Assembly (NCBI GenBank): GCA_964595645.1
Contig: CAZQQT010000006.1
Location: 1 to 64,000, forward strand
Direction: 5' to 3'
DNA length: 64,000 bases
Source: an uncultured Thermococci archaeon
Lineage (GTDB): Archaea > Methanobacteriota_B > Thermococci > Methanofastidiosales > B48-G16
The position numbers and the translations under genes were made by a program. Position 1 is the first letter of the stretch; each line of letters opens with the position of its first letter. This document shows, piece by piece, positions 1 through 64,000 of this stretch. The notes beneath the pieces are model-generated. The model saw only the letters and a list, made by a program, of their open reading frames with translations. It searched no databases and was not told the DNA's origin.

Positions 1-1993
1 CATTGATGGTCTGGTACCTCACGGTCCACGCGTAGTTGAAGGCATCCTGCCATGTCAGTTCCTCCCATCCCGGCGACGTGACGTACTCGCTGTTGCTGTA
101 CAGCTCCTGGGTAAACTCCTCATCCTCCGCAATAGCGAGGTAGAGGTAGACCAGTGCCGCAGAGACATCGTCATTGTACGCAATGTACCCGTGTTCCACG
201 AGGTATTCGGATTGTTGGAGGATGGTTTCTATTGTCTCACGATCGAGATTGTGTGCAGTGACAGTCTCCCACGACGTTTTTACGCTGTCCATCACCTCGA
301 TAATATCCGGGCCCGTCTGTTGTGTGAAGTTCCCTTCGGAGGTATAGACATCAAAGGTGAAGGATGCAGAAGTGATATGGAGCAGTCCCATATCTTTGTA
401 CACGGTTTTGAGATCGATAAAATTTTGGAGGATCCGTTTCTCTTTGATCACAGCTTTGTTGTCGAGAATATCTGTTCTGAGTTGTTCGACCTCACTATCG
501 GATAGTCCGTAGTCTTGAAATATCTGGTGTACTTCCTCCGGAAAGCCGTGCTCTATCTCACTGAATGCCTCGTCTATCTCTGTATCGGTGAGGTTCTCGA
601 ATGCCTGGATTCCCTCCCGTTGGGAGGCGTCGTGGTAGATCTCGTTCATATAGTGGTGGTTCTGTGCTGAACTTCTCAGCAGCGCTATCTTCGTATCGAG
701 GAGATCGGTGAGCGTGGCATTCTCCTCGTCCTGAATATAGTACCGATCGATTAGATCCAGTTCCTGGTCAATCAGCTGTGATTCCTCCTCCATGTTGCAC
801 GTCCAATCATAGGTCCTTTTTTCCAGTGGACCCACAGTAAAAGATCCTTCCTCTGGCATCCTCAGTATCTCCTTTTCATTTTCAAAAACAAAGTAGTACT
901 CGGATGCTTCATAAGGAACTGATAGACTGTACAACGAGCCGTTCCACTGGTATGGATCATCATCTATATTCTCGAGTTCGTACGGTGTATTATTGATGTA
1001 GATCTTCGCGGTGATCGGTGGATCGTTGTTGAGATCGGTGTAAAGGATCTGGAACTGCATATCATCTGTTACCGTAGTAGTGGGGAGTGAGAGGTGTGCC
1101 GGCGTTTCGGGAACAGTATGGAACATTTGTACATTCCACGAGAGTCTCAGCGGCACCGGTGACACCACACTCTGTGCGGGATTCTCGGAGGTTAGAGAAA
1201 GGATGGATGCGCCGTTGATATACTTTTTGGGTATGGTGACTGTGGTCGTTCCACTCTGAAGATCGGTAGCTGCCTGTTCGTATGAATCCATTAGATCCGT
1301 CGTGTACCGTACCGTTTTCGGGTAGAGGGTTGCTGTTTCCATGTAGTGGACCTTGAAGCAGAAGTCTTTGGTTTTATCGAAGTCAGATCGGCCTTCGGAG
1401 TATCCAGAACCGTAGTACCACTGGGCTCCAGTGACCTCCAGGGTGCACGATCCGTGCAGATCGAGATGCGGAAGATCGAAGGAAACCCACTGCGGTCCTC
1501 CTGTACCCTCCACGGGTTGTTGGGACTGACAGAGGACAGTACCGTTGGGATCCGACAGGCGCATACCGACGGACGTTGGAGATTGAATGAGGGGGACAGT
1601 GAGAGTCTCTGAAGACTCATCGGTGACACCTTCGTTGGGTGTGATGTGGATGCACCGAGATGATCTTGCTGGTACTAGGACGCACACGTCGATCCCAGTG
1701 ATCGTGCCATTGCAGCTGAACCGCTGCGTATGCGTGCCTTCTTTGTACCCCTCAATGTTCGTCTGTGCGATAGTTTGATCGATGTACCCCTCTATAGTTT
1801 CACCTTTCACTGTGAGAACAGCATAATCCGTGTTGTCTGCATTGATAGTAAACATCTCAGTACCCGTACATTCTCCACTAATCTTTTCGATGTATTTCTT
1901 TGGCCTATCGAAGGAATAGACCGGTAGAACCGCAACAACAAGACTTACTATAATGAGCAACGCTGTAAGTTGTATCCTCCCACTCTCTTTCAT
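1..1993 (-). CDS. Large secreted/surface protein of unknown function, 3' end runs off the window (>660 aa)
   Basis: Manual translation from ATG at 1993 (MKESGRIQLTALLIIVSLVVAVLPVYSF...) stays open to base 1; N-terminal signal peptide; absent from the ORF track because it has no stop in the window. Confidence 0.8.
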   Translation of the reverse strand, partial: MKESGRIQLTALLIIVSLVVAVLPVYSFDRPKKYIEKISGECTGTEMFTINADNTDYAVLTVKGETIEGYIDQTIAQTNIEGYKEGTHTQRFSCNGTITGIDVCVLVPARSSRCIHITPNEGVTDESSETLTVPLIQSPTSVGMRLSDPNGTVLCQSQQPVEGTGGPQWVSFDLPHLDLHGSCTLEVTGAQWYYGSGYSEGRSDFDKTKDFCFKVHYMETATLYPKTVRYTTDLMDSYEQAATDLQSGTTTVTIPKKYINGASILSLTSENPAQSVVSPVPLRLSWNVQMFHTVPETPAHLSLPTTTVTDDMQFQILYTDLNNDPPITAKIYINNTPYELENIDDDPYQWNGSLYSLSVPYEASEYYFVFENEKEILRMPEEGSFTVGPLEKRTYDWTCNMEEESQLIDQELDLIDRYYIQDEENATLTDLLDTKIALLRSSAQNHHYMNEIYHDASQREGIQAFENLTDTEIDEAFSEIEHGFPEEVHQIFQDYGLSDSEVEQLRTDILDNKAVIKEKRILQNFIDLKTVYKDMGLLHITSASFTFDVYTSEGNFTQQTGPDIIEVMDSVKTSWETVTAHNLDRETIETILQQSEYLVEHGYIAYNDDVSAALVYLYLAIAEDEEFTQELYSNSEYVTSPGWEELTWQDAFNYAWTVRYQTIN

Positions 1994-2108
1994 ATTCACA
2001 ACTCCCTAGTTAATTACAAACAGATAGTTATTTATAAATGTTTCGGTGAATGTGATCCAATGGCAAAGATATGAATTGCCAGAGTGAATTGTACAGAGAG
2101 ATGGCAAA

Positions 2109-3008
2109 CTAGCTCCATATTTTCACGATTTCCTCTATCTCGTCGTCATTCGGGAGGTATGGGTAGTTGTAAAGTGGTCCTCTGGGGGACTCGGTGTAGT
2201 ACGGCCTGTTACAGCCGGGACAGCCGCGTGTGGTGTAAACCACAGGATTGTAGATATGGTCATTGATATCCACACCGAAGTCCACGATGTTTCCGTGCTC
2301 GAATGTGAAAGTATCTGCGATATCCTCTGTAATTAAGTGGTATGCCAGCTGCAGCTTTTTGTACGTCGTTAACGAGGGTCGTTCTCTCCCTTCCATTGGT
2401 GTGCCCTTCAAAGGTGTGAAGGCAAAGAGAGAAGGTCGTACCTTATGCTCATGGAGATCCTGCATTATATTTACCATCTCCTCCTCTGTCTCACCCAGTC
2501 CCACAATCAGATGGGAGCTCACCTTGAACGGTCCAAAGATCTCCACAGCCTTTTCAATTTTTTTCCAGTGCTCATCCCACGAGTATGTCGGTTTTATTCT
2601 CTGAAAAAGATCGTGGGTGGCACAGTCAAGGCTTATGCCCACTCTTTCTACTTCCTCGGAAAGGACGGTCAGCTCTTCCTCTGAAAATGGTTGTGCGGAG
2701 ACAGAAACGGGGTTATCTATTTTTTTTGCAATTGAATATACATCCTCAAAAAGTCCCGGATAGTTCAAACACTGGATACATACCCGTTCCCCACCGAGAT
2801 GCTCCAGCACCTCTCCCAAAGAATACAAAGGCCAAGTGACCCGGGAAAGCTGTTCTGATGCCGAGTTTCCTGCCTGGATGCAGAACTGACACTCACCTGT
2901 ACAGGATCCTGCAGTCATGAGATACGTAGTGGTAGGAAAACAGTCGATGGTCTTCTCCAACAGCCCGAGCTTTATCGCGGATCCATAGGAAACACGTATT
3001 TTCATCAA
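2109..3008 (-). CDS. lipS2: Archaeal lipoyl synthase subunit LipS2 (radical SAM)
   Basis: CxxxCxxC (CTGECQFC) plus C-terminal TRGCPGCNRP matching the LipS2 TxGCPxC(N/D)RP motif; adjacent to lipS1 and a lipoate ligase domain. Confidence 0.85.
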   Translation of the reverse strand: MMKIRVSYGSAIKLGLLEKTIDCFPTTTYLMTAGSCTGECQFCIQAGNSASEQLSRVTWPLYSLGEVLEHLGGERVCIQCLNYPGLFEDVYSIAKKIDNPVSVSAQPFSEEELTVLSEEVERVGISLDCATHDLFQRIKPTYSWDEHWKKIEKAVEIFGPFKVSSHLIVGLGETEEEMVNIMQDLHEHKVRPSLFAFTPLKGTPMEGRERPSLTTYKKLQLAYHLITEDIADTFTFEHGNIVDFGVDINDHIYNPVVYTTRGCPGCNRPYYTESPRGPLYNYPYLPNDDEIEEIVKIWS

Positions 3009-3013
3009 CTCAC

Positions 3014-3778
3014 CTAAAACACACAGCAGACATTCTTTGAATCTCCCTTTATAAAGGATGGTTTCGCAATGTCAAACCCCAATTCGTACGCTTTTTGTTC
3101 TATTTCCCGATCTCTCGGCCTCATGCATCCAAGTGCGACCTTGTCAAACTCTGAGGCCTTTTCAAACACATCAAGAACATGTTTCTTATCTATCGCTACG
3201 TTCTCCATCGCTGTTCCAGGTGTGGATTTTAACACAAGCAATACAAGTTTTTGTATATCGATACTCGAGAGAATGTCCAATGCCTCGAGTTCTCTCCCAG
3301 CCTTTCCAAAATTGAGATCAATGCAAAGATGGGGAGCGACACCTACGTATTTCGATGCGATCTTCAGGCTTTTGACATATTCTTCTGGTGTTCTCTCCAG
3401 TCCATAAACAGTACGAAGTACGTCCTCATCTACCACAAAATCAAAGGAGACACAGTCCACTCCTGCTTTTTTTAACGCCTTTACTTCTTGTTCATTGATC
3501 AATCCTGCGTGTACATTGATGAGAATATCCTTTTCCTCCTTTAACGTTCGTATTGCCGGTAAAAAGGGACTGAGGGGTACCTTTCCCTGCTGTGTGTAAC
3601 CTCCTGAGATAAGGACGCCGTTGAGATTCTCCCTCCTGCAGAGTGTAAGGAGGCTCTCTGGCATGACAGGAGTCATATGCTGCAGATACACTCCCCCACA
3701 GTGTTTGCAGTTCAATGCACACTGCTCTCCCGTAACAGACACAGCGGGAAACAATCGGTTTGTTGGATTATACAGCAT
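3014..3778 (-). CDS. lipS1: Archaeal lipoyl synthase subunit LipS1 (radical SAM)
   Basis: CALNCKHC radical SAM motif, GCMR motif and terminal CC (NVCCVF) characteristic of LipS1; ATG 3778 preferred over TTG 3790. Confidence 0.85.
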   Translation of the reverse strand: MLYNPTNRLFPAVSVTGEQCALNCKHCGGVYLQHMTPVMPESLLTLCRRENLNGVLISGGYTQQGKVPLSPFLPAIRTLKEEKDILINVHAGLINEQEVKALKKAGVDCVSFDFVVDEDVLRTVYGLERTPEEYVKSLKIASKYVGVAPHLCIDLNFGKAGRELEALDILSSIDIQKLVLLVLKSTPGTAMENVAIDKKHVLDVFEKASEFDKVALGCMRPRDREIEQKAYELGFDIAKPSFIKGDSKNVCCVF

Positions 3779-4040
3779 TGGTTTCGCCAAAAGCCTTTTT
3801 TAGTAGTATCTTAAAATCGGTTAAAGTAATTCCTGGGGCTTTTACACCATCTAAAAAGTTTTCGACTACAGTAACCGCATCTTTTTCTGTTTTCCCTTTT
3901 AGAGTTCTTTCAAGATCGAACAGTGCTCCCTCTGGATAGATAAAAAAATCTCCTGTGATCTTCAGATCCCGTATTGTTGAATTTTTTATCGTGACATCCA
4001 TTTTTATGAGGCCACCCTGCGCTTTGTGTTCAATCATCAT
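3768..4040 (-). CDS. Stand-alone lipoate-protein ligase C-terminal domain (Lpl-C/LplB)
   Basis: KAQGGLIK...ITGDFFIYPEGALFDLERTLKG pattern; first gene of the lipS operon. Confidence 0.8.
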   Translation of the reverse strand: MMIEHKAQGGLIKMDVTIKNSTIRDLKITGDFFIYPEGALFDLERTLKGKTEKDAVTVVENFLDGVKAPGITLTDFKILLKKAFGETNAV

Positions 4041-4118
4041 TACGCATGTAACAGGGGGAATACTTTAAAAAGATGGCGGAAGCACCAACCTTTTTAACCT
4101 CTCTGTGTACAACATAGC

Positions 4119-4532
4119 ATGCTAGAAAAAAAACTCAACGACAACACGATCTTCCTGCGAGTCGATCCTGATGAGGAGGTTATCTCGGCAATAGAAGAAG
4201 TCTGCAAAAAGTACGATCTGAATGCTGGAAAGATCGAAGGAATTGGGACACTGAAAAACGCTGTACTGGGATACTACACAGGAAAAGAATACGAAAAGAT
4301 AGAGATGGAAGAGGACGTGGAGCTCATTTCGTGTATAGGAGATATCTCTACGGATGGTGAGAAGTATGTAGTGCATCTCCACGCGGCACTCAGTGACGAT
4401 GGAGGAGATAGCATAGCAGGCCATCTCTTTGAAGGAATCGTCTCCTTCACAGGTGAGTTCTTTATCACGTTTTTTCCGGAGAGACTAAAAAGAGTGTACG
4501 ATCCTGAGACAGAACTCAAGCTCATTGAGTAA
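4119..4532 (+). CDS. PPC/DUF296 domain protein
   Basis: GIGTL, ELISCIGDI, HLHAAL and GHL motifs. Confidence 0.85.
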   Translation: MLEKKLNDNTIFLRVDPDEEVISAIEEVCKKYDLNAGKIEGIGTLKNAVLGYYTGKEYEKIEMEEDVELISCIGDISTDGEKYVVHLHAALSDDGGDSIAGHLFEGIVSFTGEFFITFFPERLKRVYDPETELKLIE

Positions 4533-4578
4533 CCTTTATAAAGCGTAAGAAAAAGATGCATTATAGAGAGGAGATACT

Positions 4579-4749
4579 ATGGCAAAAAGAAAGAAAAAGA
4601 AAAGTGAAGGTGGAATGCCTGCGACAGGTGCCGGATTGATACGGTACTTCGATGAGGAAACAGAGGGGATCAAGATGAGCCCCTACATTGCAGTAGGAAT
4701 ATGTATTGCAGTAGGAGTGGCTATTGTCGCCCTCCAAATACTCAGGTGA
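4579..4749 (+). CDS. secG: Preprotein translocase subunit Sec61beta (56 aa)
   Basis: Manual translation MAKRKKKKSEGGMPATGAGLIRYFDEETEGIKMSPYIAVGICIAVGVAIVALQILR; AGLIRYFDEE signature plus C-terminal TM helix. Confidence 0.9.
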   Translation: MAKRKKKKSEGGMPATGAGLIRYFDEETEGIKMSPYIAVGICIAVGVAIVALQILR

Positions 4750-4757
4750 AAGGATAG

Positions 4758-5867
4758 ATGGATACCACTTTATTTCTTATTTTATTTATAGTATTAGGAT
4801 TCTGGACTGTACTGAATTTCTTCTCCTCAGCACTGAAGGAACGAGACATTGAGGTGACGGCGTTCACACTGCTGTGGAGAACACAGCGATTCACAGAGGT
4901 AATCAATGCTATCTCGGAAAAATTTGGACGATTCTGGGATTATTTTGGAAAAATTGGTATTATAACTTCAGTAGCTGGATCGGGAGCCGCAATCTTTCTT
5001 TTAGCTAAACAAATCCTTAAAATAATTGAAAAACCAGAAACACATGGAGGTGTCACATTAGCAATTCCCGGTCTAACGATTCCACTTTGGTACGGACTGA
5101 TTGGGATTGTGACGCTGGTCGTTGTCCACGAGTGTGCCCATGGTGTGATCGCACGACGGGAGGACGTTCCATTAAAATCAGTGGGTGCAGGAATCTTTAT
5201 CGCGTTACCCTTAGCGTTCGTAGAGCCGGAGGAGGAAGAAATCCAAAAAACTTCTCCGTGGACACGAATGAAAGTCTACGGCGCGGGCTCCACCGCCAAT
5301 TTTGCCCTAGGTATCATCGCATTTCTCCTTCTCACCGCATGTAATCCCCTCATAATCCAGAATGGCATCGAAATCCAAGAAGTGCAGGAGGGAATGCCTG
5401 CAGAAGGGATTCTCAACGAGGGAATGATTATCTACAGTGTGAATGGTGAGAAATTCCAGACTCAAAGTGAATTTTCAGCTATTATGGACAAGTTTGGACC
5501 TGGAGATACTATTACATTGGACACAAACAAAGGATCGAAAGAAATCACACTCACTGAGAATCCAGAGGATCCAACAAAGGGATATATCGGCATATACCTA
5601 AAAACGCATTTGACAACAAAGTACGGTGGGTTCTTACTGCCGATATACTTCTCACTCTACTGGATATTTGTATTGAATATCGGCATCGGGCTTGTCAATC
5701 TCCTCCCCATTGCACCCTTCCTCGATGGTGGAAAAATTGTAAAGGAGCTGATAGAGCTGAAAATCCCCAAACCTGTATCCACAGGACTATCCGTGATACT
5801 CACGCTATTTTCCGTATCACTACTGGTACTGAACTTTTTCCCTGAACTCCTCAAGATGGTTGTATGA
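4758..5867 (+). CDS. Site-2 protease (M50 family) with PDZ domain
   Basis: HECAH, AFVEP and NLLPIAPFLDGG motifs; multiple TM segments. Confidence 0.9.
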   Translation: MDTTLFLILFIVLGFWTVLNFFSSALKERDIEVTAFTLLWRTQRFTEVINAISEKFGRFWDYFGKIGIITSVAGSGAAIFLLAKQILKIIEKPETHGGVTLAIPGLTIPLWYGLIGIVTLVVVHECAHGVIARREDVPLKSVGAGIFIALPLAFVEPEEEEIQKTSPWTRMKVYGAGSTANFALGIIAFLLLTACNPLIIQNGIEIQEVQEGMPAEGILNEGMIIYSVNGEKFQTQSEFSAIMDKFGPGDTITLDTNKGSKEITLTENPEDPTKGYIGIYLKTHLTTKYGGFLLPIYFSLYWIFVLNIGIGLVNLLPIAPFLDGGKIVKELIELKIPKPVSTGLSVILTLFSVSLLVLNFFPELLKMVV

Positions 5868-6067
5868 TAACGGTAAAGCTTCTCCGGGAAGGTACGGAAG
5901 AACAGATCCCATGTGAGGAGAATCTCACTGTGGAGGATGTGCTGGAAAAATGTAAGTATACTACTGAAACAGCGGTGGTCCAGCGAGACGGGAAAATACT
6001 CACAGAAGACGAAGTTGTGGACGATAACGATACTGTTCAGATTATTCCTGTGGTGTCTGGTGGGTAG
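5864..6067 (+). CDS. Ubiquitin-like sulfur carrier (SAMP/MoaD/ThiS family)
   Basis: 67 aa ending in VVSGG; directly upstream of NcsA/TtuA. Confidence 0.9.
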   Translation: MITVKLLREGTEEQIPCEENLTVEDVLEKCKYTTETAVVQRDGKILTEDEVVDDNDTVQIIPVVSGG

Positions 6068-6967
6068 ATGTACTGCACATGCGGAAGAAAGGCAATATTA
6101 TTCAGGAGATATTCGGGGGAGAAACTCTGTAAACGATGTTTCAATAGAAGTATAAAAGATCGGGTAAAGAAGGCGGTGAGAAAATACTCGTTGATAGATA
6201 GAGAGGATCGGATCGGGGTTGCTGTCTCCGGTGGGAAGGACAGCCTCGTACTCCTCCATCTCCTGAAGAAGTTGTCAGAGAAATACCCCTTTGAGCTTCT
6301 TGCCATCACCATTGACGAAGGAATAGAAGGATACAGAGACAAATCAATTGAGCTGGTAAAAGAGAACTGTCGGAAATTAAATGTTGAAAGTAAGGTATTC
6401 TCCTTTAAAAAAGAGATGGGATACACTATGGACGAAATAGCGAAAAAAAACACCGAAATGGGACCATGTTCGTACTGTGGTGTATTCAGAAGGTATCTGC
6501 TCAATCAAAAAGCACGAGAACTCGAGTGTGACAAGCTTGCTGTCGGACACAATCTCGACGACGAGGTCCAGACGATCCTGATGAACTTCCTCCGAGGAGA
6601 CCTCTCTCGATTTGGGAGGACAGGAACGTTCTATGTCTACGTTGATGAAAAGTTTGTGCCGCGGATCAAGCCGCTGCGGGAGATCCCAGAGAAAGAAAAT
6701 GTTGTCTACGCACTTGCGAATGACATCCCAGTAGATTTTTCACCCTGCCCCTATGCAGAAGAAGCCTACAGGAATGATATACGGGAGTTCCTGAATGAGA
6801 TGGAGGTAAAACGTCCTACGACAAAATACACACTTCTCCGCTCATACGAAAAAATCCACGCCATGATTGCGGAGGATCTGGCGGAGGAGGTACAGTACTG
6901 TGAAAAGTGCAGCGAGCCTACTATTGGAGAGAGATGTACCCGGTGTAAACTTCTAGAGACCCTCTAA
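6068..6967 (+). CDS. ncsA: tRNA 2-thiouridine synthetase (NcsA/TtuA, TIGR00269-type)
   Basis: PP-loop SGGKDS, CSYCGVFRR, GHNLDD, N- and C-terminal Zn fingers. Confidence 0.85.
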   Translation: MYCTCGRKAILFRRYSGEKLCKRCFNRSIKDRVKKAVRKYSLIDREDRIGVAVSGGKDSLVLLHLLKKLSEKYPFELLAITIDEGIEGYRDKSIELVKENCRKLNVESKVFSFKKEMGYTMDEIAKKNTEMGPCSYCGVFRRYLLNQKARELECDKLAVGHNLDDEVQTILMNFLRGDLSRFGRTGTFYVYVDEKFVPRIKPLREIPEKENVVYALANDIPVDFSPCPYAEEAYRNDIREFLNEMEVKRPTTKYTLLRSYEKIHAMIAEDLAEEVQYCEKCSEPTIGERCTRCKLLETL

Positions 6968-8484
6968 CAGGGTTCGATTGTTTGGGGAGGTTTGTTCGAG
7001 ATAAAGTATGCCACAGACACAACTTCGGGGAGCTCATTGGTAATACGCGTGGAGATTCTCTCGAGAAGATCCCAGTGCAGTTTCGCAAAGTTGGCAGTCA
7101 TTGCTTCTTTACTTTCCACGATCCGCAGTCCAATAATTCGTCCATATTTCCGCTGATCACCGACTACACCAACAACTCTGTCCTCTAATACTACAGCAAA
7201 GGCCTGCCAGAGATCGTAGAACACACCCGCTTCTTTAAGCGCCTCCTCTAATATGGAGGAGGCTTCTCTACACAGGTCTATATTCTCCTCAGTCACCTCA
7301 CCGGTAACGCGTACAGCCAGTCCGGGACCAGGAAATGGATGCTGTTCAATAATCTCCTTTGGTATTCCTAATTTTTTCCCTATCTTCCTCACCTCGTCCT
7401 TATAGAGATATGCCAAAGGTTCAATAAGCTCAAGATCAACAGTTTCCGGAAGTCCGCCCACATTGTGATGGGATTTTATTGTGTCCGCTGTCTTGGATCC
7501 CGACTCTATCACATCGGGATAAATCGTCCCCTGGATTAAAAATTCTGCCTCCTCCTTTCGAGCCTGTTCCTCAAAAATACGGATAAACTCCTCACCAATT
7601 ATTTTTCTTTTTGTTTCAGCGTCTCTCACACCTTTAAGTTTTGCAAAAAACTTTTCTTTTGCGTCTATTCTCACAAATTTCAAATCAAACTCTTTGAATA
7701 TCTTTTGGACGCTATTCGCTTCATTTTTTCTTAAAAATCCAGTATCCACAAACACCGCGGTGAGATTTTCTCCTATTGCCTTCGATGCAAGCACTGCTGC
7801 CACTGAAGAATCTACTCCTCCTGAAAGCGCAATAATGGCCTTTTTATCTCCTACGCTCTCGTTGATATCATCGATCGTATGTGCTATAAAATCTTCCATA
7901 TTCCAGTCCTTTTCGGCGTTGCACACTCTAAAAAGGAAGTTGTTGAGCATCGTCATTCCGTTCTCTGTATGTGTTACCTCTGGATGCCATTGAAGTGCAT
8001 ACACATACTTATGGCGGAAGGCTGCATACTCACAGTTCTCTGATGATGCGAGCACATCAAACTCCTTGGGAAGCTCGAGAACCTTATCTCCGTGACTCAT
8101 CCACACCGTCTGTTTCTTTCCGAGTCCGACGAAGAGCGCATCTGGATCGCGTATCGTTACCGATGTAATTCCATACTCTCTCCGTTCACCTGCTCCTATG
8201 CGCCCTCCAAAGTAGTGTGCAATAAGATGAAGCCCATAACAAAGTCCGAGGACAGGAATTTCTTCTGCGAGGATCCAGTCCCAGATATCTTCACTAAGAA
8301 AGGGAGCATCGTCATCATAAACAGATTTAGGCCCTCCAGAGAGTATAATACCGTCCGGATCCAAGGATTTGATACGTTCCAACTCCGTAAACGGGAATAC
8401 TATCTCCGATCTCACGTCAAGTTCTCGTATTCTTCGGGAGATAAGATGTGTATACTGACCCCCAAAGTCTATTACTACAATCAT
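6964..8484 (-). CDS. guaA: GMP synthase, glutamine-hydrolysing (fused GATase + ATPPase)
   Basis: DFGGQY, GLCYG, QWHPEV, SGGVDS, IKSHHNVGGLP, PFPGPGL. Confidence 0.95.
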   Translation of the reverse strand: MIVVIDFGGQYTHLISRRIRELDVRSEIVFPFTELERIKSLDPDGIILSGGPKSVYDDDAPFLSEDIWDWILAEEIPVLGLCYGLHLIAHYFGGRIGAGERREYGITSVTIRDPDALFVGLGKKQTVWMSHGDKVLELPKEFDVLASSENCEYAAFRHKYVYALQWHPEVTHTENGMTMLNNFLFRVCNAEKDWNMEDFIAHTIDDINESVGDKKAIIALSGGVDSSVAAVLASKAIGENLTAVFVDTGFLRKNEANSVQKIFKEFDLKFVRIDAKEKFFAKLKGVRDAETKRKIIGEEFIRIFEEQARKEEAEFLIQGTIYPDVIESGSKTADTIKSHHNVGGLPETVDLELIEPLAYLYKDEVRKIGKKLGIPKEIIEQHPFPGPGLAVRVTGEVTEENIDLCREASSILEEALKEAGVFYDLWQAFAVVLEDRVVGVVGDQRKYGRIIGLRIVESKEAMTANFAKLHWDLLERISTRITNELPEVVSVAYFISNKPPQTIEPC

Positions 8485-8641
8485 AATAATAATAGAGAAG
8501 GGCAGAATAAAAATATATTTCCTAAAATTACTAACTGATGAGTTAGTAAAGGCATCATATTCCGGTTTATTGTTAAGAAAAACTTAAATATAAAGAAATC
8601 CAGGTAAGTATATAAGAAGGTATCAACAAGGAGATGAGCAT

Positions 8642-9265
8642 ATGGACATTCCTCGAGGAGAAATTGTATTGGAGTCCCCGTTAGAGTTTATAAATCTACG
8701 AAACACACTTGGAAAATTCAAAGAGAATGGCTACCTGGAAGTATTGATCTCAGGAGAAAACTTAGAAGAAGGTTACGTGTTTCTTGAATCAGGAAGTATC
8801 ATAGGGATATTCTACGAAGGCCACAGAGAAGGAGAGCCGGTGGAGTGTATCAAAGAGATGTTACACGACCAGCCAGCGATAATTCTTCACAAACTCTCAG
8901 ATACACAGCTAGACGTGGTAAAAGATGTCTACTCATTGGACGAGAAACACGACATGAGCGAACTTCTGGAGGCTGGAGAAGCAGCTAAAGAAGAAGCAGC
9001 GGAGGGAGCCGAAGTAACAGGAACTGAAACTCTCGCAGACTGGGAACGAAAAGTTCCTATTATCCGCAGTGCGGGACAGATGGGTGCTGTTGGGAAGAAA
9101 GAGCTTCTGGAAGGCGTGGAAAAGTACATAAGAAATATACTGAAATACGTCGATGGAAAAAGGACAATGAAAGAGATATCCAAGGAATGTGGGGAGCCCG
9201 TAGAAGACGTGATCGGAGTTATTGAACCGTACAGAGAGACAGGCTATATACGGTATAAAGAGTGA
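8642..9265 (+). CDS. DUF2226-like protein with C-terminal winged helix
   Basis: N-terminal MDIPRGE...GYLEV...EGYVFLESG pattern; C-terminal VDGKRTMKEISKECG wHTH. Confidence 0.55.
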   Translation: MDIPRGEIVLESPLEFINLRNTLGKFKENGYLEVLISGENLEEGYVFLESGSIIGIFYEGHREGEPVECIKEMLHDQPAIILHKLSDTQLDVVKDVYSLDEKHDMSELLEAGEAAKEEAAEGAEVTGTETLADWERKVPIIRSAGQMGAVGKKELLEGVEKYIRNILKYVDGKRTMKEISKECGEPVEDVIGVIEPYRETGYIRYKE

Positions 9266-9267
9266 GA

Positions 9268-10281
9268 CTACGAAACATCATTTAAAGTATCGAGGACATA
9301 CCGAATGTCTTCTTCCTCTATCCCGTAATGTGTGACCATTCTCACTTTTCTTTTTCCAAAGGCTCCTGCCTTTATCCCATGGTTGTTAATTGTAGAAATA
9401 AATTCTTTACTGTTTTCTACTTCGAAAATCACGATATTTGTCTGAACGGTTGAGAGATCGATAGTGAATCCACGATCGTGTAACCCTTCAGCAAGGAGTC
9501 TCGCATTCCGGTGATCCTCTTCAAGCCGATCAATCATCTCTTCCAGTGCAACGATACCAGGTGCGGCAATTATCCCAGCCTGTCGCATTCCGCCTCCCAG
9601 CATCTTTCGGTTTCTCCTCGCTTTTTCTATGAACTTTTCATTGCCACATATTAACGATCCTACGGGACATGCAAGTCCTTTTGAGAGACAGAACATCACG
9701 CTATCAACATACTGCGTCATCTTTCGAGGGGCTATTCCTTGTGCGACCGCGGAGTTAAAAATTCGTGCACCGTCCATATGAAGCCTTAGTCCATTATCCT
9801 CTGTTACATCACTCACTGTTCTTATCTGCGTAGGTGTCCAGCAGGTGCCTCCCGCTCTATTGTGTGTATTTTCGATGCATACGAGGCTCGTTTGCGGCAT
9901 GTGGATGTTGTGCGGTCTCACTGCTTCCTCAACATCCGTTGGATCCAGTACTCCATTCGTGCCAAGTAGAGCGTGTACCATCAACCCTCCTATCGCAGCA
10001 ATACTTCCGACTTCATACCAGTATATATGACTCTCCGACTCCAGAATGACCTCTTCTCCTCTCTCCGTATGGGCGAGCACACTTGTGAGGTTCCCTTGTG
10101 TTCCACTAGTAACGAGCAATGCTGCCTCTTTGCCCATCATCTGCGCGGCCCGTTCCTCAAGTTGGTTGACTGTTGGATCCTCACCGTACACATCGTCTCC
10201 CAGCTCTGCCTCCATTATCGCCTTCATCATTTCTTCGGAGGGTTTCGTGACAGTGTCACTTCTCAGATCGACTGTTCTCAT
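9268..10281 (-). CDS. ltaE: Low-specificity L-threonine aldolase
   Basis: DLRSDTVT, GDDVYGEDPT, ENTHN, HMDGAR, CLSKGL, GGGMRQAG. Confidence 0.95.
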   Translation of the reverse strand: MRTVDLRSDTVTKPSEEMMKAIMEAELGDDVYGEDPTVNQLEERAAQMMGKEAALLVTSGTQGNLTSVLAHTERGEEVILESESHIYWYEVGSIAAIGGLMVHALLGTNGVLDPTDVEEAVRPHNIHMPQTSLVCIENTHNRAGGTCWTPTQIRTVSDVTEDNGLRLHMDGARIFNSAVAQGIAPRKMTQYVDSVMFCLSKGLACPVGSLICGNEKFIEKARRNRKMLGGGMRQAGIIAAPGIVALEEMIDRLEEDHRNARLLAEGLHDRGFTIDLSTVQTNIVIFEVENSKEFISTINNHGIKAGAFGKRKVRMVTHYGIEEEDIRYVLDTLNDVS

Positions 10282-10636
10282 CTTCAATCTCCTCGTACCG
10301 TTTCATAATCTCCTTTTGAAGCTGCGACTTCGTCCCTGGATTTATTGTATAGCCTTCTATTTCCAGATCTTCAATAAACTCATTGAACGTTTCCCGGTTG
10401 CCCAAGCCATGTTCTTCAACATACTCATCCACCAGTCCTTCTTTCACGATCTCATCAGCGATACTATACTCCTTTTTGAGACCCAATAGCGCCGAAGCAG
10501 CGAAAAATATAGGAACGATAACGGCGATCGCCTGGAACGTGGGATTGTCTATCCATCTGTAGGCAACGTATACCACCACTGCTACAACAGCAAGCAAAAT
10601 AATTATTCCATTTACAGGAACTTCTCTTTCTACCAT
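10256..10636 (-). CDS. Hypothetical membrane protein (2 TM + acidic domain)
   Basis: 126-aa ORF with two hydrophobic segments, overlapping the ltaE start. Confidence 0.7.
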   Translation of the reverse strand: MVEREVPVNGIIILLAVVAVVVYVAYRWIDNPTFQAIAVIVPIFFAASALLGLKKEYSIADEIVKEGLVDEYVEEHGLGNRETFNEFIEDLEIEGYTINPGTKSQLQKEIMKRYEEIEDENSRSEK

Positions 10637-10728
10637 GGTGTATGTTCAGAGGCTTTCTATTTAAATTTTACTTAGGAGACATGTGAGAACACCATAACCT
10701 CTTAAAGGACGAAGGGGAAAGAAGGCAT

Positions 10729-11661
10729 ATGAACGAGTACGATGTGATCATCATAGGTGCAGGTCCGGCAGGGTATGCAGCGGGAATCTATGCGACGCGG
10801 TTTGGTATGAATACACTGCTGATAGGGAAGGAACCAGGAGGACAGGTCACAGAATCATACGAGATAGAGAACTACCCTGGTTTTACAAAAATAAGTGGAA
10901 TGGATTTGGCAGAAAGATTCACAGAACATGCAGAAGCGCTTGGAGTTACGACAGAAGCACTGGTTGAGGTTACCAAGATAGAAAAAAGGGAAGATAAATT
11001 CATCGTCGTTACAGAAGATAAAGGAGAATATAGTGCTCCAGCAGTGATACTCACAACGGGTGCAAAAAAACGAAAACTCGATCTTCCTAACGAAGAAAAG
11101 TTCACGGGGAGGGGAATCTCCTACTGCGCCACCTGTGATGGTGCGTTTTTCAGAGAGAAGACAGTAGGTGTTATCGGTGGTGGCGACTCCGCAGTGACAT
11201 CAGCGCTCCTACTCTCAGCCTACGCAGACAAAGTCTATCTTTTGTATAGGAGAGAAAAAGAGAGGATGAGAGCGATGCCCACGTGGGTAGAGAGAGCAGA
11301 ACGCAATGAAAAGATAGAAATGAGATTTAATGCCATGCCAAAAGAACTAAAGGGCGAGAACGCACTTGAATCCGTTATCTTCGATCAGAACGATAACACA
11401 GTTGAGATTCGGATGGACGGTCTCTTTATTGAGATAGGTGCCGAACCGGAGAGCGAGCTCGCACAAGCGTTAGGTGTATCCGTAACAGAAAAAGGATATA
11501 TAGATGTCAATAACGATATGTCTACAAATGTTTCTGGTGTGTTTGCCGCCGGCGATGTAACTACAGGCTCCAATCAACTTGAGCAGATAGTGACTGCCTG
11601 CGCGGAAGGAGCCATCGCAGCCGAGTCTGCGCATAAATTTCTTGAGGAGGTGCATAGATGA
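10729..11661 (+). CDS. trxB: Thioredoxin-disulfide reductase
   Basis: GAGPAG, CATCDG redox motif, GGGDSA, FAAGDV. Confidence 0.9.
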   Translation: MNEYDVIIIGAGPAGYAAGIYATRFGMNTLLIGKEPGGQVTESYEIENYPGFTKISGMDLAERFTEHAEALGVTTEALVEVTKIEKREDKFIVVTEDKGEYSAPAVILTTGAKKRKLDLPNEEKFTGRGISYCATCDGAFFREKTVGVIGGGDSAVTSALLLSAYADKVYLLYRREKERMRAMPTWVERAERNEKIEMRFNAMPKELKGENALESVIFDQNDNTVEIRMDGLFIEIGAEPESELAQALGVSVTEKGYIDVNNDMSTNVSGVFAAGDVTTGSNQLEQIVTACAEGAIAAESAHKFLEEVHR

Positions 11662-11972
11662 CGGTGTGTAAAAACTGCGGGGAAGAAGCTCCGGAGACGG
11701 CAAATTTCTGCCCGAACTGCGGGTACTCTCTTTCAATGAAAAAGGAAGAATTTGAAGTAGATGCTGACAAACTTGTAGAAAAAGTAAAAGAAATAATACG
11801 TGAAGGGAATGTAAACAAAATAATAGTAAAAAACGAAGAAGATAAAACACTGCTGAATATTCCCGTGACAGTCGGTGTCGTCGGGACACTCATTGCTCCA
11901 TGGCTTGCCGCTCTTGGTGCTATTGCAGCAATCGCGACGAAATGTACGATAATCGTTGAGAGAGAAAAATAA
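11658..11972 (+). CDS. Zinc-ribbon + DUF4342 domain protein
   Basis: CKNCG...FCPNCG ribbon; VKEIIREGNVNKIIVK...LLNIPVTVG DUF4342 pattern. Confidence 0.8.
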   Translation: MTVCKNCGEEAPETANFCPNCGYSLSMKKEEFEVDADKLVEKVKEIIREGNVNKIIVKNEEDKTLLNIPVTVGVVGTLIAPWLAALGAIAAIATKCTIIVEREK

Positions 11973-11976
11973 AAGT

Positions 11977-12129
11977 ATGTCTAAAATAAACAGAATAAAA
12001 GAGCTTATACAGCTTTTTAAAGAAGGAGATAGGGAGACAAAGGCGTATATTCTCTATACTCTCGGAGTAATTATCGCAGATACCTTGATAATACTAGGAA
12101 TCGTGATATTCATCTACATTATTTATAAC
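11977..12129 (+). CDS. Small single-TM membrane protein (50 aa)
   Basis: Manual translation MSKINRIKELIQLFKEGDRETKAYILYTLGVIIADTLIILGIVIFIYIIL; fills the gap 4 nt after the previous stop. Confidence 0.6.
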
Positions 12130-12192
12130 AGATGACGGTAAAGACTATTGCAATAAACGAAATATTTTTATAGCCTGGGGAGAAGAAGCGGT

Positions 12193-12906
12193 ATGGTGGA
12201 TGACTCAAAGGAAAAGCTCGCAAAAAGAATGGCCGGAGAGATCGTGCTTTCAGACGATCCTGGAAAAACAATGAAAAAATGGAGAGAGATCTTCGGGATC
12301 ACCCAGACGGATCTGGCCAATCATCTGGAGGTGTCCTCTTCTGTACTTAGTGATTATGAAGGTGGGAGGAGAAAGTCACCGGGGGCGGGTACCATCAAAA
12401 AATTTGTGGAGGGGCTGATACACCTCGACGAAGTGAATGGTGGACAGGTCATTCACGCATTCTCGCGGATGTTCACCACCGAGCTTTCTACGAACATCAT
12501 CATGGATATTAGAGAGTTTTCCGTTCCTGTAGATATAGAAACAGTGGCAAAAGCTGTCTGGGGTGACATACTCACACCGCCGAGATTTTCAGAACGCAAA
12601 ATCTATGGATACACCGTAATAGACTCTATAAAGGCAATTTTGGGCATGGAAACAGAGGATTTCCTGAAACTTTATGGGTGGACCACGGAAAGAGCGTTGG
12701 TATTCACAAAGGTTACCTACGGGAGAAGCCCCATGGTGGCAATCAAGGTAAAGGGTCTCAAGCCATCGCTTGTTGTGATTCATGGACCGGAGGAGATGGA
12801 TCCCGTTGCTGTAAAGATCGCAAAAACGGAGAAAATCCCGCTTGTACTTTCTAACGCTGACTCGGTGGATCTGCTTCTCAAAGGATTACGAAATATCAAG
12901 GTGTAA
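12193..12906 (+). CDS. Archaeal XRE-family HTH transcriptional regulator
   Basis: WREIFGITQTDLANHLEVSSSVLSDYEGGRRKSPG HTH; GRSPMVAIKV conserved block; precedes mevalonate genes. Confidence 0.8.
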   Translation: MVDDSKEKLAKRMAGEIVLSDDPGKTMKKWREIFGITQTDLANHLEVSSSVLSDYEGGRRKSPGAGTIKKFVEGLIHLDEVNGGQVIHAFSRMFTTELSTNIIMDIREFSVPVDIETVAKAVWGDILTPPRFSERKIYGYTVIDSIKAILGMETEDFLKLYGWTTERALVFTKVTYGRSPMVAIKVKGLKPSLVVIHGPEEMDPVAVKIAKTEKIPLVLSNADSVDLLLKGLRNIKV

Positions 12907-12989
12907 GGATCGTTTTTTGTCGATAAAGTGTCTTGCAAACACCGAAAAGTTTTTAAAAGCTATCTTAAAGACTAGGAAGAGTGATATCT

Positions 12990-14036
12990 ATGATCAGCAT
13001 AGTAGGGTATGGTGCGTATGTACCTAAAACCAGAATTAAAACGAGTGAAATCGCGACTGTTTGGGGAAAAAACCCCAAAAATGTCGAAAATGGGTTAGGT
13101 GTGTACGAGAAATCAGTGCCCAATATGGATGAAGACACAATTACGATTGCAGCTGCCGCTGCAAAATCAGCATTACAACGCGCAGGCATCCCACCAAAAA
13201 AGGTAGGGGCGATATACATTGGCTCAGAGTCACATCCCTACGTGGTGAAACCATCGGGAACCGTGGTGGCTGCAGCCATTGGATGTGAGGGAGAACTCAG
13301 ATGCGCTGACTACGAGTTCGCCTGCAAGGCGGGCACTGCAGCGATCCAGAATGTGATGGGCCTTATCAAAGGCGAAGAGATCGAGTACGGCCTCGCAATC
13401 GGTGCAGATACCTCGCAAGGTGCTCCTGGAGACGCACTGGAGTACGCTGCATCTGCCGGTGGAGCAGCATTTCTCCTCGGTAAGAAGAACAGTGAGAGCA
13501 TCGCAACAATCGAAAAGACGCTTTCCTACACCACGGATACGCCGGACTTCTGGAGACGCGAACATGAACGGTATCCACAGCACGGCGGACGATTTACAGG
13601 AGAGCCCGCGTACTTCAAGCATGTAGGCACCGCCACAGAAATGATGATGGAAAAGGTAGGAACTACGCCGAAGGACGTGGATTACGTTGTGTTCCATATG
13701 CCCAATGCAAAGTTCCCCTTAAAAATGGCGAAAAAGCTTGGATTCTCAAAGCAACAAATAGAACAGAGTCTGGTGGTAAGTAAAATAGGAAATACATACT
13801 CTGGATCGAGTCCACTCGGACTCACCGCCACCCTCGATATCGCCGAACCGGGAGATAGTATCCTGATGACCTCGTATGGATCCGGTGCAGGTTCTGACTC
13901 GTTTTACATCACCGTTGACGATGGAATCGAAGAGAAGCGAGACAAAGGAGAAAATACATGGGACATTATCAACAAAAAGAAGTATATCAATTACGCAACC
14001 TACGCAAAGTATAGAAATAAAATAAGGATGGAGTGA
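12990..14036 (+). CDS. hmgB: Archaeal hydroxymethylglutaryl-CoA synthase
   Basis: [15 protein letters not shown] (catalytic Cys), [21 protein letters not shown]. Confidence 0.92.
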
Positions 14037-14040
14037 TACC

Positions 14041-15198
14041 ATGGAGAATGTTGCTGTTATTGGAGTAGGAATGACGAAGTTTGGAGAGTTATGGAACTCG
14101 TCACTGAGAAATCTCACGATTGAAGCCGGAACAAAGGCGTTGAACGATGCCAATGTGGTGGGTGAAGATATCGATGCCCTCTACACAGGCTGTATGACAG
14201 GAGATATGTTCGTCAAACAGGGGCACATCTCATCACTGATTGCCGATTACGGTGGACTGCTCCCCACACCCTCCACCCGTGTGGAGTCTGCCTGTGCATC
14301 TGGTGGTCTTGCACTGAGGCAGGGAATCATGACAATTGCTTCCGGAATGGCCGACATTGTCGTGTCCGCAGGCGTTGAGAAGATGACCGATGCCATGGGA
14401 TCGCAGACCACGGGTTACCTCGCATCTGCAGCCGATCAGGAGTGGGAGGCATTCAACGGTGCCACCTTCCCGAGTCTCTACGCACTCATGGCAACACGGC
14501 ACATGCACGAGTATGGGACTACTGAAGAGCAGTTAAGCCTTGTTGCGGTAAAGAACCATCATAATGCAAGTTTGAATCCACACGCACACTTTCCCTTCGA
14601 AACGACGGTAGAAAAGGTAATGAGCTCTACATTCATCGCCGATCCACTGCGACTGTTCCACTGCTCGCCTATCAGTGATGGTGCTGCGTGTGTGGTACTC
14701 GCCTCTGAAGAAAAGGCGAAGGAACTGAGTGATGATCCTGTGTGGATACGAGGATCGGGACAGGCCTCCAGCGCAATAGGAATCTACGACAGAGACGATA
14801 TCTGCACACTCGATGCCACCGTGAACGCAGCAAAATCTGCCTACAAAATGGCAAGAATGACACCTGAAGATATTGACTTCGCCGAGGTGCACGACTGTTT
14901 CACCATCAACGAGATTATCTCCACTGAGGATCTCGGGTTCTTCACGAAAGGTGAGGGTGGAAAGGCTGTTGAAGACGGCATTACCTCGCTGGACGGAGAG
15001 CTTCCTATTAACTCTTCCGGTGGATTAAAGGCGAAGGGACACCCTGTCGGCGCGACGGGGATTGCTCAGGTGGTAGAAGCAGTTCTACAGCTTCGTGGAG
15101 AAGCTGGAAAACGACAGATAGACGACGTAGAGATCGGACTGACACACAACGTTGGGGGCTCCGGTGGAACTGCCGTTGTCCATATATTTTCGAGGTGA
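14041..15198 (+). CDS. Acetoacetyl-CoA thiolase (archaeal, mevalonate pathway)
   Basis: [28 protein letters not shown]. Confidence 0.92.
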
Positions 15199-15203
15199 TA
15201 TGA

Positions 15204-15599
15204 ATGGGTGTACCACGATTTTGGAGAGAGATCCCGTATAGATACAGGCTCGTAGGAAGTCACTGTAAGAACTGTGATGAGTCCTTCTTCCCACCCAGGG
15301 AAATATGTCCAACATGTCGGAGAGCGGGTGAAGTCGAAGAAATAAAACTTGCCGAAGAGGGTGAAGTGTACAGCTATACCGTGATCAGAACAGCCCCTCC
15401 AAAGTTTGACATACAAACACCCTATGTCATTGCGTTGATCCAGCTGAACAATGGCCCATTAATCCTCTCTCAGCTGACAGACTGCGAGATTGATGACGTC
15501 GAGATAGGGAAAAAGGTAAAGATGGTCTTCAGGAAAATCAGTGAGGATGGTCCAGAAGGCATCATCAACTATGGGTACAAGTTTGTACTGGACGAGTGA
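15204..15599 (+). CDS. DUF35 Zn-ribbon/OB-fold scaffold of the thiolase-HMGS complex
   Basis: CKNC...[10 protein letters not shown] and YGYKF end; position after thiolase. Confidence 0.9.
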
Positions 15600-15603
15600 T
15601 TCC

Positions 15604-16851
15604 ATGGAATCCAGGATTCCAGGATTTTATAAGCTGTCACAAGAAGAACGGATGGAGAAGGTACGAGAGTTTGCGAATCTAGAGAAGAAACATGTGGATG
15701 CACTAATGGGAAGAGCGCTTACGTTCGAGGATGCCGACAGAATGATTGAAAACGTCCTCGGCACGCACGAACTTCCCTTCGGCATCGCCACCAACTTCCT
15801 CATCAACGAAAAGGATTACATGATCCCCATGGTAATCGAGGAGCCTTCCGTCGTTGCTGCTGCCTCGAACGCTGCAAAGATCGCACGAAAGCATGGTGGA
15901 TTCCACGCCACCTCCACCGAGCCCGTGATGATCGCACAGATACAGATGTGCAACCTCACCACGCCGCAATACGCAAAGATGCAGATCCTCGAAGAAAAGG
16001 AGGAGATACTGAAAATTGCAAATGATCAGGATCCGGTGTTAATAAAGTTCGGTGGGGGTGCCAGAGACATCGAAGTGCGGGTATTTGAAGAAGAACAGAT
16101 GGTCGTTGTCCATCTCCTCGTGGATGTGCGAGATGCCATGGGTGCAAACGCGGTCAACACCATGGCAGAAGCGGTGGCTCCCTTCCTCGAGAAAGTGACA
16201 GGGGGAGAGACCGTACTCCGGATTATCTCCAACCTCGCAGCTCATAGACTCGCACGGGCACGAGCTGTCTTCAATGCCGACGCCCTTGGAGGAGAACGAG
16301 TGGTGAACAGGATTCTCAAAGCATATACCCTCGCGAAGATCGATCCCTTCAGAGCCGCCACACACAACAAAGGAATTATGAATGGAGTAACGGCTGTGGT
16401 GTCAGCCACGTGCAACGATACCCGCGCGATAGAGGCAGGATGCCACGCCTACGCCGCGAGACACGGGAGGTACACTTCGCTTACCCATTACGAAAAAAAT
16501 GAGGACGGGAATCTCGTGGGGAGTATTGAAATTCCCACTGCCATCGGGACTATCGGCGGTGCGACGAAACACCCCGTGGCAGCGACAGCGTTGACAATCC
16601 TCGGTGTTGAGACGGCAACGGAGATGGGACAGGTTCTCGCCTCTGTAGGACTCGCACAAAATATTGCCGCACTTCGTGCGCTCTCGGATGAGGGTATCCA
16701 GCAGGGGCATATGAAGCTTCACGCCAAGAACATCGCATCGATGGCCGGGGCGACGGGTGAAATGGTGGATACCGTTGCTAAAAAAATGATAGAAAAAGGA
16801 AAAATACGCGTGGACGTGGCAAAAGAGATACTTGACGAACTACAATCTTAA
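15604..16851 (+). CDS. mvaA: Class II HMG-CoA reductase
   Basis: [45 protein letters not shown]. Confidence 0.9.
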
Positions 16852-17129
16852 CTTTCCTCTTTTCTTATTTTCCGTATCTCATCGGCAATCATTTTCAGTG
16901 TCTTTATCTTTGAATTTTTTTTGTCGACGAGCACCCGTCCCTTCGATCCATTGGGATGCTGTGTGTGCTCTATTGTTGGATGAAGTCCTAAGTTCCCTGC
17001 AGCTTCCGCAATCTCATCCAATATCGGATCCTTCACTGCGAGACCCTGTGCGATCTTTCGTCCCTCGCTTCTTGTGCGTGTTGCCTCAAGATTCATTTTC
17101 CAAACAATCATCTGATCCATAATTCTCAC
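16848..17129 (-). CDS. srp19: Signal recognition particle protein SRP19
   Basis: IVW...TRSEGRKI...AVKDP.LDEI.EAA..LGL...HP...GRVLV...K. Confidence 0.85.
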
Positions 17130-17594
17130 CTATATTGCTGTAAAACGCTGGATTAATGCATACGATTCATCACCATCAACATACTGTACTTCGATAGAGA
17201 TATAGTACTGCATGCCATGCACTAACTCAATCCCACACTCAGGCCCCACCGGGACAACTGCCACATCCATTTCTTCCCCAGGAATCTCTACATCACCCCC
17301 TTCGAGAGGACAAGAGTGACTTCCTGACCCTCCAACTTTTCCTACTACGGGGCTGGCTGCCAATATCTTTATAGGATGGCCTGTATTATTTCTAATTGTC
17401 ACATAAACGGTACTCTGATCGGTGGCAAGATCGACAATACTCGCCATTTGTGACGGTGGAACCTGTTTGATGTCACTTCCCGTCTCTTTCAGATAGTTAG
17501 TGTACCATATATAGATAAGCGTGCCGCCAAAAGTAGCAACAGCCAAAAGTAGAAGAACAGTAACCGTTACACTAACTTCACATTTTTTATTCAT
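17130..17594 (-). CDS. Pilin-like protein (atypical class III signal peptide)
   Basis: MNKKCEVSVTVTVLLLLAVATFGGTLIYIW; shares YVT(I/V)(R/K)N and the terminal (F/Y)TAI with the pilin at 19380-19880; ATGA overlap with the aglB stop. Confidence 0.7.
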   Translation of the reverse strand: MNKKCEVSVTVTVLLLLAVATFGGTLIYIWYTNYLKETGSDIKQVPPSQMASIVDLATDQSTVYVTIRNNTGHPIKILAASPVVGKVGGSGSHSCPLEGGDVEIPGEEMDVAVVPVGPECGIELVHGMQYYISIEVQYVDGDESYALIQRFTAI

Positions 17595-19363
17595 GCTATC
17601 CACTCTCTATATACTTTAAAGATTTTTATCTTTTTAAACACTTTGATCATTTCAATATTGGGAATCTCTTCAGCCTCGTGTAGATATAACTCTGTGAATA
17701 ATGCATTTTCCAGTTTAGGATCTACGATAAATATTCGAGATGGCATCCACTCCTTGGGGAATACTACACTATATTCCTGTGCAGAGTACACAGAACCGTT
17801 GAATGGTCTATAGTTTCTTTCGTTCCCGATTTTTATTGTGCCATTTCTTTCAGTGATCAGATGTTCGTCGTAGAAAGTGGAGAAGTCGTAGTATGTCCCG
17901 TATTTTCGTGGAAAGCGGACCATATATTCTAATTGCTCTTCGGTGTAACGACTGATCATCTCGAAGTGATATAACTCTCGCTCTGTGAGGAGAATATACA
18001 TATTTTCAAATTGTAATTCTTTCAGTTTTGTTGTATCCTCTGAGATAAGTATCTCGGCGAACATCTGCACCTTGTAGCTTGGATTGTGCCCGTTGTCTGT
18101 GTAGGACGCTCGTCTTCCTAATGCTTCGATCCAGTAACCATAATCCCACCACGCCAGTACTACCGCATCTTCTTCTATATTACTATTCATCCACGACAAC
18201 GCCTCTCTCCAGTTCTCGTCGGGATACGATCTTTCTATCTCTTTATTTATGGTGATCTGATATATACAAAGAGAAAGACTCAAAAATACAAGTATAATGC
18301 CTGCAACTCTATACTTCACTCGCCAGATATTCTGAAATAGGAATCCCAAAAAAAGCGAGGTGACAAGCAACAGTGGGATCGCGAAGTAAAAGAGGAAGCG
18401 ATGTCCGGCACGTAGTGTTGATGCAGAGGGAATAAGGAGAAACAGTACCAGAAGCGCCAGAGGGTAGTACTTTCTTTCTCTGTAGACAAGATACAGAAGT
18501 ATAATACATCCAAGGATTCCAAGAGGGAGTATTATCCCTAGTAAAGAAAAAGCCCTTCCCAGTGTTACATTCTGTAACTCACCTACTGTTTCTGATACAT
18601 CAAATGCAGTAACCTGTGTATATCTTTTTGCATAGTAAGAGCTATATTTGGGAACGTGAAGTAGAAATGAAAATGTTTTCTTTTCGTAAAGCGTTGCAGG
18701 AACGATATATATCACAGACGGTACAATAAAATATAGAAAATTCCTGATACTTTTTCTTATCTCAACAAGCGCATAAATGAAGATCGTTCCGAGAAAGATA
18801 TAAACGTAAAACCAATACCCCGTCCAAAAAGTTTGGAAGACAAAGAGCGTAAATCCCAATCCGCAAAGATAAAGTAAATTCTTTGTGAGGTAAAACTTGA
18901 CAAAGAAATAAATAAGTAACGATACGAACAACAGTACTAGTGCATCTGTATCGGCAAATGTTTTATTCGTTCTTTCTACGAGTATTGGCGTCGAAGCTAC
19001 TAGAAATCCGGCAAAGATACCTGTGTAGTCTCTAAATTGCTTTCCGATTTGATACATCAAAAAAACAGAGATTAAAGAAAAGATCAGTGGTATATAGACC
19101 ATATATTTCTCCAAACTTATAAATGGAACTAATTTATATGAATATGCAGTGAGATAGTGATAAAAGTTCCATGCATATTGTGTACCTTCAGCCGGTCTCC
19201 GTAGATAGTCTACATCAGAGATCTCATTATGTAAAAGTTCATCAGCCTTTCGATAGTGGTAGTAGCTGTCATATCCCGTTAGAATATTATAGCTATTCCA
19301 TCTCAAACAGATCGTAAGAGAAAATAGCAAAATTAAAAGAAGAAAAGAGATTTTTTTATCCAT
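17591..19363 (-). CDS. aglB: Short STT3/AglB-family oligosaccharyltransferase (590 aa)
   Basis: GYDSYYH, FADTD, TVGE (TIXE-like) and WWDYG motifs; many TM helices. Confidence 0.85.
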   Translation of the reverse strand: MDKKISFLLLILLFSLTICLRWNSYNILTGYDSYYHYRKADELLHNEISDVDYLRRPAEGTQYAWNFYHYLTAYSYKLVPFISLEKYMVYIPLIFSLISVFLMYQIGKQFRDYTGIFAGFLVASTPILVERTNKTFADTDALVLLFVSLLIYFFVKFYLTKNLLYLCGLGFTLFVFQTFWTGYWFYVYIFLGTIFIYALVEIRKSIRNFLYFIVPSVIYIVPATLYEKKTFSFLLHVPKYSSYYAKRYTQVTAFDVSETVGELQNVTLGRAFSLLGIILPLGILGCIILLYLVYRERKYYPLALLVLFLLIPSASTLRAGHRFLFYFAIPLLLVTSLFLGFLFQNIWRVKYRVAGIILVFLSLSLCIYQITINKEIERSYPDENWREALSWMNSNIEEDAVVLAWWDYGYWIEALGRRASYTDNGHNPSYKVQMFAEILISEDTTKLKELQFENMYILLTERELYHFEMISRYTEEQLEYMVRFPRKYGTYYDFSTFYDEHLITERNGTIKIGNERNYRPFNGSVYSAQEYSVVFPKEWMPSRIFIVDPKLENALFTELYLHEAEEIPNIEMIKVFKKIKIFKVYREWIA

Positions 19364-19379
19364 TTAATCACAAAAGCGA

Positions 19380-19880
19380 TTAAATGGCTGTATATTTCTG
19401 TGTAACGGTCGTACCGCCGGCTGTGATAATTATCGTGTAGGTGTCTCCTGCAGTGATATCTGGACCTGTTATCTCAAGCTGTCCTTCTTCGCCGTCTGGT
19501 ATATTAGTACTTGTAAACTCACCGTTGCCAGTACCCTCAGTATCGTCGCCTACTTGATTATCGGTCGTGAAATCCTCTCCATTATCATCTTTTACCGTCA
19601 TGGATACCGTAGATTGTGTATCTGTTGTCTCATTAATAGTGGCTACTAGATCCTTTCCAGTTGCATTTTTCACCGTGACATAGAAGTTACTGTTGTCGTT
19701 CGTCACGTTCGTAATGCTCAGCTTTCCACCGATACTTCCCGACTTCTCTTCGACATCAGACTGACTCTGCTGCTGAAAACTCTTGTACCAGATGAAGTAC
19801 GCACCAACAGCCGCTACTGCCACTGCGACCAACAGCATCACAGCGATAACCGGGCTGACCGCCTTTTTGTTTATTCTCAT
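19380..19880 (-). CDS. Archaeal type IV pilin
   Basis: Class III signal KKA/VSPVIAVMLLVAVAVAAVG; sequons NVT, NAT, NET. Confidence 0.9.
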   Translation of the reverse strand: MRINKKAVSPVIAVMLLVAVAVAAVGAYFIWYKSFQQQSQSDVEEKSGSIGGKLSITNVTNDNSNFYVTVKNATGKDLVATINETTDTQSTVSMTVKDDNGEDFTTDNQVGDDTEGTGNGEFTSTNIPDGEEGQLEITGPDITAGDTYTIIITAGGTTVTQKYTAI

Positions 19881-20062
19881 GTTTTTGCCTCCTTCATAGT
19901 TTATACATGTACTTTTCTCTCTTCGTACTTTATAAAGCTTTCGGTATCTTTTCGTGAAAATCGTGAAATAGAAAATTGTTATCGAGAGAATCGCGAATTA
20001 TAAGAGATGAATTTGAGAAATCTGCGAAAAGTTTATAAAAGATTAGATACATACTGTATGTA

Positions 20063-20476
20063 ATGAAAGAGAAGGACAGGAAGATCCTCAGGCTCCTGAA
20101 GCAGAACTCCCGACTCAGCGTCACGGAGATGTCGGAAAGACTAGACATTCCTGACACTACCATCCACTATCGACTGAAGAAACTCGATCCTTACATCAAA
20201 AAATACACGGTGGTCCCAAATTACACAAAAATGGGAATGAAGCTCTACCTCCTCACCATGGAAATAGAGAAGTACGTGCTGGAGAAGGTGACCAGAGAAA
20301 TTGTGGAAGAGATCTACCGTGACCTCTCAACGAAGAAGGGAATTATCGGCACATTCCGTTCAGGAGAGAAAATATTCGTTGTACTAGCTGCTGAAGAGCT
20401 CGATAAAGGGGATTTCGACTACGCAGGAGTAAAAAACGTTGAGTATATCCCTTTAGACTCCTTTGAAATACTGTAG
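20063..20476 (+). CDS. Lrp/AsnC-family transcriptional regulator
   Basis: DRKILRLLKQNSRLSVTEMSERLDIPDTTIHYRLKKL HTH. Confidence 0.85.
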   Translation: MKEKDRKILRLLKQNSRLSVTEMSERLDIPDTTIHYRLKKLDPYIKKYTVVPNYTKMGMKLYLLTMEIEKYVLEKVTREIVEEIYRDLSTKKGIIGTFRSGEKIFVVLAAEELDKGDFDYAGVKNVEYIPLDSFEIL

Positions 20477-20483
20477 TGGTGAC

Positions 20484-21038
20484 ATGAATCTGATTATCAC
20501 CGGACCTCCAGGGACAGGAAAACGATTATGGCTGAAAAAGCTCGTCACAGGTAGTGTATTGTATGTCACCATGGATATCCCTCCTGAAGATATCGTCTTT
20601 GATGGCATATCTGTGGACTGCTACTCCGAGAGAATCGGAGAATCATCACAGAAGTACCGCGCCACGTACGCCTACGATCTCGACGAGATCTTCAAAGAGA
20701 TTTCCCATGCTATGGAAGAGTTCACAGAACGGTTCACCGGAAAGTATATGGTGATAGACTCGCTCACGCCACTGATACTCACCGTGGGGATCCATCCTGT
20801 ATATCGGTTCCTTCAGAAGTTGCTGGCCTACGCGAGCACAAACAGCATCGAGGTGATCGCGCTTCTGCACGCAGGTGCACACAAAAAAAGGGAGGAGCGA
20901 TCGATACTCCACCTCTTCGATGATGCACTCTTACTAGAAAAACTTAATAACAGGGAAAAGATAGAGTACTATTACCATCGGATGCACGATGCGAAAAAAA
21001 AGGAATACTACATGAAAGAAGGTGAGATACGTGAATGA
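20484..21038 (+). CDS. Short, divergent KaiC/RAD55-like ATPase domain protein
   Basis: GPPGTGKR Walker A variant, VLYVTMD, VIDSLTPL Walker B, HLFDDAL. Confidence 0.7.
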   Translation: MNLIITGPPGTGKRLWLKKLVTGSVLYVTMDIPPEDIVFDGISVDCYSERIGESSQKYRATYAYDLDEIFKEISHAMEEFTERFTGKYMVIDSLTPLILTVGIHPVYRFLQKLLAYASTNSIEVIALLHAGAHKKREERSILHLFDDALLLEKLNNREKIEYYYHRMHDAKKKEYYMKEGEIRE

Positions 21039-21447
21039 GTTTGTGGATTATGCCATCGGGACACTAATTCTCTTCCTGTTAAGCGTGGAACTTCTCTCGT
21101 ACATTCTACGAGATCTACAGGAAGACTACAAAAGCAGGGTGATGTACGCCACTGTCGGCGATACCTTCGGTATTCTCGGCTATATGCTCCTCATTATATT
21201 CGTCGTTTCCGCCTCAGGGAGCTTTGCCCAGCTTTGGAACCTTGAGCCCATGCCTTATAGAATGGTGGCACGGTCCACCGCGTCCCTTCTCTCTCTTGTA
21301 CTCTATACAGGACATATCGCGTTTAAAAGAGCATATGGAACAGAAATAAAAAGAGGAAAGGAAACAGAGTATTATTTCACGCTTATATTTGCAGTACTTG
21401 GATATATCTTTTATCTTATGGCGATCACGTCAGGAGGGAGGATATAA
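21022..21447 (+). CDS. Hypothetical 4-TM membrane protein
   Basis: Four hydrophobic segments; coupled within the operon. Confidence 0.7.
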   Translation: MRYVNEFVDYAIGTLILFLLSVELLSYILRDLQEDYKSRVMYATVGDTFGILGYMLLIIFVVSASGSFAQLWNLEPMPYRMVARSTASLLSLVLYTGHIAFKRAYGTEIKRGKETEYYFTLIFAVLGYIFYLMAITSGGRI

Positions 21448-21749
21448 TGGAAAAAAGTGAAATTTCGAAGATCATCACGTACATCTCCACAGTCATGCTA
21501 GCCGCCTGCATGGGGGGCACGAGCTATGCAATCCTCAACTTCACCAGTGATATTTCCATGAAGGTCGGTGTTGCCTTCGTGATATCCGCAATATTTTTCC
21601 TCGCATCGATAATCTCCTCTATCTCTTCTCTGTACATGGAGAGCTCAAAGATAAAACAGGACGCGTATATCACCGTATCACTGATTATCTTCCTTTTTGG
21701 ATGTATATTCTATCTTCTCGTTGCACTATCAATCTTATACAGGGTGTAA
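21447..21749 (+). CDS. Hypothetical 3-TM membrane protein
   Basis: Three hydrophobic segments; TAATG overlap with the previous gene. Confidence 0.7.
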   Translation: MEKSEISKIITYISTVMLAACMGGTSYAILNFTSDISMKVGVAFVISAIFFLASIISSISSLYMESSKIKQDAYITVSLIIFLFGCIFYLLVALSILYRV

Positions 21750-21751
21750 TC

Positions 21752-22471
21752 ATGAGGGTCACCACAGGGGTAGAAGGACTGGACGATCTTATTGAAGGAG
21801 GGTTTCCTGAACAGTCAACAATTCTCATCTCCGGGACCCCTGGAACGGGGAAGACACTGTTCTGTCTTCAGTACGTGTATAAAGGCCTCGAGGTGGGAGA
21901 TCCGGGAATCTACATCACACTCGAGGAAAAACCGGAGGAACTACGACGGGAGGCAATGCGATTCTCGTGGGATATAGAGAAGTATGAAGATGAGGGATCC
22001 CTCGTGATCCTCGATGCATCTGCCCGGGTCGGCCTCCCACCCTCAGAGAAATATTCAATAGAGGATCTCAATATCGAAAAACTCTTAAATAAAGTGTACG
22101 ATATTTCCACAGAGATAGGGGCAAAACGACTTGTACTCGACTCGCTTCCCCCCCTGTTCGAAGGGGAGGAGAACATCCGATCCAGCGTGCATAAAATTGG
22201 GAGAGTACTCGGTGAGATAGGCTGTACCTCCCTCATCGTGAGCGAAACGCTGGACGACACAAGATTCAGCAGGTTCGGTATCGAAGAGTTTATTGCTCGA
22301 GGGCTCATTACGCTTCACCTCGAGGAAAAGGAATCAAAAATGCGTATAGGTGAGTGGAGAAGAAGCATTTTCATACGAAAAATGAGAGAAACGAAACATA
22401 AAGTACGGAAGTATCCATTTTCTATTGACGAAAATGGTATAAATATAGATACGAAGGGAGAAATGTTATGA
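21752..22471 (+). CDS. Single-domain KaiC-like (RAD55) ATPase
   Basis: TGVEGLDDLIEGGFP, GTPGTGKT, YITLEE, RLVLDS, IRKMRET. Confidence 0.9.
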   Translation: MRVTTGVEGLDDLIEGGFPEQSTILISGTPGTGKTLFCLQYVYKGLEVGDPGIYITLEEKPEELRREAMRFSWDIEKYEDEGSLVILDASARVGLPPSEKYSIEDLNIEKLLNKVYDISTEIGAKRLVLDSLPPLFEGEENIRSSVHKIGRVLGEIGCTSLIVSETLDDTRFSRFGIEEFIARGLITLHLEEKESKMRIGEWRRSIFIRKMRETKHKVRKYPFSIDENGINIDTKGEML

Positions 22472-24222
22472 GAGTATTACCAGACACGAGTGTAGTAATT
22501 GACGGACGGTTCAGGGATTTCCTCGAAGAGAACAAGGTTGAGGTTGTACTGATCCATGAAGCAGTAGTGGCAGAGATAGAGCACCAAGCAGTGAAAGGAA
22601 AGACCTCTGGAGAATCCGGGCTGGAAGAGCTTCGGATGATCCGAGAAATCTGTGAAAGACAGGATGTCCCCATCGATTTCGTGGGAGAACGGCCTGCTCC
22701 ACCGCAGTTAAAGGATATCGATGACATCATCCGAAACTCCGCTCCCATCCACAACGCCACCCTCATCACAGGAGACGTTGTCCAACGATCGGTAGCGGAT
22801 ATCAAAGGGATCCCCGTAGAGTATATCCCGGGGAAAATGGATATAAAAATGAGTATCGAGGACTTTTTCGATGAGCGAACAATGTCCGTCCATCTCAAGG
22901 ACAGTGTACGGGCTACAGTAAAAAAGGGAACGCCGAAAAATATTTTCTTTGAGAAGACAGAGAAGATACTCACCGAAAAAGAGCTGAACGAGATCTCCAT
23001 GGATATTGTTGAGAGAGCGGAGCGGGAGCAAGACTGTTTCATCGAGCTGGATGAACAGGGCGCACTTATCGTACAGCTGCGGGAGTACCGAATCGCCATC
23101 ACAAAACCCCCGCTTTCAGACAGATTTGAGATTACCGCGGTGAGGCCAGTGAGGAAGGTTCCCCTCAGTGAGTATAACCTCTCCACGAAGCTGCGAAGGA
23201 GACTGGGAAATGCAGAAGGAATCCTCGTGGCCGGAAGTCCAGGAGCAGGGAAATCCACCTTTGTCCAGGCGCTGGCCGAGTACTACAACGACGAGGGAAA
23301 GATAGTGAAAACAATGGAAAAACCGAGAGACTTGCAGGTCAGCCCAGAGATCACGCAGTACACGGCACTCGGTGGCAGTATGGAGAAAACGGCGGATATT
23401 CTCCTGTTAGTTCGGCCGGATTTCACAGTGTTCGATGAGATGAGAAAAACGAGTGACTTCCTGATCTACACTGATATGCGGCTTGCTGGTGTGGGAATGA
23501 TCGGGGTGGTCCACGCCAGCAGGACAATCGACTCGATCCAGCGGTTTATCGGGAGAATCGAGCTGGGAATTATTCCACAGATCATCGATACAATCATCTT
23601 CATCGATAAGGGTGACGTGGGACAGGTCTTCTCGCTGAAATATACAGTAAAAGTACCCAAAGGAATGACAGAGGCAGATCTCACCAGACCGGTGATAGAG
23701 GTAAAGGACTTCGAGCAGGACACACTGGAGTATGAAATCTACAGCTATGGCGAACAAATCGTGGTAATGCCCACAGAAAGACGAAAAATCAAGCCTCCAA
23801 AAAATATGGGCAAGGAAATAGGGAAGTATACTCGAGGAGGTTTCGAGGTCGAGATGCTCTCCAACAAAAAGGCCGTTGTCTACGTGAATTCTGCAGATAT
23901 TCCGCGACTCATCGGAAAAAATGGGAAAACAATCGATAGGGTAGAAGATAAGCTCGGCATCTCAATCGACGTACGGGAGAAAACGAATGAAAAGACTCCC
24001 GTGGACGTGAAGAAAACGAAGAAGTACTATACCCTTCAAACCCCAATAAAAAATGAACAGGTCGATGTCTATATCGACTCCTCCCATTTCGTCACGGCGT
24101 ACACCACAAAGAAAGGCAGGATAAAAATCAAGAGACAGAGCGAGCTCGGGAAGCTCTTGGGGAAGGCGCTGGCCTCCAAAGCATCTATACACGCGGTGCC
24201 ATCAGAGGAAAATTCCACGTAA
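22468..24222 (+). CDS. PIN-domain/VirB11-like ATPase with KH domain (PINA family)
   Basis: N-terminal PIN (PDTSVVIDG), GSPGAGKST, DEMRK, KH motif IGKNGKTI. Confidence 0.88.
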   Translation: MRVLPDTSVVIDGRFRDFLEENKVEVVLIHEAVVAEIEHQAVKGKTSGESGLEELRMIREICERQDVPIDFVGERPAPPQLKDIDDIIRNSAPIHNATLITGDVVQRSVADIKGIPVEYIPGKMDIKMSIEDFFDERTMSVHLKDSVRATVKKGTPKNIFFEKTEKILTEKELNEISMDIVERAEREQDCFIELDEQGALIVQLREYRIAITKPPLSDRFEITAVRPVRKVPLSEYNLSTKLRRRLGNAEGILVAGSPGAGKSTFVQALAEYYNDEGKIVKTMEKPRDLQVSPEITQYTALGGSMEKTADILLLVRPDFTVFDEMRKTSDFLIYTDMRLAGVGMIGVVHASRTIDSIQRFIGRIELGIIPQIIDTIIFIDKGDVGQVFSLKYTVKVPKGMTEADLTRPVIEVKDFEQDTLEYEIYSYGEQIVVMPTERRKIKPPKNMGKEIGKYTRGGFEVEMLSNKKAVVYVNSADIPRLIGKNGKTIDRVEDKLGISIDVREKTNEKTPVDVKKTKKYYTLQTPIKNEQVDVYIDSSHFVTAYTTKKGRIKIKRQSELGKLLGKALASKASIHAVPSEENST

Positions 24223-25073
24223 CTCGCGTCCTTTTCTTCCCAGTATGAAATCTCTCTCGTGTGAAATGCTGTTCGTATCGTCGTGTGTGGTGGATCTCCA
24301 GTGAATGTGCAGTACGCGAAGACGTCCACAGAATCTTCTCCTCGCGCTTCTATCATCCCCCTGTTCATAGTAATATGGGGCTCGATAACATGGAAGTTCC
24401 CCTCCGTGGGATCCACAGCGTACCATCTCCCAAGATAGACCTCCGCCCAAAGATGGGAGACTGTCGAACGCTTCGTAGGAAGCCATCCCCACACAGGTCG
24501 TGCTTCTATCCCCACAGCCTCGCAGAGGGCGATGAAAAGGTACGTGAACTCTGTGCAGTCTCCTTTTTTGTGCGTTAACATCCACGAAGCGGGATGCTCC
24601 TCTCCGTTGTACTCGTACTCCATGCCCTCAACAAACTGGAAAATCCTTTTCACTTTCTCCCGATCCGTCTCGTACTCCTGCGTGAGTTCCTTTGCTTTTG
24701 TCACAACTCTTGGATCCTTATAATCGATGCGATCGGAGGCCTCTTCCACCGCCATTTTTCCTGAAGTGTTGATTTCCTGCACAACGGTGTATGTCTGCAC
24801 CTTAAACGTCATCTCGATAGTGGCGAGAGACGTATTTTCAAAGGTGAAAGTATAGTATCCATTGGTTTTTATAGGGGGAGGAGATACAGCGGTGATCTCC
24901 ACTACCTGCGAGTCGGTATCTGTGGGAACAGGAAGGTAGATCTCGACAGATTCAACGGTTTTGTCAGCCTCCCATGTCACGGTGAGATCACACTCGTACG
25001 CAGTATCATGTATCAGCACGCCTTGAAATAGAAAAAGAAGAGAAATCACAATAAAAGGGAGGATACGACGCAC
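24069..25073 (-). CDS. Secreted transglutaminase-like domain protein
   Basis: GDCTEF, HLWAEVY and DPT triad; signal peptide. Confidence 0.85.
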   Translation of the reverse strand: MRRILPFIVISLLFLFQGVLIHDTAYECDLTVTWEADKTVESVEIYLPVPTDTDSQVVEITAVSPPPIKTNGYYTFTFENTSLATIEMTFKVQTYTVVQEINTSGKMAVEEASDRIDYKDPRVVTKAKELTQEYETDREKVKRIFQFVEGMEYEYNGEEHPASWMLTHKKGDCTEFTYLFIALCEAVGIEARPVWGWLPTKRSTVSHLWAEVYLGRWYAVDPTEGNFHVIEPHITMNRGMIEARGEDSVDVFAYCTFTGDPPHTTIRTAFHTREISYWEEKDASYVEFSSDGTACIDALEASAFPKSFPSSLCLLIFILPFFVVYAVTKWEESI

Positions 25074-25864
25074 TACCTCACCTGATTGAGTTTGGACTCT
25101 AAAGAACGGCAGTACGACATGGTTTCGTTAAAATCACTAGTATTCATTGAGATACTACAGATGAGATTTCCATAGCGAAACACCACGTCCACACTATTCT
25201 CTGTTTTTTTGTAGATTGCTTTGTTCCCCAGCGATTGATGGGGAAGAAACTCCCCTTCAGCCGTGTCATCGAAGGCATGCTGTGCAGCCTCTACCGTGTC
25301 ATAGGACTCCACAGTGCACGTGACCCTCTTTTCCCCCAGTTCGAAAATGGTGCGGTATCCGTGATCTTCCACCGACTCCTCCTTCACGAGAGTCCATACT
25401 AACCCAACATTTTCTCTTCGAAGCACAAGTTCAGCCGGATCCGTTGCGATAAACGTCTCAGAGACGTGGAATGTGACCTCGTAGACATCCTCATTCCCCT
25501 GGCCATCCATGGCAACAAGTTTCACTGTGTGATCTCCTGCAGAGAACTTCTCGCTGATAGACATACATGCACAGTCAAAGTTTCCATCGATATACCATTC
25601 AAATCTTAATGGCTCCTCATCGGGATCCGTGCTCTCATTATGGAACATGATCCTGTCCGTGTCCCGTGGATCTTCCGGGTGCATGGAGAACTTTGCAGTT
25701 GGTGGACTGGAACTATTAGAGGAAGGTGACGTTGTGGGGGGTGTAGTGGGGGGAGATGTCGTTGAAGATGGTACTGTCTCCGGGGATTCCTGTTCTCCAC
25801 CGACACATCCTAACGAACATAGTACAATGCCAATGATTCCTGCACACAGGATGCTATTTCTCAT
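25073..25864 (-). CDS. PKD-domain lipoprotein
   Basis: Lipobox SLGCVGG, Ser/Thr/Pro linker, PTAKF...STDPD...FEW...GDHTVKLVAMD. Confidence 0.75.
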   Translation of the reverse strand: MRNSILCAGIIGIVLCSLGCVGGEQESPETVPSSTTSPPTTPPTTSPSSNSSSPPTAKFSMHPEDPRDTDRIMFHNESTDPDEEPLRFEWYIDGNFDCACMSISEKFSAGDHTVKLVAMDGQGNEDVYEVTFHVSETFIATDPAELVLRRENVGLVWTLVKEESVEDHGYRTIFELGEKRVTCTVESYDTVEAAQHAFDDTAEGEFLPHQSLGNKAIYKKTENSVDVVFRYGNLICSISMNTSDFNETMSYCRSLESKLNQVR

Positions 25865-26396
25865 TTTCTTCGTCTTCTTCATCAGATGATTCCTCCATCT
25901 TTATTACGTAGTCTGCGGCGTTCTGGAGCGCGGCAGAGAATCCTGGTTCCACACCGATGATGATCGTTTCCTTGCCGTACTCCTTTGCTTTGTTGATAAT
26001 CGGGAGAAAATCCGCATCTCGGGTCGCCAGTGCGATTGCATCAATATTCTCGTTGTAGATAATTTCCATGGAGAGCAACCCCATCATCACATCAGTATCT
26101 CCTGCAATCACCACGACCTCGAACCCCTGATTTGAGATTGCCTCTATCAATCCTTGAGATGCATACTGATTAAGAATAACCTTTGCAATTCTAATATCCC
26201 CAATATCATTAAGAATATCTGCTACTTCCTCCATATCAATTCCGAACTCTTTTCTGAGGATATTTGGACCGTCGATTATCAGGCCAATCTTTTTTCCTTC
26301 TTTCTTTTTCCTTTTCGCTATTTTACCGATGGATTTTGAAATGCCTCTTCCAACCTTTGTGATTTTTTTCCATTTTAATGGCAATGATATCACCAA
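25854..26396 (-). CDS. NYN-domain protein (TIGR00288-type)
   Basis: IDGPNI, DTDV, TRDADF, FSAALQNAAD. Confidence 0.88.
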   Translation of the reverse strand: MVISLPLKWKKITKVGRGISKSIGKIAKRKKKEGKKIGLIIDGPNILRKEFGIDMEEVADILNDIGDIRIAKVILNQYASQGLIEAISNQGFEVVVIAGDTDVMMGLLSMEIIYNENIDAIALATRDADFLPIINKAKEYGKETIIIGVEPGFSAALQNAADYVIKMEESSDEEDEENEK

Positions 26397-26560
26397 CTAT
26401 CTCTATTACCTACTCTGCAAAATGCTTTATAAATGTATTTCGGTGATGGTGAACTTCTCCAATGTTATTCATTGTTCTCTCATTTTCTTGGGGTATGTAG
26501 CGATTTTTTTCCGCGTATATCTCTGAACAGGAGGAGTATCACTAGCTCATTCCCGATACG

Positions 26561-27352
26561 TTATATTTTTTCGTTATTTTGGCACACCTTACGTAAACTG
26601 CAAAACGCACACTCCTCTCTTTTCCCGTGGTATGGTACATGCCCATCGAAAATTTTTTCTACTGATTCCTTCATTGTTAAGAATCTCCGTTTTAACGCGG
26701 TGTCAATCGAAACTTCATGCTTTTTATTCAGTACAACGTAATTGATAACCCCTCTATCGACTGACGTATCAAACTCTTCTTCGAGTAACAGTGCGTACCC
26801 CGTAAGCTGAAGCATGTCCTTCTCCATAAACTCCGTGGATCGTCCTGTCTTTATCTCCTCAGGATAGTACCGTCCACCCCTCTCTTCAATCCTATCAACT
26901 CTACCGGAAAGGTTGAGTTTTTCACTTTTTATAGGAAACTCTGTGAACTTCTCTGGGAACACAATCTCGTACACGTCTTTTTTTCCGTAGTTGTCCATTG
27001 CCTCTCTCAATAAAGAAGCATTTTCTCTACATTTTCGTGAGAATAGGTCGTTCAGTTCTCTTATTACCTCAAGTTTATTCTTTTTTAGCTTCTTCTTATT
27101 TCGGAGAACGGTATGTTTTACTACTTTTTGTGCATCCTTGCGAAAAACCTCAGCTATCTCTTCGGCACTCATCTCCTCATTGACGAAAATATCGAACACT
27201 GTTCTCTGTCGTTTCTCCATCTTTCTTGTGATTCGATGGTAGATACTCCCAAAAACCATCTGCGGAGAGGTAACCTTCACCCTTTGAACTCTTGTGAGGT
27301 ACAAACTGTACGGGCAGAATGCATACTGCGATACGTCCGTGACGTAGATCAT
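26561..27352 (-). CDS. cas4: Solo Cas4-like RecB-type nuclease (copy 2)
   Basis: FCP, GSIYH, GRVDRI, EEIKTG, QLTGY, C-terminal CAFC...VC; TGATG coupling to copy 1. Confidence 0.8.
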   Translation of the reverse strand: MIYVTDVSQYAFCPYSLYLTRVQRVKVTSPQMVFGSIYHRITRKMEKRQRTVFDIFVNEEMSAEEIAEVFRKDAQKVVKHTVLRNKKKLKKNKLEVIRELNDLFSRKCRENASLLREAMDNYGKKDVYEIVFPEKFTEFPIKSEKLNLSGRVDRIEERGGRYYPEEIKTGRSTEFMEKDMLQLTGYALLLEEEFDTSVDRGVINYVVLNKKHEVSIDTALKRRFLTMKESVEKIFDGHVPYHGKREECAFCSLRKVCQNNEKI

Positions 27353-28143
27353 CAACACACACCTTGGTACTCGCATTTTTGGCATTTCTTTCTCTTTGAG
27401 GGGACGTATCCATCGTGTATCTTCAGTATTTTATCTTTGATCCTGAACACCTTCTCCTTAAGAGACTCATCAATAAGTACGGGGCGTCGTTCATTGAGCT
27501 GTGCGTACTCCACAAATGCGAGGTTCGTAGGCACCTGGAATTTATTCTCCACCAAGAGTGCAGAGAAACACGCCTGGACTTCATGAACATCGTACACTCC
27601 TTCTTGAGGCGGTTTCCCTGTTTTGATCTCGATAGGATAAAACTCGTTTCTCGCCCGCACAATCCTATCGAGTACACCTGCAAATCCCGTCGATTTATCG
27701 ATGATCTTGTACCTCACGTAGTTGTTCTCCGGAGAGAGATAGAAGGCCAGCTCATCCCGTTCAATATCTAACGCCTCCATCGTCCGTTGTGCTCGAATTG
27801 CTCTCGTAAGGAAGTACAGATGCCTATCCTTCTCTAGCATAGTTTTCGCCTCCTCTGGATCGATTCCTATCCTGTCTAGATCAGCGGCATTCTCGACGAT
27901 CGCGTAGTTCAGTGCGTCCTTGTAGTATCTCTCATACTCGGCTGTTATCTCCTGAAGGCTGTATGTCCGTTCCACATTTCGGAGAATTTCCTGTTCCTTT
28001 TTCGAGATAGACTCCCGCAAATGATGTCGCAAGTTCCCGTACACCATTTCTTTCGTGGGGGGGACACGTATCTCCTTCACATACGCGAGATAGTACTTCC
28101 GTGGACAGATGGCGTAGTAGAATACATGGCTCTTCCAGATCAT
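27352..28143 (-). CDS. cas4: Solo Cas4-like RecB-type nuclease (copy 1)
   Basis: ICPRK, GNLRH, GVLDRI, IEIKTG, CQKC...VC; ATGA coupling to nadC. Confidence 0.8.
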   Translation of the reverse strand: MIWKSHVFYYAICPRKYYLAYVKEIRVPPTKEMVYGNLRHHLRESISKKEQEILRNVERTYSLQEITAEYERYYKDALNYAIVENAADLDRIGIDPEEAKTMLEKDRHLYFLTRAIRAQRTMEALDIERDELAFYLSPENNYVRYKIIDKSTGFAGVLDRIVRARNEFYPIEIKTGKPPQEGVYDVHEVQACFSALLVENKFQVPTNLAFVEYAQLNERRPVLIDESLKEKVFRIKDKILKIHDGYVPSKRKKCQKCEYQGVC

Positions 28144-28940
28144 ATGATCTCCAAGGAGATATCTGTCGCAGTGACGGAGTGAGTCAACGATCCCATCGAG
28201 ATAATATCCACATGATCATACTCCTCAAGATTATCGGGCGTAATACCTCCCGATGCCTCAAGCAGTACCTTCTCACGGAGATTTCGCTTTTCTAGTGCGT
28301 GAACCACACGTTTTATTTTTTCTGGAGACATATTATCGAGCATGACAATGTCCGCCCCCAACTCAGCAGCCTTCAGTGCACCTTCCTTTGTCGTCACTTC
28401 CACCTCTACTTTTTTTGAAAATGAGAGTTCTTTCGCTCTTCGTATACATTCTTCCAATCCCACAACTGCAATATGATTATCCTTTATTAAAATCATGTCG
28501 TCGAGACGGTATCGATGAGTATCTCCTCCCCCTATCTCCACTGCTTTTTTATCGAGCGCCCGTAATATCGTTTTTCGTGTCGCCGCGACCCGTGCAGAAA
28601 CGCGGTCTGCACATTTCTTCGTCATCGTAGTGATCCCAAAGGCTCTACTTAGGATATTAAGCACTGTTCTCTCCGTACTGAGAATATGTTTTATCTCTCC
28701 TGTGACTTCCAGGATTTTTTCGCCTTTTTTCACCGCGTCTCCGTCGTTTTTCAGTAGAGTCACTTTGCAGCCCTGATGTTCAAAAAGGAACTTTCCGTAC
28801 TCCGAACAGGAAACTACACAGTCTTCCTTGGCAATTATATGGCCTTTTGCATCTTTATCTGGAAGGATACTGGATGTGATATCCCCAAAACCGATATCCT
28901 CCTCTAAAAGATCAATAAGTTTTCTCTTGATGTACTTCAT
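28140..28940 (-). CDS. nadC: Nicotinate-nucleotide pyrophosphorylase (quinolinate phosphoribosyltransferase)
   Basis: ED...GDITS, TRKT, HRYRLDD, KDNH, EVEV, MLDN, EASGGI. Confidence 0.95.
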   Translation of the reverse strand: MKYIKRKLIDLLEEDIGFGDITSSILPDKDAKGHIIAKEDCVVSCSEYGKFLFEHQGCKVTLLKNDGDAVKKGEKILEVTGEIKHILSTERTVLNILSRAFGITTMTKKCADRVSARVAATRKTILRALDKKAVEIGGGDTHRYRLDDMILIKDNHIAVVGLEECIRRAKELSFSKKVEVEVTTKEGALKAAELGADIVMLDNMSPEKIKRVVHALEKRNLREKVLLEASGGITPDNLEEYDHVDIISMGSLTHSVTATDISLEII

Positions 28941-28966
28941 ACCAACACCCTGATTCCCATGTACGT

Positions 28967-29464
28967 TTATTTGCCCAGCTTCTCTTTTATTTCTTTCGCA
29001 AGCGTGTCCCTGTTATCCTCGTCCACGGAAATAATCTCAACATCCTCCCTCTCTTTGATCTTCTTGGTGAAGTAGTTATTTTTTCCCATGATTGTCCCGA
29101 GCACATTCCCTGTATCCAACGCCCTCTCCAGTACATCACGAAATTTCTCTGAGTACAGCTCCATTTTTCCAATCTCATCGATGACAATGATGTCTTTGTC
29201 AAGAGATTCTTCCACGCTTTTCACTGCGACATTGTCTAAATCCTTGAGGTTTACACCGTACTCTCCCACTGTGTACCTATTTTTAATATCAACGTGTGCT
29301 AAGATACCCTCTTTACCGTCCAGCGTCACAATTTTAAAGCCCTTCCTGTATCTGTCTCGGATCTCTTCCGTGTAAAATCCTCCCGCGTCTTCACAGTCCT
29401 CTACCACCTGTGTAATGATCGTCGTTTTTCCGATGCCTGGGCTTCCCGTCAGTAGGATATTCAT
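28967..29464 (-). CDS. THEP1-type nucleoside triphosphatase
   Basis: GSPGIGKTT, GGFYTEEIR, IDEIGKMEL. Confidence 0.9.
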   Translation of the reverse strand: MNILLTGSPGIGKTTIITQVVEDCEDAGGFYTEEIRDRYRKGFKIVTLDGKEGILAHVDIKNRYTVGEYGVNLKDLDNVAVKSVEESLDKDIIVIDEIGKMELYSEKFRDVLERALDTGNVLGTIMGKNNYFTKKIKEREDVEIISVDEDNRDTLAKEIKEKLGK

Positions 29465-29553
29465 GATACCGGATGTGAAGCATTATTTAAATAGTTAACA
29501 CTCCAGAAATAAGACAGGCTATATATCCATCTCAGAATGACAGGTGCCAAAAC

Positions 29554-30687
29554 ATGTACAAACCATATAAAACAACGCACATCCTGAATACACGCAAGCA
29601 CTGCGACGGCGGATGGTTCTGGAATAAGTACTCGGCTCAGCCGTACATAGGTTGCGAATGGGGATGTGTATACTGTTACTGCCGGGATGAGAAGTACAAT
29701 CCCTATACTGTCTCGGACCCAGAGGTCTCAAGATTTGATGATCCCTTTTCTCAGTACATTAAGGTAAAGGAGAACGCACCGGAGCTCTTAAAAAAGGCAC
29801 TTCGAAACAAGCCGCGGGATATCCTCTACCTCGACAGCTACCAGCCCATCGAAATGAAGTTCGAGTACGTCAGAAAAATGCTCGAGATCTGTCATGAACT
29901 CGCATTTCCCGTGTTTATCAACGAAAAGTCCCCCATGTTGTTACACGATCTGGATATTCTTGAAAAAATTCATGATGCGTCGTACCTCAATGTGGGGTGG
30001 TCGATTATTACGGCTGAGGACGATAAAACACGAGAAATGTTTGAACCCCATGCACCCGAGATCGACCTCCGGTTTGACGTGATGAAAACTGTAGCAGAGC
30101 ACGGTATTTCCACAGGAACGGTCTTCACCCCGATGTTACCCTTTATCTACGATACTGAGGAAAACATCGATGCAGTAATACGGAAAACAAAAGAGTGCGG
30201 CGGTCAGTACGTGCTTGATGGTGGATTAACACTCGATGGATACTGTGGCACGTATTTCTATAGAGCTCTTGAAAAGTACGATCCTGCATTGGTGAAAAAA
30301 TACAAGAAATTGTACAGTGATTCCCGAGCATTGGCAGAACATCGGGCTAACGTGCATCAGAAGGTCCTCGATTACTGTAAAAAATACGATATGGACCCCT
30401 ATATCCCCAGACCAGTGGAGTTCTTCCCAAAACATCAACAGGTGAACAAGAAAATCGCGGAAATATTCTACCTTAAAGCGCGGGAACTGCAGATATCTGG
30501 AGGGAACAGTCACCGAGAATGGGCCTATCGAAGGGCTGCGTGGACAATCGATGATCTAGAGGAAAATCTTGAGGATATCTACGAAAACAAGGGGATGAAA
30601 GGATTGATGGAGATTGAACATATCGGAAAGAGTATCTCGAAACGTATAGCGAAGTTTTTGACAGAGTGGAACGGAGAAGAACCATAA
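29554..30687 (+). CDS. SplB/Rv2578c-like radical SAM protein with C-terminal PolX-type helix-hairpin-helix domain
   Basis: PYIGCEWGCVYCY, KVKENAPELL, DSYQPIE; C-terminal REWAYRRAAWTI...IEHIGKSISKRI. Confidence 0.75.
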   Translation: MYKPYKTTHILNTRKHCDGGWFWNKYSAQPYIGCEWGCVYCYCRDEKYNPYTVSDPEVSRFDDPFSQYIKVKENAPELLKKALRNKPRDILYLDSYQPIEMKFEYVRKMLEICHELAFPVFINEKSPMLLHDLDILEKIHDASYLNVGWSIITAEDDKTREMFEPHAPEIDLRFDVMKTVAEHGISTGTVFTPMLPFIYDTEENIDAVIRKTKECGGQYVLDGGLTLDGYCGTYFYRALEKYDPALVKKYKKLYSDSRALAEHRANVHQKVLDYCKKYDMDPYIPRPVEFFPKHQQVNKKIAEIFYLKARELQISGGNSHREWAYRRAAWTIDDLEENLEDIYENKGMKGLMEIEHIGKSISKRIAKFLTEWNGEEP

Positions 30688-30768
30688 AGAGGAAGAAGGA
30701 ACCCCTGTTCCTGACATCACCGATCGTTACATTTATAAGCTATCTGTTGTTATGATGTTGATGAAGAC

Positions 30769-30843
30769 GGGGCCGTAGGGTAGCTTGGTCCATCCTTCGG
30801 GCTTTGGGAGTCCGGAACTCCGATTCAAATTCGGGCGGCCCCA
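30769..30843 (+). tRNA. tRNA-Pro(TGG)
   Basis: GGGGCCG/CGGCCCC acceptor stem, anticodon arm CGGGC-TTTGGGA-GTCCG, TTCAAAT T-loop; upstream TTTATAA box. Confidence 0.92.
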
Positions 30844-30919
30844 CTCATGATTTTTCACTAACGATGAAAAAAAGATGTATCAAATCAACGATTTGATCCA
30901 GTTTCGGGCGGCCCCACTC
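30830..30919 (+). repeat. 17-bp duplication of the tRNA-Pro 3' end (30830-30846 and 30903-30919) enclosing a 56-nt double-hairpin element
   Basis: TTCGGGCGGCCCCACTC occurs twice; the spacer closely matches the element behind tRNA-Ile2. Confidence 0.9.
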
Positions 30920-30992
30920 CTCTTTCTATTCACGTTGAGATTCAAAAGAGCATATGCGCAATATATAAATGCACATCACTGCTACCATTGAC

Positions 30993-31526
30993 ATGGTCAC
31001 CTTCATCGTGAAGAGCAACACGGCACAAGCGACCTTTCTCTTAAAAGATCTCCCCGGTAGTGGAAGAAGAATTGACATTCTCTGTCGATGCGTCAACTCT
31101 GCCTTCTGTCTTTCCCATGACATCCGACGGGATGTGACACTGTATCTCTGTTTTGCCGGAAAAACACTCACATTCGTGGGAAGGGAACTGAAGCATCTCA
31201 CACCCGATGAGCGGGGGATTGCCGTTATCATCCAAAAAGCGCTTGAAGGCAACCCTACTCCCGGCGTCTATGTGAGTAATGCCACCTTTGAGGAGACGCT
31301 GCGAGAACAAAAAGGTGAAATAGTATTCCTCCACGAAGAAGGGGAAGATATCTCGCACATATCGTTGCACGAGAACATGTGCTTTGTCCTCGCGGGCCAT
31401 AAAGGATTTAATAAAACAGATCAGAAACTCTTAGAACGCATGGGGAAAAAGGTGAGTATCTCACCGAAGATACTCCACACCGATCACTGCATTATCGTCG
31501 TCCACAACTTCCTAGACCGAGTGTGA
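30993..31526 (+). CDS. trmY: tRNA (pseudouridine54-N1)-methyltransferase
   Basis: DLPGSGRRIDILCRC, FCLSHDIRRD, PDER, SPKILHTDHCIIVVHNFLDR. Confidence 0.88.
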   Translation: MVTFIVKSNTAQATFLLKDLPGSGRRIDILCRCVNSAFCLSHDIRRDVTLYLCFAGKTLTFVGRELKHLTPDERGIAVIIQKALEGNPTPGVYVSNATFEETLREQKGEIVFLHEEGEDISHISLHENMCFVLAGHKGFNKTDQKLLERMGKKVSISPKILHTDHCIIVVHNFLDRV

Positions 31527-32996
31527 CCGTACCTCCACGGCCATGCCCCGCTCCATCTTTTTCATCATATAGCCGGGAACAACAGCCGTTCCCACACCCA
31601 CTGCCTTCCCCTCTCTGATCACTACAACGTCCTCTCCAGGATTGAGTGATGTGTCACACTCGAGCACACCGACACAGAAGACATCTCCTTTCAACTCGAA
31701 ATCGATTGTCACGTAGTGTGTGTCATGTGTATAGAGCAGTTCCGATCCTTTCACGGTGAGTCTGAGTCCTCTTTTTCTGTCGTACCGCGCGAGTAGATTG
31801 TTGTCAGTGTATATTTCCAGCCTCCGCCTCCTCTTCTTCACCGTAATGTTTTCGGGGAAAATATCGACGCCGTAGAGAAACTCGGAGACCTTTCGAAGCT
31901 TCTGATTTCGGCATTCTGGAATTTCGTCTTGATACTCTCTGATCGTCGCCGTGAGATCATCGGTGATCTCGGCGTCCGGGTACACATCCTGGTATTCCTC
32001 AGGAACATGTGCGATGATCCGTGGGTCGTCCGCTTTTTTAAGGAGTGAGTCCAGAAGGGTTTTCGCTTCGTCTGTTTCTTCCTGGGTCCAGTCACCGGTC
32101 ACCACAATGTCGTAGTCCGCGTAGTCCTCGAGTTCCCGTGGTACGACACCTAGGGGAGACGTGAGAATGAGCTGCGTGATGCCGTAATACTGATTTCTGT
32201 TCTTTACTTCTCGTTTTATCGCGCTGATAAATTTTCGATGGGATTGTGAGAGAGAGTATGGCTTTTTAGCAGAACACGGGAGCAACACAATGAAATTGGA
32301 GTGTGGAGCGTAGTTCTCCTTAACCTTTTTCCTCCAGTGCACAGTCTCGGGCCTGTAGAGCGAGTCCTCCGAGATGTAGATATCTTTCTGATCTTTTATC
32401 TTTACATTCTTTACAAGGTGATCCGAGAACTCTCTGTACGCAATTCTCAGGAGTCGTTTTGTTTTTATCGAGCTGTTCGCCTCTTTCTCCACATACTGCT
32501 TTGTTGTATTCTCCAGAAACTCCTTCAACGCTTTTTTATGCTCTGTTGAGTACGGAAACACATCGAACCCGAGAAACGCATAGACCGGGATCTCCTCGGG
32601 GTTGCAGTCGATGAAAAAAAGTGTATGTGGATACTTCTCTCTGAGCGTGAAAAACACATCCAAAAACCGCCGTTCTTCCGCACCATCGAAAAGAAAGAGT
32701 TCTCCCTCACATTTTTTATACCGCTCATTCAGCTCGCGAGACTGGACCACACGGATGGGCACCACTTCTCGCGTCATCGGATGCACGAACAGCTTTCCGA
32801 TATTGTGAGGGATGGAGTAGGAAGGTCGCAGATATCCATTCTCCTTGATACCCTTAAAAAATGGTTTATTATAGGTAATATCGTCAATGATGATTTTTTC
32901 CCTCTCAACCCTCGCGAGACATGGCGTTTTTACCTCCTCACTGTTTTTCGTGAAGAGGCCGATCCTGTAGTTGTCGATCTCGAGCAGCTCGTACAT
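31512..32996 (-). CDS. arcS: Archaeosine synthase alpha subunit (TgtA2/ArcS) with PUA domain
   Basis: LLPCSAKKPYSLSQSH, TSPLGVVPRELE, YDIVVTGDW, C-terminal PUA. Confidence 0.85.
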   Translation of the reverse strand: MYELLEIDNYRIGLFTKNSEEVKTPCLARVEREKIIIDDITYNKPFFKGIKENGYLRPSYSIPHNIGKLFVHPMTREVVPIRVVQSRELNERYKKCEGELFLFDGAEERRFLDVFFTLREKYPHTLFFIDCNPEEIPVYAFLGFDVFPYSTEHKKALKEFLENTTKQYVEKEANSSIKTKRLLRIAYREFSDHLVKNVKIKDQKDIYISEDSLYRPETVHWRKKVKENYAPHSNFIVLLPCSAKKPYSLSQSHRKFISAIKREVKNRNQYYGITQLILTSPLGVVPRELEDYADYDIVVTGDWTQEETDEAKTLLDSLLKKADDPRIIAHVPEEYQDVYPDAEITDDLTATIREYQDEIPECRNQKLRKVSEFLYGVDIFPENITVKKRRRRLEIYTDNNLLARYDRKRGLRLTVKGSELLYTHDTHYVTIDFELKGDVFCVGVLECDTSLNPGEDVVVIREGKAVGVGTAVVPGYMMKKMERGMAVEVRSHSV

Positions 32997-33073
32997 ATAT
33001 GGTATAAGGTATACGGTACTTTAATTCTTTTTCTCCACCGCTCTACAAGAGATGTCTTTCAAAGAAAAAATCA

Positions 33074-33172
33074 TGAGTGGGCCCGAACTGGATCAAATCT
33101 TTGATTTGGTACATCCTTTTTCATCGCAGATGAAAAATTCTTAGGGTCCACGAGCAATGTGAGTGGGCCCGA
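33074..33172 (-). repeat. 13-bp duplication of the tRNA-Ile2 3' end (33160-33172 and 33074-33086) enclosing a 73-nt segment that contains the double-hairpin element
   Basis: TCGGGCCCACTCA (minus strand) occurs twice; the enclosed core matches the element behind tRNA-Pro. Confidence 0.9.
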
Positions 33173-33237
33173 CGGGATTTGAACCCACGACCGCCCGGTT
33201 ATGAGCCGGGTGCTCTACCAAACTAAGCTACGGGCCC
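33164..33237 (-). tRNA. tRNA with CAT anticodon, most likely tRNA-Ile2 (agmatidine-modified)
   Basis: GGGCCCGTAGCTTAG...CCCGGCTCATAACCGGG...TTCAAAT...CGGGCCCA; GGGCCC acceptor typical of archaeal Ile tRNAs rather than Met. Confidence 0.88.
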
Positions 33238-33628
33238 TCAAAAGACCGACGTGGTCGAAGACCACGTCCAGCTGTAACGCCGTCAGCCGGATTGTGTACT
33301 CCGAATTTAACGCCGACCAGACAACGCTTCTATGAAACTACTACTCATTCACGGAGATCCTTATTTAAATTTTTCGGGAGGTTCGTGTGAGTTTCTTCTA
33401 AAATCCTATACTGTTCTCAGCAATATAGTATATGAGTTTACTACAGATCGACATAGGTTCATAATTTGCAGCCCTCTAAATCCAATGAGTTACTGAAGAG
33501 GTTGTCTTAGGTAACGTCTGTTTTGGTAAGTTATACGATACAAAATTTGTTAAGCATAACCTTTTAAACTTGGAGACTATAGGGTGTAGTAGAACAAAAT
33601 ACATAGGTAACAAAAAAAAATCGAGAAT

Positions 33629-34363
33629 ATGTATCTTGAAAATAATAAATCTGATCTGGAAAAAAAGCTTTATATGTGTAAAGTTTGTGTAGAACACAGT
33701 GGGTGCTGGGGGCCAGAGTTGACTAAGAAATATAATCCATTATCCATGACATTTTTCTGTGTAGAGAATCCAGAAGAAGACATTCTTAACTCTATTGTTA
33801 AAATAGAATCTACGAATAAATTCAATATTGAACACCTCTTAGAGAACAAAACTAGAAATGTATTGGATATAACACCTATATCCCCTTTTAATAGTGCTAA
33901 ACCATCTAAAAAAGAGTATAATAGTCTACTCCTCTATGTAAAAAGCAGAGATCCAGAGATAACCTCTCTAATAGTGGAACATGATTTGATTCCTGTTCCC
34001 CCCGTGAGAGTATATTATGGGGTAGAGCAGTGGACTTTACTCTCAGATGAAAAAGAGAAGTTTGACGAGTTTTACAGAAAGTTAAGGAGAGTAGGCAATG
34101 CAAAAATAAAGAGTTTTAAACCTTTCTCTTCGGAATTTAATCTTGATTCAAGTTTTGATGTCGCATTACCTTCTCCACTCAGCGATAGACAAAGAGAAGT
34201 GCTATCTGTTTTTCATAAAGAAGGATACTATGACTGGCCGAGAAAAACGACAATAAAAGAAGTGAGCGAAAAGTTCGACCAATGCCGTTCAACTGTACAG
34301 GAACATCTGAGAAAGGCAGAGTCGAGGATAATGTCTCTATTTATAGAAAAACACTTAAAATAG
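33629..34363 (+). CDS. HTH-10 (bacterio-opsin activator-type) transcriptional regulator
   Basis: LSDRQREVL...GYYDWPRKTT...STVQEHLRKAE C-terminal HTH_10. Confidence 0.85.
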   Translation: MYLENNKSDLEKKLYMCKVCVEHSGCWGPELTKKYNPLSMTFFCVENPEEDILNSIVKIESTNKFNIEHLLENKTRNVLDITPISPFNSAKPSKKEYNSLLLYVKSRDPEITSLIVEHDLIPVPPVRVYYGVEQWTLLSDEKEKFDEFYRKLRRVGNAKIKSFKPFSSEFNLDSSFDVALPSPLSDRQREVLSVFHKEGYYDWPRKTTIKEVSEKFDQCRSTVQEHLRKAESRIMSLFIEKHLK

Positions 34364-34470
34364 TATTAATTTTAAAAATTTGTGGCAATTAACATTCTTA
34401 TATAGTCTTTTTTCTTTAAAAAATTTGAAAAGAGATAATGTAGTCAGTATTTGCTCTTCAAATGGTATGC

Positions 34471-34478
34471 GCATATGC
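34471..34478. promoter_or_regulatory. GCATATGC operator upstream of the M24/flavoprotein operon
   Basis: Palindrome followed by GGAAAAAG and an AT-rich box; recurs at island promoters. Confidence 0.65.
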
Positions 34479-34528
34479 CGGAAAAAGAAATATTAGATAT
34501 AAGAAAGCTATTTTTTTGAGATGATCTT

Positions 34529-35680
34529 ATGAGTAGGGGGATTAAAAAAAGAGAAATAAAAAACAGGATCAGTAAAGTTAGAAAAATAATGGAAAAAGAA
34601 GGTATGAATGCGCTTATTGTAATCGGCAGATCATTTTACGACAGAGTAGGAAATTTGGCATATCTATCAAACCATATCCCCGCATTTCCAGCCTCTACAT
34701 TCAGTGGCACCGTGAAAGGCCTCGGACATGGGGTGTTGCTTCTTCCTTTGGATGATGAACCTGTGTTACTGGTAGATGGTCCTGACTACAGAGAAGACTT
34801 GGTAGCGATAGATGACGTAAGAATAGGACTTGATATGCCATCGGCACTTAAAGAGATCCTCGAAGAGAAAGAGCTGACAGAAGCTACTATTGGCATCGTG
34901 GGATCGGACATCATGCCGCTCACATTTTATTGGGATATTTCTTCCAAAATGCCTAAAATACAATTTGAAAATGCGGATGACATCGTAAATTCTTTAAGAG
35001 CTGTGAAAAGCAAAGAAGAAATTAAATTATTAAAAAAAGCAGCAGAAATAGCAGATTTAGGGCTAAAAGCTGCTTTAAATGAAATAAAAGAAGGAAAAAA
35101 GGAGTCAGAGATTTGTGCAACGGGAATAAAAGCTAGTATCGAAGCTGGAGCAGATTTTGTTCGTTATTTAAGAGTACATTCTGGAAAATGGTCCACAATG
35201 ACATCCAGATGGCCTCAAGCTACCAAAAAAAAGATAAAAACAGGGGAAATTATCAATTTGGATTTAATTGGTGCCTATAGAGGATACCAATTTGACGTGA
35301 ACAGAAGTACAATTTTGGGAAAACCAAGTAAAAAACAATATGATCTTCTGGAGGCAGGGCTAAAAGCTACCCGTTTTGCTGTAAAAATGGCAAAACCGGG
35401 GATAAAAGTGAGTGAAATAGTAGAAAAAACATTAGAATTTGCTGATGAAATGGGATATAAAGAGTATATGTCTGGATTTATGGGACACGGAATAGGGTTA
35501 GAGACAGTTGAAGATCCCTACATCTTGGAGGGTGTGAGTGGCGAATTGAGTGAGAACATGGTGGTGAATATTGAGCCTGGAATCACGGTTCCAGAATTTG
35601 CAGGAGTACGAATAGAGCAGGAAACGATAGTGAAGCAAAATCCTGAGGTTATTGTAGGAATTGATGATAAATTATGGTAA
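34529..35680 (+). CDS. M24-family (Xaa-Pro) peptidase
   Basis: Creatinase-like N domain; metal ligands in DLIG...DVNR, GHGIG, IEPG and RIEQ. Confidence 0.85.
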   Translation: MSRGIKKREIKNRISKVRKIMEKEGMNALIVIGRSFYDRVGNLAYLSNHIPAFPASTFSGTVKGLGHGVLLLPLDDEPVLLVDGPDYREDLVAIDDVRIGLDMPSALKEILEEKELTEATIGIVGSDIMPLTFYWDISSKMPKIQFENADDIVNSLRAVKSKEEIKLLKKAAEIADLGLKAALNEIKEGKKESEICATGIKASIEAGADFVRYLRVHSGKWSTMTSRWPQATKKKIKTGEIINLDLIGAYRGYQFDVNRSTILGKPSKKQYDLLEAGLKATRFAVKMAKPGIKVSEIVEKTLEFADEMGYKEYMSGFMGHGIGLETVEDPYILEGVSGELSENMVVNIEPGITVPEFAGVRIEQETIVKQNPEVIVGIDDKLW

Positions 35681-35695
35681 TTGGAGGGAAATATT

Positions 35696-37399
35696 ATGGA
35701 AAATAATATGAAAACAGACGTTCTCGTAATTGGCTCCGGAGGTGCGGGAGCTAGAGCTGCAATCGAAGCTGCTTTAAATGGTGCTGACGTGGTTATTGCC
35801 ACTAAGGGAAATTTGGCAAAAAGTGGAATCACTCCATTGGCAGAATGGTCCTTTGAAGCGCCCTTGGGCCATGCGGACCCACAAGATAGTGCTGAAATTC
35901 ACTTTGAGGACACTGTCAGAGAAGGAAGATTTCTTTCAGATCAGAATCTAGTCGAAGCGCTAGTAAATGACGCTGTAGAGAGAGTCCATGATCTTGAGAA
36001 GTTTGGAGTCCGGTTCAAAAAAGACAACGGGAAGTTCGTCCAAACAAAGATACCGGGTCAGTCCCACCCTCGATCGGTAATGATTATTAATGGAGGATTG
36101 GGGATGATGATGGGCCTCAAAAAAGAGATGAAAAAACACGAACAAATCCGCCCTTTAGAAGACACTATCATTACAAAAATTCTTACTGAGAAAAAAAGAG
36201 TTTCTGGAGCAACGTTTTTGAATTTGCGAACAGGAGAGTTCGGCCATATTCAATGTAACGCCATTGTAATCGCTACCGGAGGACATCAGGAACTGTGGCC
36301 GGTAACAGATACTCCTCCAGAGTCTGTGGGTGATGGATTTGTCCTTGCGTACTATGCTGGAGCAGAAATGGTGGACATGGAAATGCTTCTCTTCTACCCT
36401 GTGGTAGCAGTCTATCCAGAGCATATAAGAGGAACTATAATACCATATGAATGTTGTATTGAACCTTCATATGCAAGTGGTAAGTTGATAAATGGAACAG
36501 GAGAGGAATTTTTGCCTGAAGGAAGCCCTCCTGTGAGAGACATCCTAATACGGAAGATGTTTGACGAAATAAATGAAGGAAGGGGAACAGAACATGATGG
36601 TATCTATCTCGATCTCGCTAAATCCCCCAAATCAAAGAAAGAGATAACCGGATATCTGGAAGATATGATCCCCTCAACATTTAAACATTTGCTGGATCTA
36701 GACGTCGATATCCGAGAAGAACCGATAGAAATTGCCCCTGCAGCACATTATGCATTGGGAGGAATAAAAATTAATGAGAAGGGGGAAACGAATATAACAG
36801 GACTTTATGCTGCTGGGGAATGTGCCGGAAATGTCCAGGGCGCAAACAGGTTATCGGGAAATGCTTTAACTGAAACACAGGTATTTGGCACCAGAGCAGG
36901 AAAAAACGCTGCCATTTACTCACAAAAAAAAGGACATCTCACCGCTGAAGACGACAAGGTAGCAAACGAAAAGAAGAGAATTATGGCATATCTAGAAGAA
37001 AAAGAAAACGGATCGAGGCCTCTCCATCTTAAAGAGAAGATCAAAAAGATAATGTGGAAATACGTAGGGCCAAAAAGAGAGGAAGGGGGGCTGAAGAGAG
37101 CGGTGAAAGAACTTTCAAGGCTAAGAGAAAACGATCTCGCTAAAATTTATGCGCCAAACATAAACACCTACAATTATGAATGGATGGAGGCAATTGAAGC
37201 CGATTCTATGGTAACTGTTGCTGAAATTGTAAGTGCTGCCGCACTTTTGAGAGAAGAAAGTAGGGGGCACCATTACAGAGAAGATTTTCCTGAACAGGAT
37301 GATGAAAAATGGCTTCAACACACCATGGTGAAGCTTGATAACGGAAAAATGGTTGTGGATACTGCCCCTGTAATCATGAACAAATTAACGCCGGGGTGA
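35696..37399 (+). CDS. SdhA/FrdA/TfrA-family FAD oxidoreductase, substrate unclear
   Basis: GSGGAG, IATGG, HYALGGI, YAAGEC, GANRLSGNAL, REESRGHHYR; lacks QFHPT. Confidence 0.8.
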   Translation: MENNMKTDVLVIGSGGAGARAAIEAALNGADVVIATKGNLAKSGITPLAEWSFEAPLGHADPQDSAEIHFEDTVREGRFLSDQNLVEALVNDAVERVHDLEKFGVRFKKDNGKFVQTKIPGQSHPRSVMIINGGLGMMMGLKKEMKKHEQIRPLEDTIITKILTEKKRVSGATFLNLRTGEFGHIQCNAIVIATGGHQELWPVTDTPPESVGDGFVLAYYAGAEMVDMEMLLFYPVVAVYPEHIRGTIIPYECCIEPSYASGKLINGTGEEFLPEGSPPVRDILIRKMFDEINEGRGTEHDGIYLDLAKSPKSKKEITGYLEDMIPSTFKHLLDLDVDIREEPIEIAPAAHYALGGIKINEKGETNITGLYAAGECAGNVQGANRLSGNALTETQVFGTRAGKNAAIYSQKKGHLTAEDDKVANEKKRIMAYLEEKENGSRPLHLKEKIKKIMWKYVGPKREEGGLKRAVKELSRLRENDLAKIYAPNINTYNYEWMEAIEADSMVTVAEIVSAAALLREESRGHHYREDFPEQDDEKWLQHTMVKLDNGKMVVDTAPVIMNKLTPG

Positions 37400-37403
37400 G
37401 CGT

Positions 37404-37727
37404 ATGAAAGAAAATACTGTACTCCTAAGAATTTACAGGTCCAATACAAACGGATTCGAAAAGTACGAGGTCCCTGCTAAAGGTTCTATTACGTTACAGC
37501 GTGCCATAAAATATGTATATGAGAATTTGGATAGGACACTCGCTTTTAGGAATTATTCCTGTTATAAAGGAGTGTGTAGCAACTGTATGGTAAACCTCAA
37601 TGGGAAAAATGTCAGATCATGTAGTGTTTTGTTACAACCTGGGGAGGAAGCTGTGGTAGAACCTGCGAAGGGATTCCCCGTGATCAGAGACCTCGTTGTA
37701 GATTTCAATAGACCTCGTGAGGAATGA
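37404..37727 (+). CDS. 2Fe-2S protein (SdhB/FrdB N-terminal domain only)
   Basis: SCYKGVCSNC...SC cluster motif, VIRDLVVD end; 107 aa. Confidence 0.8.
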   Translation: MKENTVLLRIYRSNTNGFEKYEVPAKGSITLQRAIKYVYENLDRTLAFRNYSCYKGVCSNCMVNLNGKNVRSCSVLLQPGEEAVVEPAKGFPVIRDLVVDFNRPREE

Positions 37728-39361
37728 GTATGTCAGAAATCGATAAGGACTATTTACCGCCACAAGATGCATTGCCTGAGAAAATATATACACTGCCTGA
37801 GATACGATACTCCGAAAATCTAAATGTGGGAAGAGAGTTGCTTGATAAAACTACTGAAAAAAAAGGCGATAAAACTGCAATTTATTATAAAGATAAAGAA
37901 ATCACGTATTTGGAACTTCAGAAAGATGTAAACAGACTGGCAAATGCCTTGAGCGATCTAGGGATCGAAGAAAATGATAGAATGATGCTGAGGACCCCTA
38001 ATATTCCAGAGTACCTTGTGAGTAACCTCGCGTGTTGGAAGATGCAAGCCATACCTGTGTTAGTTAACCCAATGCTGAGGAAGGAGGAGATATCGTATCG
38101 GGCCAACGACTCAGAGGCAAAGGCAATCATCGTTGATGCAGAAAGTTTGAATGATGTTGAAAAGGCTAAAAACGAACTTGACACGATCGAACACATAATA
38201 GTCATAGATTACGAAAAAGAGGAATATATCTCCTTTAATAAGCTGATGGAAGGAAAATCTTCCAATTTCGAAGCGTATGATTCCCATAAAGATGATATCG
38301 CTAGATTAATATACACATCAGGTACCACAGGGAAACCGAAGGGAGTGATAAGTACCCATGCTGACCTCCTCTCCTCTTGTGGAACACATGGAAAACACGT
38401 ACTGAAACTACATGAGGAGGACGTGATAGGAGGACATCCCTCCGTTACTTTTTCCTACGGCGCTATCAATTTTTGCTTATATCCGTGGTATTTTGGAGCT
38501 AGTTTATCACTCGTTGATACATTCAGCCCTGAAAAAATGTACGAAACAATAGAACAACATGGGATAACCGTACTGTGTTGTATACCCACCGCATACAAAA
38601 TGATGCTGAGTATAGAAGATGCCGAAAAAAAATACGATCTTAGGTCTCTACGGATATGCGAAAGTGCAGGTGAATGGCTCCCCAACACCACATATAAAGA
38701 GTGGAAAAAGAGATTCGGAGTAGAAATTTTAGACAGTTTAGGTTCTTCTGAGCTCATATATTTCCTTTCCACCTATGAAAATGTACCTCCTGATAAGATA
38801 GGATCGACGGGCACTATCGTCCCAGGATACAATGCGAAAATCGTAGATGAAGGATTCAATGAAGTTCCACGAGGCACGGTGGGTAGATTGATCATAAAAG
38901 GACCTGTCGGGAATCAGTACTGGAAAAAACCAGAAAAACAAAGGGAAAGTACATGGAAAGGATGGAGTTTGGCCGGCTTACTCTACGTAGAAGACGAAGA
39001 TGGGTACTTTTGGTACAAGGGGAGAGATGACACGATGATCGTCAGTGCAGGATACAAAATTCCAGGAGGAGAGGTTGAAAATGCGCTGAACTCACATCCC
39101 GCTGTATTGGAATCGGCAATAGTCCCCTCACCACATGAGCTTAGAGGGAGTATCGTGAAGGCGTATATCGTTCTCAATCAAGGATATGAGCCATCAAACT
39201 CATTGAAAAAAGAACTACAGGATTTCGTAAAGCAAAAGATTGAGCCGTATAAGTATCCCAGAGAAATAGAATTTGTTGAAAAAGGAAAAATGCCTAAAAC
39301 CTCAACGGGAAAAATTCAACGATTTAAATTAAAAGAAAAAGAGAAGGAAAGAAAGACGTAA
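37724..39361 (+). CDS. Acyl-CoA synthetase, benzoate/2-aminobenzoate-CoA ligase-like
   Basis: YTSGTTGKPKG, GRDD, YKYPREIEF, KIQRF; N-terminal DYLPP...LPE.RY..NLN. Confidence 0.8.
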   Translation: MSMSEIDKDYLPPQDALPEKIYTLPEIRYSENLNVGRELLDKTTEKKGDKTAIYYKDKEITYLELQKDVNRLANALSDLGIEENDRMMLRTPNIPEYLVSNLACWKMQAIPVLVNPMLRKEEISYRANDSEAKAIIVDAESLNDVEKAKNELDTIEHIIVIDYEKEEYISFNKLMEGKSSNFEAYDSHKDDIARLIYTSGTTGKPKGVISTHADLLSSCGTHGKHVLKLHEEDVIGGHPSVTFSYGAINFCLYPWYFGASLSLVDTFSPEKMYETIEQHGITVLCCIPTAYKMMLSIEDAEKKYDLRSLRICESAGEWLPNTTYKEWKKRFGVEILDSLGSSELIYFLSTYENVPPDKIGSTGTIVPGYNAKIVDEGFNEVPRGTVGRLIIKGPVGNQYWKKPEKQRESTWKGWSLAGLLYVEDEDGYFWYKGRDDTMIVSAGYKIPGGEVENALNSHPAVLESAIVPSPHELRGSIVKAYIVLNQGYEPSNSLKKELQDFVKQKIEPYKYPREIEFVEKGKMPKTSTGKIQRFKLKEKEKERKT

Positions 39362-39384
39362 AACTTTTCTTTTCTGCCAAAGTC

Positions 39385-39419
39385 GTCCGAGGGGTTACCT
39401 CCTTCCCCTCGGGCTTTTT
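39385..39419 (+). terminator. GC-rich hairpin plus T-tract between convergent operons
   Basis: GTCCGAGGGG-(10 nt loop)-CCCCTCGGGC followed by TTTTT. Confidence 0.55.
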
Positions 39420-39466
39420 AAAATATTTATCAAAAATCTTTTAATTAGAATACATCAACCTTAAAG

Positions 39467-40417
39467 TTATATGTTCAGCACTCCATTTTTCATTATCTCT
39501 TCACCATCGATAAAAACAGATGGCCTTTTAATAATGCAATCAAGATGAATATCTACCTCTATACTCCCTCCAAAACTAGAATTTTTTCCAAGGGCGATAT
39601 GGATGGTGCCTAAAACTTTTTCATCTTCAAGAGGATTTCCTGAAATTATTGCCGCATCATTGGTACCGATGCCAAATTCACCTACCATTTTTGCGCCTTC
39701 CCCATGAGCACTAATACACTTGTTTAATTGTTCCGCTTCACTCTCTCCTTCAATATGAAAAACAGATCCCTCCTCTATCTCAACAGTTATTTCATCCTTT
39801 ACTTTGCCAATACTAGTAATAGAACCATCTACAACAGCCTTTCCATTGATAGAATCTTCTAAAGGAGCTATGAAAGCTTCTCCAGCTGGTAAGTTTCCTA
39901 TAGATCCTTTCTTAGTCAAAATACCAAAATCTGCAATAGATTTTCTTCCTTTTATAGAAAAAGATAAATTTGTACCTTTAGATGAACTAATTTTAATATG
40001 ATTACTTTCATTAAGGATTTGAGCGATTTTTTGGCTCCTATTCCTTACCTTGCTGTAATCAGCATTCATCGTTCTAATTAATATATCTTCATTAATGCCC
40101 GGCATCGTTGCCACTCTTGTACCACTCGTATAGGCCTTCTTTACAGCTTCTGAATGTGTTAAAGAATGTGTCGTTGGACAGACTGCAACATCAGTCTTCA
40201 AGAGCGCAGAGGTTACTAGCGGAGGAGGTTCTCCATCAGTCATTTGAAACGTTGATATCTGAAGAAGAGTAGTATCAGTACTTATTGGAAGAGCAGCTGC
40301 AAACAGAGATTGACCGATAGTCGTTGTTTTTTCATCGCAAACAACAAGAAGATCTTCTTCGGATTGAAATCCCATACATTGTGACAAAACTTTAGATGCT
40401 GCATCCTTTAATTTCAC
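39467..40417 (-). CDS. M29-like (aminopeptidase T/leucyl) aminopeptidase
   Basis: GNLPAGEAFIAP, GEFGIGTN, DEKVLGTIHIALG, IHLD. Confidence 0.8.
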   Translation of the reverse strand: MKLKDAASKVLSQCMGFQSEEDLLVVCDEKTTTIGQSLFAAALPISTDTTLLQISTFQMTDGEPPPLVTSALLKTDVAVCPTTHSLTHSEAVKKAYTSGTRVATMPGINEDILIRTMNADYSKVRNRSQKIAQILNESNHIKISSSKGTNLSFSIKGRKSIADFGILTKKGSIGNLPAGEAFIAPLEDSINGKAVVDGSITSIGKVKDEITVEIEEGSVFHIEGESEAEQLNKCISAHGEGAKMVGEFGIGTNDAAIISGNPLEDEKVLGTIHIALGKNSSFGGSIEVDIHLDCIIKRPSVFIDGEEIMKNGVLNI

Positions 40418-41493
40418 TTAATCACCTCCAATTGCTTAATTTTATTGTAATCTACCTCTATTCCGGGACCATTAAATTCTAAAATTGGTGATTTTTTTAA
40501 TTTCATTAAATTTTTCTTATAGAAAAAGGGACTATCAAGGTCAATATAATCGAAAATTGGAAAACTAGAAGCTATTTGTGCTGAAAATGAAATGCCTATA
40601 GAAGATTCTCCCATACATCCCATCATAAGCTCCAAGTTTGAGAGTTCTGCAATTGAAATGATATCGAGCGTCTCGAAAACACCGGATTTCATTAACTTTA
40701 TGGTGATTCCATCTACCGCATCTCTCTCACAAAGCCTCATTGCATCATTGGGGGTAAAAACAGACTCATCGGCAAAAACTGGTGCTCCAATATTGTCTCG
40801 TACAAATTTCATCCCCTCTATATCCTCTCTCAAAACTGGCTGTTCAAAAATCTCAATTTCAATATCCAGATTTTTTAGAGCTTCTACAAACTGAACTGCT
40901 TCTTTTGGCGAAAATCCTTGGTTTGCATCGATTCTTATAGAAGACTCACCAACTGCATCTCTCACAGAACTCACTCTTTCGAGATCTGTTTCAAAATCTT
41001 TCCCTACTTTGATCTTAAATATCCTAAATCCGTCTGCAGCTGCATTTTTTGCAATTTGAGCAGCCTTCTCGGAAGGAACAATAGGTATTGTTAAATCGGT
41101 TTCTATCTCTCTCTTAGTAGATCCGAGGTACTCATATATAGAAACTCCTAAAAATTTGCAATAACCGTCGAGGAGTGCCATTTCAATTGCCGCTCGGGCA
41201 CTTCGTTGATAATATATAACTTTGGAGATCTTTCTAGAAAACCCCCTAATATTTTGGATTTCTTTACCGATAATCTGATCTCTAACAGTTTCAATAGCTT
41301 CAATGACGGTGTTTTGACTTTCGCTTGTAACAAAAGAGGATGGAGCTGCCTCACCAATTCCAATCACTCCACTCTCTAAAAAAATGGCAATGAGAACATT
41401 TTTAGCATTTTTTTGGACACCTAAAGATGTTTCAAAAGGATATTTGAGGGGAAGATTTAGTCTATGGACTTTCAAATCCCTAATTTTACTCAT
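40414..41493 (-). CDS. Dipeptide epimerase (L-Ala-D/L-Glu epimerase family, enolase superfamily)
   Basis: KIK, DANQG, EQP, DES, KLMK and the DLD motif diagnostic of dipeptide epimerases. Confidence 0.85.
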   Translation of the reverse strand: MSKIRDLKVHRLNLPLKYPFETSLGVQKNAKNVLIAIFLESGVIGIGEAAPSSFVTSESQNTVIEAIETVRDQIIGKEIQNIRGFSRKISKVIYYQRSARAAIEMALLDGYCKFLGVSIYEYLGSTKREIETDLTIPIVPSEKAAQIAKNAAADGFRIFKIKVGKDFETDLERVSSVRDAVGESSIRIDANQGFSPKEAVQFVEALKNLDIEIEIFEQPVLREDIEGMKFVRDNIGAPVFADESVFTPNDAMRLCERDAVDGITIKLMKSGVFETLDIISIAELSNLELMMGCMGESSIGISFSAQIASSFPIFDYIDLDSPFFYKKNLMKLKKSPILEFNGPGIEVDYNKIKQLEVIK

Positions 41494-42389
41494 TTGAAAG
41501 CTCCTCTCGTCAACCCTGAAATTATATATCTTTGGAAGAGCAACGCAATGATTAGTGGTGGAATAGACCCTACTACACCTGCTGTTATCATGAGATCGTG
41601 AGGATTCATTTGAAGAGTGGAGGAAAACATGGAAATGACAACAGGAAGCGTATGAGAACCTATATCGCTAGTAAGTATTAACGCGAAGAAAAACTCATTC
41701 CAGCAGGTTAAAAAAACGAAAATAGCAACGGCAGCAAATCCTGGCGCAGCAATTGGCAACAAAATCCTGAAAATCACGCCAACTGTTCCACACCCATCAA
41801 TTTTAGCTGATTCTTCCATTTCGTAAGGTACAGTCTGAAAGTAGGAATAGAGCATCCATATAGCGTAGGGCAACATAAACGCCGTATAAACGAAAATTAA
41901 TCCTATATGGGTATTTATGAGTGCTAAATTCCTCAATATCATGTAAAGAGGGATTATAACAATCATGGCTGGAATCATGTTAAAAAAAAGTGTCATGAGC
42001 ATTAACTGATTTTTAGCCCTCATTTTAAAACGGGAGTACGCATAGGCAGGGAAAGATGCAAGCAAGAGTGTTAAAAGAGTTGATCCCATGGCCACAATAA
42101 AACTATTAAGCGATGCCCGTGGCACCCAGTACGCATAATCTGGCACAGCACCTTCCAAAGCTGAACCCTTTTGGTAACGTTGTTGGTGAAGAAGGATTGT
42201 TCTATAATTTATAAACGGATCTTCAGGATGGGGTTCAATCCGCGGGGTTTCTGAATGTAGTTCATAGGACGTTTGAAAACTTTGAATAACCATCCACGCA
42301 TATGGCAATAAAAGAAATCCGAAAATAATTAACGCTACTACAATAATAGGCGATTTTTTTAGGTACTTTAGTTTATTTATCACTTTCAT
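41490..42389 (-). CDS. CUT1 ABC transporter permease (MalG-like)
   Basis: EMEESAKIDGC EAA loop, WNEFF, FQRYIISGL. Confidence 0.9.
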   Translation of the reverse strand: MKVINKLKYLKKSPIIVVALIIFGFLLLPYAWMVIQSFQTSYELHSETPRIEPHPEDPFINYRTILLHQQRYQKGSALEGAVPDYAYWVPRASLNSFIVAMGSTLLTLLLASFPAYAYSRFKMRAKNQLMLMTLFFNMIPAMIVIIPLYMILRNLALINTHIGLIFVYTAFMLPYAIWMLYSYFQTVPYEMEESAKIDGCGTVGVIFRILLPIAAPGFAAVAIFVFLTCWNEFFFALILTSDIGSHTLPVVISMFSSTLQMNPHDLMITAGVVGSIPPLIIALLFQRYIISGLTRGAFK

Positions 42390-42397
42390 GATATCAC

Positions 42398-43285
42398 TTA
42401 ATATACAACTTTTTTAGCCAAATACTTTATATAAAGGAAGGCGAGAGCGGCTGTGATGATAGCAAGAATATAAGCAGCTGTAGCTCCTTGTCCAAACCGA
42501 TAACTTTGAAATCCCTCGCGGTATACAAGCCATCCTAGCATTGTAGTACTATATCCTGGCCCACCTTGGGTCATGGCATATATTATATCGAATGTCCTGA
42601 GTAACCACATGCTCATAAACAGCACAACAATCATGATAGAGTTTCTTAAGAGGGGTAACGTGATGTGAAAAAATTCTTGAATTGTGCTTGCACCATCAAC
42701 CTTCGCAGCTTCATAAACCTCTTGGGGGATTGACTGTAATCCAGCAAGCAAAAACAGGGCTACAAAGGGCACAAATCTCCATATGGAAGCTACAGCAACT
42801 GTATAGATTGCGTTATCAGGAGAGCTTAACATGATTTTATAAGACTCCCAAATTCCCAACCTAGTCATGACATAGTTAAGCACTCCATAGTTACCATGAA
42901 AAATCCAACTCCACAGTAGCCCTATCACAATCGGGGGAATCGCCCAAGGTAAAAGAGCAAGACCGCGGGCAACCCCTCTTCCAAAAAATGATCTATTGAG
43001 TAGTAAAGCGAGCGCTAATCCAAGTAGCAACGCAAAAAAAAGTGTAAGGACAGTGAACTCCATCGTGTTCAAAAATGTTGTATGAAATTGTGGTTTCTTT
43101 AATATTCTTATATAATTAGATAGTCCCACAAATTTTATCGGTGGATTTGTTAAATCCCATTTATGTAGACTTACATAAAAAGAGTAAATGAGCGGAAAGA
43201 GGATTATGATAAATATGGTTGCATAGGCAGGAATACATGTAAAATAAAAAGGAAAAGAAAAATTTTTAAGTTTTTTAAGGTCCAT
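42398..43285 (-). CDS. CUT1 ABC transporter permease (MalF-like)
   Basis: FVGLSNY, YEAAKVDGA, MTQGGPG. Confidence 0.9.
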   Translation of the reverse strand: MDLKKLKNFSFPFYFTCIPAYATIFIIILFPLIYSFYVSLHKWDLTNPPIKFVGLSNYIRILKKPQFHTTFLNTMEFTVLTLFFALLLGLALALLLNRSFFGRGVARGLALLPWAIPPIVIGLLWSWIFHGNYGVLNYVMTRLGIWESYKIMLSSPDNAIYTVAVASIWRFVPFVALFLLAGLQSIPQEVYEAAKVDGASTIQEFFHITLPLLRNSIMIVVLFMSMWLLRTFDIIYAMTQGGPGYSTTMLGWLVYREGFQSYRFGQGATAAYILAIITAALAFLYIKYLAKKVVY

Positions 43286-43296
43286 TTAGCCATCAC

Positions 43297-44727
43297 CTAC
43301 TCGCCTGGAAGTCCATATTCATCAACGAAGTCTTCAAAGGCGTCGTAAATATTTTGAAGGGCTTGGTCGATCGAAATTTCACCTAATATTGCTTTTTGTA
43401 GGTTTGCTTCCACATGTTGCTCGGTAAACTCTAGGTGGAATCTCGTGTTCATTGGGGGCCACACGAAATGTGGTTGACTATGGAGATACTTCTCTTCCTG
43501 TTCCTGTAATGTCTCATAGCCCTCTTCACCAAAGACTTCTTCGAGACGCGCTTTAACTTCCGGATCTTTATCGACAGAGGGCCATGGTGATCCCCCTAGC
43601 CATTCTAACCGTCTTAATTTGCCCATTTCAGGACCGCCGAACCATTGCACAAATTCCCATGCTGCTCGTTTATATGCCTCGCCTTTTTGTTCGCAACCTT
43701 TTGTAATAGACCAAGAAGTTGTTTTGTACCATGTTTCATGAGTTCCTGGAAAGTGCATAAGACCCCACTGGTCAACTACATCTGAGGATTCCAGATCGTT
43801 GTACTTAAATGCACCGTAACCAGCACCCATAAGAAAAGCAGACTCTCCTTTCAAAAACTTACTTTCGACGTCAAAGTTATTCATTTCAAAACATGCGGGC
43901 GAAATAATTTCATGTTTGTTCAGCATGTCGTGGACGAGTTGGACAGCCTTACCAGCTCCTGAATTTTCTTCGAGGAATAGCGGATTCCAATCTTCACTCC
44001 AGAAGGGGCGTTCATTCTGGGGGGAAAGGTTCAGAGCAAGTGTCTGCCAGAGCCAATCCAATCTTCGTTCTACGGGTTTTAATTGTAACCATAGAGGGTG
44101 TTCCATTCCTTTTTTCTCTTTTAGATCAAGGCATATTTGAATCAATTCGTCCCATGTCTCAGGAGGTTCATCGTATCCCACTTCCTTAAGAAGCTCTTTG
44201 TTGTAAAACATGCACCATGTTAGCGTATACCAGGCTCCGCCTCCATATACCTTTCCGTTGTAACCCCATGCTTTAAGCTGTTCCTCTGACAAAGGTTGTT
44301 TCCACTCTTCAAATCCGGGTAGATCGTTAAGGGGTATAATCCAATTCGCAGCCGCCCAGCTTGAAGTGTACCCTGCTTCCACTAACACAACATCGACCTT
44401 TTCAGGATTTGCCACAAACAAGGTCTTCACTTTTTGTTGCAAATCCGCCTCTCCGTGGTATGTTACCGTAACATTTGGATGATTTGCCTCATAGTGTTTA
44501 TCTATCATCTCATTTACCCACTCTGTCTTCCATCTCACGCCGTAGACCTCTAATTCAATTGGTTCAGGTGCTTCTGTTGTTGTCGGTGCTTCTGTTGTTG
44601 TCGGTGCTTCTGTTGTTGTCGGTGCAGGAGTTTCCTCTCCCCCACCGATACATCCCAGTACCAAAGAAATTGATATCAGAAGACAGCTCAAAGCCACTGC
44701 CTTCTTATATTTCTTTCGTTTCGTCAT
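43297..44727 (-). CDS. ABC transporter substrate-binding lipoprotein (family 1)
   Basis: Lipobox LGCIGG, PTTTEA linker, FYNKELL...PETWDEL. Confidence 0.88.
   Translation of the reverse strand: MTKRKKYKKAVALSCLLISISLVLGCIGGGEETPAPTTTEAPTTTEAPTTTEAPEPIELEVYGVRWKTEWVNEMIDKHYEANHPNVTVTYHGEADLQQKVKTLFVANPEKVDVVLVEAGYTSSWAAANWIIPLNDLPGFEEWKQPLSEEQLKAWGYNGKVYGGGAWYTLTWCMFYNKELLKEVGYDEPPETWDELIQICLDLKEKKGMEHPLWLQLKPVERRLDWLWQTLALNLSPQNERPFWSEDWNPLFLEENSGAGKAVQLVHDMLNKHEIISPACFEMNNFDVESKFLKGESAFLMGAGYGAFKYNDLESSDVVDQWGLMHFPGTHETWYKTTSWSITKGCEQKGEAYKRAAWEFVQWFGGPEMGKLRRLEWLGGSPWPSVDKDPEVKARLEEVFGEEGYETLQEQEEKYLHSQPHFVWPPMNTRFHLEFTEQHVEANLQKAILGEISIDQALQNIYDAFEDFVDEYGLPGE
44567..44625. repeat. 18-bp tandem repeat (3 full copies plus 5 nt) encoding the PTTTEA linker
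   Basis: GGTGCTTCTGTTGTTGTC repeated exactly. Confidence 0.9.
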
Positions 44728-44778
44728 CTTTATTCACCACCTATATCTGGATAATATTTTTATTTAAGAGTTTTCCCA

Positions 44779-44786
44779 GCATATGC
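44779..44786. promoter_or_regulatory. GCATATGC operator upstream of the ABC/epimerase operon
   Basis: Minus strand reads GCATATGC-TGGGAAAACTC-TTAAATA. Confidence 0.7.
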
Positions 44787-44797
44787 CTGCTAAAAGG

Positions 44798-45484
44798 CTA
44801 TCCTTTTTTTAATAGATATTGTGTATCTATAACTGCTCCATAATAAGCTCCCATATTCGCAATAGAGTTATTATGGATTCTCTCATTAAAATCACCACAC
44901 GCATCATCTACAATATAATTAAAATATCCTAGGTCGGCAGATGCCCTCACAGAACTCTCAACACACCCACTGGTAACAACACCTGTATAAATTAAATTGT
45001 ATATCTCCATGTTCCTCAAAGTATAGTTCAAAGATGTTGAAGTGAATATACTAGCAGTAGTCTTCTTAAAAATCATTTCATTAGGTTTAGGTTCTAGTTC
45101 ATCGATTATTTTCCCCCAAAAAGAGTTAGGTGCTGTAAACAGATTTAGCAACTTATGAGACAAACATCGTTCTCTTCCATCCTCAGTTAATGATTCTCCA
45201 GCAGTGTATATAATTTCGTAATCTCTCTTTCTAAAAACTTTGATGAGATTTTTTATATTTTTCTTTATCAGATCGTATCTTTTAGTATAATAATGATATT
45301 CGTCTTCGAATCCAGCCTCTCTTAACATTGAAAGAATTCCTCCTTCTCGAGGATTGAGACTATTTTGCATATCAACTACTATTAAAGCAGTGTTCTGTTT
45401 TCTAATGGGTTTGAATTCTTCAACAGACTCTCGATTCTCCTTTCGAACCTCGGACCAAAACTTATATATTGAATAAGTTTTCAT
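44798..45484 (-). CDS. Isochorismatase-family cysteine hydrolase
   Basis: ALIVVDMQN, KTTASIF, TSGCVESS (D-K-C triad). Confidence 0.85.
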   Translation of the reverse strand: MKTYSIYKFWSEVRKENRESVEEFKPIRKQNTALIVVDMQNSLNPREGGILSMLREAGFEDEYHYYTKRYDLIKKNIKNLIKVFRKRDYEIIYTAGESLTEDGRERCLSHKLLNLFTAPNSFWGKIIDELEPKPNEMIFKKTTASIFTSTSLNYTLRNMEIYNLIYTGVVTSGCVESSVRASADLGYFNYIVDDACGDFNERIHNNSIANMGAYYGAVIDTQYLLKKG

Positions 45485-45524
45485 ACCAAAAACATCTACG
45501 TAAAATTTTATTTAGGATTTTCCA

Positions 45525-45532
45525 GCATATGC
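45525..45532. promoter_or_regulatory. GCATATGC operator upstream of the cysteine hydrolase
   Basis: Minus strand reads GCATATGC-TGGAAAATCC-TAAATAA. Confidence 0.7.
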
Positions 45533-45621
45533 CTATCAGAATCAATATACTTTTTAAATCTATATGGATTGTATAATTCTTACACAAATGAAAAAGGAAA
45601 AAGTAAAATACGTGGAAATTC

Positions 45622-46557
45622 TCAAAACAAATCGAGCTCAATACTATTTGATGCTTCTGTGATTCTACTCCATTCTTCTTTACTTAATTTTAGTTCTGCA
45701 GCCTTAAGATTGCTTTCTACATGTTCTATCTTTTTTGCGCCCACTACAGGAAATACATTTTCATACTTAAGTAGCCAACCTATCGCAACTTGAGGTATTT
45801 CAACGCCATGTGTTTTGGCGATATTTCTCATAACATCAAACAGAGGTTTTGCTCTTTTCGCATTTTCCTTCTTAAATATAGGGAATTTTTTTCTAGTGTC
45901 CTCCTCTGGGATCCAATTACTCTTGGTGTACTTCCCTGTCAAGAATCCAGTGGCTAAAGGAGAATACGCCATTACAGCAATATCATTTTTTCTCAAGAAA
46001 GGAAAGAATTCCTCCTCTATATCCCTTATAAGTACATTGTATTCTAGCTGATTTACGATTATCTTTCCATTTTTAAGCAGTTCCATGGCTTCTTGAACAA
46101 GGCATACTGGAAGATTAGACACTCCCACGTATCTCACTTTACCTTCTTGTAGTAATGTGTCAAAGGCCTCTATGGCTCCAGAAATGATAGGATAACAATC
46201 TAACCGGTGTATTAAAAACAGATCGATAGTATCAATCTGTAGACGTTTTAAACTTTTTTCTGCAGCTTTTATCACGTCTTTGTATCTTAAATGTCGTGGT
46301 AACACTTTTGTTGCTATTACAACTTCACCTCGGTTACCTCTCTCCTTGAGAGCCTCGCCAATAACAGATTCGGAATACCCGTCTCCGTAGCTTTCAGCAG
46401 TATCTATAAAATTGATCCCACTGTCTAATGATTTATTAATAATTGACTTAATTGTTTTCTTATCTCTTAAATTTCCACTGCTCCCACAAAACTGCCATCC
46501 TCCTAAAGCAATTCTCGATACCTCTAAATCACTTTTTCCTAGTTTTTTATATTCCAT
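45622..46557 (-). CDS. Aldo/keto reductase
   Basis: FIDTAESYGDG, IATK, GVSN, NQLEYN, YSPLATG. Confidence 0.9.
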   Translation of the reverse strand: MEYKKLGKSDLEVSRIALGGWQFCGSSGNLRDKKTIKSIINKSLDSGINFIDTAESYGDGYSESVIGEALKERGNRGEVVIATKVLPRHLRYKDVIKAAEKSLKRLQIDTIDLFLIHRLDCYPIISGAIEAFDTLLQEGKVRYVGVSNLPVCLVQEAMELLKNGKIIVNQLEYNVLIRDIEEEFFPFLRKNDIAVMAYSPLATGFLTGKYTKSNWIPEEDTRKKFPIFKKENAKRAKPLFDVMRNIAKTHGVEIPQVAIGWLLKYENVFPVVGAKKIEHVESNLKAAELKLSKEEWSRITEASNSIELDLF

Positions 46558-46624
46558 TCGTGTAATACCTCCTCGTAGTCTCTATTTACATTTATCCATT
46601 ATTCATTATATCAATTTTTTTCCT

Positions 46625-46632
46625 GCATATGT
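46625..46632. promoter_or_regulatory. GCATATGT operator variant between the divergent AKR and Gfo/Idh/MocA genes
   Basis: TTTTTTCCT-GCATATGT-CGGGACAAAC-TTAATTAA; purine-rich BRE-like tracts on both sides. Confidence 0.6.
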
Positions 46633-46702
46633 CGGGACAAACTTAATTAAATATACTTGTCAGTAGTAGTCAGTCTATTATTTTTTGAGAGGTGTTTAAA
46701 GA

Positions 46703-47671
46703 ATGACGTCAAAAGAATTGAACGTAGGAGTAGTTGGATTGGGATACATTTCTCAAAATGTACATCTCCGATCTATACTCTCTATAGAAAACGTAAATCT
46801 TAGAGCAATTTGTGACATCGAAGAAGAATGTGTTGTAAGAACGGAGGGAAAATGTAACGTAACTGAAAAGTACTGTGACCCCAAGGAAATGGCTGAGGAA
46901 AGCGGTGTGGACTGTGTAATTGTCGCAACAAAGCCGGACAATACTCATCCAAAAATAAGCAATATGTTCCTGGAAGCTGGAATAGACGTATTTTGCGAAA
47001 AGGCAATGGCCACAACACTAAAAAACGCCAAAAAAATGGTTGAAACTGCAAAAAAAGAAGAAAAAATATTAATGATAGGATTTAACAGAAGGTTTATGCC
47101 AATATCTAAAAAAGCTAAGGAAATATTGAAGGGTAAAGAATTAGATGCAGTAATACATACCTTCAATGGGTTCAGCCCAAAACCAAGAGCTCTACTTGGC
47201 AATCCTCATCCCGTTGATTTGCTCCGACATTTCTGTGAAGGAGAAGTCACCAATGTAGAGTGCACTGCTAAGTTTGATGAAGAGTATAGTGAACAAAGTA
47301 TCGTGAGTACTATAGACTTTGACTCAAATGTGACCGGCGTTCTAGTATTTGAAAATAACTGTGGAGGATATGCTGAAAATGTGGTAATACATGGAGGAAA
47401 ATACTCTGTAGCCGTAGATATGATCACGCAGACGACTTCGTACTTAGAAGGGAGCAATACTGGCATTTTCAATCCTCAGGAGTGGGCACGATGGAAACCC
47501 TCAAAATGGCTAGGGTTTGAAGGCATTAACGGATTCAAACAAGAGCTAGAAGAATTCTTTGACTGCGTGAGGACAAGGAGAAAACCTAAATTCGATGCAG
47601 AAGACGCGTATAAATCTCATGTGTTGGTAGACCAGATTTACAAGGAAGGAGGACTTCCTGGATTGGAATAA
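46703..47671 (+). CDS. Gfo/Idh/MocA-family oxidoreductase
   Basis: VGLGYIS, VFCEKAM, IGFNRRF. Confidence 0.88.
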   Translation: MTSKELNVGVVGLGYISQNVHLRSILSIENVNLRAICDIEEECVVRTEGKCNVTEKYCDPKEMAEESGVDCVIVATKPDNTHPKISNMFLEAGIDVFCEKAMATTLKNAKKMVETAKKEEKILMIGFNRRFMPISKKAKEILKGKELDAVIHTFNGFSPKPRALLGNPHPVDLLRHFCEGEVTNVECTAKFDEEYSEQSIVSTIDFDSNVTGVLVFENNCGGYAENVVIHGGKYSVAVDMITQTTSYLEGSNTGIFNPQEWARWKPSKWLGFEGINGFKQELEEFFDCVRTRRKPKFDAEDAYKSHVLVDQIYKEGGLPGLE

Positions 47672-47679
47672 AGAGGTGA

Positions 47680-49044
47680 ATGAAAATGGAAAAACTACCA
47701 AAAATAAAAACGGAAATTCCCGGATCAAAGGGGAAAGTGCTTAGAGAACGAGAAAAAAAGGTTTTTGGTAAAGTATGGAATGAAGAGAAATTCCTGCCCG
47801 TATGGGTAGAACGAGGAGAAGGATGCATGGTAAAGGATGTTGACGGAAATACATTTCTTGACTTTATGGCAAGCGACTACAATCTCGGACATACCCACCC
47901 TGATATAGTAAAGGCTATTCAAGAACAGTCTCAAGACCTTATTTTGTATCTAGGGTTCGCCGGTTTTTGGGAAAGTATTTTAGATTTTTCTGAAAAACTC
48001 CTGGAACTTTCTCCCGGCAAATTAAAAAATGGCAAAGTTGTTACCGCAACTGGAGGAAGTGAAATAGTAGACTTTGCTGTCATGACAGCCCGCCAAGTGA
48101 CACGAAAACCCCTACTCATTTCATACTTGGGGGGATATCATGGCACTACTTCGGCAGTAATGCATTATACTACAAGAAATAGTAAACTCCGTAGAGGACT
48201 CTTCCCTTCAGTAGAAGATAATGTGTTTTTACCGTACCCATACTGTTACCGTTGTCCAATGAACTGTGAGTACCCTGGGTGCGATTTTGCGTGCATAGAT
48301 TACCTAAAATACACATTAGATACGGTTGCACCCCCAGATGAAGTTGCAGCACTACTTTTCGAATCGATGCAAGGGCCGGGAGGATACATTATTCCACCTG
48401 AGGGGTACTGGAAAGAGGTAAAGAAAGTGTGCGATGAAAATGGCATTATGATGATCGCAGATGAAATAATTACTTCTATATGGCGTACAGGAACTATGTA
48501 TGCGTTTGAACACTGGGATATAGTGCCTGATATTGTGTGTCTAGCTAAGTCATTAGCCATGGGGGCCCCACTTTCAGCCTTCGTAGCAAAAAAAGAAATT
48601 GTGGACGACGTCTACAATATTCATGGCCCAGGCTCTGCAGCAGCAGTCAGTTTTGGCGGAAATCCAATAGGATGTGCAGCAGCTTTGGCCGGATTTGAAG
48701 CGGTGGAAAGAGATAACCTCGATAAAAACGCACTGGAGAGAGGAAAACAATTCAAAAAGGGATTTGAAGAGCTTAAAGAAGAATACGAACAGATTGGAGA
48801 AATAAGATCAATGGGGCTATGGAACGGAGTTGAGCTGGTAGAAGATCCAAAGACGAAAAAACCCGCCACGAAACAAGCAAAGGAAATAGTATGGGAAGCA
48901 TACAAAAATGGACTAATAATGGGTACCTATGGCGTATACAGTAACGTACTGCGATTCTTCCCTCCGCTTATTGTAGAGGAGGAACAGATAGATAAAGCAC
49001 TGGAAATACTCCAAGATGCATTTAAAAAAGTTTTTAAAGGGTGA
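47680..49044 (+). CDS. Class III PLP aminotransferase (copy 1)
   Basis: DVDGN, LGH, YHG, ADEI, PDIVCLAKSL, SFGGNP. Confidence 0.88.
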   Translation: MKMEKLPKIKTEIPGSKGKVLREREKKVFGKVWNEEKFLPVWVERGEGCMVKDVDGNTFLDFMASDYNLGHTHPDIVKAIQEQSQDLILYLGFAGFWESILDFSEKLLELSPGKLKNGKVVTATGGSEIVDFAVMTARQVTRKPLLISYLGGYHGTTSAVMHYTTRNSKLRRGLFPSVEDNVFLPYPYCYRCPMNCEYPGCDFACIDYLKYTLDTVAPPDEVAALLFESMQGPGGYIIPPEGYWKEVKKVCDENGIMMIADEIITSIWRTGTMYAFEHWDIVPDIVCLAKSLAMGAPLSAFVAKKEIVDDVYNIHGPGSAAAVSFGGNPIGCAAALAGFEAVERDNLDKNALERGKQFKKGFEELKEEYEQIGEIRSMGLWNGVELVEDPKTKKPATKQAKEIVWEAYKNGLIMGTYGVYSNVLRFFPPLIVEEEQIDKALEILQDAFKKVFKG

Positions 49045-49048
49045 TAGT

Positions 49049-50227
49049 ATGGTGGATTTATATAAAAAGGTAAACTATAGATTTAAGGATGGAAAACCTG
49101 GAGAGACAAGCCTTGTGAGAGATGAAGTTAGTGGAAAAAAGGATGTAATTGACCTCGGGTACGGAGAAGTAGACTTCGATACACCTTCTCATATAAAAGA
49201 AGCTGCAAAAAAAGCGATTGATAGCGGATTCACAAGATACGCACTGCCAACGAGTGGCATAGACGAACTGAGAAATGCGATTGCAGAACATGAAAAAAAA
49301 TATAATAATATAAACGCGGATCCCAATGAGAATATACTTGCTACAGTAGGAGGACAACTTTCGATCCATCTAGCACTCCAAACAGTCCTTAATCCCGGAG
49401 ACGAAGTTATCATCGCCGATCCCTGCTTCATGTCTTACCATCCGGCGATAAACTTTGCAGGAGGAAAGTTAAAACCCGTAGAGGTAAGAGATGAGAGAGA
49501 ATCGAGAATCGATCCAGAGGATGTGAAAGAAGCGATAACACCGAACACAAAAGTAATTGTACTCGTCAGTCCTGACAATCCAACCGGATCTGTACTCGAA
49601 AGGGGAGATGTCAAAGCAATTAGTGAAATCGCACTCGATAATGACCTCGTTGTCCTTTCTGATGAGATTTATAGTAGATTTGTCTACGATGGTAAAAAAA
49701 ACTATAGTATAGCTTCATTTCCAGATATGCTAGAGAGGACAATCACTATAAACGGATTTTCAAAGGCATACGCAATGACTGGATGGAGAATCGGCTATAT
49801 TATAGCTGGAGAGTACTTAATGAACTATCTCAACAAACTACATACCAACTATGTACTCACCATCACCTCTTTCGTCCAGAAAGGCGCTGTTGCTGCACTT
49901 CAGAGTTCACAGGAGTGTGTTGACGAAATCGTAACTACCTGTGAAAGTAGGCTCGAGGCGCTGGTGAATGGTATACAGGATGCGAAAGGTATTACATGTA
50001 AAAAACCGAAGGGATCATTCTATGCCTACCCAAATGTCGAAGCTACTGGAATGAGTTCTCTCGAACTGGCCAAATACATCGCAAGGGAAGCACGAGTTGT
50101 TACCTACCCCGGTACAGCCTTCGGACCTAGTGGGGAAGGACATCTGCGAATAGCAACATCAGCTACAAATGAAGAAAGAATAAAAGAAGCTGCCGAAAGA
50201 ATTACAGAGGCGTGTGAAAAGCTGTAA
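49049..50227 (+). CDS. Class I/II PLP aminotransferase
   Basis: PDNPTG, SDEIY, FSKAYAMTGWRIGY. Confidence 0.9.
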   Translation: MVDLYKKVNYRFKDGKPGETSLVRDEVSGKKDVIDLGYGEVDFDTPSHIKEAAKKAIDSGFTRYALPTSGIDELRNAIAEHEKKYNNINADPNENILATVGGQLSIHLALQTVLNPGDEVIIADPCFMSYHPAINFAGGKLKPVEVRDERESRIDPEDVKEAITPNTKVIVLVSPDNPTGSVLERGDVKAISEIALDNDLVVLSDEIYSRFVYDGKKNYSIASFPDMLERTITINGFSKAYAMTGWRIGYIIAGEYLMNYLNKLHTNYVLTITSFVQKGAVAALQSSQECVDEIVTTCESRLEALVNGIQDAKGITCKKPKGSFYAYPNVEATGMSSLELAKYIAREARVVTYPGTAFGPSGEGHLRIATSATNEERIKEAAERITEACEKL

Positions 50228-50315
50228 CAAAGTCTTAAATCTATTTTTTTATTATTTTTTTGTTTAATTTTAAAATTACGTTACTCACTGAAAACACAAT
50301 ATATTCTACTCTAGA

Positions 50316-51502
50316 GTGGCGAATAAAATGAAAATTAATCTCCATCTCCACTGGAAGATGGTAGGAGTAATCTATATCTCCCTAATAGTACTTAATATAA
50401 ACCTCTTTTCAATACCTCCGATACTAACAACTTTAATAAAAGACATGGGGGTAAATCATGTGGAAGCGGGATCGTTAATGACTTCTTATGTTGCTCTTTC
50501 CTGTGGTTCTCATCTGCTCGCAGGTATATTAGGGAATAGGGTGGGATTCAAAAAGATCATGGAGATGGGATTGTTAATAGTTTTTTCCTCCTCTTTACTT
50601 TTCACCTACGTCACCACCTTCATTTTCATGATAGCACTGAGAGGAGTGAGCGGAATTGGTTCTGCATTTATGCGATCACCCTGTATTGCTTATATAATTT
50701 CGTGGCCCCCATTAAAGAAAAGACCAGTGGAGTGAGTGGGCACTTAGTATCACTAAACATTGAAACTGGAATAGCATTCTTAATCACCCCTGTGATCATA
50801 GCAGTATATTCATGAAGATCATTGCTTAGATGTTACGCTATTTTAGGATTTGTAGCACTTGTTTTCTTTCTTATTATAGGTAAAGAGCCTGTAAAGGGTG
50901 ATGTGGTACAAAATACCACAACTTTCGAACAAATAAAGAAAATTTTCACCCTTCAAGTTATATCACTTGCTATAAATACTATTCATCGCTTATTTTCAAA
51001 TAGGAGGGAATATCGTATGGCTCCCCTCTTGGCTGGAAGAAGGATGTCTATTCAGTCCAACCAAGGTTGGATTGGGATCGATGATATTTATTTTGTTTGG
51101 AATTCCCAGTGCACTCTTCGGCGGATACCTGGCAGACAAAATGCAGAATGTTATACAGCTAAGTATGGCTGGAATGGTAATATCAGCAGGTAATATTTCT
51201 TACATATGGCTAGAAAAAAGTTCTTTTTTCTCATTTTGTTGTCTATTATTGTTGCACGGTGGGGAGCGTTTATGGCCATAGGACCACTGTTATCTCTCGT
51301 ACCAAAATTCGTGCATTATCGTTCCAGAGGTGCAGCAGTTGGATTTGTCAATACTATCGCTCTTTCTGATGCGCTCTTATCTTCTTTTGTTGGAGGCTAC
51401 ATAATTAAACAGATGGGAGGATATCAGTTAATCTGGATAATTTTTTCGGGAATTCTTCTGTTTTCTGTCTTTGTACTGCATCCTCTCGTACAAAAAAATT
51501 AA
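50316..51502 (+). pseudogene. MFS transporter pseudogene (frameshifts and an in-frame TGA)
   Basis: MFS motif A (GILGNRVGFKK; GGYLADK) split over several ORFs in different frames; YS*RSL at a likely Trp. Confidence 0.75.
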
Positions 51503-51541
51503 ATAAAAAATAGTATTTCTACCTTCAAAAGCTGATCAAAA

Positions 51542-52636
51542 TTAAAAAAGAGCTTCTCCAGTTTTTTTAAATACATGTATTTTAGATGTATCTATAACTA
51601 AAGAAACAGTATCTCCCATATCTGCCGTTGTTCTTGGATCGACTTCAGCGGTAAATTCCTTTCCTCCTTTCTTGAGGTATAGAAACACATCTGAACCTAA
51701 CGTTTCTTTTACCTCAACGCTCGCTTCAATTCTTCCCTCTTCGGTCCTTGAAACGAACTCGGCATCGTGGATGTCTTCTGGTCTTATACCGAACGTTACA
51801 TCTTTGCTTATATAATCTTCCAAGGGATCTCTCAATCCAGAGGGTACTTTTATCTTGAAACATCCTGTATCTAGGTATAAAACATCATCTTTCTCGATAA
51901 TGGTAGCATCAAAGAAATTCATTGAAGGTGACCCGATGAATCCTGCCACAAATTCGTTTTCTGGATGGTCATATAACTGCTGAGGTGTATCTATCTGTTG
52001 AATCTCTCCTCCTTTTAACACGACTATTCTCTCGCCCATTGTCATGGCTTCTGCTTGATCATGGGTCACGTATATACTAGTAGTCTTTAGTTTTTGATGA
52101 AGTCTTATCAGTTCAGTTCTAGTCTGAATTCGCAATTTCGCATCGAGATTACTTAATGGTTCATCAAACAGGAAGACTTCAGGATACCTCACAATTGATC
52201 TCCCTAAAGCCACTCTCTGTCTCTGTCCTCCGGATAGTTCTTTCGGTTTTCTCTCTAATAAGTCTTCTATTTCCAAAAGAGCTGCTGTTTCGTGAACTCT
52301 TTCGTCTATTTCTTCCTTTGGAAATTTTTTAAGCCTGAGAGAAAAGCTCATATTTTCATAAACATTCATATGCGGATATAGCGCGTAATTCTGAAACACC
52401 ATTGCAATGTCTCTATCTTTAGGAGGTAACCCATTCACTAGTTTATCTCCGATATACATTTCCCCCTCATCTACGTTTTCTAATCCTGCTAAGCATCGGA
52501 GGGTCGTAGACTTCCCACAGCCGGAAGGACCAATTAGAACAAGAAACTCGCCTTCTTTTGCTTCAAAGCTAATATCCTCTACTGCCACTACATCTCCGAA
52601 TTTTTTTGATACAGAGTCAAATTCTACCCTTGCCAT
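51542..52636 (-). CDS. CUT1 ABC transporter ATP-binding subunit (MalK/UgpC-like)
   Basis: GPSGCGKST, VFQNYALYPH, LSGGQRQR, DEPLSNLDA, GIRPED. Confidence 0.92.
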   Translation of the reverse strand: MARVEFDSVSKKFGDVVAVEDISFEAKEGEFLVLIGPSGCGKSTTLRCLAGLENVDEGEMYIGDKLVNGLPPKDRDIAMVFQNYALYPHMNVYENMSFSLRLKKFPKEEIDERVHETAALLEIEDLLERKPKELSGGQRQRVALGRSIVRYPEVFLFDEPLSNLDAKLRIQTRTELIRLHQKLKTTSIYVTHDQAEAMTMGERIVVLKGGEIQQIDTPQQLYDHPENEFVAGFIGSPSMNFFDATIIEKDDVLYLDTGCFKIKVPSGLRDPLEDYISKDVTFGIRPEDIHDAEFVSRTEEGRIEASVEVKETLGSDVFLYLKKGGKEFTAEVDPRTTADMGDTVSLVIDTSKIHVFKKTGEALF

Positions 52637-52815
52637 ATATCTCACTTTCTCCACTTCGTTTATGAAGTCAACAACCTATAAATTTGTTACAAACTTGATA
52701 TTCCTTAAACACATTTTCTATATAAATCTTTTTCCAATATAGTTGCTGGGAAAAATTATAAAACTTTTTGCAGATACAACACCTATGTAGGATAAAGAGT
52801 TAAAGAGGTAATTAG

Positions 52816-54165
52816 ATGAATAATTTACCCAACATAATTACTGAACCCCCAGGTCCTCGTACGAAAGAAGCGTTGGAAAAAGAGAAAGAACCGTTCTCAA
52901 CCCAATGGCCCAAAAATAGATATCTGCCCTTTGTCATCTCTGAAGGAAAAGGAGCAATTGTAAAAGATCCAGATGGAAACTCATATCTAGATTATATGGG
53001 ATGTGATTATAATCTCGGTCACTGTCACCCACATATCGTAAAAGCAATAAAAGATCAAGCCGAAGAACTTGTACTTTTTTTGAATATTACTGGTATATGG
53101 GAAAATATGAGGGAATTCGCAAATAAAATAAGAGAAATGTCCCCTGGAGAGTTAAAAGAGGGAAAAATTGTTTATTCAGCTGGTGGGAGCGGACTCGTTG
53201 CAGTTTCAACGATGTGCGCACGATATTATACTAGAAAATCCGTTATATTAACCTATGTCGGAGATTTCCATGGTACGACACCAGGAGTGATGCCCTTTAC
53301 TACACGAAGTTCCGAATCCAAAAAACATCTTTCACCAGTAATAGGAGAAACGGCATATCTCCCGTATCCTAACTGCTATAGGTGCCCTTTCGACAAATCT
53401 TATCCTGAATGTAATCTTTTTTGTGCTGAAAGTCTAAACAATACGTTAGAAACTGTCGTACACCCTGATGATGTAGCAGCACTTCTTTTTGAACCCATTC
53501 AATCTCCCTCGGGAATCATTGTCCCGCCCGAAGGCTATTGGGAGAGAATCGAGAAGATATGTAAAGAACATAGTATTGTAACGATATGCGATGAAGTGTT
53601 GACGGGTATGGGACGCACAGGTACCATGTTTGGGATTGAACACTGGGATATAGTACCTGATATTGTATGCATGGGGAAATCCTTTGCAATGGGCGTTCCT
53701 GCTGCCGCTATGATCGCGAAAAAAGAAATTGTGAATAACTGGAACTATGGATTCCCAACAATCGATAGTTTTGGTGGAAATCCTTTGGCATGTGCAGCAG
53801 GGCTGGCAGGATTGGAAGTGATCGAAAAGGAGAATCTTATGGAAAATACCATCAGAATGGGTGAGTATTTCCTGAAGGGACTGCAAGATATGTCTGAGGA
53901 GCATGAGCTAATAGGAGATGTAAGGGGAAAAGGTCTACTAATAGGTGTTGAGTTAGTGAAAGATCGTAAAACAAAAGAGCCTGCAACAGAAGAAACGAAG
54001 AAAATTATGCAGGAATGTTTTAAGAGAGGCCTAATAGTAGCGCCCTACGGCAGGTATGCTCAGGTGATAAGAATTTTTCCTCCATTAAATATAACTAAAG
54101 AACAGATCGATAAAAGTTTAGAGATAATGGATGAGGCTTTTAGAGTAGTAGAATGTAAAAGGTGA
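52816..54165 (+). CDS. Class III PLP aminotransferase (copy 2, paralog of 47680-49044)
   Basis: DPDGN, DYNLGH, FHG, CDEV, PDIVCMGKS, SFGGNP. Confidence 0.88.
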   Translation: MNNLPNIITEPPGPRTKEALEKEKEPFSTQWPKNRYLPFVISEGKGAIVKDPDGNSYLDYMGCDYNLGHCHPHIVKAIKDQAEELVLFLNITGIWENMREFANKIREMSPGELKEGKIVYSAGGSGLVAVSTMCARYYTRKSVILTYVGDFHGTTPGVMPFTTRSSESKKHLSPVIGETAYLPYPNCYRCPFDKSYPECNLFCAESLNNTLETVVHPDDVAALLFEPIQSPSGIIVPPEGYWERIEKICKEHSIVTICDEVLTGMGRTGTMFGIEHWDIVPDIVCMGKSFAMGVPAAAMIAKKEIVNNWNYGFPTIDSFGGNPLACAAGLAGLEVIEKENLMENTIRMGEYFLKGLQDMSEEHELIGDVRGKGLLIGVELVKDRKTKEPATEETKKIMQECFKRGLIVAPYGRYAQVIRIFPPLNITKEQIDKSLEIMDEAFRVVECKR

Positions 54166-54171
54166 ATCATC

Positions 54172-55545
54172 ATGACCCTATTTTCTGAAAAAATAGCTGA
54201 GATAGTCGATGAAATAACCTATAAAAAAATTCCAAACGATATTATAAAAAAAGCGAAATATTGTATCTTAGATTCGATTGCTTGTGGATTGGGAGCTTCC
54301 ACAATGAAAGAAGCTATTAAAATTTCTCATTTGATGGAAAAAATGGGCAGCACAGGGGGTGCTTCCATTTTCAATAGGAAGAAGAAGGTGCATCCCGCAC
54401 TGGCATCCTACACAAATTGCTATATGTGCAACCTCTTGGATTTTGATGATACCTACACATCACAATCTGTTGCAGGGCACCCAGGAGCGACAATAGTCCC
54501 CTCCTCAATGGCAGTTGGAGAAATGTTGAATATTTCTGGAAAAGATCTGCTAGAAGCTGTTATCGCCGGATATGAATCCTCAATAAGAATTGCTCAGTAT
54601 TACGCACCTACAAGCGATAGATTTAAGATAGTGGCAGGTATAAATACATGGCAAGTATTCTCAACTGCAGCTTCCGTTGCAAAAACAATCAATCTAGAAA
54701 TAAACGAGATAGTTTCGGCTATTTGCATCGCAGGAATAGGAGCTCCTGTACCTTCTGTGAGAAAGGTGGGGTTAGAGGGTATTACTCAGATGAAAAACAA
54801 CTTTGGATTAGTGGGATTGAATGGTACAATCTCAGCACTACTCGCGTCAGAAGGAATTGACGGCAATAAAGAACTATTTGAAGGAATGAATGGATTTTGG
54901 GCAATGGCTGGAAGTGATCAGTTCAAAATGGAAATAATCCCACTATCATCAAAATGGTTTATAGAGGATGTATCTTTTAAACCATATCCATTCTGCAGAT
55001 GTACGCACGCTACACTTGATGCTCTCGAACAAATAATGACTGAAAATTCCATAGAATCGCAAAATATAAAGAAAATTGATGTGTATACATTCTATGATGC
55101 TGTTGCTCTTAATTTTATTCCTAAAAACTTAATTAAATCACAGCAATCTCTTCTCTTTGCGATTGCAAAGGAAATACTGAAACAGGAAGGAGAATATAAC
55201 TGGAATAGTATGGATGTCCTGAATGATGAAACTGTAAAGGATATAATAAATAAAATCAGAGTACATGAAACGGAAGAAGCAAATAAATTGTATAAAGAGG
55301 AGGGAATCGATTCCTCAAATGTAATTGTTACTTTAAAAGATGGGAAAACTTTGGAAAAAAAGGTCTTTGGTGCTAAAGGGTGCGCAGAACACCCGATGGA
55401 CGAAAAGGAGATCTTGGAAAAGGCTCACTGGCTTATATCGCAGATCCTTGATTCCACTAGAGTTGAGGAGATAGTTTCTTCGATAATGAAGTTAGAGAAG
55501 GTAGATGATGTTGAGAAAATAGCAAGAATTTACCGATCAGACTAA
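54172..55545 (+). CDS. MmgE/PrpD-family protein
   Basis: LDFDDTY, GHPG, KPYPFCRCTH. Confidence 0.85.
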   Translation: MTLFSEKIAEIVDEITYKKIPNDIIKKAKYCILDSIACGLGASTMKEAIKISHLMEKMGSTGGASIFNRKKKVHPALASYTNCYMCNLLDFDDTYTSQSVAGHPGATIVPSSMAVGEMLNISGKDLLEAVIAGYESSIRIAQYYAPTSDRFKIVAGINTWQVFSTAASVAKTINLEINEIVSAICIAGIGAPVPSVRKVGLEGITQMKNNFGLVGLNGTISALLASEGIDGNKELFEGMNGFWAMAGSDQFKMEIIPLSSKWFIEDVSFKPYPFCRCTHATLDALEQIMTENSIESQNIKKIDVYTFYDAVALNFIPKNLIKSQQSLLFAIAKEILKQEGEYNWNSMDVLNDETVKDIINKIRVHETEEANKLYKEEGIDSSNVIVTLKDGKTLEKKVFGAKGCAEHPMDEKEILEKAHWLISQILDSTRVEEIVSSIMKLEKVDDVEKIARIYRSD

Positions 55546-56490
55546 CAACACAGCAGCCATCTCTCCTTTCTGAATAGGTGGTCCTGTGATGAGGAGTATT
55601 TTTCCCTCGGTGGATGAGCGTATTCTTTCTTGAATATTACCCCAGTAATCCTTCACTATAGCAATACTTTCATCTTTACCCACGGTATCCCCTACTTTTT
55701 TTAGGGGAAGAAGGAATCCGTTGTTGTGTGAGTTCAAAATTGAAAAATTATGGAATTTTTTAGATTTTTTGATCTCCGGAAGCTCTCCTGAGATCATATC
55801 CAAATAGACTAATACGTTACGTACTCCTCTATAAAGTTTTTCTACACACTGTTCATCCACAATACCCCGTCCTCCACATTCTGCCACAATAGAGGGGACT
55901 CCTACATTTGTCGCCTCCTCAGCAAGTGTTCCTTGGATGTCTCCATCTCCTTCGCTGGACATGACAGCACCGAGATCCATCAACGTTGCCATTTTTTCCA
56001 GTGTAGCGTCAGTACGGGTATCCCCAGTTTTTTTATAGCTCGCATACGCACAGAGATCCTCAATTAAATCCCCACAATGCAGATCAACAATGTACTGACA
56101 GCGGTCCGTCAAAAAATTGAATAGGGTAAAGGCTATTTTATCACTAATAGAACCTGTAACGTTACCGGGAAAAACTCTATTAAGATTCTTTTCATCGAGG
56201 GGGCAGGTATACACAGATCTGTTCTCAAAGGCGGGCACATTCACTAGAGGGAATACGATCAATGCCCCTTTTAGATCCTCAGGCGAAATCCTTTCGATAA
56301 GGGTAAATGCAGTACAGGTAGCATTGTATTCTGAACCGTGAATTCCTGCCGTGACGCCGACAGTGGGACCATCCTTTGAGCCTTTCAGAACAATAACTGG
56401 AATAGTAACTCCGTCCACCACAAGCTCAGACGTATATAGTGTACCGGCTTCAATATCTTCAATCTGAAGATCTAACTCTGACGAACCCAT
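55537..56490 (-). CDS. Succinylglutamate desuccinylase/aspartoacylase (M14) family deacylase
   Basis: AGIHGSEY, NLNRVFPG, DLHCG, ECGG, C-terminal lipoyl-like domain. Confidence 0.85.
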   Translation of the reverse strand: MGSSELDLQIEDIEAGTLYTSELVVDGVTIPVIVLKGSKDGPTVGVTAGIHGSEYNATCTAFTLIERISPEDLKGALIVFPLVNVPAFENRSVYTCPLDEKNLNRVFPGNVTGSISDKIAFTLFNFLTDRCQYIVDLHCGDLIEDLCAYASYKKTGDTRTDATLEKMATLMDLGAVMSSEGDGDIQGTLAEEATNVGVPSIVAECGGRGIVDEQCVEKLYRGVRNVLVYLDMISGELPEIKKSKKFHNFSILNSHNNGFLLPLKKVGDTVGKDESIAIVKDYWGNIQERIRSSTEGKILLITGPPIQKGEMAAVLLV

Positions 56491-56499
56491 TTACATCCC

Positions 56500-57747
56500 T
56501 TATCTGTCCTGGTTGCAGAATTTTTCCTTGGTGCGCACCACTATCTCCTTGAACTCCTCCTCAGTCAGTAAGCCTTTCTTTTCCTCTCCAAGAACTTTAA
56601 CTTCCTCGAGTACTTTAGGAATGAGTTCATCGCTCATGTCGATATTGAGGTTATCCAACATGTGTCGTATCGATGCTTTCCCACTCTTTTTGCCTAAGAC
56701 TATCTCAACGCCGTCCCGATTCAACAGATCCCATGTGAAGGGGAAGAGAACGAGGGGTGTTACATCTTTCTCTCTCAATTTAAGCAGGATGTTGACTAAC
56801 AGCCCTGACTCTATGGTGAAGGCATTTTTACCAGTAATAGGCTTGGATACAGGAATTTCTACTCCTGAAAACTCTTCAACCATCGTTGAGAGTTCATAGA
56901 GTTTCTCATGCTTGATATCCAAATTTACATTGTAGAGGAGGTAAAGAGAGAGTGTTACTTCATCTAAGGGGGGCATTCCCGCCCCTTCTCCCATGCCATT
57001 AACAGTTGTATGGGCCATCTCGGCTCCACTGGCAAGTGCTGTTACAGTATTTGCCGTAGCCATCCCGAAGTTATTATGGAAATGAGATTCTATGGGAATT
57101 TTTATCCTTTTTTTTATCCAGTTGATGAAATGCATGGTAGAAATTGGAGTTAGAACACCAAAAGTATCTGCAAAACAGAGAGAATCGGGGTGAACTTCCG
57201 ACACCTTCTTGAGAATACGTTCCAGTAGCTTGGGCTCCGATCGTGTAGAATCTACGAAGAAAGAAGTGGCGTTAATTCCATGGTCCTTTGCGTACTGAAG
57301 CGTTGAAGTCGACTTTTCAATGGCTTCGTCTATTGTCCAGCGATACCCTTGTTCTATCAGATCTTTACTGGTAGGAAACTCACAGAGAACACCATCAACA
57401 TTACAATCAAGAGCATGATCTACATCACTCGTAATCGACCGTGAAAAACATACGATCTCTGCATCCAATCCCAAATTCCCAATCTTTTTGGCAGTTTCTT
57501 TATCCTGTTTTGACACAAGTGGTAGCCCCAGATCGATTCTATCAACACCAATCTCATCGAGCATTTGAACAATTTTAATTCTTTCTTCGCCTCGCAAAAC
57601 GACGCCTGGCTGTTGTTCACCATCTCTCAGTGTCTCATCATTGATTTTGATATCTTCTATTTTTATTTTGTTTTTGACTTCGGGAACAAAATTATAGGGA
57701 GACGTCCACCAGCATTCTCCTTTCCACGGTTTGCTTTCTTGATTCAT
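56500..57747 (-). CDS. DRE-TIM acyl-CoA condensing enzyme (homocitrate/isopropylmalate/citramalate synthase family)
   Basis: DETLRDGEQ, ADTFG, HFHNNFGMA, NGMGEGAG, LGKKSG; ATG 57747 has an AGGTGA RBS. Confidence 0.8.
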   Translation of the reverse strand: MNQESKPWKGECWWTSPYNFVPEVKNKIKIEDIKINDETLRDGEQQPGVVLRGEERIKIVQMLDEIGVDRIDLGLPLVSKQDKETAKKIGNLGLDAEIVCFSRSITSDVDHALDCNVDGVLCEFPTSKDLIEQGYRWTIDEAIEKSTSTLQYAKDHGINATSFFVDSTRSEPKLLERILKKVSEVHPDSLCFADTFGVLTPISTMHFINWIKKRIKIPIESHFHNNFGMATANTVTALASGAEMAHTTVNGMGEGAGMPPLDEVTLSLYLLYNVNLDIKHEKLYELSTMVEEFSGVEIPVSKPITGKNAFTIESGLLVNILLKLREKDVTPLVLFPFTWDLLNRDGVEIVLGKKSGKASIRHMLDNLNIDMSDELIPKVLEEVKVLGEEKKGLLTEEEFKEIVVRTKEKFCNQDR

Positions 57748-57799
57748 GATCTCACCTAAGTTAAAGATTTTATATAAAGAATTAGTATAATAATTGCCC

Positions 57800-57811
57800 C
57801 AGCATATGCTG
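57800..57811. promoter_or_regulatory. CAGCATATGCTG operator (perfect 12-bp palindrome) upstream of the DRE-TIM/deacylase operon
   Basis: Minus strand reads GCATATGC-TGGGGCAATTA-TTATACTA. Confidence 0.7.
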
Positions 57812-57852
57812 ACGATGCTCATACTGCTGAAATAAAAAATTTGTAGTTAGTT

Positions 57853-58767
57853 TTACTTCACACAATCGTTTTGTAGCACGACCCTCTGATTCGTCGCATC
57901 CAGTGTTACTTTACAACCTATTGGAATTGTTGTGTTTGGGGTATTATGTCCAAAATCGTCACATTTCAACACAGGAAACTCATATTCTTTTACCGCATTT
58001 ATTACAATATCTTCGTAAGATATGTTGCTCTCATGATTGTAGTACCCGATCCACATCCCTTTGATTTGCTTAAACACACCCATCTGTCGCAGACGATGTA
58101 GTTCGCATTCCACATGGGCAGGTGTACTTTTTTTGCCAAAACTCTCTAAAAACAGTATTGTATCTTTAAAATGAGGTAGGTACTGCGTTCCCGCCAGCTT
58201 GTTCATACAGTTTAGGTTGCCTCCTACCAACACGCCTTCAGCAACTCCTTCTTTGATGCATTTCCATTTTGAATTATGAGGTATTTCACCGATAGTTCCT
58301 TCAACTAATCTCTGTTTGAATTCGTGTACATCATACTCGGTATAGTCCCCCCCAAATCCCCAGATCACGTCATTTCCATGAAAGGTGATTAACCCTGTCT
58401 CTTTATAGATCGCATTTAGTAGTACGGTGATATCACTAATTCCAAGGAATATTTTCGGGTTATTTTTTATAGCATCAAAATTCAACAGAGGTAGCACCGT
58501 GTTTGCATTTGATCCTCCCTGGCTACAGATGATCGCGTTCACACCGGCGTCTTCAAACATTGAATTGATATCGTCTGCTTTCTCTCGAGGGGTCGCTGAA
58601 TATCCTAATGTGTTTTTCAATGCATTGCGTGCCACTTTGACCTCAAATCCACATGTGTTGAGGAATTCAACGCCTTTCTCGAACCGTGTTCTCACGTCTT
58701 CAGTTACAGGTGCAGAAGGAGACACAATCCCCACGGTGTCACCCCTCTGGAGTTTTTTGGGAATCAT
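57853..58767 (-). CDS. S66-family peptidase (LD-carboxypeptidase/MccF-like)
   Basis: GIVSPS, GISDIT, GGNL, LFLE, DFGH triad. Confidence 0.88.
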   Translation of the reverse strand: MIPKKLQRGDTVGIVSPSAPVTEDVRTRFEKGVEFLNTCGFEVKVARNALKNTLGYSATPREKADDINSMFEDAGVNAIICSQGGSNANTVLPLLNFDAIKNNPKIFLGISDITVLLNAIYKETGLITFHGNDVIWGFGGDYTEYDVHEFKQRLVEGTIGEIPHNSKWKCIKEGVAEGVLVGGNLNCMNKLAGTQYLPHFKDTILFLESFGKKSTPAHVECELHRLRQMGVFKQIKGMWIGYYNHESNISYEDIVINAVKEYEFPVLKCDDFGHNTPNTTIPIGCKVTLDATNQRVVLQNDCVK

Positions 58768-58967
58768 TACTATACATGATACCGGCATTTATTTAAGCTT
58801 TTCGTCTCTTATTTTGTTTAAACGCTAATTTATGTACTTGTTTGTATAAAAACTTTCAAAAAGTACTTAAATATACTTATATAGTGATTAAATGGGGGAA
58901 AGATATAAGAACCTGAAAGAGTTCAAACTTCATGTTAGTACTCTAAGAAATATACCCAGAAAGTACT

Positions 58968-58977
58968 GGCATATGCC
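58968..58977. promoter_or_regulatory. GGCATATGCC operator upstream of cysK
   Basis: Plus strand reads GCATATGC-CCTCACAATTA-TTTTAAAA. Confidence 0.55.
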
Positions 58978-59015
58978 CTCACAATTATTTTAAAAAAGAA
59001 AGAGAAATAAGTGAT

Positions 59016-59966
59016 ATGCTTACTGATCCTTTGGAAGACATGCTCGAGCTGATAGGCAACACACCAATGCTCAAATTAAAACGAATATCACAGAAGATAT
59101 CTGCTGAAATCTGGGCAAAACTGGAATATTTCAATCCAAGTGGGAGTATAAAAGACAGAATTGCACTAAAAATGCTTGAGGAAGCAGAAAAACGAAATGA
59201 AATCTCCAAAGGAGGAATAGTGATAGAACCGACATCAGGAAACACTGGTGTGGCATTAGCACTGGTATGTACATTGAAAGGGTACAAAATGATTGCGGTC
59301 ATGCCGGAAGCGGTAAGTGAAGAGCGAAGAAAAATTGTGAAACTTCTTGGTGGAGAAGTAGAACTCGTTAAATGCCTCAACAAGGAGAAAGGTGTAACGA
59401 AGGAGGATATGGAAGCCGTCGTGGCACGTGCTGAAGAGCTCACTGAACAGTATTCGAACTCCTTCATGCCCGATCAGTTTACGAATGAGGATAACCCAAA
59501 GGCACATGCTGAGACCACTGCAGCTGAAATCTTGAACCAAACGGGGAAAAAACTTAACGCCTTTGTGGCCGCATGTGGGACAGGAGGGACCTTCACTGGA
59601 ATTGCACGAAAACTCAAAGAAAGATGTCTAGATGTCAAGAATGTGGTGGTAGAACCTAGTGGTTCTGCTGTCCTTTCAGGGTGCGAACCGTGTCATCATA
59701 AGATTCAAGGGATTGGAGAGGGATTCATCCCAGATGTTATGGATACGGAATTAGTCGATGAGATAATTCAGGTCAGCGGTAAAGACGCAATTGCCACCGC
59801 TCTTCAACTTTGGAAAAAAGAAGGTGTGACAGCAGGCATCTCAAGCGGTGCCAATGTGTTTGCTTCTCTCGCGATAGGAAAGGACATGAGCAAAGGAGAT
59901 ATTATCGTGACGCTGATACCGGATCACGGATTGAGATATCTCTCAGTAAAAGAATTTAGTCTATAA
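59016..59966 (+). CDS. cysK: Cysteine synthase (CysK-like PLP enzyme)
   Basis: IGNTP, NPSGSIKDR, TSGNTG, GTGGT, HKIQGIG, GISSGA. Confidence 0.85.
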   Translation: MLTDPLEDMLELIGNTPMLKLKRISQKISAEIWAKLEYFNPSGSIKDRIALKMLEEAEKRNEISKGGIVIEPTSGNTGVALALVCTLKGYKMIAVMPEAVSEERRKIVKLLGGEVELVKCLNKEKGVTKEDMEAVVARAEELTEQYSNSFMPDQFTNEDNPKAHAETTAAEILNQTGKKLNAFVAACGTGGTFTGIARKLKERCLDVKNVVVEPSGSAVLSGCEPCHHKIQGIGEGFIPDVMDTELVDEIIQVSGKDAIATALQLWKKEGVTAGISSGANVFASLAIGKDMSKGDIIVTLIPDHGLRYLSVKEFSL

Positions 59967-60305
59967 CGACAGTATAGAACAATAAGATTCATCGAGAATT
60001 CTCATTATTATCTTTTAGTACTTCCCATGAAAATTAGGACCAATCTATTCAGATGAATTACTATAATTTGGTTATCTGGATTTTCGTTTCGGTATCAGTT
60101 ATTTTTTAACTACTTTTGCGGTTTTGATCATGATGGAGTTATAAGTAGAGGGCGGACTTCAGTACACAAAGTCCTAAGCCGATCCTTGCTTTTGGAGCTT
60201 TATGGAGATATTTTTCATCTCATCACTCTTATATACTTAAAGAAGAAATAAGAAAAAAAAAAGAAAAATTATGTACAGGTAATCCCACTTCTCTCCTGAA
60301 TCGCC

Positions 60306-60596
60306 TCACTTGAGCCTTTTCTCAAAAAAGTCGCCGACGAATGTACCAACAATGAAGAATATCGCGAAAAGGATCGCGTTGACGAAGACGCTGACGAACC
60401 CTGTACCGAATGGGAAGAGCCAGCTTGGGAGAGAGTTGCCCGCAAGGTATCCAAGAAGTCCAAAGACGATAGCGAGAATAATGGAGTATAGAATCCCTTT
60501 CTTTAATAGTCCCCACTGTTTCTCTTCGCCCGGCTTCACGTATCCGTAGATCGCCCCAAGGAGAAGTCCTATCCAGAACAACATGTAGTTTTTCAC
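60306..60596 (-). CDS. Small 3-TM membrane protein
   Basis: GAIYGYVKPGEE...FIVGTFVGDFFE; GGAGG RBS. Confidence 0.7.
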   Translation of the reverse strand: MKNYMLFWIGLLLGAIYGYVKPGEEKQWGLLKKGILYSIILAIVFGLLGYLAGNSLPSWLFPFGTGFVSVFVNAILFAIFFIVGTFVGDFFEKRLK

Positions 60597-61563
60597 CTCC
60601 TATGTTTTTTTTACTAATATACATAATTAAGAACTATATAAATGTTGCTGTACGTTTATTATAATGCCTCTAACGTAGTGGTAAAATGGTGGTAAAATTC
60701 TCTCACCTCCTTTCCCACTTCCTGCTAGGCGGGAAATTTCGCCTCTCGCACCATAGGGATCTCCACGATATCGCCTTCTTTTTCCCGTTTTTTCCTCCAA
60801 AATTTCCCAAAACATACATATTGGGAAATGCAAAAAAGGATCTAGGTCGTCTTCAAGATATGTAACTACGTGCCTATCTCTCTTCACGTCTGACCCCCAA
60901 AATCGTGATAATTACTGCGATTTTCGATCGATCGTTCTTTGTGAGTAGTTTGATACATGAGGATCTGCTGTCTCCTATATCTTGTGAAGGATCATCTCTT
61001 AGAAGATCATGATCGTTCGTGTTCTGATGAACGTGTTGTGGAATCATGAGTGTGGATGGTTCATGACGTACAATCCAAGAAAAGAGTACACAACAATAGG
61101 TATCACAATGAGCGACTGACAATGATTACTAGGGTCTCCATCCGAATTCATACAGATTTCCAAAAATTTCATGATCCCTTCTTTTCTTGTTTATCAAAAA
61201 AGGAATTTGGAGCTCCCATTCGTTAATCTAAGCCGTTCAAGGGGTCAGTTCTCCCCTTTTTTCCGTTTCCATAACATCCCGAAACTGGTTTGATCTGTTT
61301 CATCATATGAATCATATATGAAAAACTTGTTACATCCCTTCTCCGGAGAGTTCCATCGACCCCCTTGTTTTTTTCTCAACGTTCTCTTGTTTTCTACGGT
61401 TTCTCATCGAGATTCCACCCGTTTTGAACGCAGTTTCGTGATTTTTGAAGGTGAATTCATATGAATTTCCGTATTCATATATGAATAAGTAACTATTATG
61501 CCCCCCCTCCCTCTTTAGAAAGGGTGCTGGGAGGAAAATGTGTGGTATGCTATGTAGCTTCCA

Positions 61564-62345
61564 TCACACGTCTATATCAACTGTCACCCCAACCCTCTCT
61601 TTCCCAAGAAATACTGGGGCGACCTCGTGCCATGTGTATTGAGGGAAGACATAGGGGTAGTTCCCCTGACGGATGTATCGATACACATGTTTCACGTACT
61701 GAGTCACGAGCACGTAGGAGCACTTGTCCATCTCCCCCACGAGTTTGGGCGAGATCTTGTTTTGGGATGTTCAGCCTACGAGGGATCGGTGGGAGAGGTC
61801 GAGGTACACGTCCACCTCCGGCAGGATCCTCCCGTCGTCGTGACAGTACATCGCGATGTCACCACAGGAGAGGAGACCGAACGTCTTCCCGTTGAACATG
61901 AAGACTCGCTTCTCGTTCTGTGCGGAGAACCCCCGTTGATCGCCCTTTCCTCGCTCCAGCCAACACTCCCAGATGTGGGTGACGTACCCGTACTCTCCGT
62001 AGTCCCATTTAAGAAGGCGACAATGGAGTCGATCCCGCGGTACGGGTTGTATTGTCGTTCTCCTTCCCTTTTCTCACTGAAAAGATCGATGCCCACGACG
62101 AGCGGCACCTTCTCCTCCAGGTGCGTGTTGAGGAGCGGGAGTACCTCGTTAGAGATGAGATCTTTGGCACTGGAGAACTGCGTGGGCTGCAGGGAGAAAA
62201 AGTTGTGGGAAGTGACGAGCATGTCCGTCTGCGGCGTGATCGCTACATCTAAAAGGTCTACCGCCCGTTCGTAGTCCCACGAGTCACTACAGTACTTCTC
62301 CTGAAAGAAGCGTTTACATTCCGGGATGATGAGTCGTACCTTCAT
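61564..62345 (-). pseudogene. Carbon-nitrogen hydrolase (nitrilase-fold)-like pseudogene
   Basis: A -1 shift near 62010 (TTCTTAAATGG) continues as KWDYGEYGY...FMFNGKTFGLLSCGDIA, then an in-frame TGA near 61772, ending at 61564. Confidence 0.55.
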
Positions 62346-62486
62346 CGTTCACCTCACACGATACTACTCCCCGCAATTTTCCACAGGTCCTCGTGGAGCA
62401 ACGCGAGGAGACAGTTGGTACACTCTCGTTCGGTGGGATTCTCTCGAGGACACTCTCTCTTCTCTACCCACCTACATTCCATGCCA

Positions 62487-63347
62487 TCACCCCGGAAACC
62501 CCTTCTCCGTGAACTCGAAGCTCACTTCGTACTGTTTTAACTCGAGACCGGGGAACAGTGATTTGGAGTACTTGAGGTTTTTATCGAAGTCCTCCGCGAC
62601 GATAATCGCCCGAACATCCTGCGTTTCCTCCGCGATATGTTCCTTCACGTACCCCACGTACCGCATGATCTGTCCCATCACCTTGTCTCTCACCATTCCT
62701 GTCTTGATCTCGATCACCACAAGATCGTCGTTCCTATCGACGGCGAGGATATCGATCCTCCCGGCATCAGTAGAGTACTCACTCCCCGTCCTCCCTTCAT
62801 ACGGTTGGAGTCCTTCTTCTAGGAAGTCGAGGTTGTGAAGGATGTACTCGTGGAGATCCCGTTCCAGGCTTATGGACGCTCGGTAGCGTTCTTCTACCGT
62901 TTCCTCATCCTCCTCAATTTCTACAACGTCCTCTACTTCATGATCCTCAACACCCCCTAGTTCATTCAGCGAGTAGTAGTCCTTTTCAACTACAGGGTTG
63001 CCAGCTCTCACATTTTTTAAGAATAACTTCTTTTCTTCATCGGTGAGTAGTTTGTACCTCCCCCGTCCATCCGTGACAAACAGCGGGTTCTTTTTCCACG
63101 GAACGCTGGGGTAGTTTTTCCTCGATTTCATGTTGATGGTGTGGCAGAGAATTTGGAGGTAGATCGTGTTCTCGTTCACCTCATCAGAAGGGTACATCTC
63201 CTTCACTTTTCTCTTGATAGAGCTCGGATGGAGCCAGCGGTGCTCTCCATCGAGCTCCTTGGCTGCCTCCTGACACATTTTCCAGACGTACTTAGAGTAG
63301 TGAGGCATACGATCTCTCTTGTGAGAATACATAAAAACCTTTCCCAT
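62487..63347 (-). CDS. NucS/DUF91-like endonuclease domain fused to an N-terminal helical DNA-binding domain
   Basis: LERDLHEYI, EYSTDAGRIDILAVD, VVIEIK, GQIMRYVG. Confidence 0.8.
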   Translation of the reverse strand: MGKVFMYSHKRDRMPHYSKYVWKMCQEAAKELDGEHRWLHPSSIKRKVKEMYPSDEVNENTIYLQILCHTINMKSRKNYPSVPWKKNPLFVTDGRGRYKLLTDEEKKLFLKNVRAGNPVVEKDYYSLNELGGVEDHEVEDVVEIEEDEETVEERYRASISLERDLHEYILHNLDFLEEGLQPYEGRTGSEYSTDAGRIDILAVDRNDDLVVIEIKTGMVRDKVMGQIMRYVGYVKEHIAEETQDVRAIIVAEDFDKNLKYSKSLFPGLELKQYEVSFEFTEKGFPG

Positions 63348-63362
63348 TCTGAATCGTTTCGC

Positions 63363-63833
63363 CTATCTTAGTTGACGGATTTTCTCCCATTGTTCTCTGT
63401 GGTCCATAATTTGTTCAGGTTTCACGCTCATGCCCTTATACAAGTTCCCATTCTTGCAGATCTGTTGGGGCCAGACCGGCACGTTTTTTTCGTCGATTAT
63501 TACCTCTCCTTCGGAGATGTCAGATTCCAATTCCGTGTACAGCATCTTCTTCCAATTCTGGGCTGTGAGTATATAAAAATCAGGACGTTCATTCGGTTTC
63601 TTGTTCTCAAAATCCACAAAGATTAATACCTCGTCTCCCTCATGGACCCCCGTGCAGTTCGGCCACACTCTCCTCTGTTTACTCCTCACTATCGCGGTAA
63701 TGCTCTTGTGTGTCGTTTCGACAGCTATTTTATTCCCTCTCCCTTTTATACTTACACGGAAGTCTCTTTTGCAAAGCTCACTGGCGGCTGCAAACGTCGC
63801 TGCCAACCCCAACATCCTCTTTGGAATGCTCAT
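63363..63833 (-). CDS. Small restriction-endonuclease-fold-like protein, possibly catalytically degenerate
   Basis: GLAATFAAASELCKRDF...IVRSK...WP...IFVD...PDFYIL resembles small PD-(D/E)xK proteins but lacks the expected acidic residues. Confidence 0.45.
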   Translation of the reverse strand: MSIPKRMLGLAATFAAASELCKRDFRVSIKGRGNKIAVETTHKSITAIVRSKQRRVWPNCTGVHEGDEVLIFVDFENKKPNERPDFYILTAQNWKKMLYTELESDISEGEVIIDEKNVPVWPQQICKNGNLYKGMSVKPEQIMDHREQWEKIRQLR

Positions 63834-64000
63834 CGCACTACTCTTTGTTTTGAAATTTTTAAGTTTTTGTTTTCTGAAAATCAATATCGTGACTGTTGCG
63901 TTGAAGATACAGTGTAAAAGTATTTTATAGATTAATCCTTATACTGTATGTATGAACTATGTAGGACGATTAGAGAAGGAGAGCTGCCCTTGCGAATGTC

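Follow-up and report, generated by a model that had tools for sequence, protein, structure and literature searches.

Miniature gene-less cassettes behind tRNA genes in an archaeal family

The 3' tails of tRNA genes are a classic landing site of viruses and genomic islands. Here we describe gene-less units, about a hundred times smaller than such viruses and islands, that occupy the same site in one family of archaea, and whose arms are copies of the host tRNA tail in both orientations. These units occur in every one of the six genomes of the archaeal family (6/6) and on two metagenome contigs, and each lies behind a tRNA gene; two of them lie in the 64,000-nt stretch of DNA analysed here (the window), from the genome of an uncultured Thermococci archaeon (G000). 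We favour the reading, to which we assign a probability of about one half, that they are miniature non-autonomous cassettes that use the tRNA tail as an attachment site and then spread and shrink by recombination. The two window elements are members of this lineage-specific family of miniature gene-less units, short derivatives of one type (‘type C’) that may well be partly decayed. A published description of such cassettes was not found, and the family is apparently undescribed so far.

The source genome comprises 1.97 Mb and 43 tRNA genes, as called by ARAGORN. The relevant features, in window coordinates, are as follows (X1, the tRNA tail; X', its antisense copy; X2, its downstream sense copy).

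30769 to 30844, plus strand: tRNA-Pro(TGG), an intact cloverleaf in which CCA is not encoded (ARAGORN; orthologues in G001-G005)
30830 to 30846, plus strand: X1-Pro, 17 nt (sequence reading, exact-repeat search)
30847 to 30902, plus strand: interior of the Pro element, 56 nt (sequence, alignment to G001 type-C elements, fold)
30851 to 30871, plus strand: hairpin 1 of the Pro element (TTTTTCA/TGAAAAA)
30879 to 30897, plus strand: GATG hairpin of the Pro element (ATCAAATC/GATTTGAT), then CCAGT
30903 to 30919, plus strand: X2-Pro, an exact second 17-nt copy of the tRNA-Pro 3' end (sequence, exact-repeat search)
33074 to 33086, minus strand: X2-Ile2, an exact second 13-nt copy of the tRNA 3' end (sequence, exact-repeat search)
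33087 to 33159, minus strand: interior of the Ile2 element, 73 nt (sequence, fold, alignment)
33092 to 33110, minus strand: GGATG hairpin of the Ile2 element (CAAATC/GATTTG), then ATCCAGT
33117 to 33137, minus strand: hairpin 1 of the Ile2 element (TTTTTCATC/GATGAAAAA)
33144 to 33151, minus strand: antisense arm X' of the Ile2 element, GTGGACCC
33152 to 33159, minus strand: linker of the Ile2 element, CATTGCTC
33160 to 33172, minus strand: X1-Ile2, TCGGGCCCACTCA, 13 nt (sequence, exact-repeat search)
33163 to 33237, minus strand: tRNA(CAT) (ARAGORN; Rfam tRNA, 70.4 bits; comparison with relatives)
33278 to 33290, minus strand: displaced tRNA-Asn 3' fragment (TCCGGCTGACGGC), the far attachment repeat of an insertion of ~55 kb

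The tRNA(CAT) is probably tRNA-Ile2, judging by an acceptor stem and D arm that match tRNA-Ile(GAT). Behind tRNA-Pro, TTCGGGCGGCCCCACTC (the last T-loop base, the 3' strands of the T and acceptor stems, the discriminator and CTC) has copies at 30830-30846 and 30903-30919, separated by 56 nt, while TCGGGCCCACTCA is found twice on the minus strand, at 33160-33172 and 33074-33086, with 73 nt between. A first-pass annotation, made from the letters of the DNA alone, had described both arrangements accurately: the inserts are related, each is followed by an own-tail copy, the duplications of 17 and 13 nt are tRNA-specific and match their own tRNA exactly, and CCCACTCATGATTTTT does follow both the first Pro copy and the second Ile2 copy. 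The second Pro copy, placed at 30904 in that annotation, starts at 30903. Its statement that terminal inverted repeats are lacking was mistaken, as the Ile2 arm GTGGACCC (33144-33151, minus strand) is a near-complement of the duplicated GGGCCCAC, and the typical unit of the family has an antisense tRNA-tail copy that pairs with the downstream sense copy. The interior of the Pro element is without an antisense arm; the Ile2 element has a predicted three-way fold closed by X':X2.

The core common to the two elements is 92% identical over 36 nt (E = 3e-7, blastn-short against the whole 1.97-Mb genome); the same search returned no third copy in G000, and both existing copies are at tRNAs. The two hairpins proposed for this core are present, but on their own both copies fold only weakly (z = +0.28 in the sense orientation for the Pro copy; −1.44 sense and −2.68 antisense for the Ile2 copy). 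When a profile of ‘B’ units was built from the relatives, its top nhmmer match in G000 was the interior of the Pro element, and alignment A1 equates the window copies with the type-C module of the sister species G001 minus a 51-nt block of two hairpins. Among the remaining tRNAs of G000 (43 in total), none is followed within 400 nt by a repeat of at least 10 nt of its own 3' end; 12-nt repeats farther from tRNA-Cys and tRNA-Pro(CGG) lie in coding sequence and look like chance. The two copies do form an inverted pair around trmY-arcS, as first described, but this arrangement is merely conserved gene order, because relatives free of the elements share the layout.

Across the archaeal family, at least 15 tRNA species carry cassettes, at very different densities. 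Exact own-tail repeats follow 2/43 tRNAs in G000, 3/31 in G002 (with two more partial) and 11/34 in G001, where three further units without X2 bring the total to about 14/34. Two control genomes from sister families have neither copies of the units nor own-tail repeats (0/31 and 0/30 tRNAs); those of G000 are therefore not due to chance. A search of 185,000 species genomes with the core pattern returned G004 (three matches, all behind tRNAs) and otherwise only chance bacterial matches, and on the two metagenome contigs these units follow tRNA-Ile2 and tRNA-Val. The core was never found away from tRNAs, which excludes a generic terminator; a loose GGATG...CATTT regular expression gave only noise, away from tRNAs.

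Individual modules recur at different tRNAs: module A at the Pro, Lys, Gly, Val, Ile and Ile2 tRNAs, type C at five tRNAs (the long type-C copies of G001, 3/3, are all at tRNAs), and a 28-nt hairpin that is identical at Gly(GCC) and Val(GAC) in G001. Such sharing suggests, from sequence comparison, that the cassettes have moved between loci. Tandem arrays and chimeric (recombinant) units are also present. The initial suggestion of a tiny gene-less family tied to tRNA 3' ends, possibly in tandem units, thus holds up: relatives carry many more copies at other tRNAs, and the empty sites that it proposed to look for exist at tRNA-Pro (G002, G004, G005) and tRNA-Ile2 (G002). In genus g2, the native trailer (TAACCCTTTTCTTTTT...) stands directly after the tRNA in empty sites and after X2 in filled ones. 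Empty sites are no proof of gain, because deletion between X1 and X2 also yields them.

A full unit consists, in order, of the X1 tail, an 11-nt linker (TCAYTTCRTTC), X', GGATG, a variable hairpin, CATTT, X2 and the native trailer. X spans the 3' strands of the T and acceptor stems together with the discriminator, and its left limit follows the structural boundary of the tRNA, with no fixed stagger. X2 is an exact sense copy of the tRNA tail (repeat lengths in the relatives are 9-20 nt), while X' is an imperfect reverse complement of the last 12-15 nt of the tRNA. The X':X2 pairing closes the predicted fold in nearly all units, 11 of 15 of which have a fold z of −2 or below; the antisense fold is the more stable in 11 units and the sense fold in three. 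Units that are without X2 still retain X'. Specificity of X' was assessed by duplex-energy ranking, a local-alignment test being too blunt: against about 30 tRNA tails, the own tail ranked in the top three in 11 of 18 units. In alignment A2, 70.5% of cells pair (61% after shuffling) and the covariation score is 0.30 (0.165 after shuffling), neither value being reached by any of 500 shuffles (0/500), and the correct register scores best. The X':X pairing covaries with tRNA identity. The same alignment contains conserved G.U pairs on the sense strand, and positions opposite C70 and C71 that are almost always unpaired.

Two paralogous integrases of G000 (406 and 410 aa, 53% identical) reside in elements at tRNA-Glu (14 kb) and tRNA-Asn (~55 kb, the other end of the latter being tRNA-Asn at C6:88155-88229). 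At the borders of both elements stand 13-14-nt repeats of the tRNA segment that serves as X in the cassettes, so target duplication, as opposed to attP, is not an established origin of the window repeats. The integrase IntSNJ2 has a 14-nt att site at the tRNA tail that is free of stem-loops, and archaeal relatives of IntSNJ2 switch between tRNAs (PMC8371274). Cassettes likewise have direct repeats of the attL/attR type derived from the 3' part of the target tRNA. Although they act at the same tRNA sublocation, neither of the two island integrases is linked to cassettes, and in the cassette-rich G001 (a 94%-complete MAG) a XerA-like recombinase is the only recombinase found. We found no cassette units beside xerA or integrase loci and no recombinase gene beside the arrays. 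Descent of cassette ends from a parental autonomous element finds no support: the kilobase-size elements resident in G000 have ends that do not resemble the cassettes, and four collection scans (viral, genome, metagenome) returned no gene-bearing or long version; one viral-contig match (L068) falls in an unrelated phage gene and is probably due to chance. Some units have an open frame running through them, but their substitutions lack codon periodicity, which argues against a coding remnant of a split integrase.

We propose that a tyrosine recombinase, acting in trans on the asymmetric tRNA-tail site, would insert the cassettes through site-specific recombination inside X, and that the X':X foldback may play the part of a folded attachment site, as attC does in integrons; recombination between X repeats would then amplify, delete and shuffle units. 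The restriction to tRNA tails, the own-tRNA repeats, the covarying foldback, the arrays, chimeras and empty sites, and the membership of the window elements in the family are observed; the enzyme itself, whether units were gained or lost, and the source of X' are inferred. Several points weigh against the proposal: no recombinase is tied to the cassettes, a double-stranded circle of 60-120 bp is implausibly small for an intermediate, arms that match ~15 tRNAs beside nearly identical cores cannot be explained by an element-borne attP alone, and the conserved sense-strand G.U pairs hint at constraint at the RNA level.

Integrative elements of tRNA genes are known to have integrase-less derivatives, CIMEs (PMC5704250, PMC6323972). 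Like these, the cassettes have direct repeats of the tRNA 3' end at their borders, leave the tRNA intact, form tandem arrays at the site, use as X the segment that flanks real integrase elements in G000 and, as in CIMEs, carry no recombinase of their own. They differ in size (50-120 nt rather than kilobases, with no cargo), in the tRNA-specific antisense arm that forms the foldback, and in the presence of the same core behind ~15 tRNAs; the mobilising integrase is only putative. Integron cassettes offer a parallel in layout (core site, content, inverse core site, variable hairpin, core site), in arrays beside a fixed entry site and, as folded imperfect palindromes, in conserving structure while sequence varies, with some stem positions always unpaired. 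In contrast to integrons, the ‘core site’ is 12-15 nt long and different for each tRNA, no gene lies inside, and no IntI-type gene is near; an attC cassette in the strict sense was rejected, there being no IntI-type recombinase with attI next to the arrays. MITEs and REP/RAYT repeats resemble the cassettes in being small, gene-less, hairpin-forming, multi-copy and lineage-specific, but the cassettes have no fixed terminal inverted repeats, sit strictly at tRNA tails and have arms copied from the target (the tail of each tRNA) rather than carried by the element, with repeats of 9-20 nt and not of fixed length, which excludes a MITE. A REP/RAYT repeat or an IS200/IS605 PATE was also rejected: the Y1 HUH domain (PF01797) is missing from 6/6 family genomes, the control genomes being positive.

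E. coli tyrT-tyrV contains trailer repeats (RtT RNA, RF00391) that are structured units behind a tRNA, each ending in a copy of the tRNA 3' end. The cassettes, too, are structured repeats directly behind a tRNA that end in a copy of its own 3' end, and might, as the first-pass annotation also allowed, be structured 3'-trailer RNAs, here with a host function, co-transcribed with the tRNA and folded so that the copied acceptor/T-stem strand closes a minihelix-like hairpin. Such an RNA could act in processing or termination, or as a decoy, by analogy with RtT or 3'ETS RNAs. Strong folds in which pairing and tRNA covary, sense-strand G.U pairs conserved between GG and UU, a helix boundary that coincides with the domain boundary of the tRNA minihelix, the designed look of the near-constant unpaired positions opposite C70 and C71, and the retention of X' where X2 is missing all accord with this reading. 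We nevertheless think it rather unlikely. Presence is erratic (2/43 tRNAs in G000 against ~14/34 in the sister species), and close relatives lack units at the orthologous tRNAs; units are commonly amplified in tandem, chimeric or decayed, the Pro copy lacking X' and folding at z = +0.28; and the antisense fold is often the stabler (11 units against 3). Rfam returned only tRNA and 5S rRNA matches at E <= 1, with no match to RtT or any other family, and the cassettes differ further from RtT, which occupies one locus, in having modules common to many tRNA loci, in being shorter and in carrying an antisense arm.

The direct repeats of the tRNA tail are the classic attL/attR signature, and published repeats of this kind flank elements of 9-23 kb (PMC9897764). 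If the units were scars, in which kilobase-size elements such as those of G000 at tRNA-Glu and tRNA-Asn had lost their interior and left two ends behind, independent deletions would have had to arrive at one 50-120-nt architecture in all six genomes and behind 15 or more tRNAs, with ends unlike those of the resident large elements and no long version in the viral, genome and metagenome scans; nor is random decay expected to give tandem complete units with a tRNA-specific antisense arm, and we regard such an origin as improbable. Casposases make target-site duplications of 14-15 bp, a size that overlaps the tRNA-specific repeats of 12-17 nt, and hairpins are hot spots for template-switch palindrome extension, so that a transposase or casposase could have duplicated the target by a staggered cut, with X' added later by fold-back template switching. 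This explanation, and with it the link to casposons suggested at the outset, sits poorly with repeat lengths that vary from 9 to 20 nt, with a left limit of X set by tRNA structure and not by a fixed stagger, and with the lack of conserved, element-borne terminal inverted repeats. The sole Cas1 lies in an ordinary CRISPR-Cas locus (cas1-cas2-cas4-cas3-cas8b), which together with the missing inverted repeats excludes a casposon or mini-casposon, and there is no Y1 transposase in the six genomes; a reverse transcriptase occurs in G004 alone and X' lacks a CCA complement, so a retroelement was rejected too. We judge the transposase or casposase route distinctly improbable. Archaeal introns move between tRNAs, and with the exon tail duplicated, excision of one period (73 or 86 nt) would give back an identical tRNA. 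That the units are tRNA introns of a non-canonical type, or alternative 3' halves joined by splicing at a bulge-helix-bulge (BHB), is nonetheless barely credible, since the tRNAs are complete, uninterrupted cloverleaves that need no splicing, the insert lies 3' of the discriminator, and the predicted folds contain no BHB.

More tentatively, and with some doubt, the cassettes might form a mobile-DNA class of their own: foldback micro-cassettes that seek out tRNA tails and regenerate antisense and sense copies of the tail they enter; if so, they would employ target-templated insertion (for example by a folded single-stranded att site or by template switching), which no described family is known to use. 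If mobile, the cassettes would define a minimal substrate for tRNA-tail recombination and raise the testable question of how an insertion acquires arms that match its target; as functional RNAs, they would be an archaeal equivalent of the RtT-type tRNA trailer RNAs, which are themselves poorly understood.

The units also have practical consequences for genome annotation. Many MAG contigs end inside units, assemblies of these genomes break at the tRNA genes concerned, and the units give rise to annotations of tRNA fragments.

Two short inserts in the window lie directly behind tRNA genes, each followed by a second copy of its own tRNA's 3' tail (X1 in the tRNA, X2 beyond the insert). Both repeats had been read from the sequence in a first-pass annotation and were found again by exact-repeat search:

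30769-30844, + strand: tRNA-Pro(TGG), called by ARAGORN
30830-30846, + strand: X1 of tRNA-Pro, 17-mer TTCGGGCGGCCCCACTC
30903-30919, + strand: X2 of tRNA-Pro, second copy of TTCGGGCGGCCCCACTC, 56 nt after the first
33163-33237, - strand: tRNA(CAT), probably tRNA-Ile2, from tRNA prediction in the window
33160-33172, - strand: X1 of tRNA(CAT), 13-mer TCGGGCCCACTCA
33074-33086, - strand: second copy of TCGGGCCCACTCA, 73 nt after the first

The interiors share two hairpins (ATTTTTCA...TGAAAAA and GATGTAyCAAATCnnnGATTTGATCCAGT) and are 92% identical across 36 nt. No third copy of either occurs in the whole genome (G000; 14 contigs, 1.97 Mb), and among its 43 tRNAs no other one has its tail repeated nearby. 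The two tRNAs enclose genes for a TrmY-family methyltransferase and for an ArcS-like protein carrying DUF5591 and PUA domains. The order tRNA-Pro > trmY > < arcS < tRNA(CAT) < tRNA-Asn is conserved in relatives with or without the elements, so the inverted pair around trmY-arcS is a consequence of gene order and no property of the elements. The tRNA-Pro(TGG) gene, which has G.U in the anticodon stem and U.G in the T-stem, is not listed by the Rfam tRNA model at E <= 1 in the window, and is likewise missing among 40 Rfam hits in the sister species, G001; CCA is encoded in its orthologues in genus g2 (including G002 and G004), and not in G000 or G001.

The copies at other tRNA 3' ends and the empty sites in relatives that the first-pass annotation had suggested looking for both exist. 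Among ~185,000 species, searched with one genome each, the second-hairpin pattern matched, apart from ~20 chance bacterial matches, a single metagenome-assembled genome of the same family (G004), where all three matches sit immediately behind tRNAs (Val-TAC, Ile-GAT and a degenerate Gly). Comparison of orthologous loci and a census of tRNAs in the five other genomes of the family (G001-G005) revealed related units at many tRNAs. In G001, exact own-tail repeats occur at Ile2, Arg-CCT, Lys-TTT, Gly-TCC, Gly-GCC, Gly-CCC, Val-GAC, Ile-GAT, Arg-TCG, Leu-CAG and Pro-TGG, with units lacking the second tail copy at Val-CAC, Val-TAC and Ala-CGC (~14 of 34 tRNAs in total); its Ile2 site carries three tandem units plus one older unit, and arrays are also present at Arg-CCT and Val-GAC. 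Units follow Arg-TCT, Val-TAC and Ile-GAT in G002 (with two further partial units), Ile2 in G003 and G005, and Asn-Ile2 and Val-TAC on two metagenome contigs, while own-tail repeats were found at 0/31 and 0/30 tRNAs in two sister-family genomes. Sites are empty at tRNA-Pro in G002, G004 and G005, and at tRNA-Ile2 in G002. The native trailer of genus g2, TAACCCTTTTCTTTTT..., directly follows the tRNA at empty sites and the second tail copy at filled ones; a filled site therefore holds exactly one insert and one tail copy extra. Empty sites are silent on the direction of change, since deletion between X1 and X2 recreates them.

Alignment of units from different tRNAs (MAFFT) reveals a common plan: X1, a linker (TCAYTTCRTTC), an antisense arm (X'), GGATG, a hairpin, CATTT and X2. 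X begins where the T-stem 3' strand does, never inside the T-loop, and continues across the acceptor 3' strand and the discriminator to 1-5 nt beyond; X' is an imperfect reverse complement of that tRNA's final 12-15 nt. The inner hairpin has a freely variable stem and often a CTYTTCGAY loop. An additional module A (CACCTCCCGAGTTTCC...GGAAACATCGTTAGGGATG-hairpin-CATTTT) is located in the linker at seven tRNAs, and a second one, type C, comprises GAATTTTTCATC...GATGAAA, two more hairpins and a GGATG hairpin; its three long G001 copies all lie at tRNAs. Both window elements correspond to type C minus a 51-nt middle block (alignment A1). Linker and X' persist in the Ile2 copy. X' is gone from the Pro copy, whose predicted fold is no more stable than that of shuffled sequence.

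Structure prediction pairs X' with X2 around the inner hairpin(s) in nearly every unit, with z <= -2 against dinucleotide shuffles in 11/15. When all ~30 tRNA tails of a genome are ranked as partners of X', the tail of the unit's own tRNA is one of the top three in 11/18 units; X' is thus specific to its own tRNA. In an alignment of 13 units from 11 loci (A2), with a structure specified by us from one member, 70.5% of cells are paired (61% when shuffled) and the covariation score is 0.30 (0.165 when shuffled), each unmatched in 500 shuffles, a type of test that relatedness of the sequences inflates. The true register outscores all slid registers, and the two positions facing C70 and C71 hardly ever pair.

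Identical or near-identical modules stand behind different tRNAs within one genome; a single 28-nt hairpin is common to Gly-GCC and Val-GAC in G001. The Gly unit conserves linker and X' across genera around a different inner hairpin, and the G005 Ile2 unit joins an arm matching one unit to a hairpin matching the other unit of a two-unit array on a related metagenome contig. These shared modules and the chimeric unit suggest that units are copied between loci, and reshuffled, amplified and lost through recombination.

We favor, at a probability of about 0.5, selfish micro-cassettes using a tRNA-tail attachment site. The earlier proposal of tiny non-autonomous tRNA-targeting elements was broadly right, although it missed the antisense arm and over-weighted a casposon-like reading. 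A functional trailer RNA is a less probable reading; on strand preference, the evidence is mixed, as the antisense fold is the more stable one in 11 units and the sense fold in three, yet the GG:UU wobble pairs of A2 are specific to the sense strand. Excision as an intron is very improbable. Insertion by a transposase-type enzyme is unlikely: Y1 transposases, not found in any family genome, and reverse transcriptase, found in G004 only, were set aside as movers, as was a casposase, the sole Cas1 of G000 belonging to a cas1-cas2-cas4-cas3-cas8b locus. The enzyme search proposed earlier did yield two paralogous tyrosine integrases in G000 (406 and 410 aa, 53% identical), each with an N-terminal SAM-like domain, a catalytic domain and a zinc ribbon. 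Both lie at tRNA loci:

C3:52076-66119 (L234): 14-kb island at tRNA-Glu(TTC), encoding the 406-aa integrase, bounded by 13-nt repeat CCCGGCCGGAGCA
C6:86862-88094: 410-aa integrase gene, directly after tRNA-Asn
C6:88155-88229, - strand: tRNA-Asn
window 33278-33290: displaced tRNA-Asn tail TCCGGCTGACGGC

That the units are scars of such large elements is doubtful. At both integrase elements, the stretch of tRNA that is repeated coincides with X. Among the targets of archaeal recombinases, the tRNA 3' end forms an asymmetric class, IntSNJ2 uses a 14-nt att site, and close archaeal integrase relatives switch between tRNAs (PMC8371274). Recombination at X, catalysed in trans, would therefore be the most economical mechanism for the favored micro-cassettes, although no integrase except XerA was detected in cassette-rich G001, the cassettes are unlike the ends of the G000 islands, and an element-borne attP fails to explain arms matching each host tRNA. 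In its order of X, content, X', variable hairpin and X, a unit formally matches an integron cassette with its attC site, a likeness suggesting that units may act as a folded single-stranded site; template switching by fold-back at the hairpin could be the source of X'.

The RtT repeats that follow E. coli tyrT also end in a tRNA tail, but are limited to one locus, and their covariance model did not match the units. Unlike these units, previously described tRNA-gene fragments border 9-23-kb elements (PMC9897764), and CIMEs, which are integrase-less and att-bounded, are kilobases long (PMC5704250, PMC6323972). We found no published description of tRNA-tail foldback cassettes, shown here in a methanogen-related euryarchaeal family.

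Several further trailers were observed. In G004, a Gly-like tRNA preceding one cassette (L032:2730-2800) has a damaged T-arm (CGAGCGACAATCCCGA), is not called by ARAGORN, and is possibly a pseudogene that arose, or was tolerated, at the cassette site; many contigs of this genome terminate at or within tRNA-tail cassettes, which thus break assemblies. Genus g2 has a palindromic trailer of its own, AACCCTTTTCTTTTTT..AAAAAGAAAAGGG, behind many tRNAs (G004, G002; L183-L193, L205, L211). Trailers of tRNA-Val(TAC) and tRNA-Val(GAC) in G000 (C2:220-300, C2:33773-33800) contain linker-like and X'-like remnants (TGTCTTACTTATGATCCCCTAATAGG, TTACCTCGTTCAT) and no second tail copy, and are probably decayed cassettes.

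Some ~55 kb (window 33291-64000 on to C6:88154) separate tRNA-Asn from its displaced 3' fragment. In relatives, 1-40 nt separate tRNA-Asn from tRNA-Ile2 downstream of it, and the spacer matches that of G000; the right half of the window is therefore probably either one integrated island or several islands combined. The tRNA-Glu(TTC) island also carries Eco57I/MmeI-like restriction-modification genes. A trailer, (T)ATTTACCCT...CCAGAAA...TATGTT...CTTAATAAAGCTTT, is common to four G000 sites (C3:2906, C3:52152, C7:5240, C6:82188), after tRNA-Leu(CAA), tRNA-Glu(TTC), tRNA-Thr(CGT) and an orphan tRNA-Leu 3' fragment, and looks like a left end common to members of one island family inserted at different tRNAs. 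Another, AAATCCCTTCRATTCTCCAA..GGGCTTGAAAA (C3:126329, C5:64167, C6:92619), follows tRNA-Leu(TAG), tRNA-Leu(CAG) and, in part, tRNA-Cys. The CRISPR-Cas locus (C5:14000-33900, L233; cas2, cas1, cas4, cas3, TM1802-type cas8b and a RAMP protein) includes a short array with a 66-bp period.
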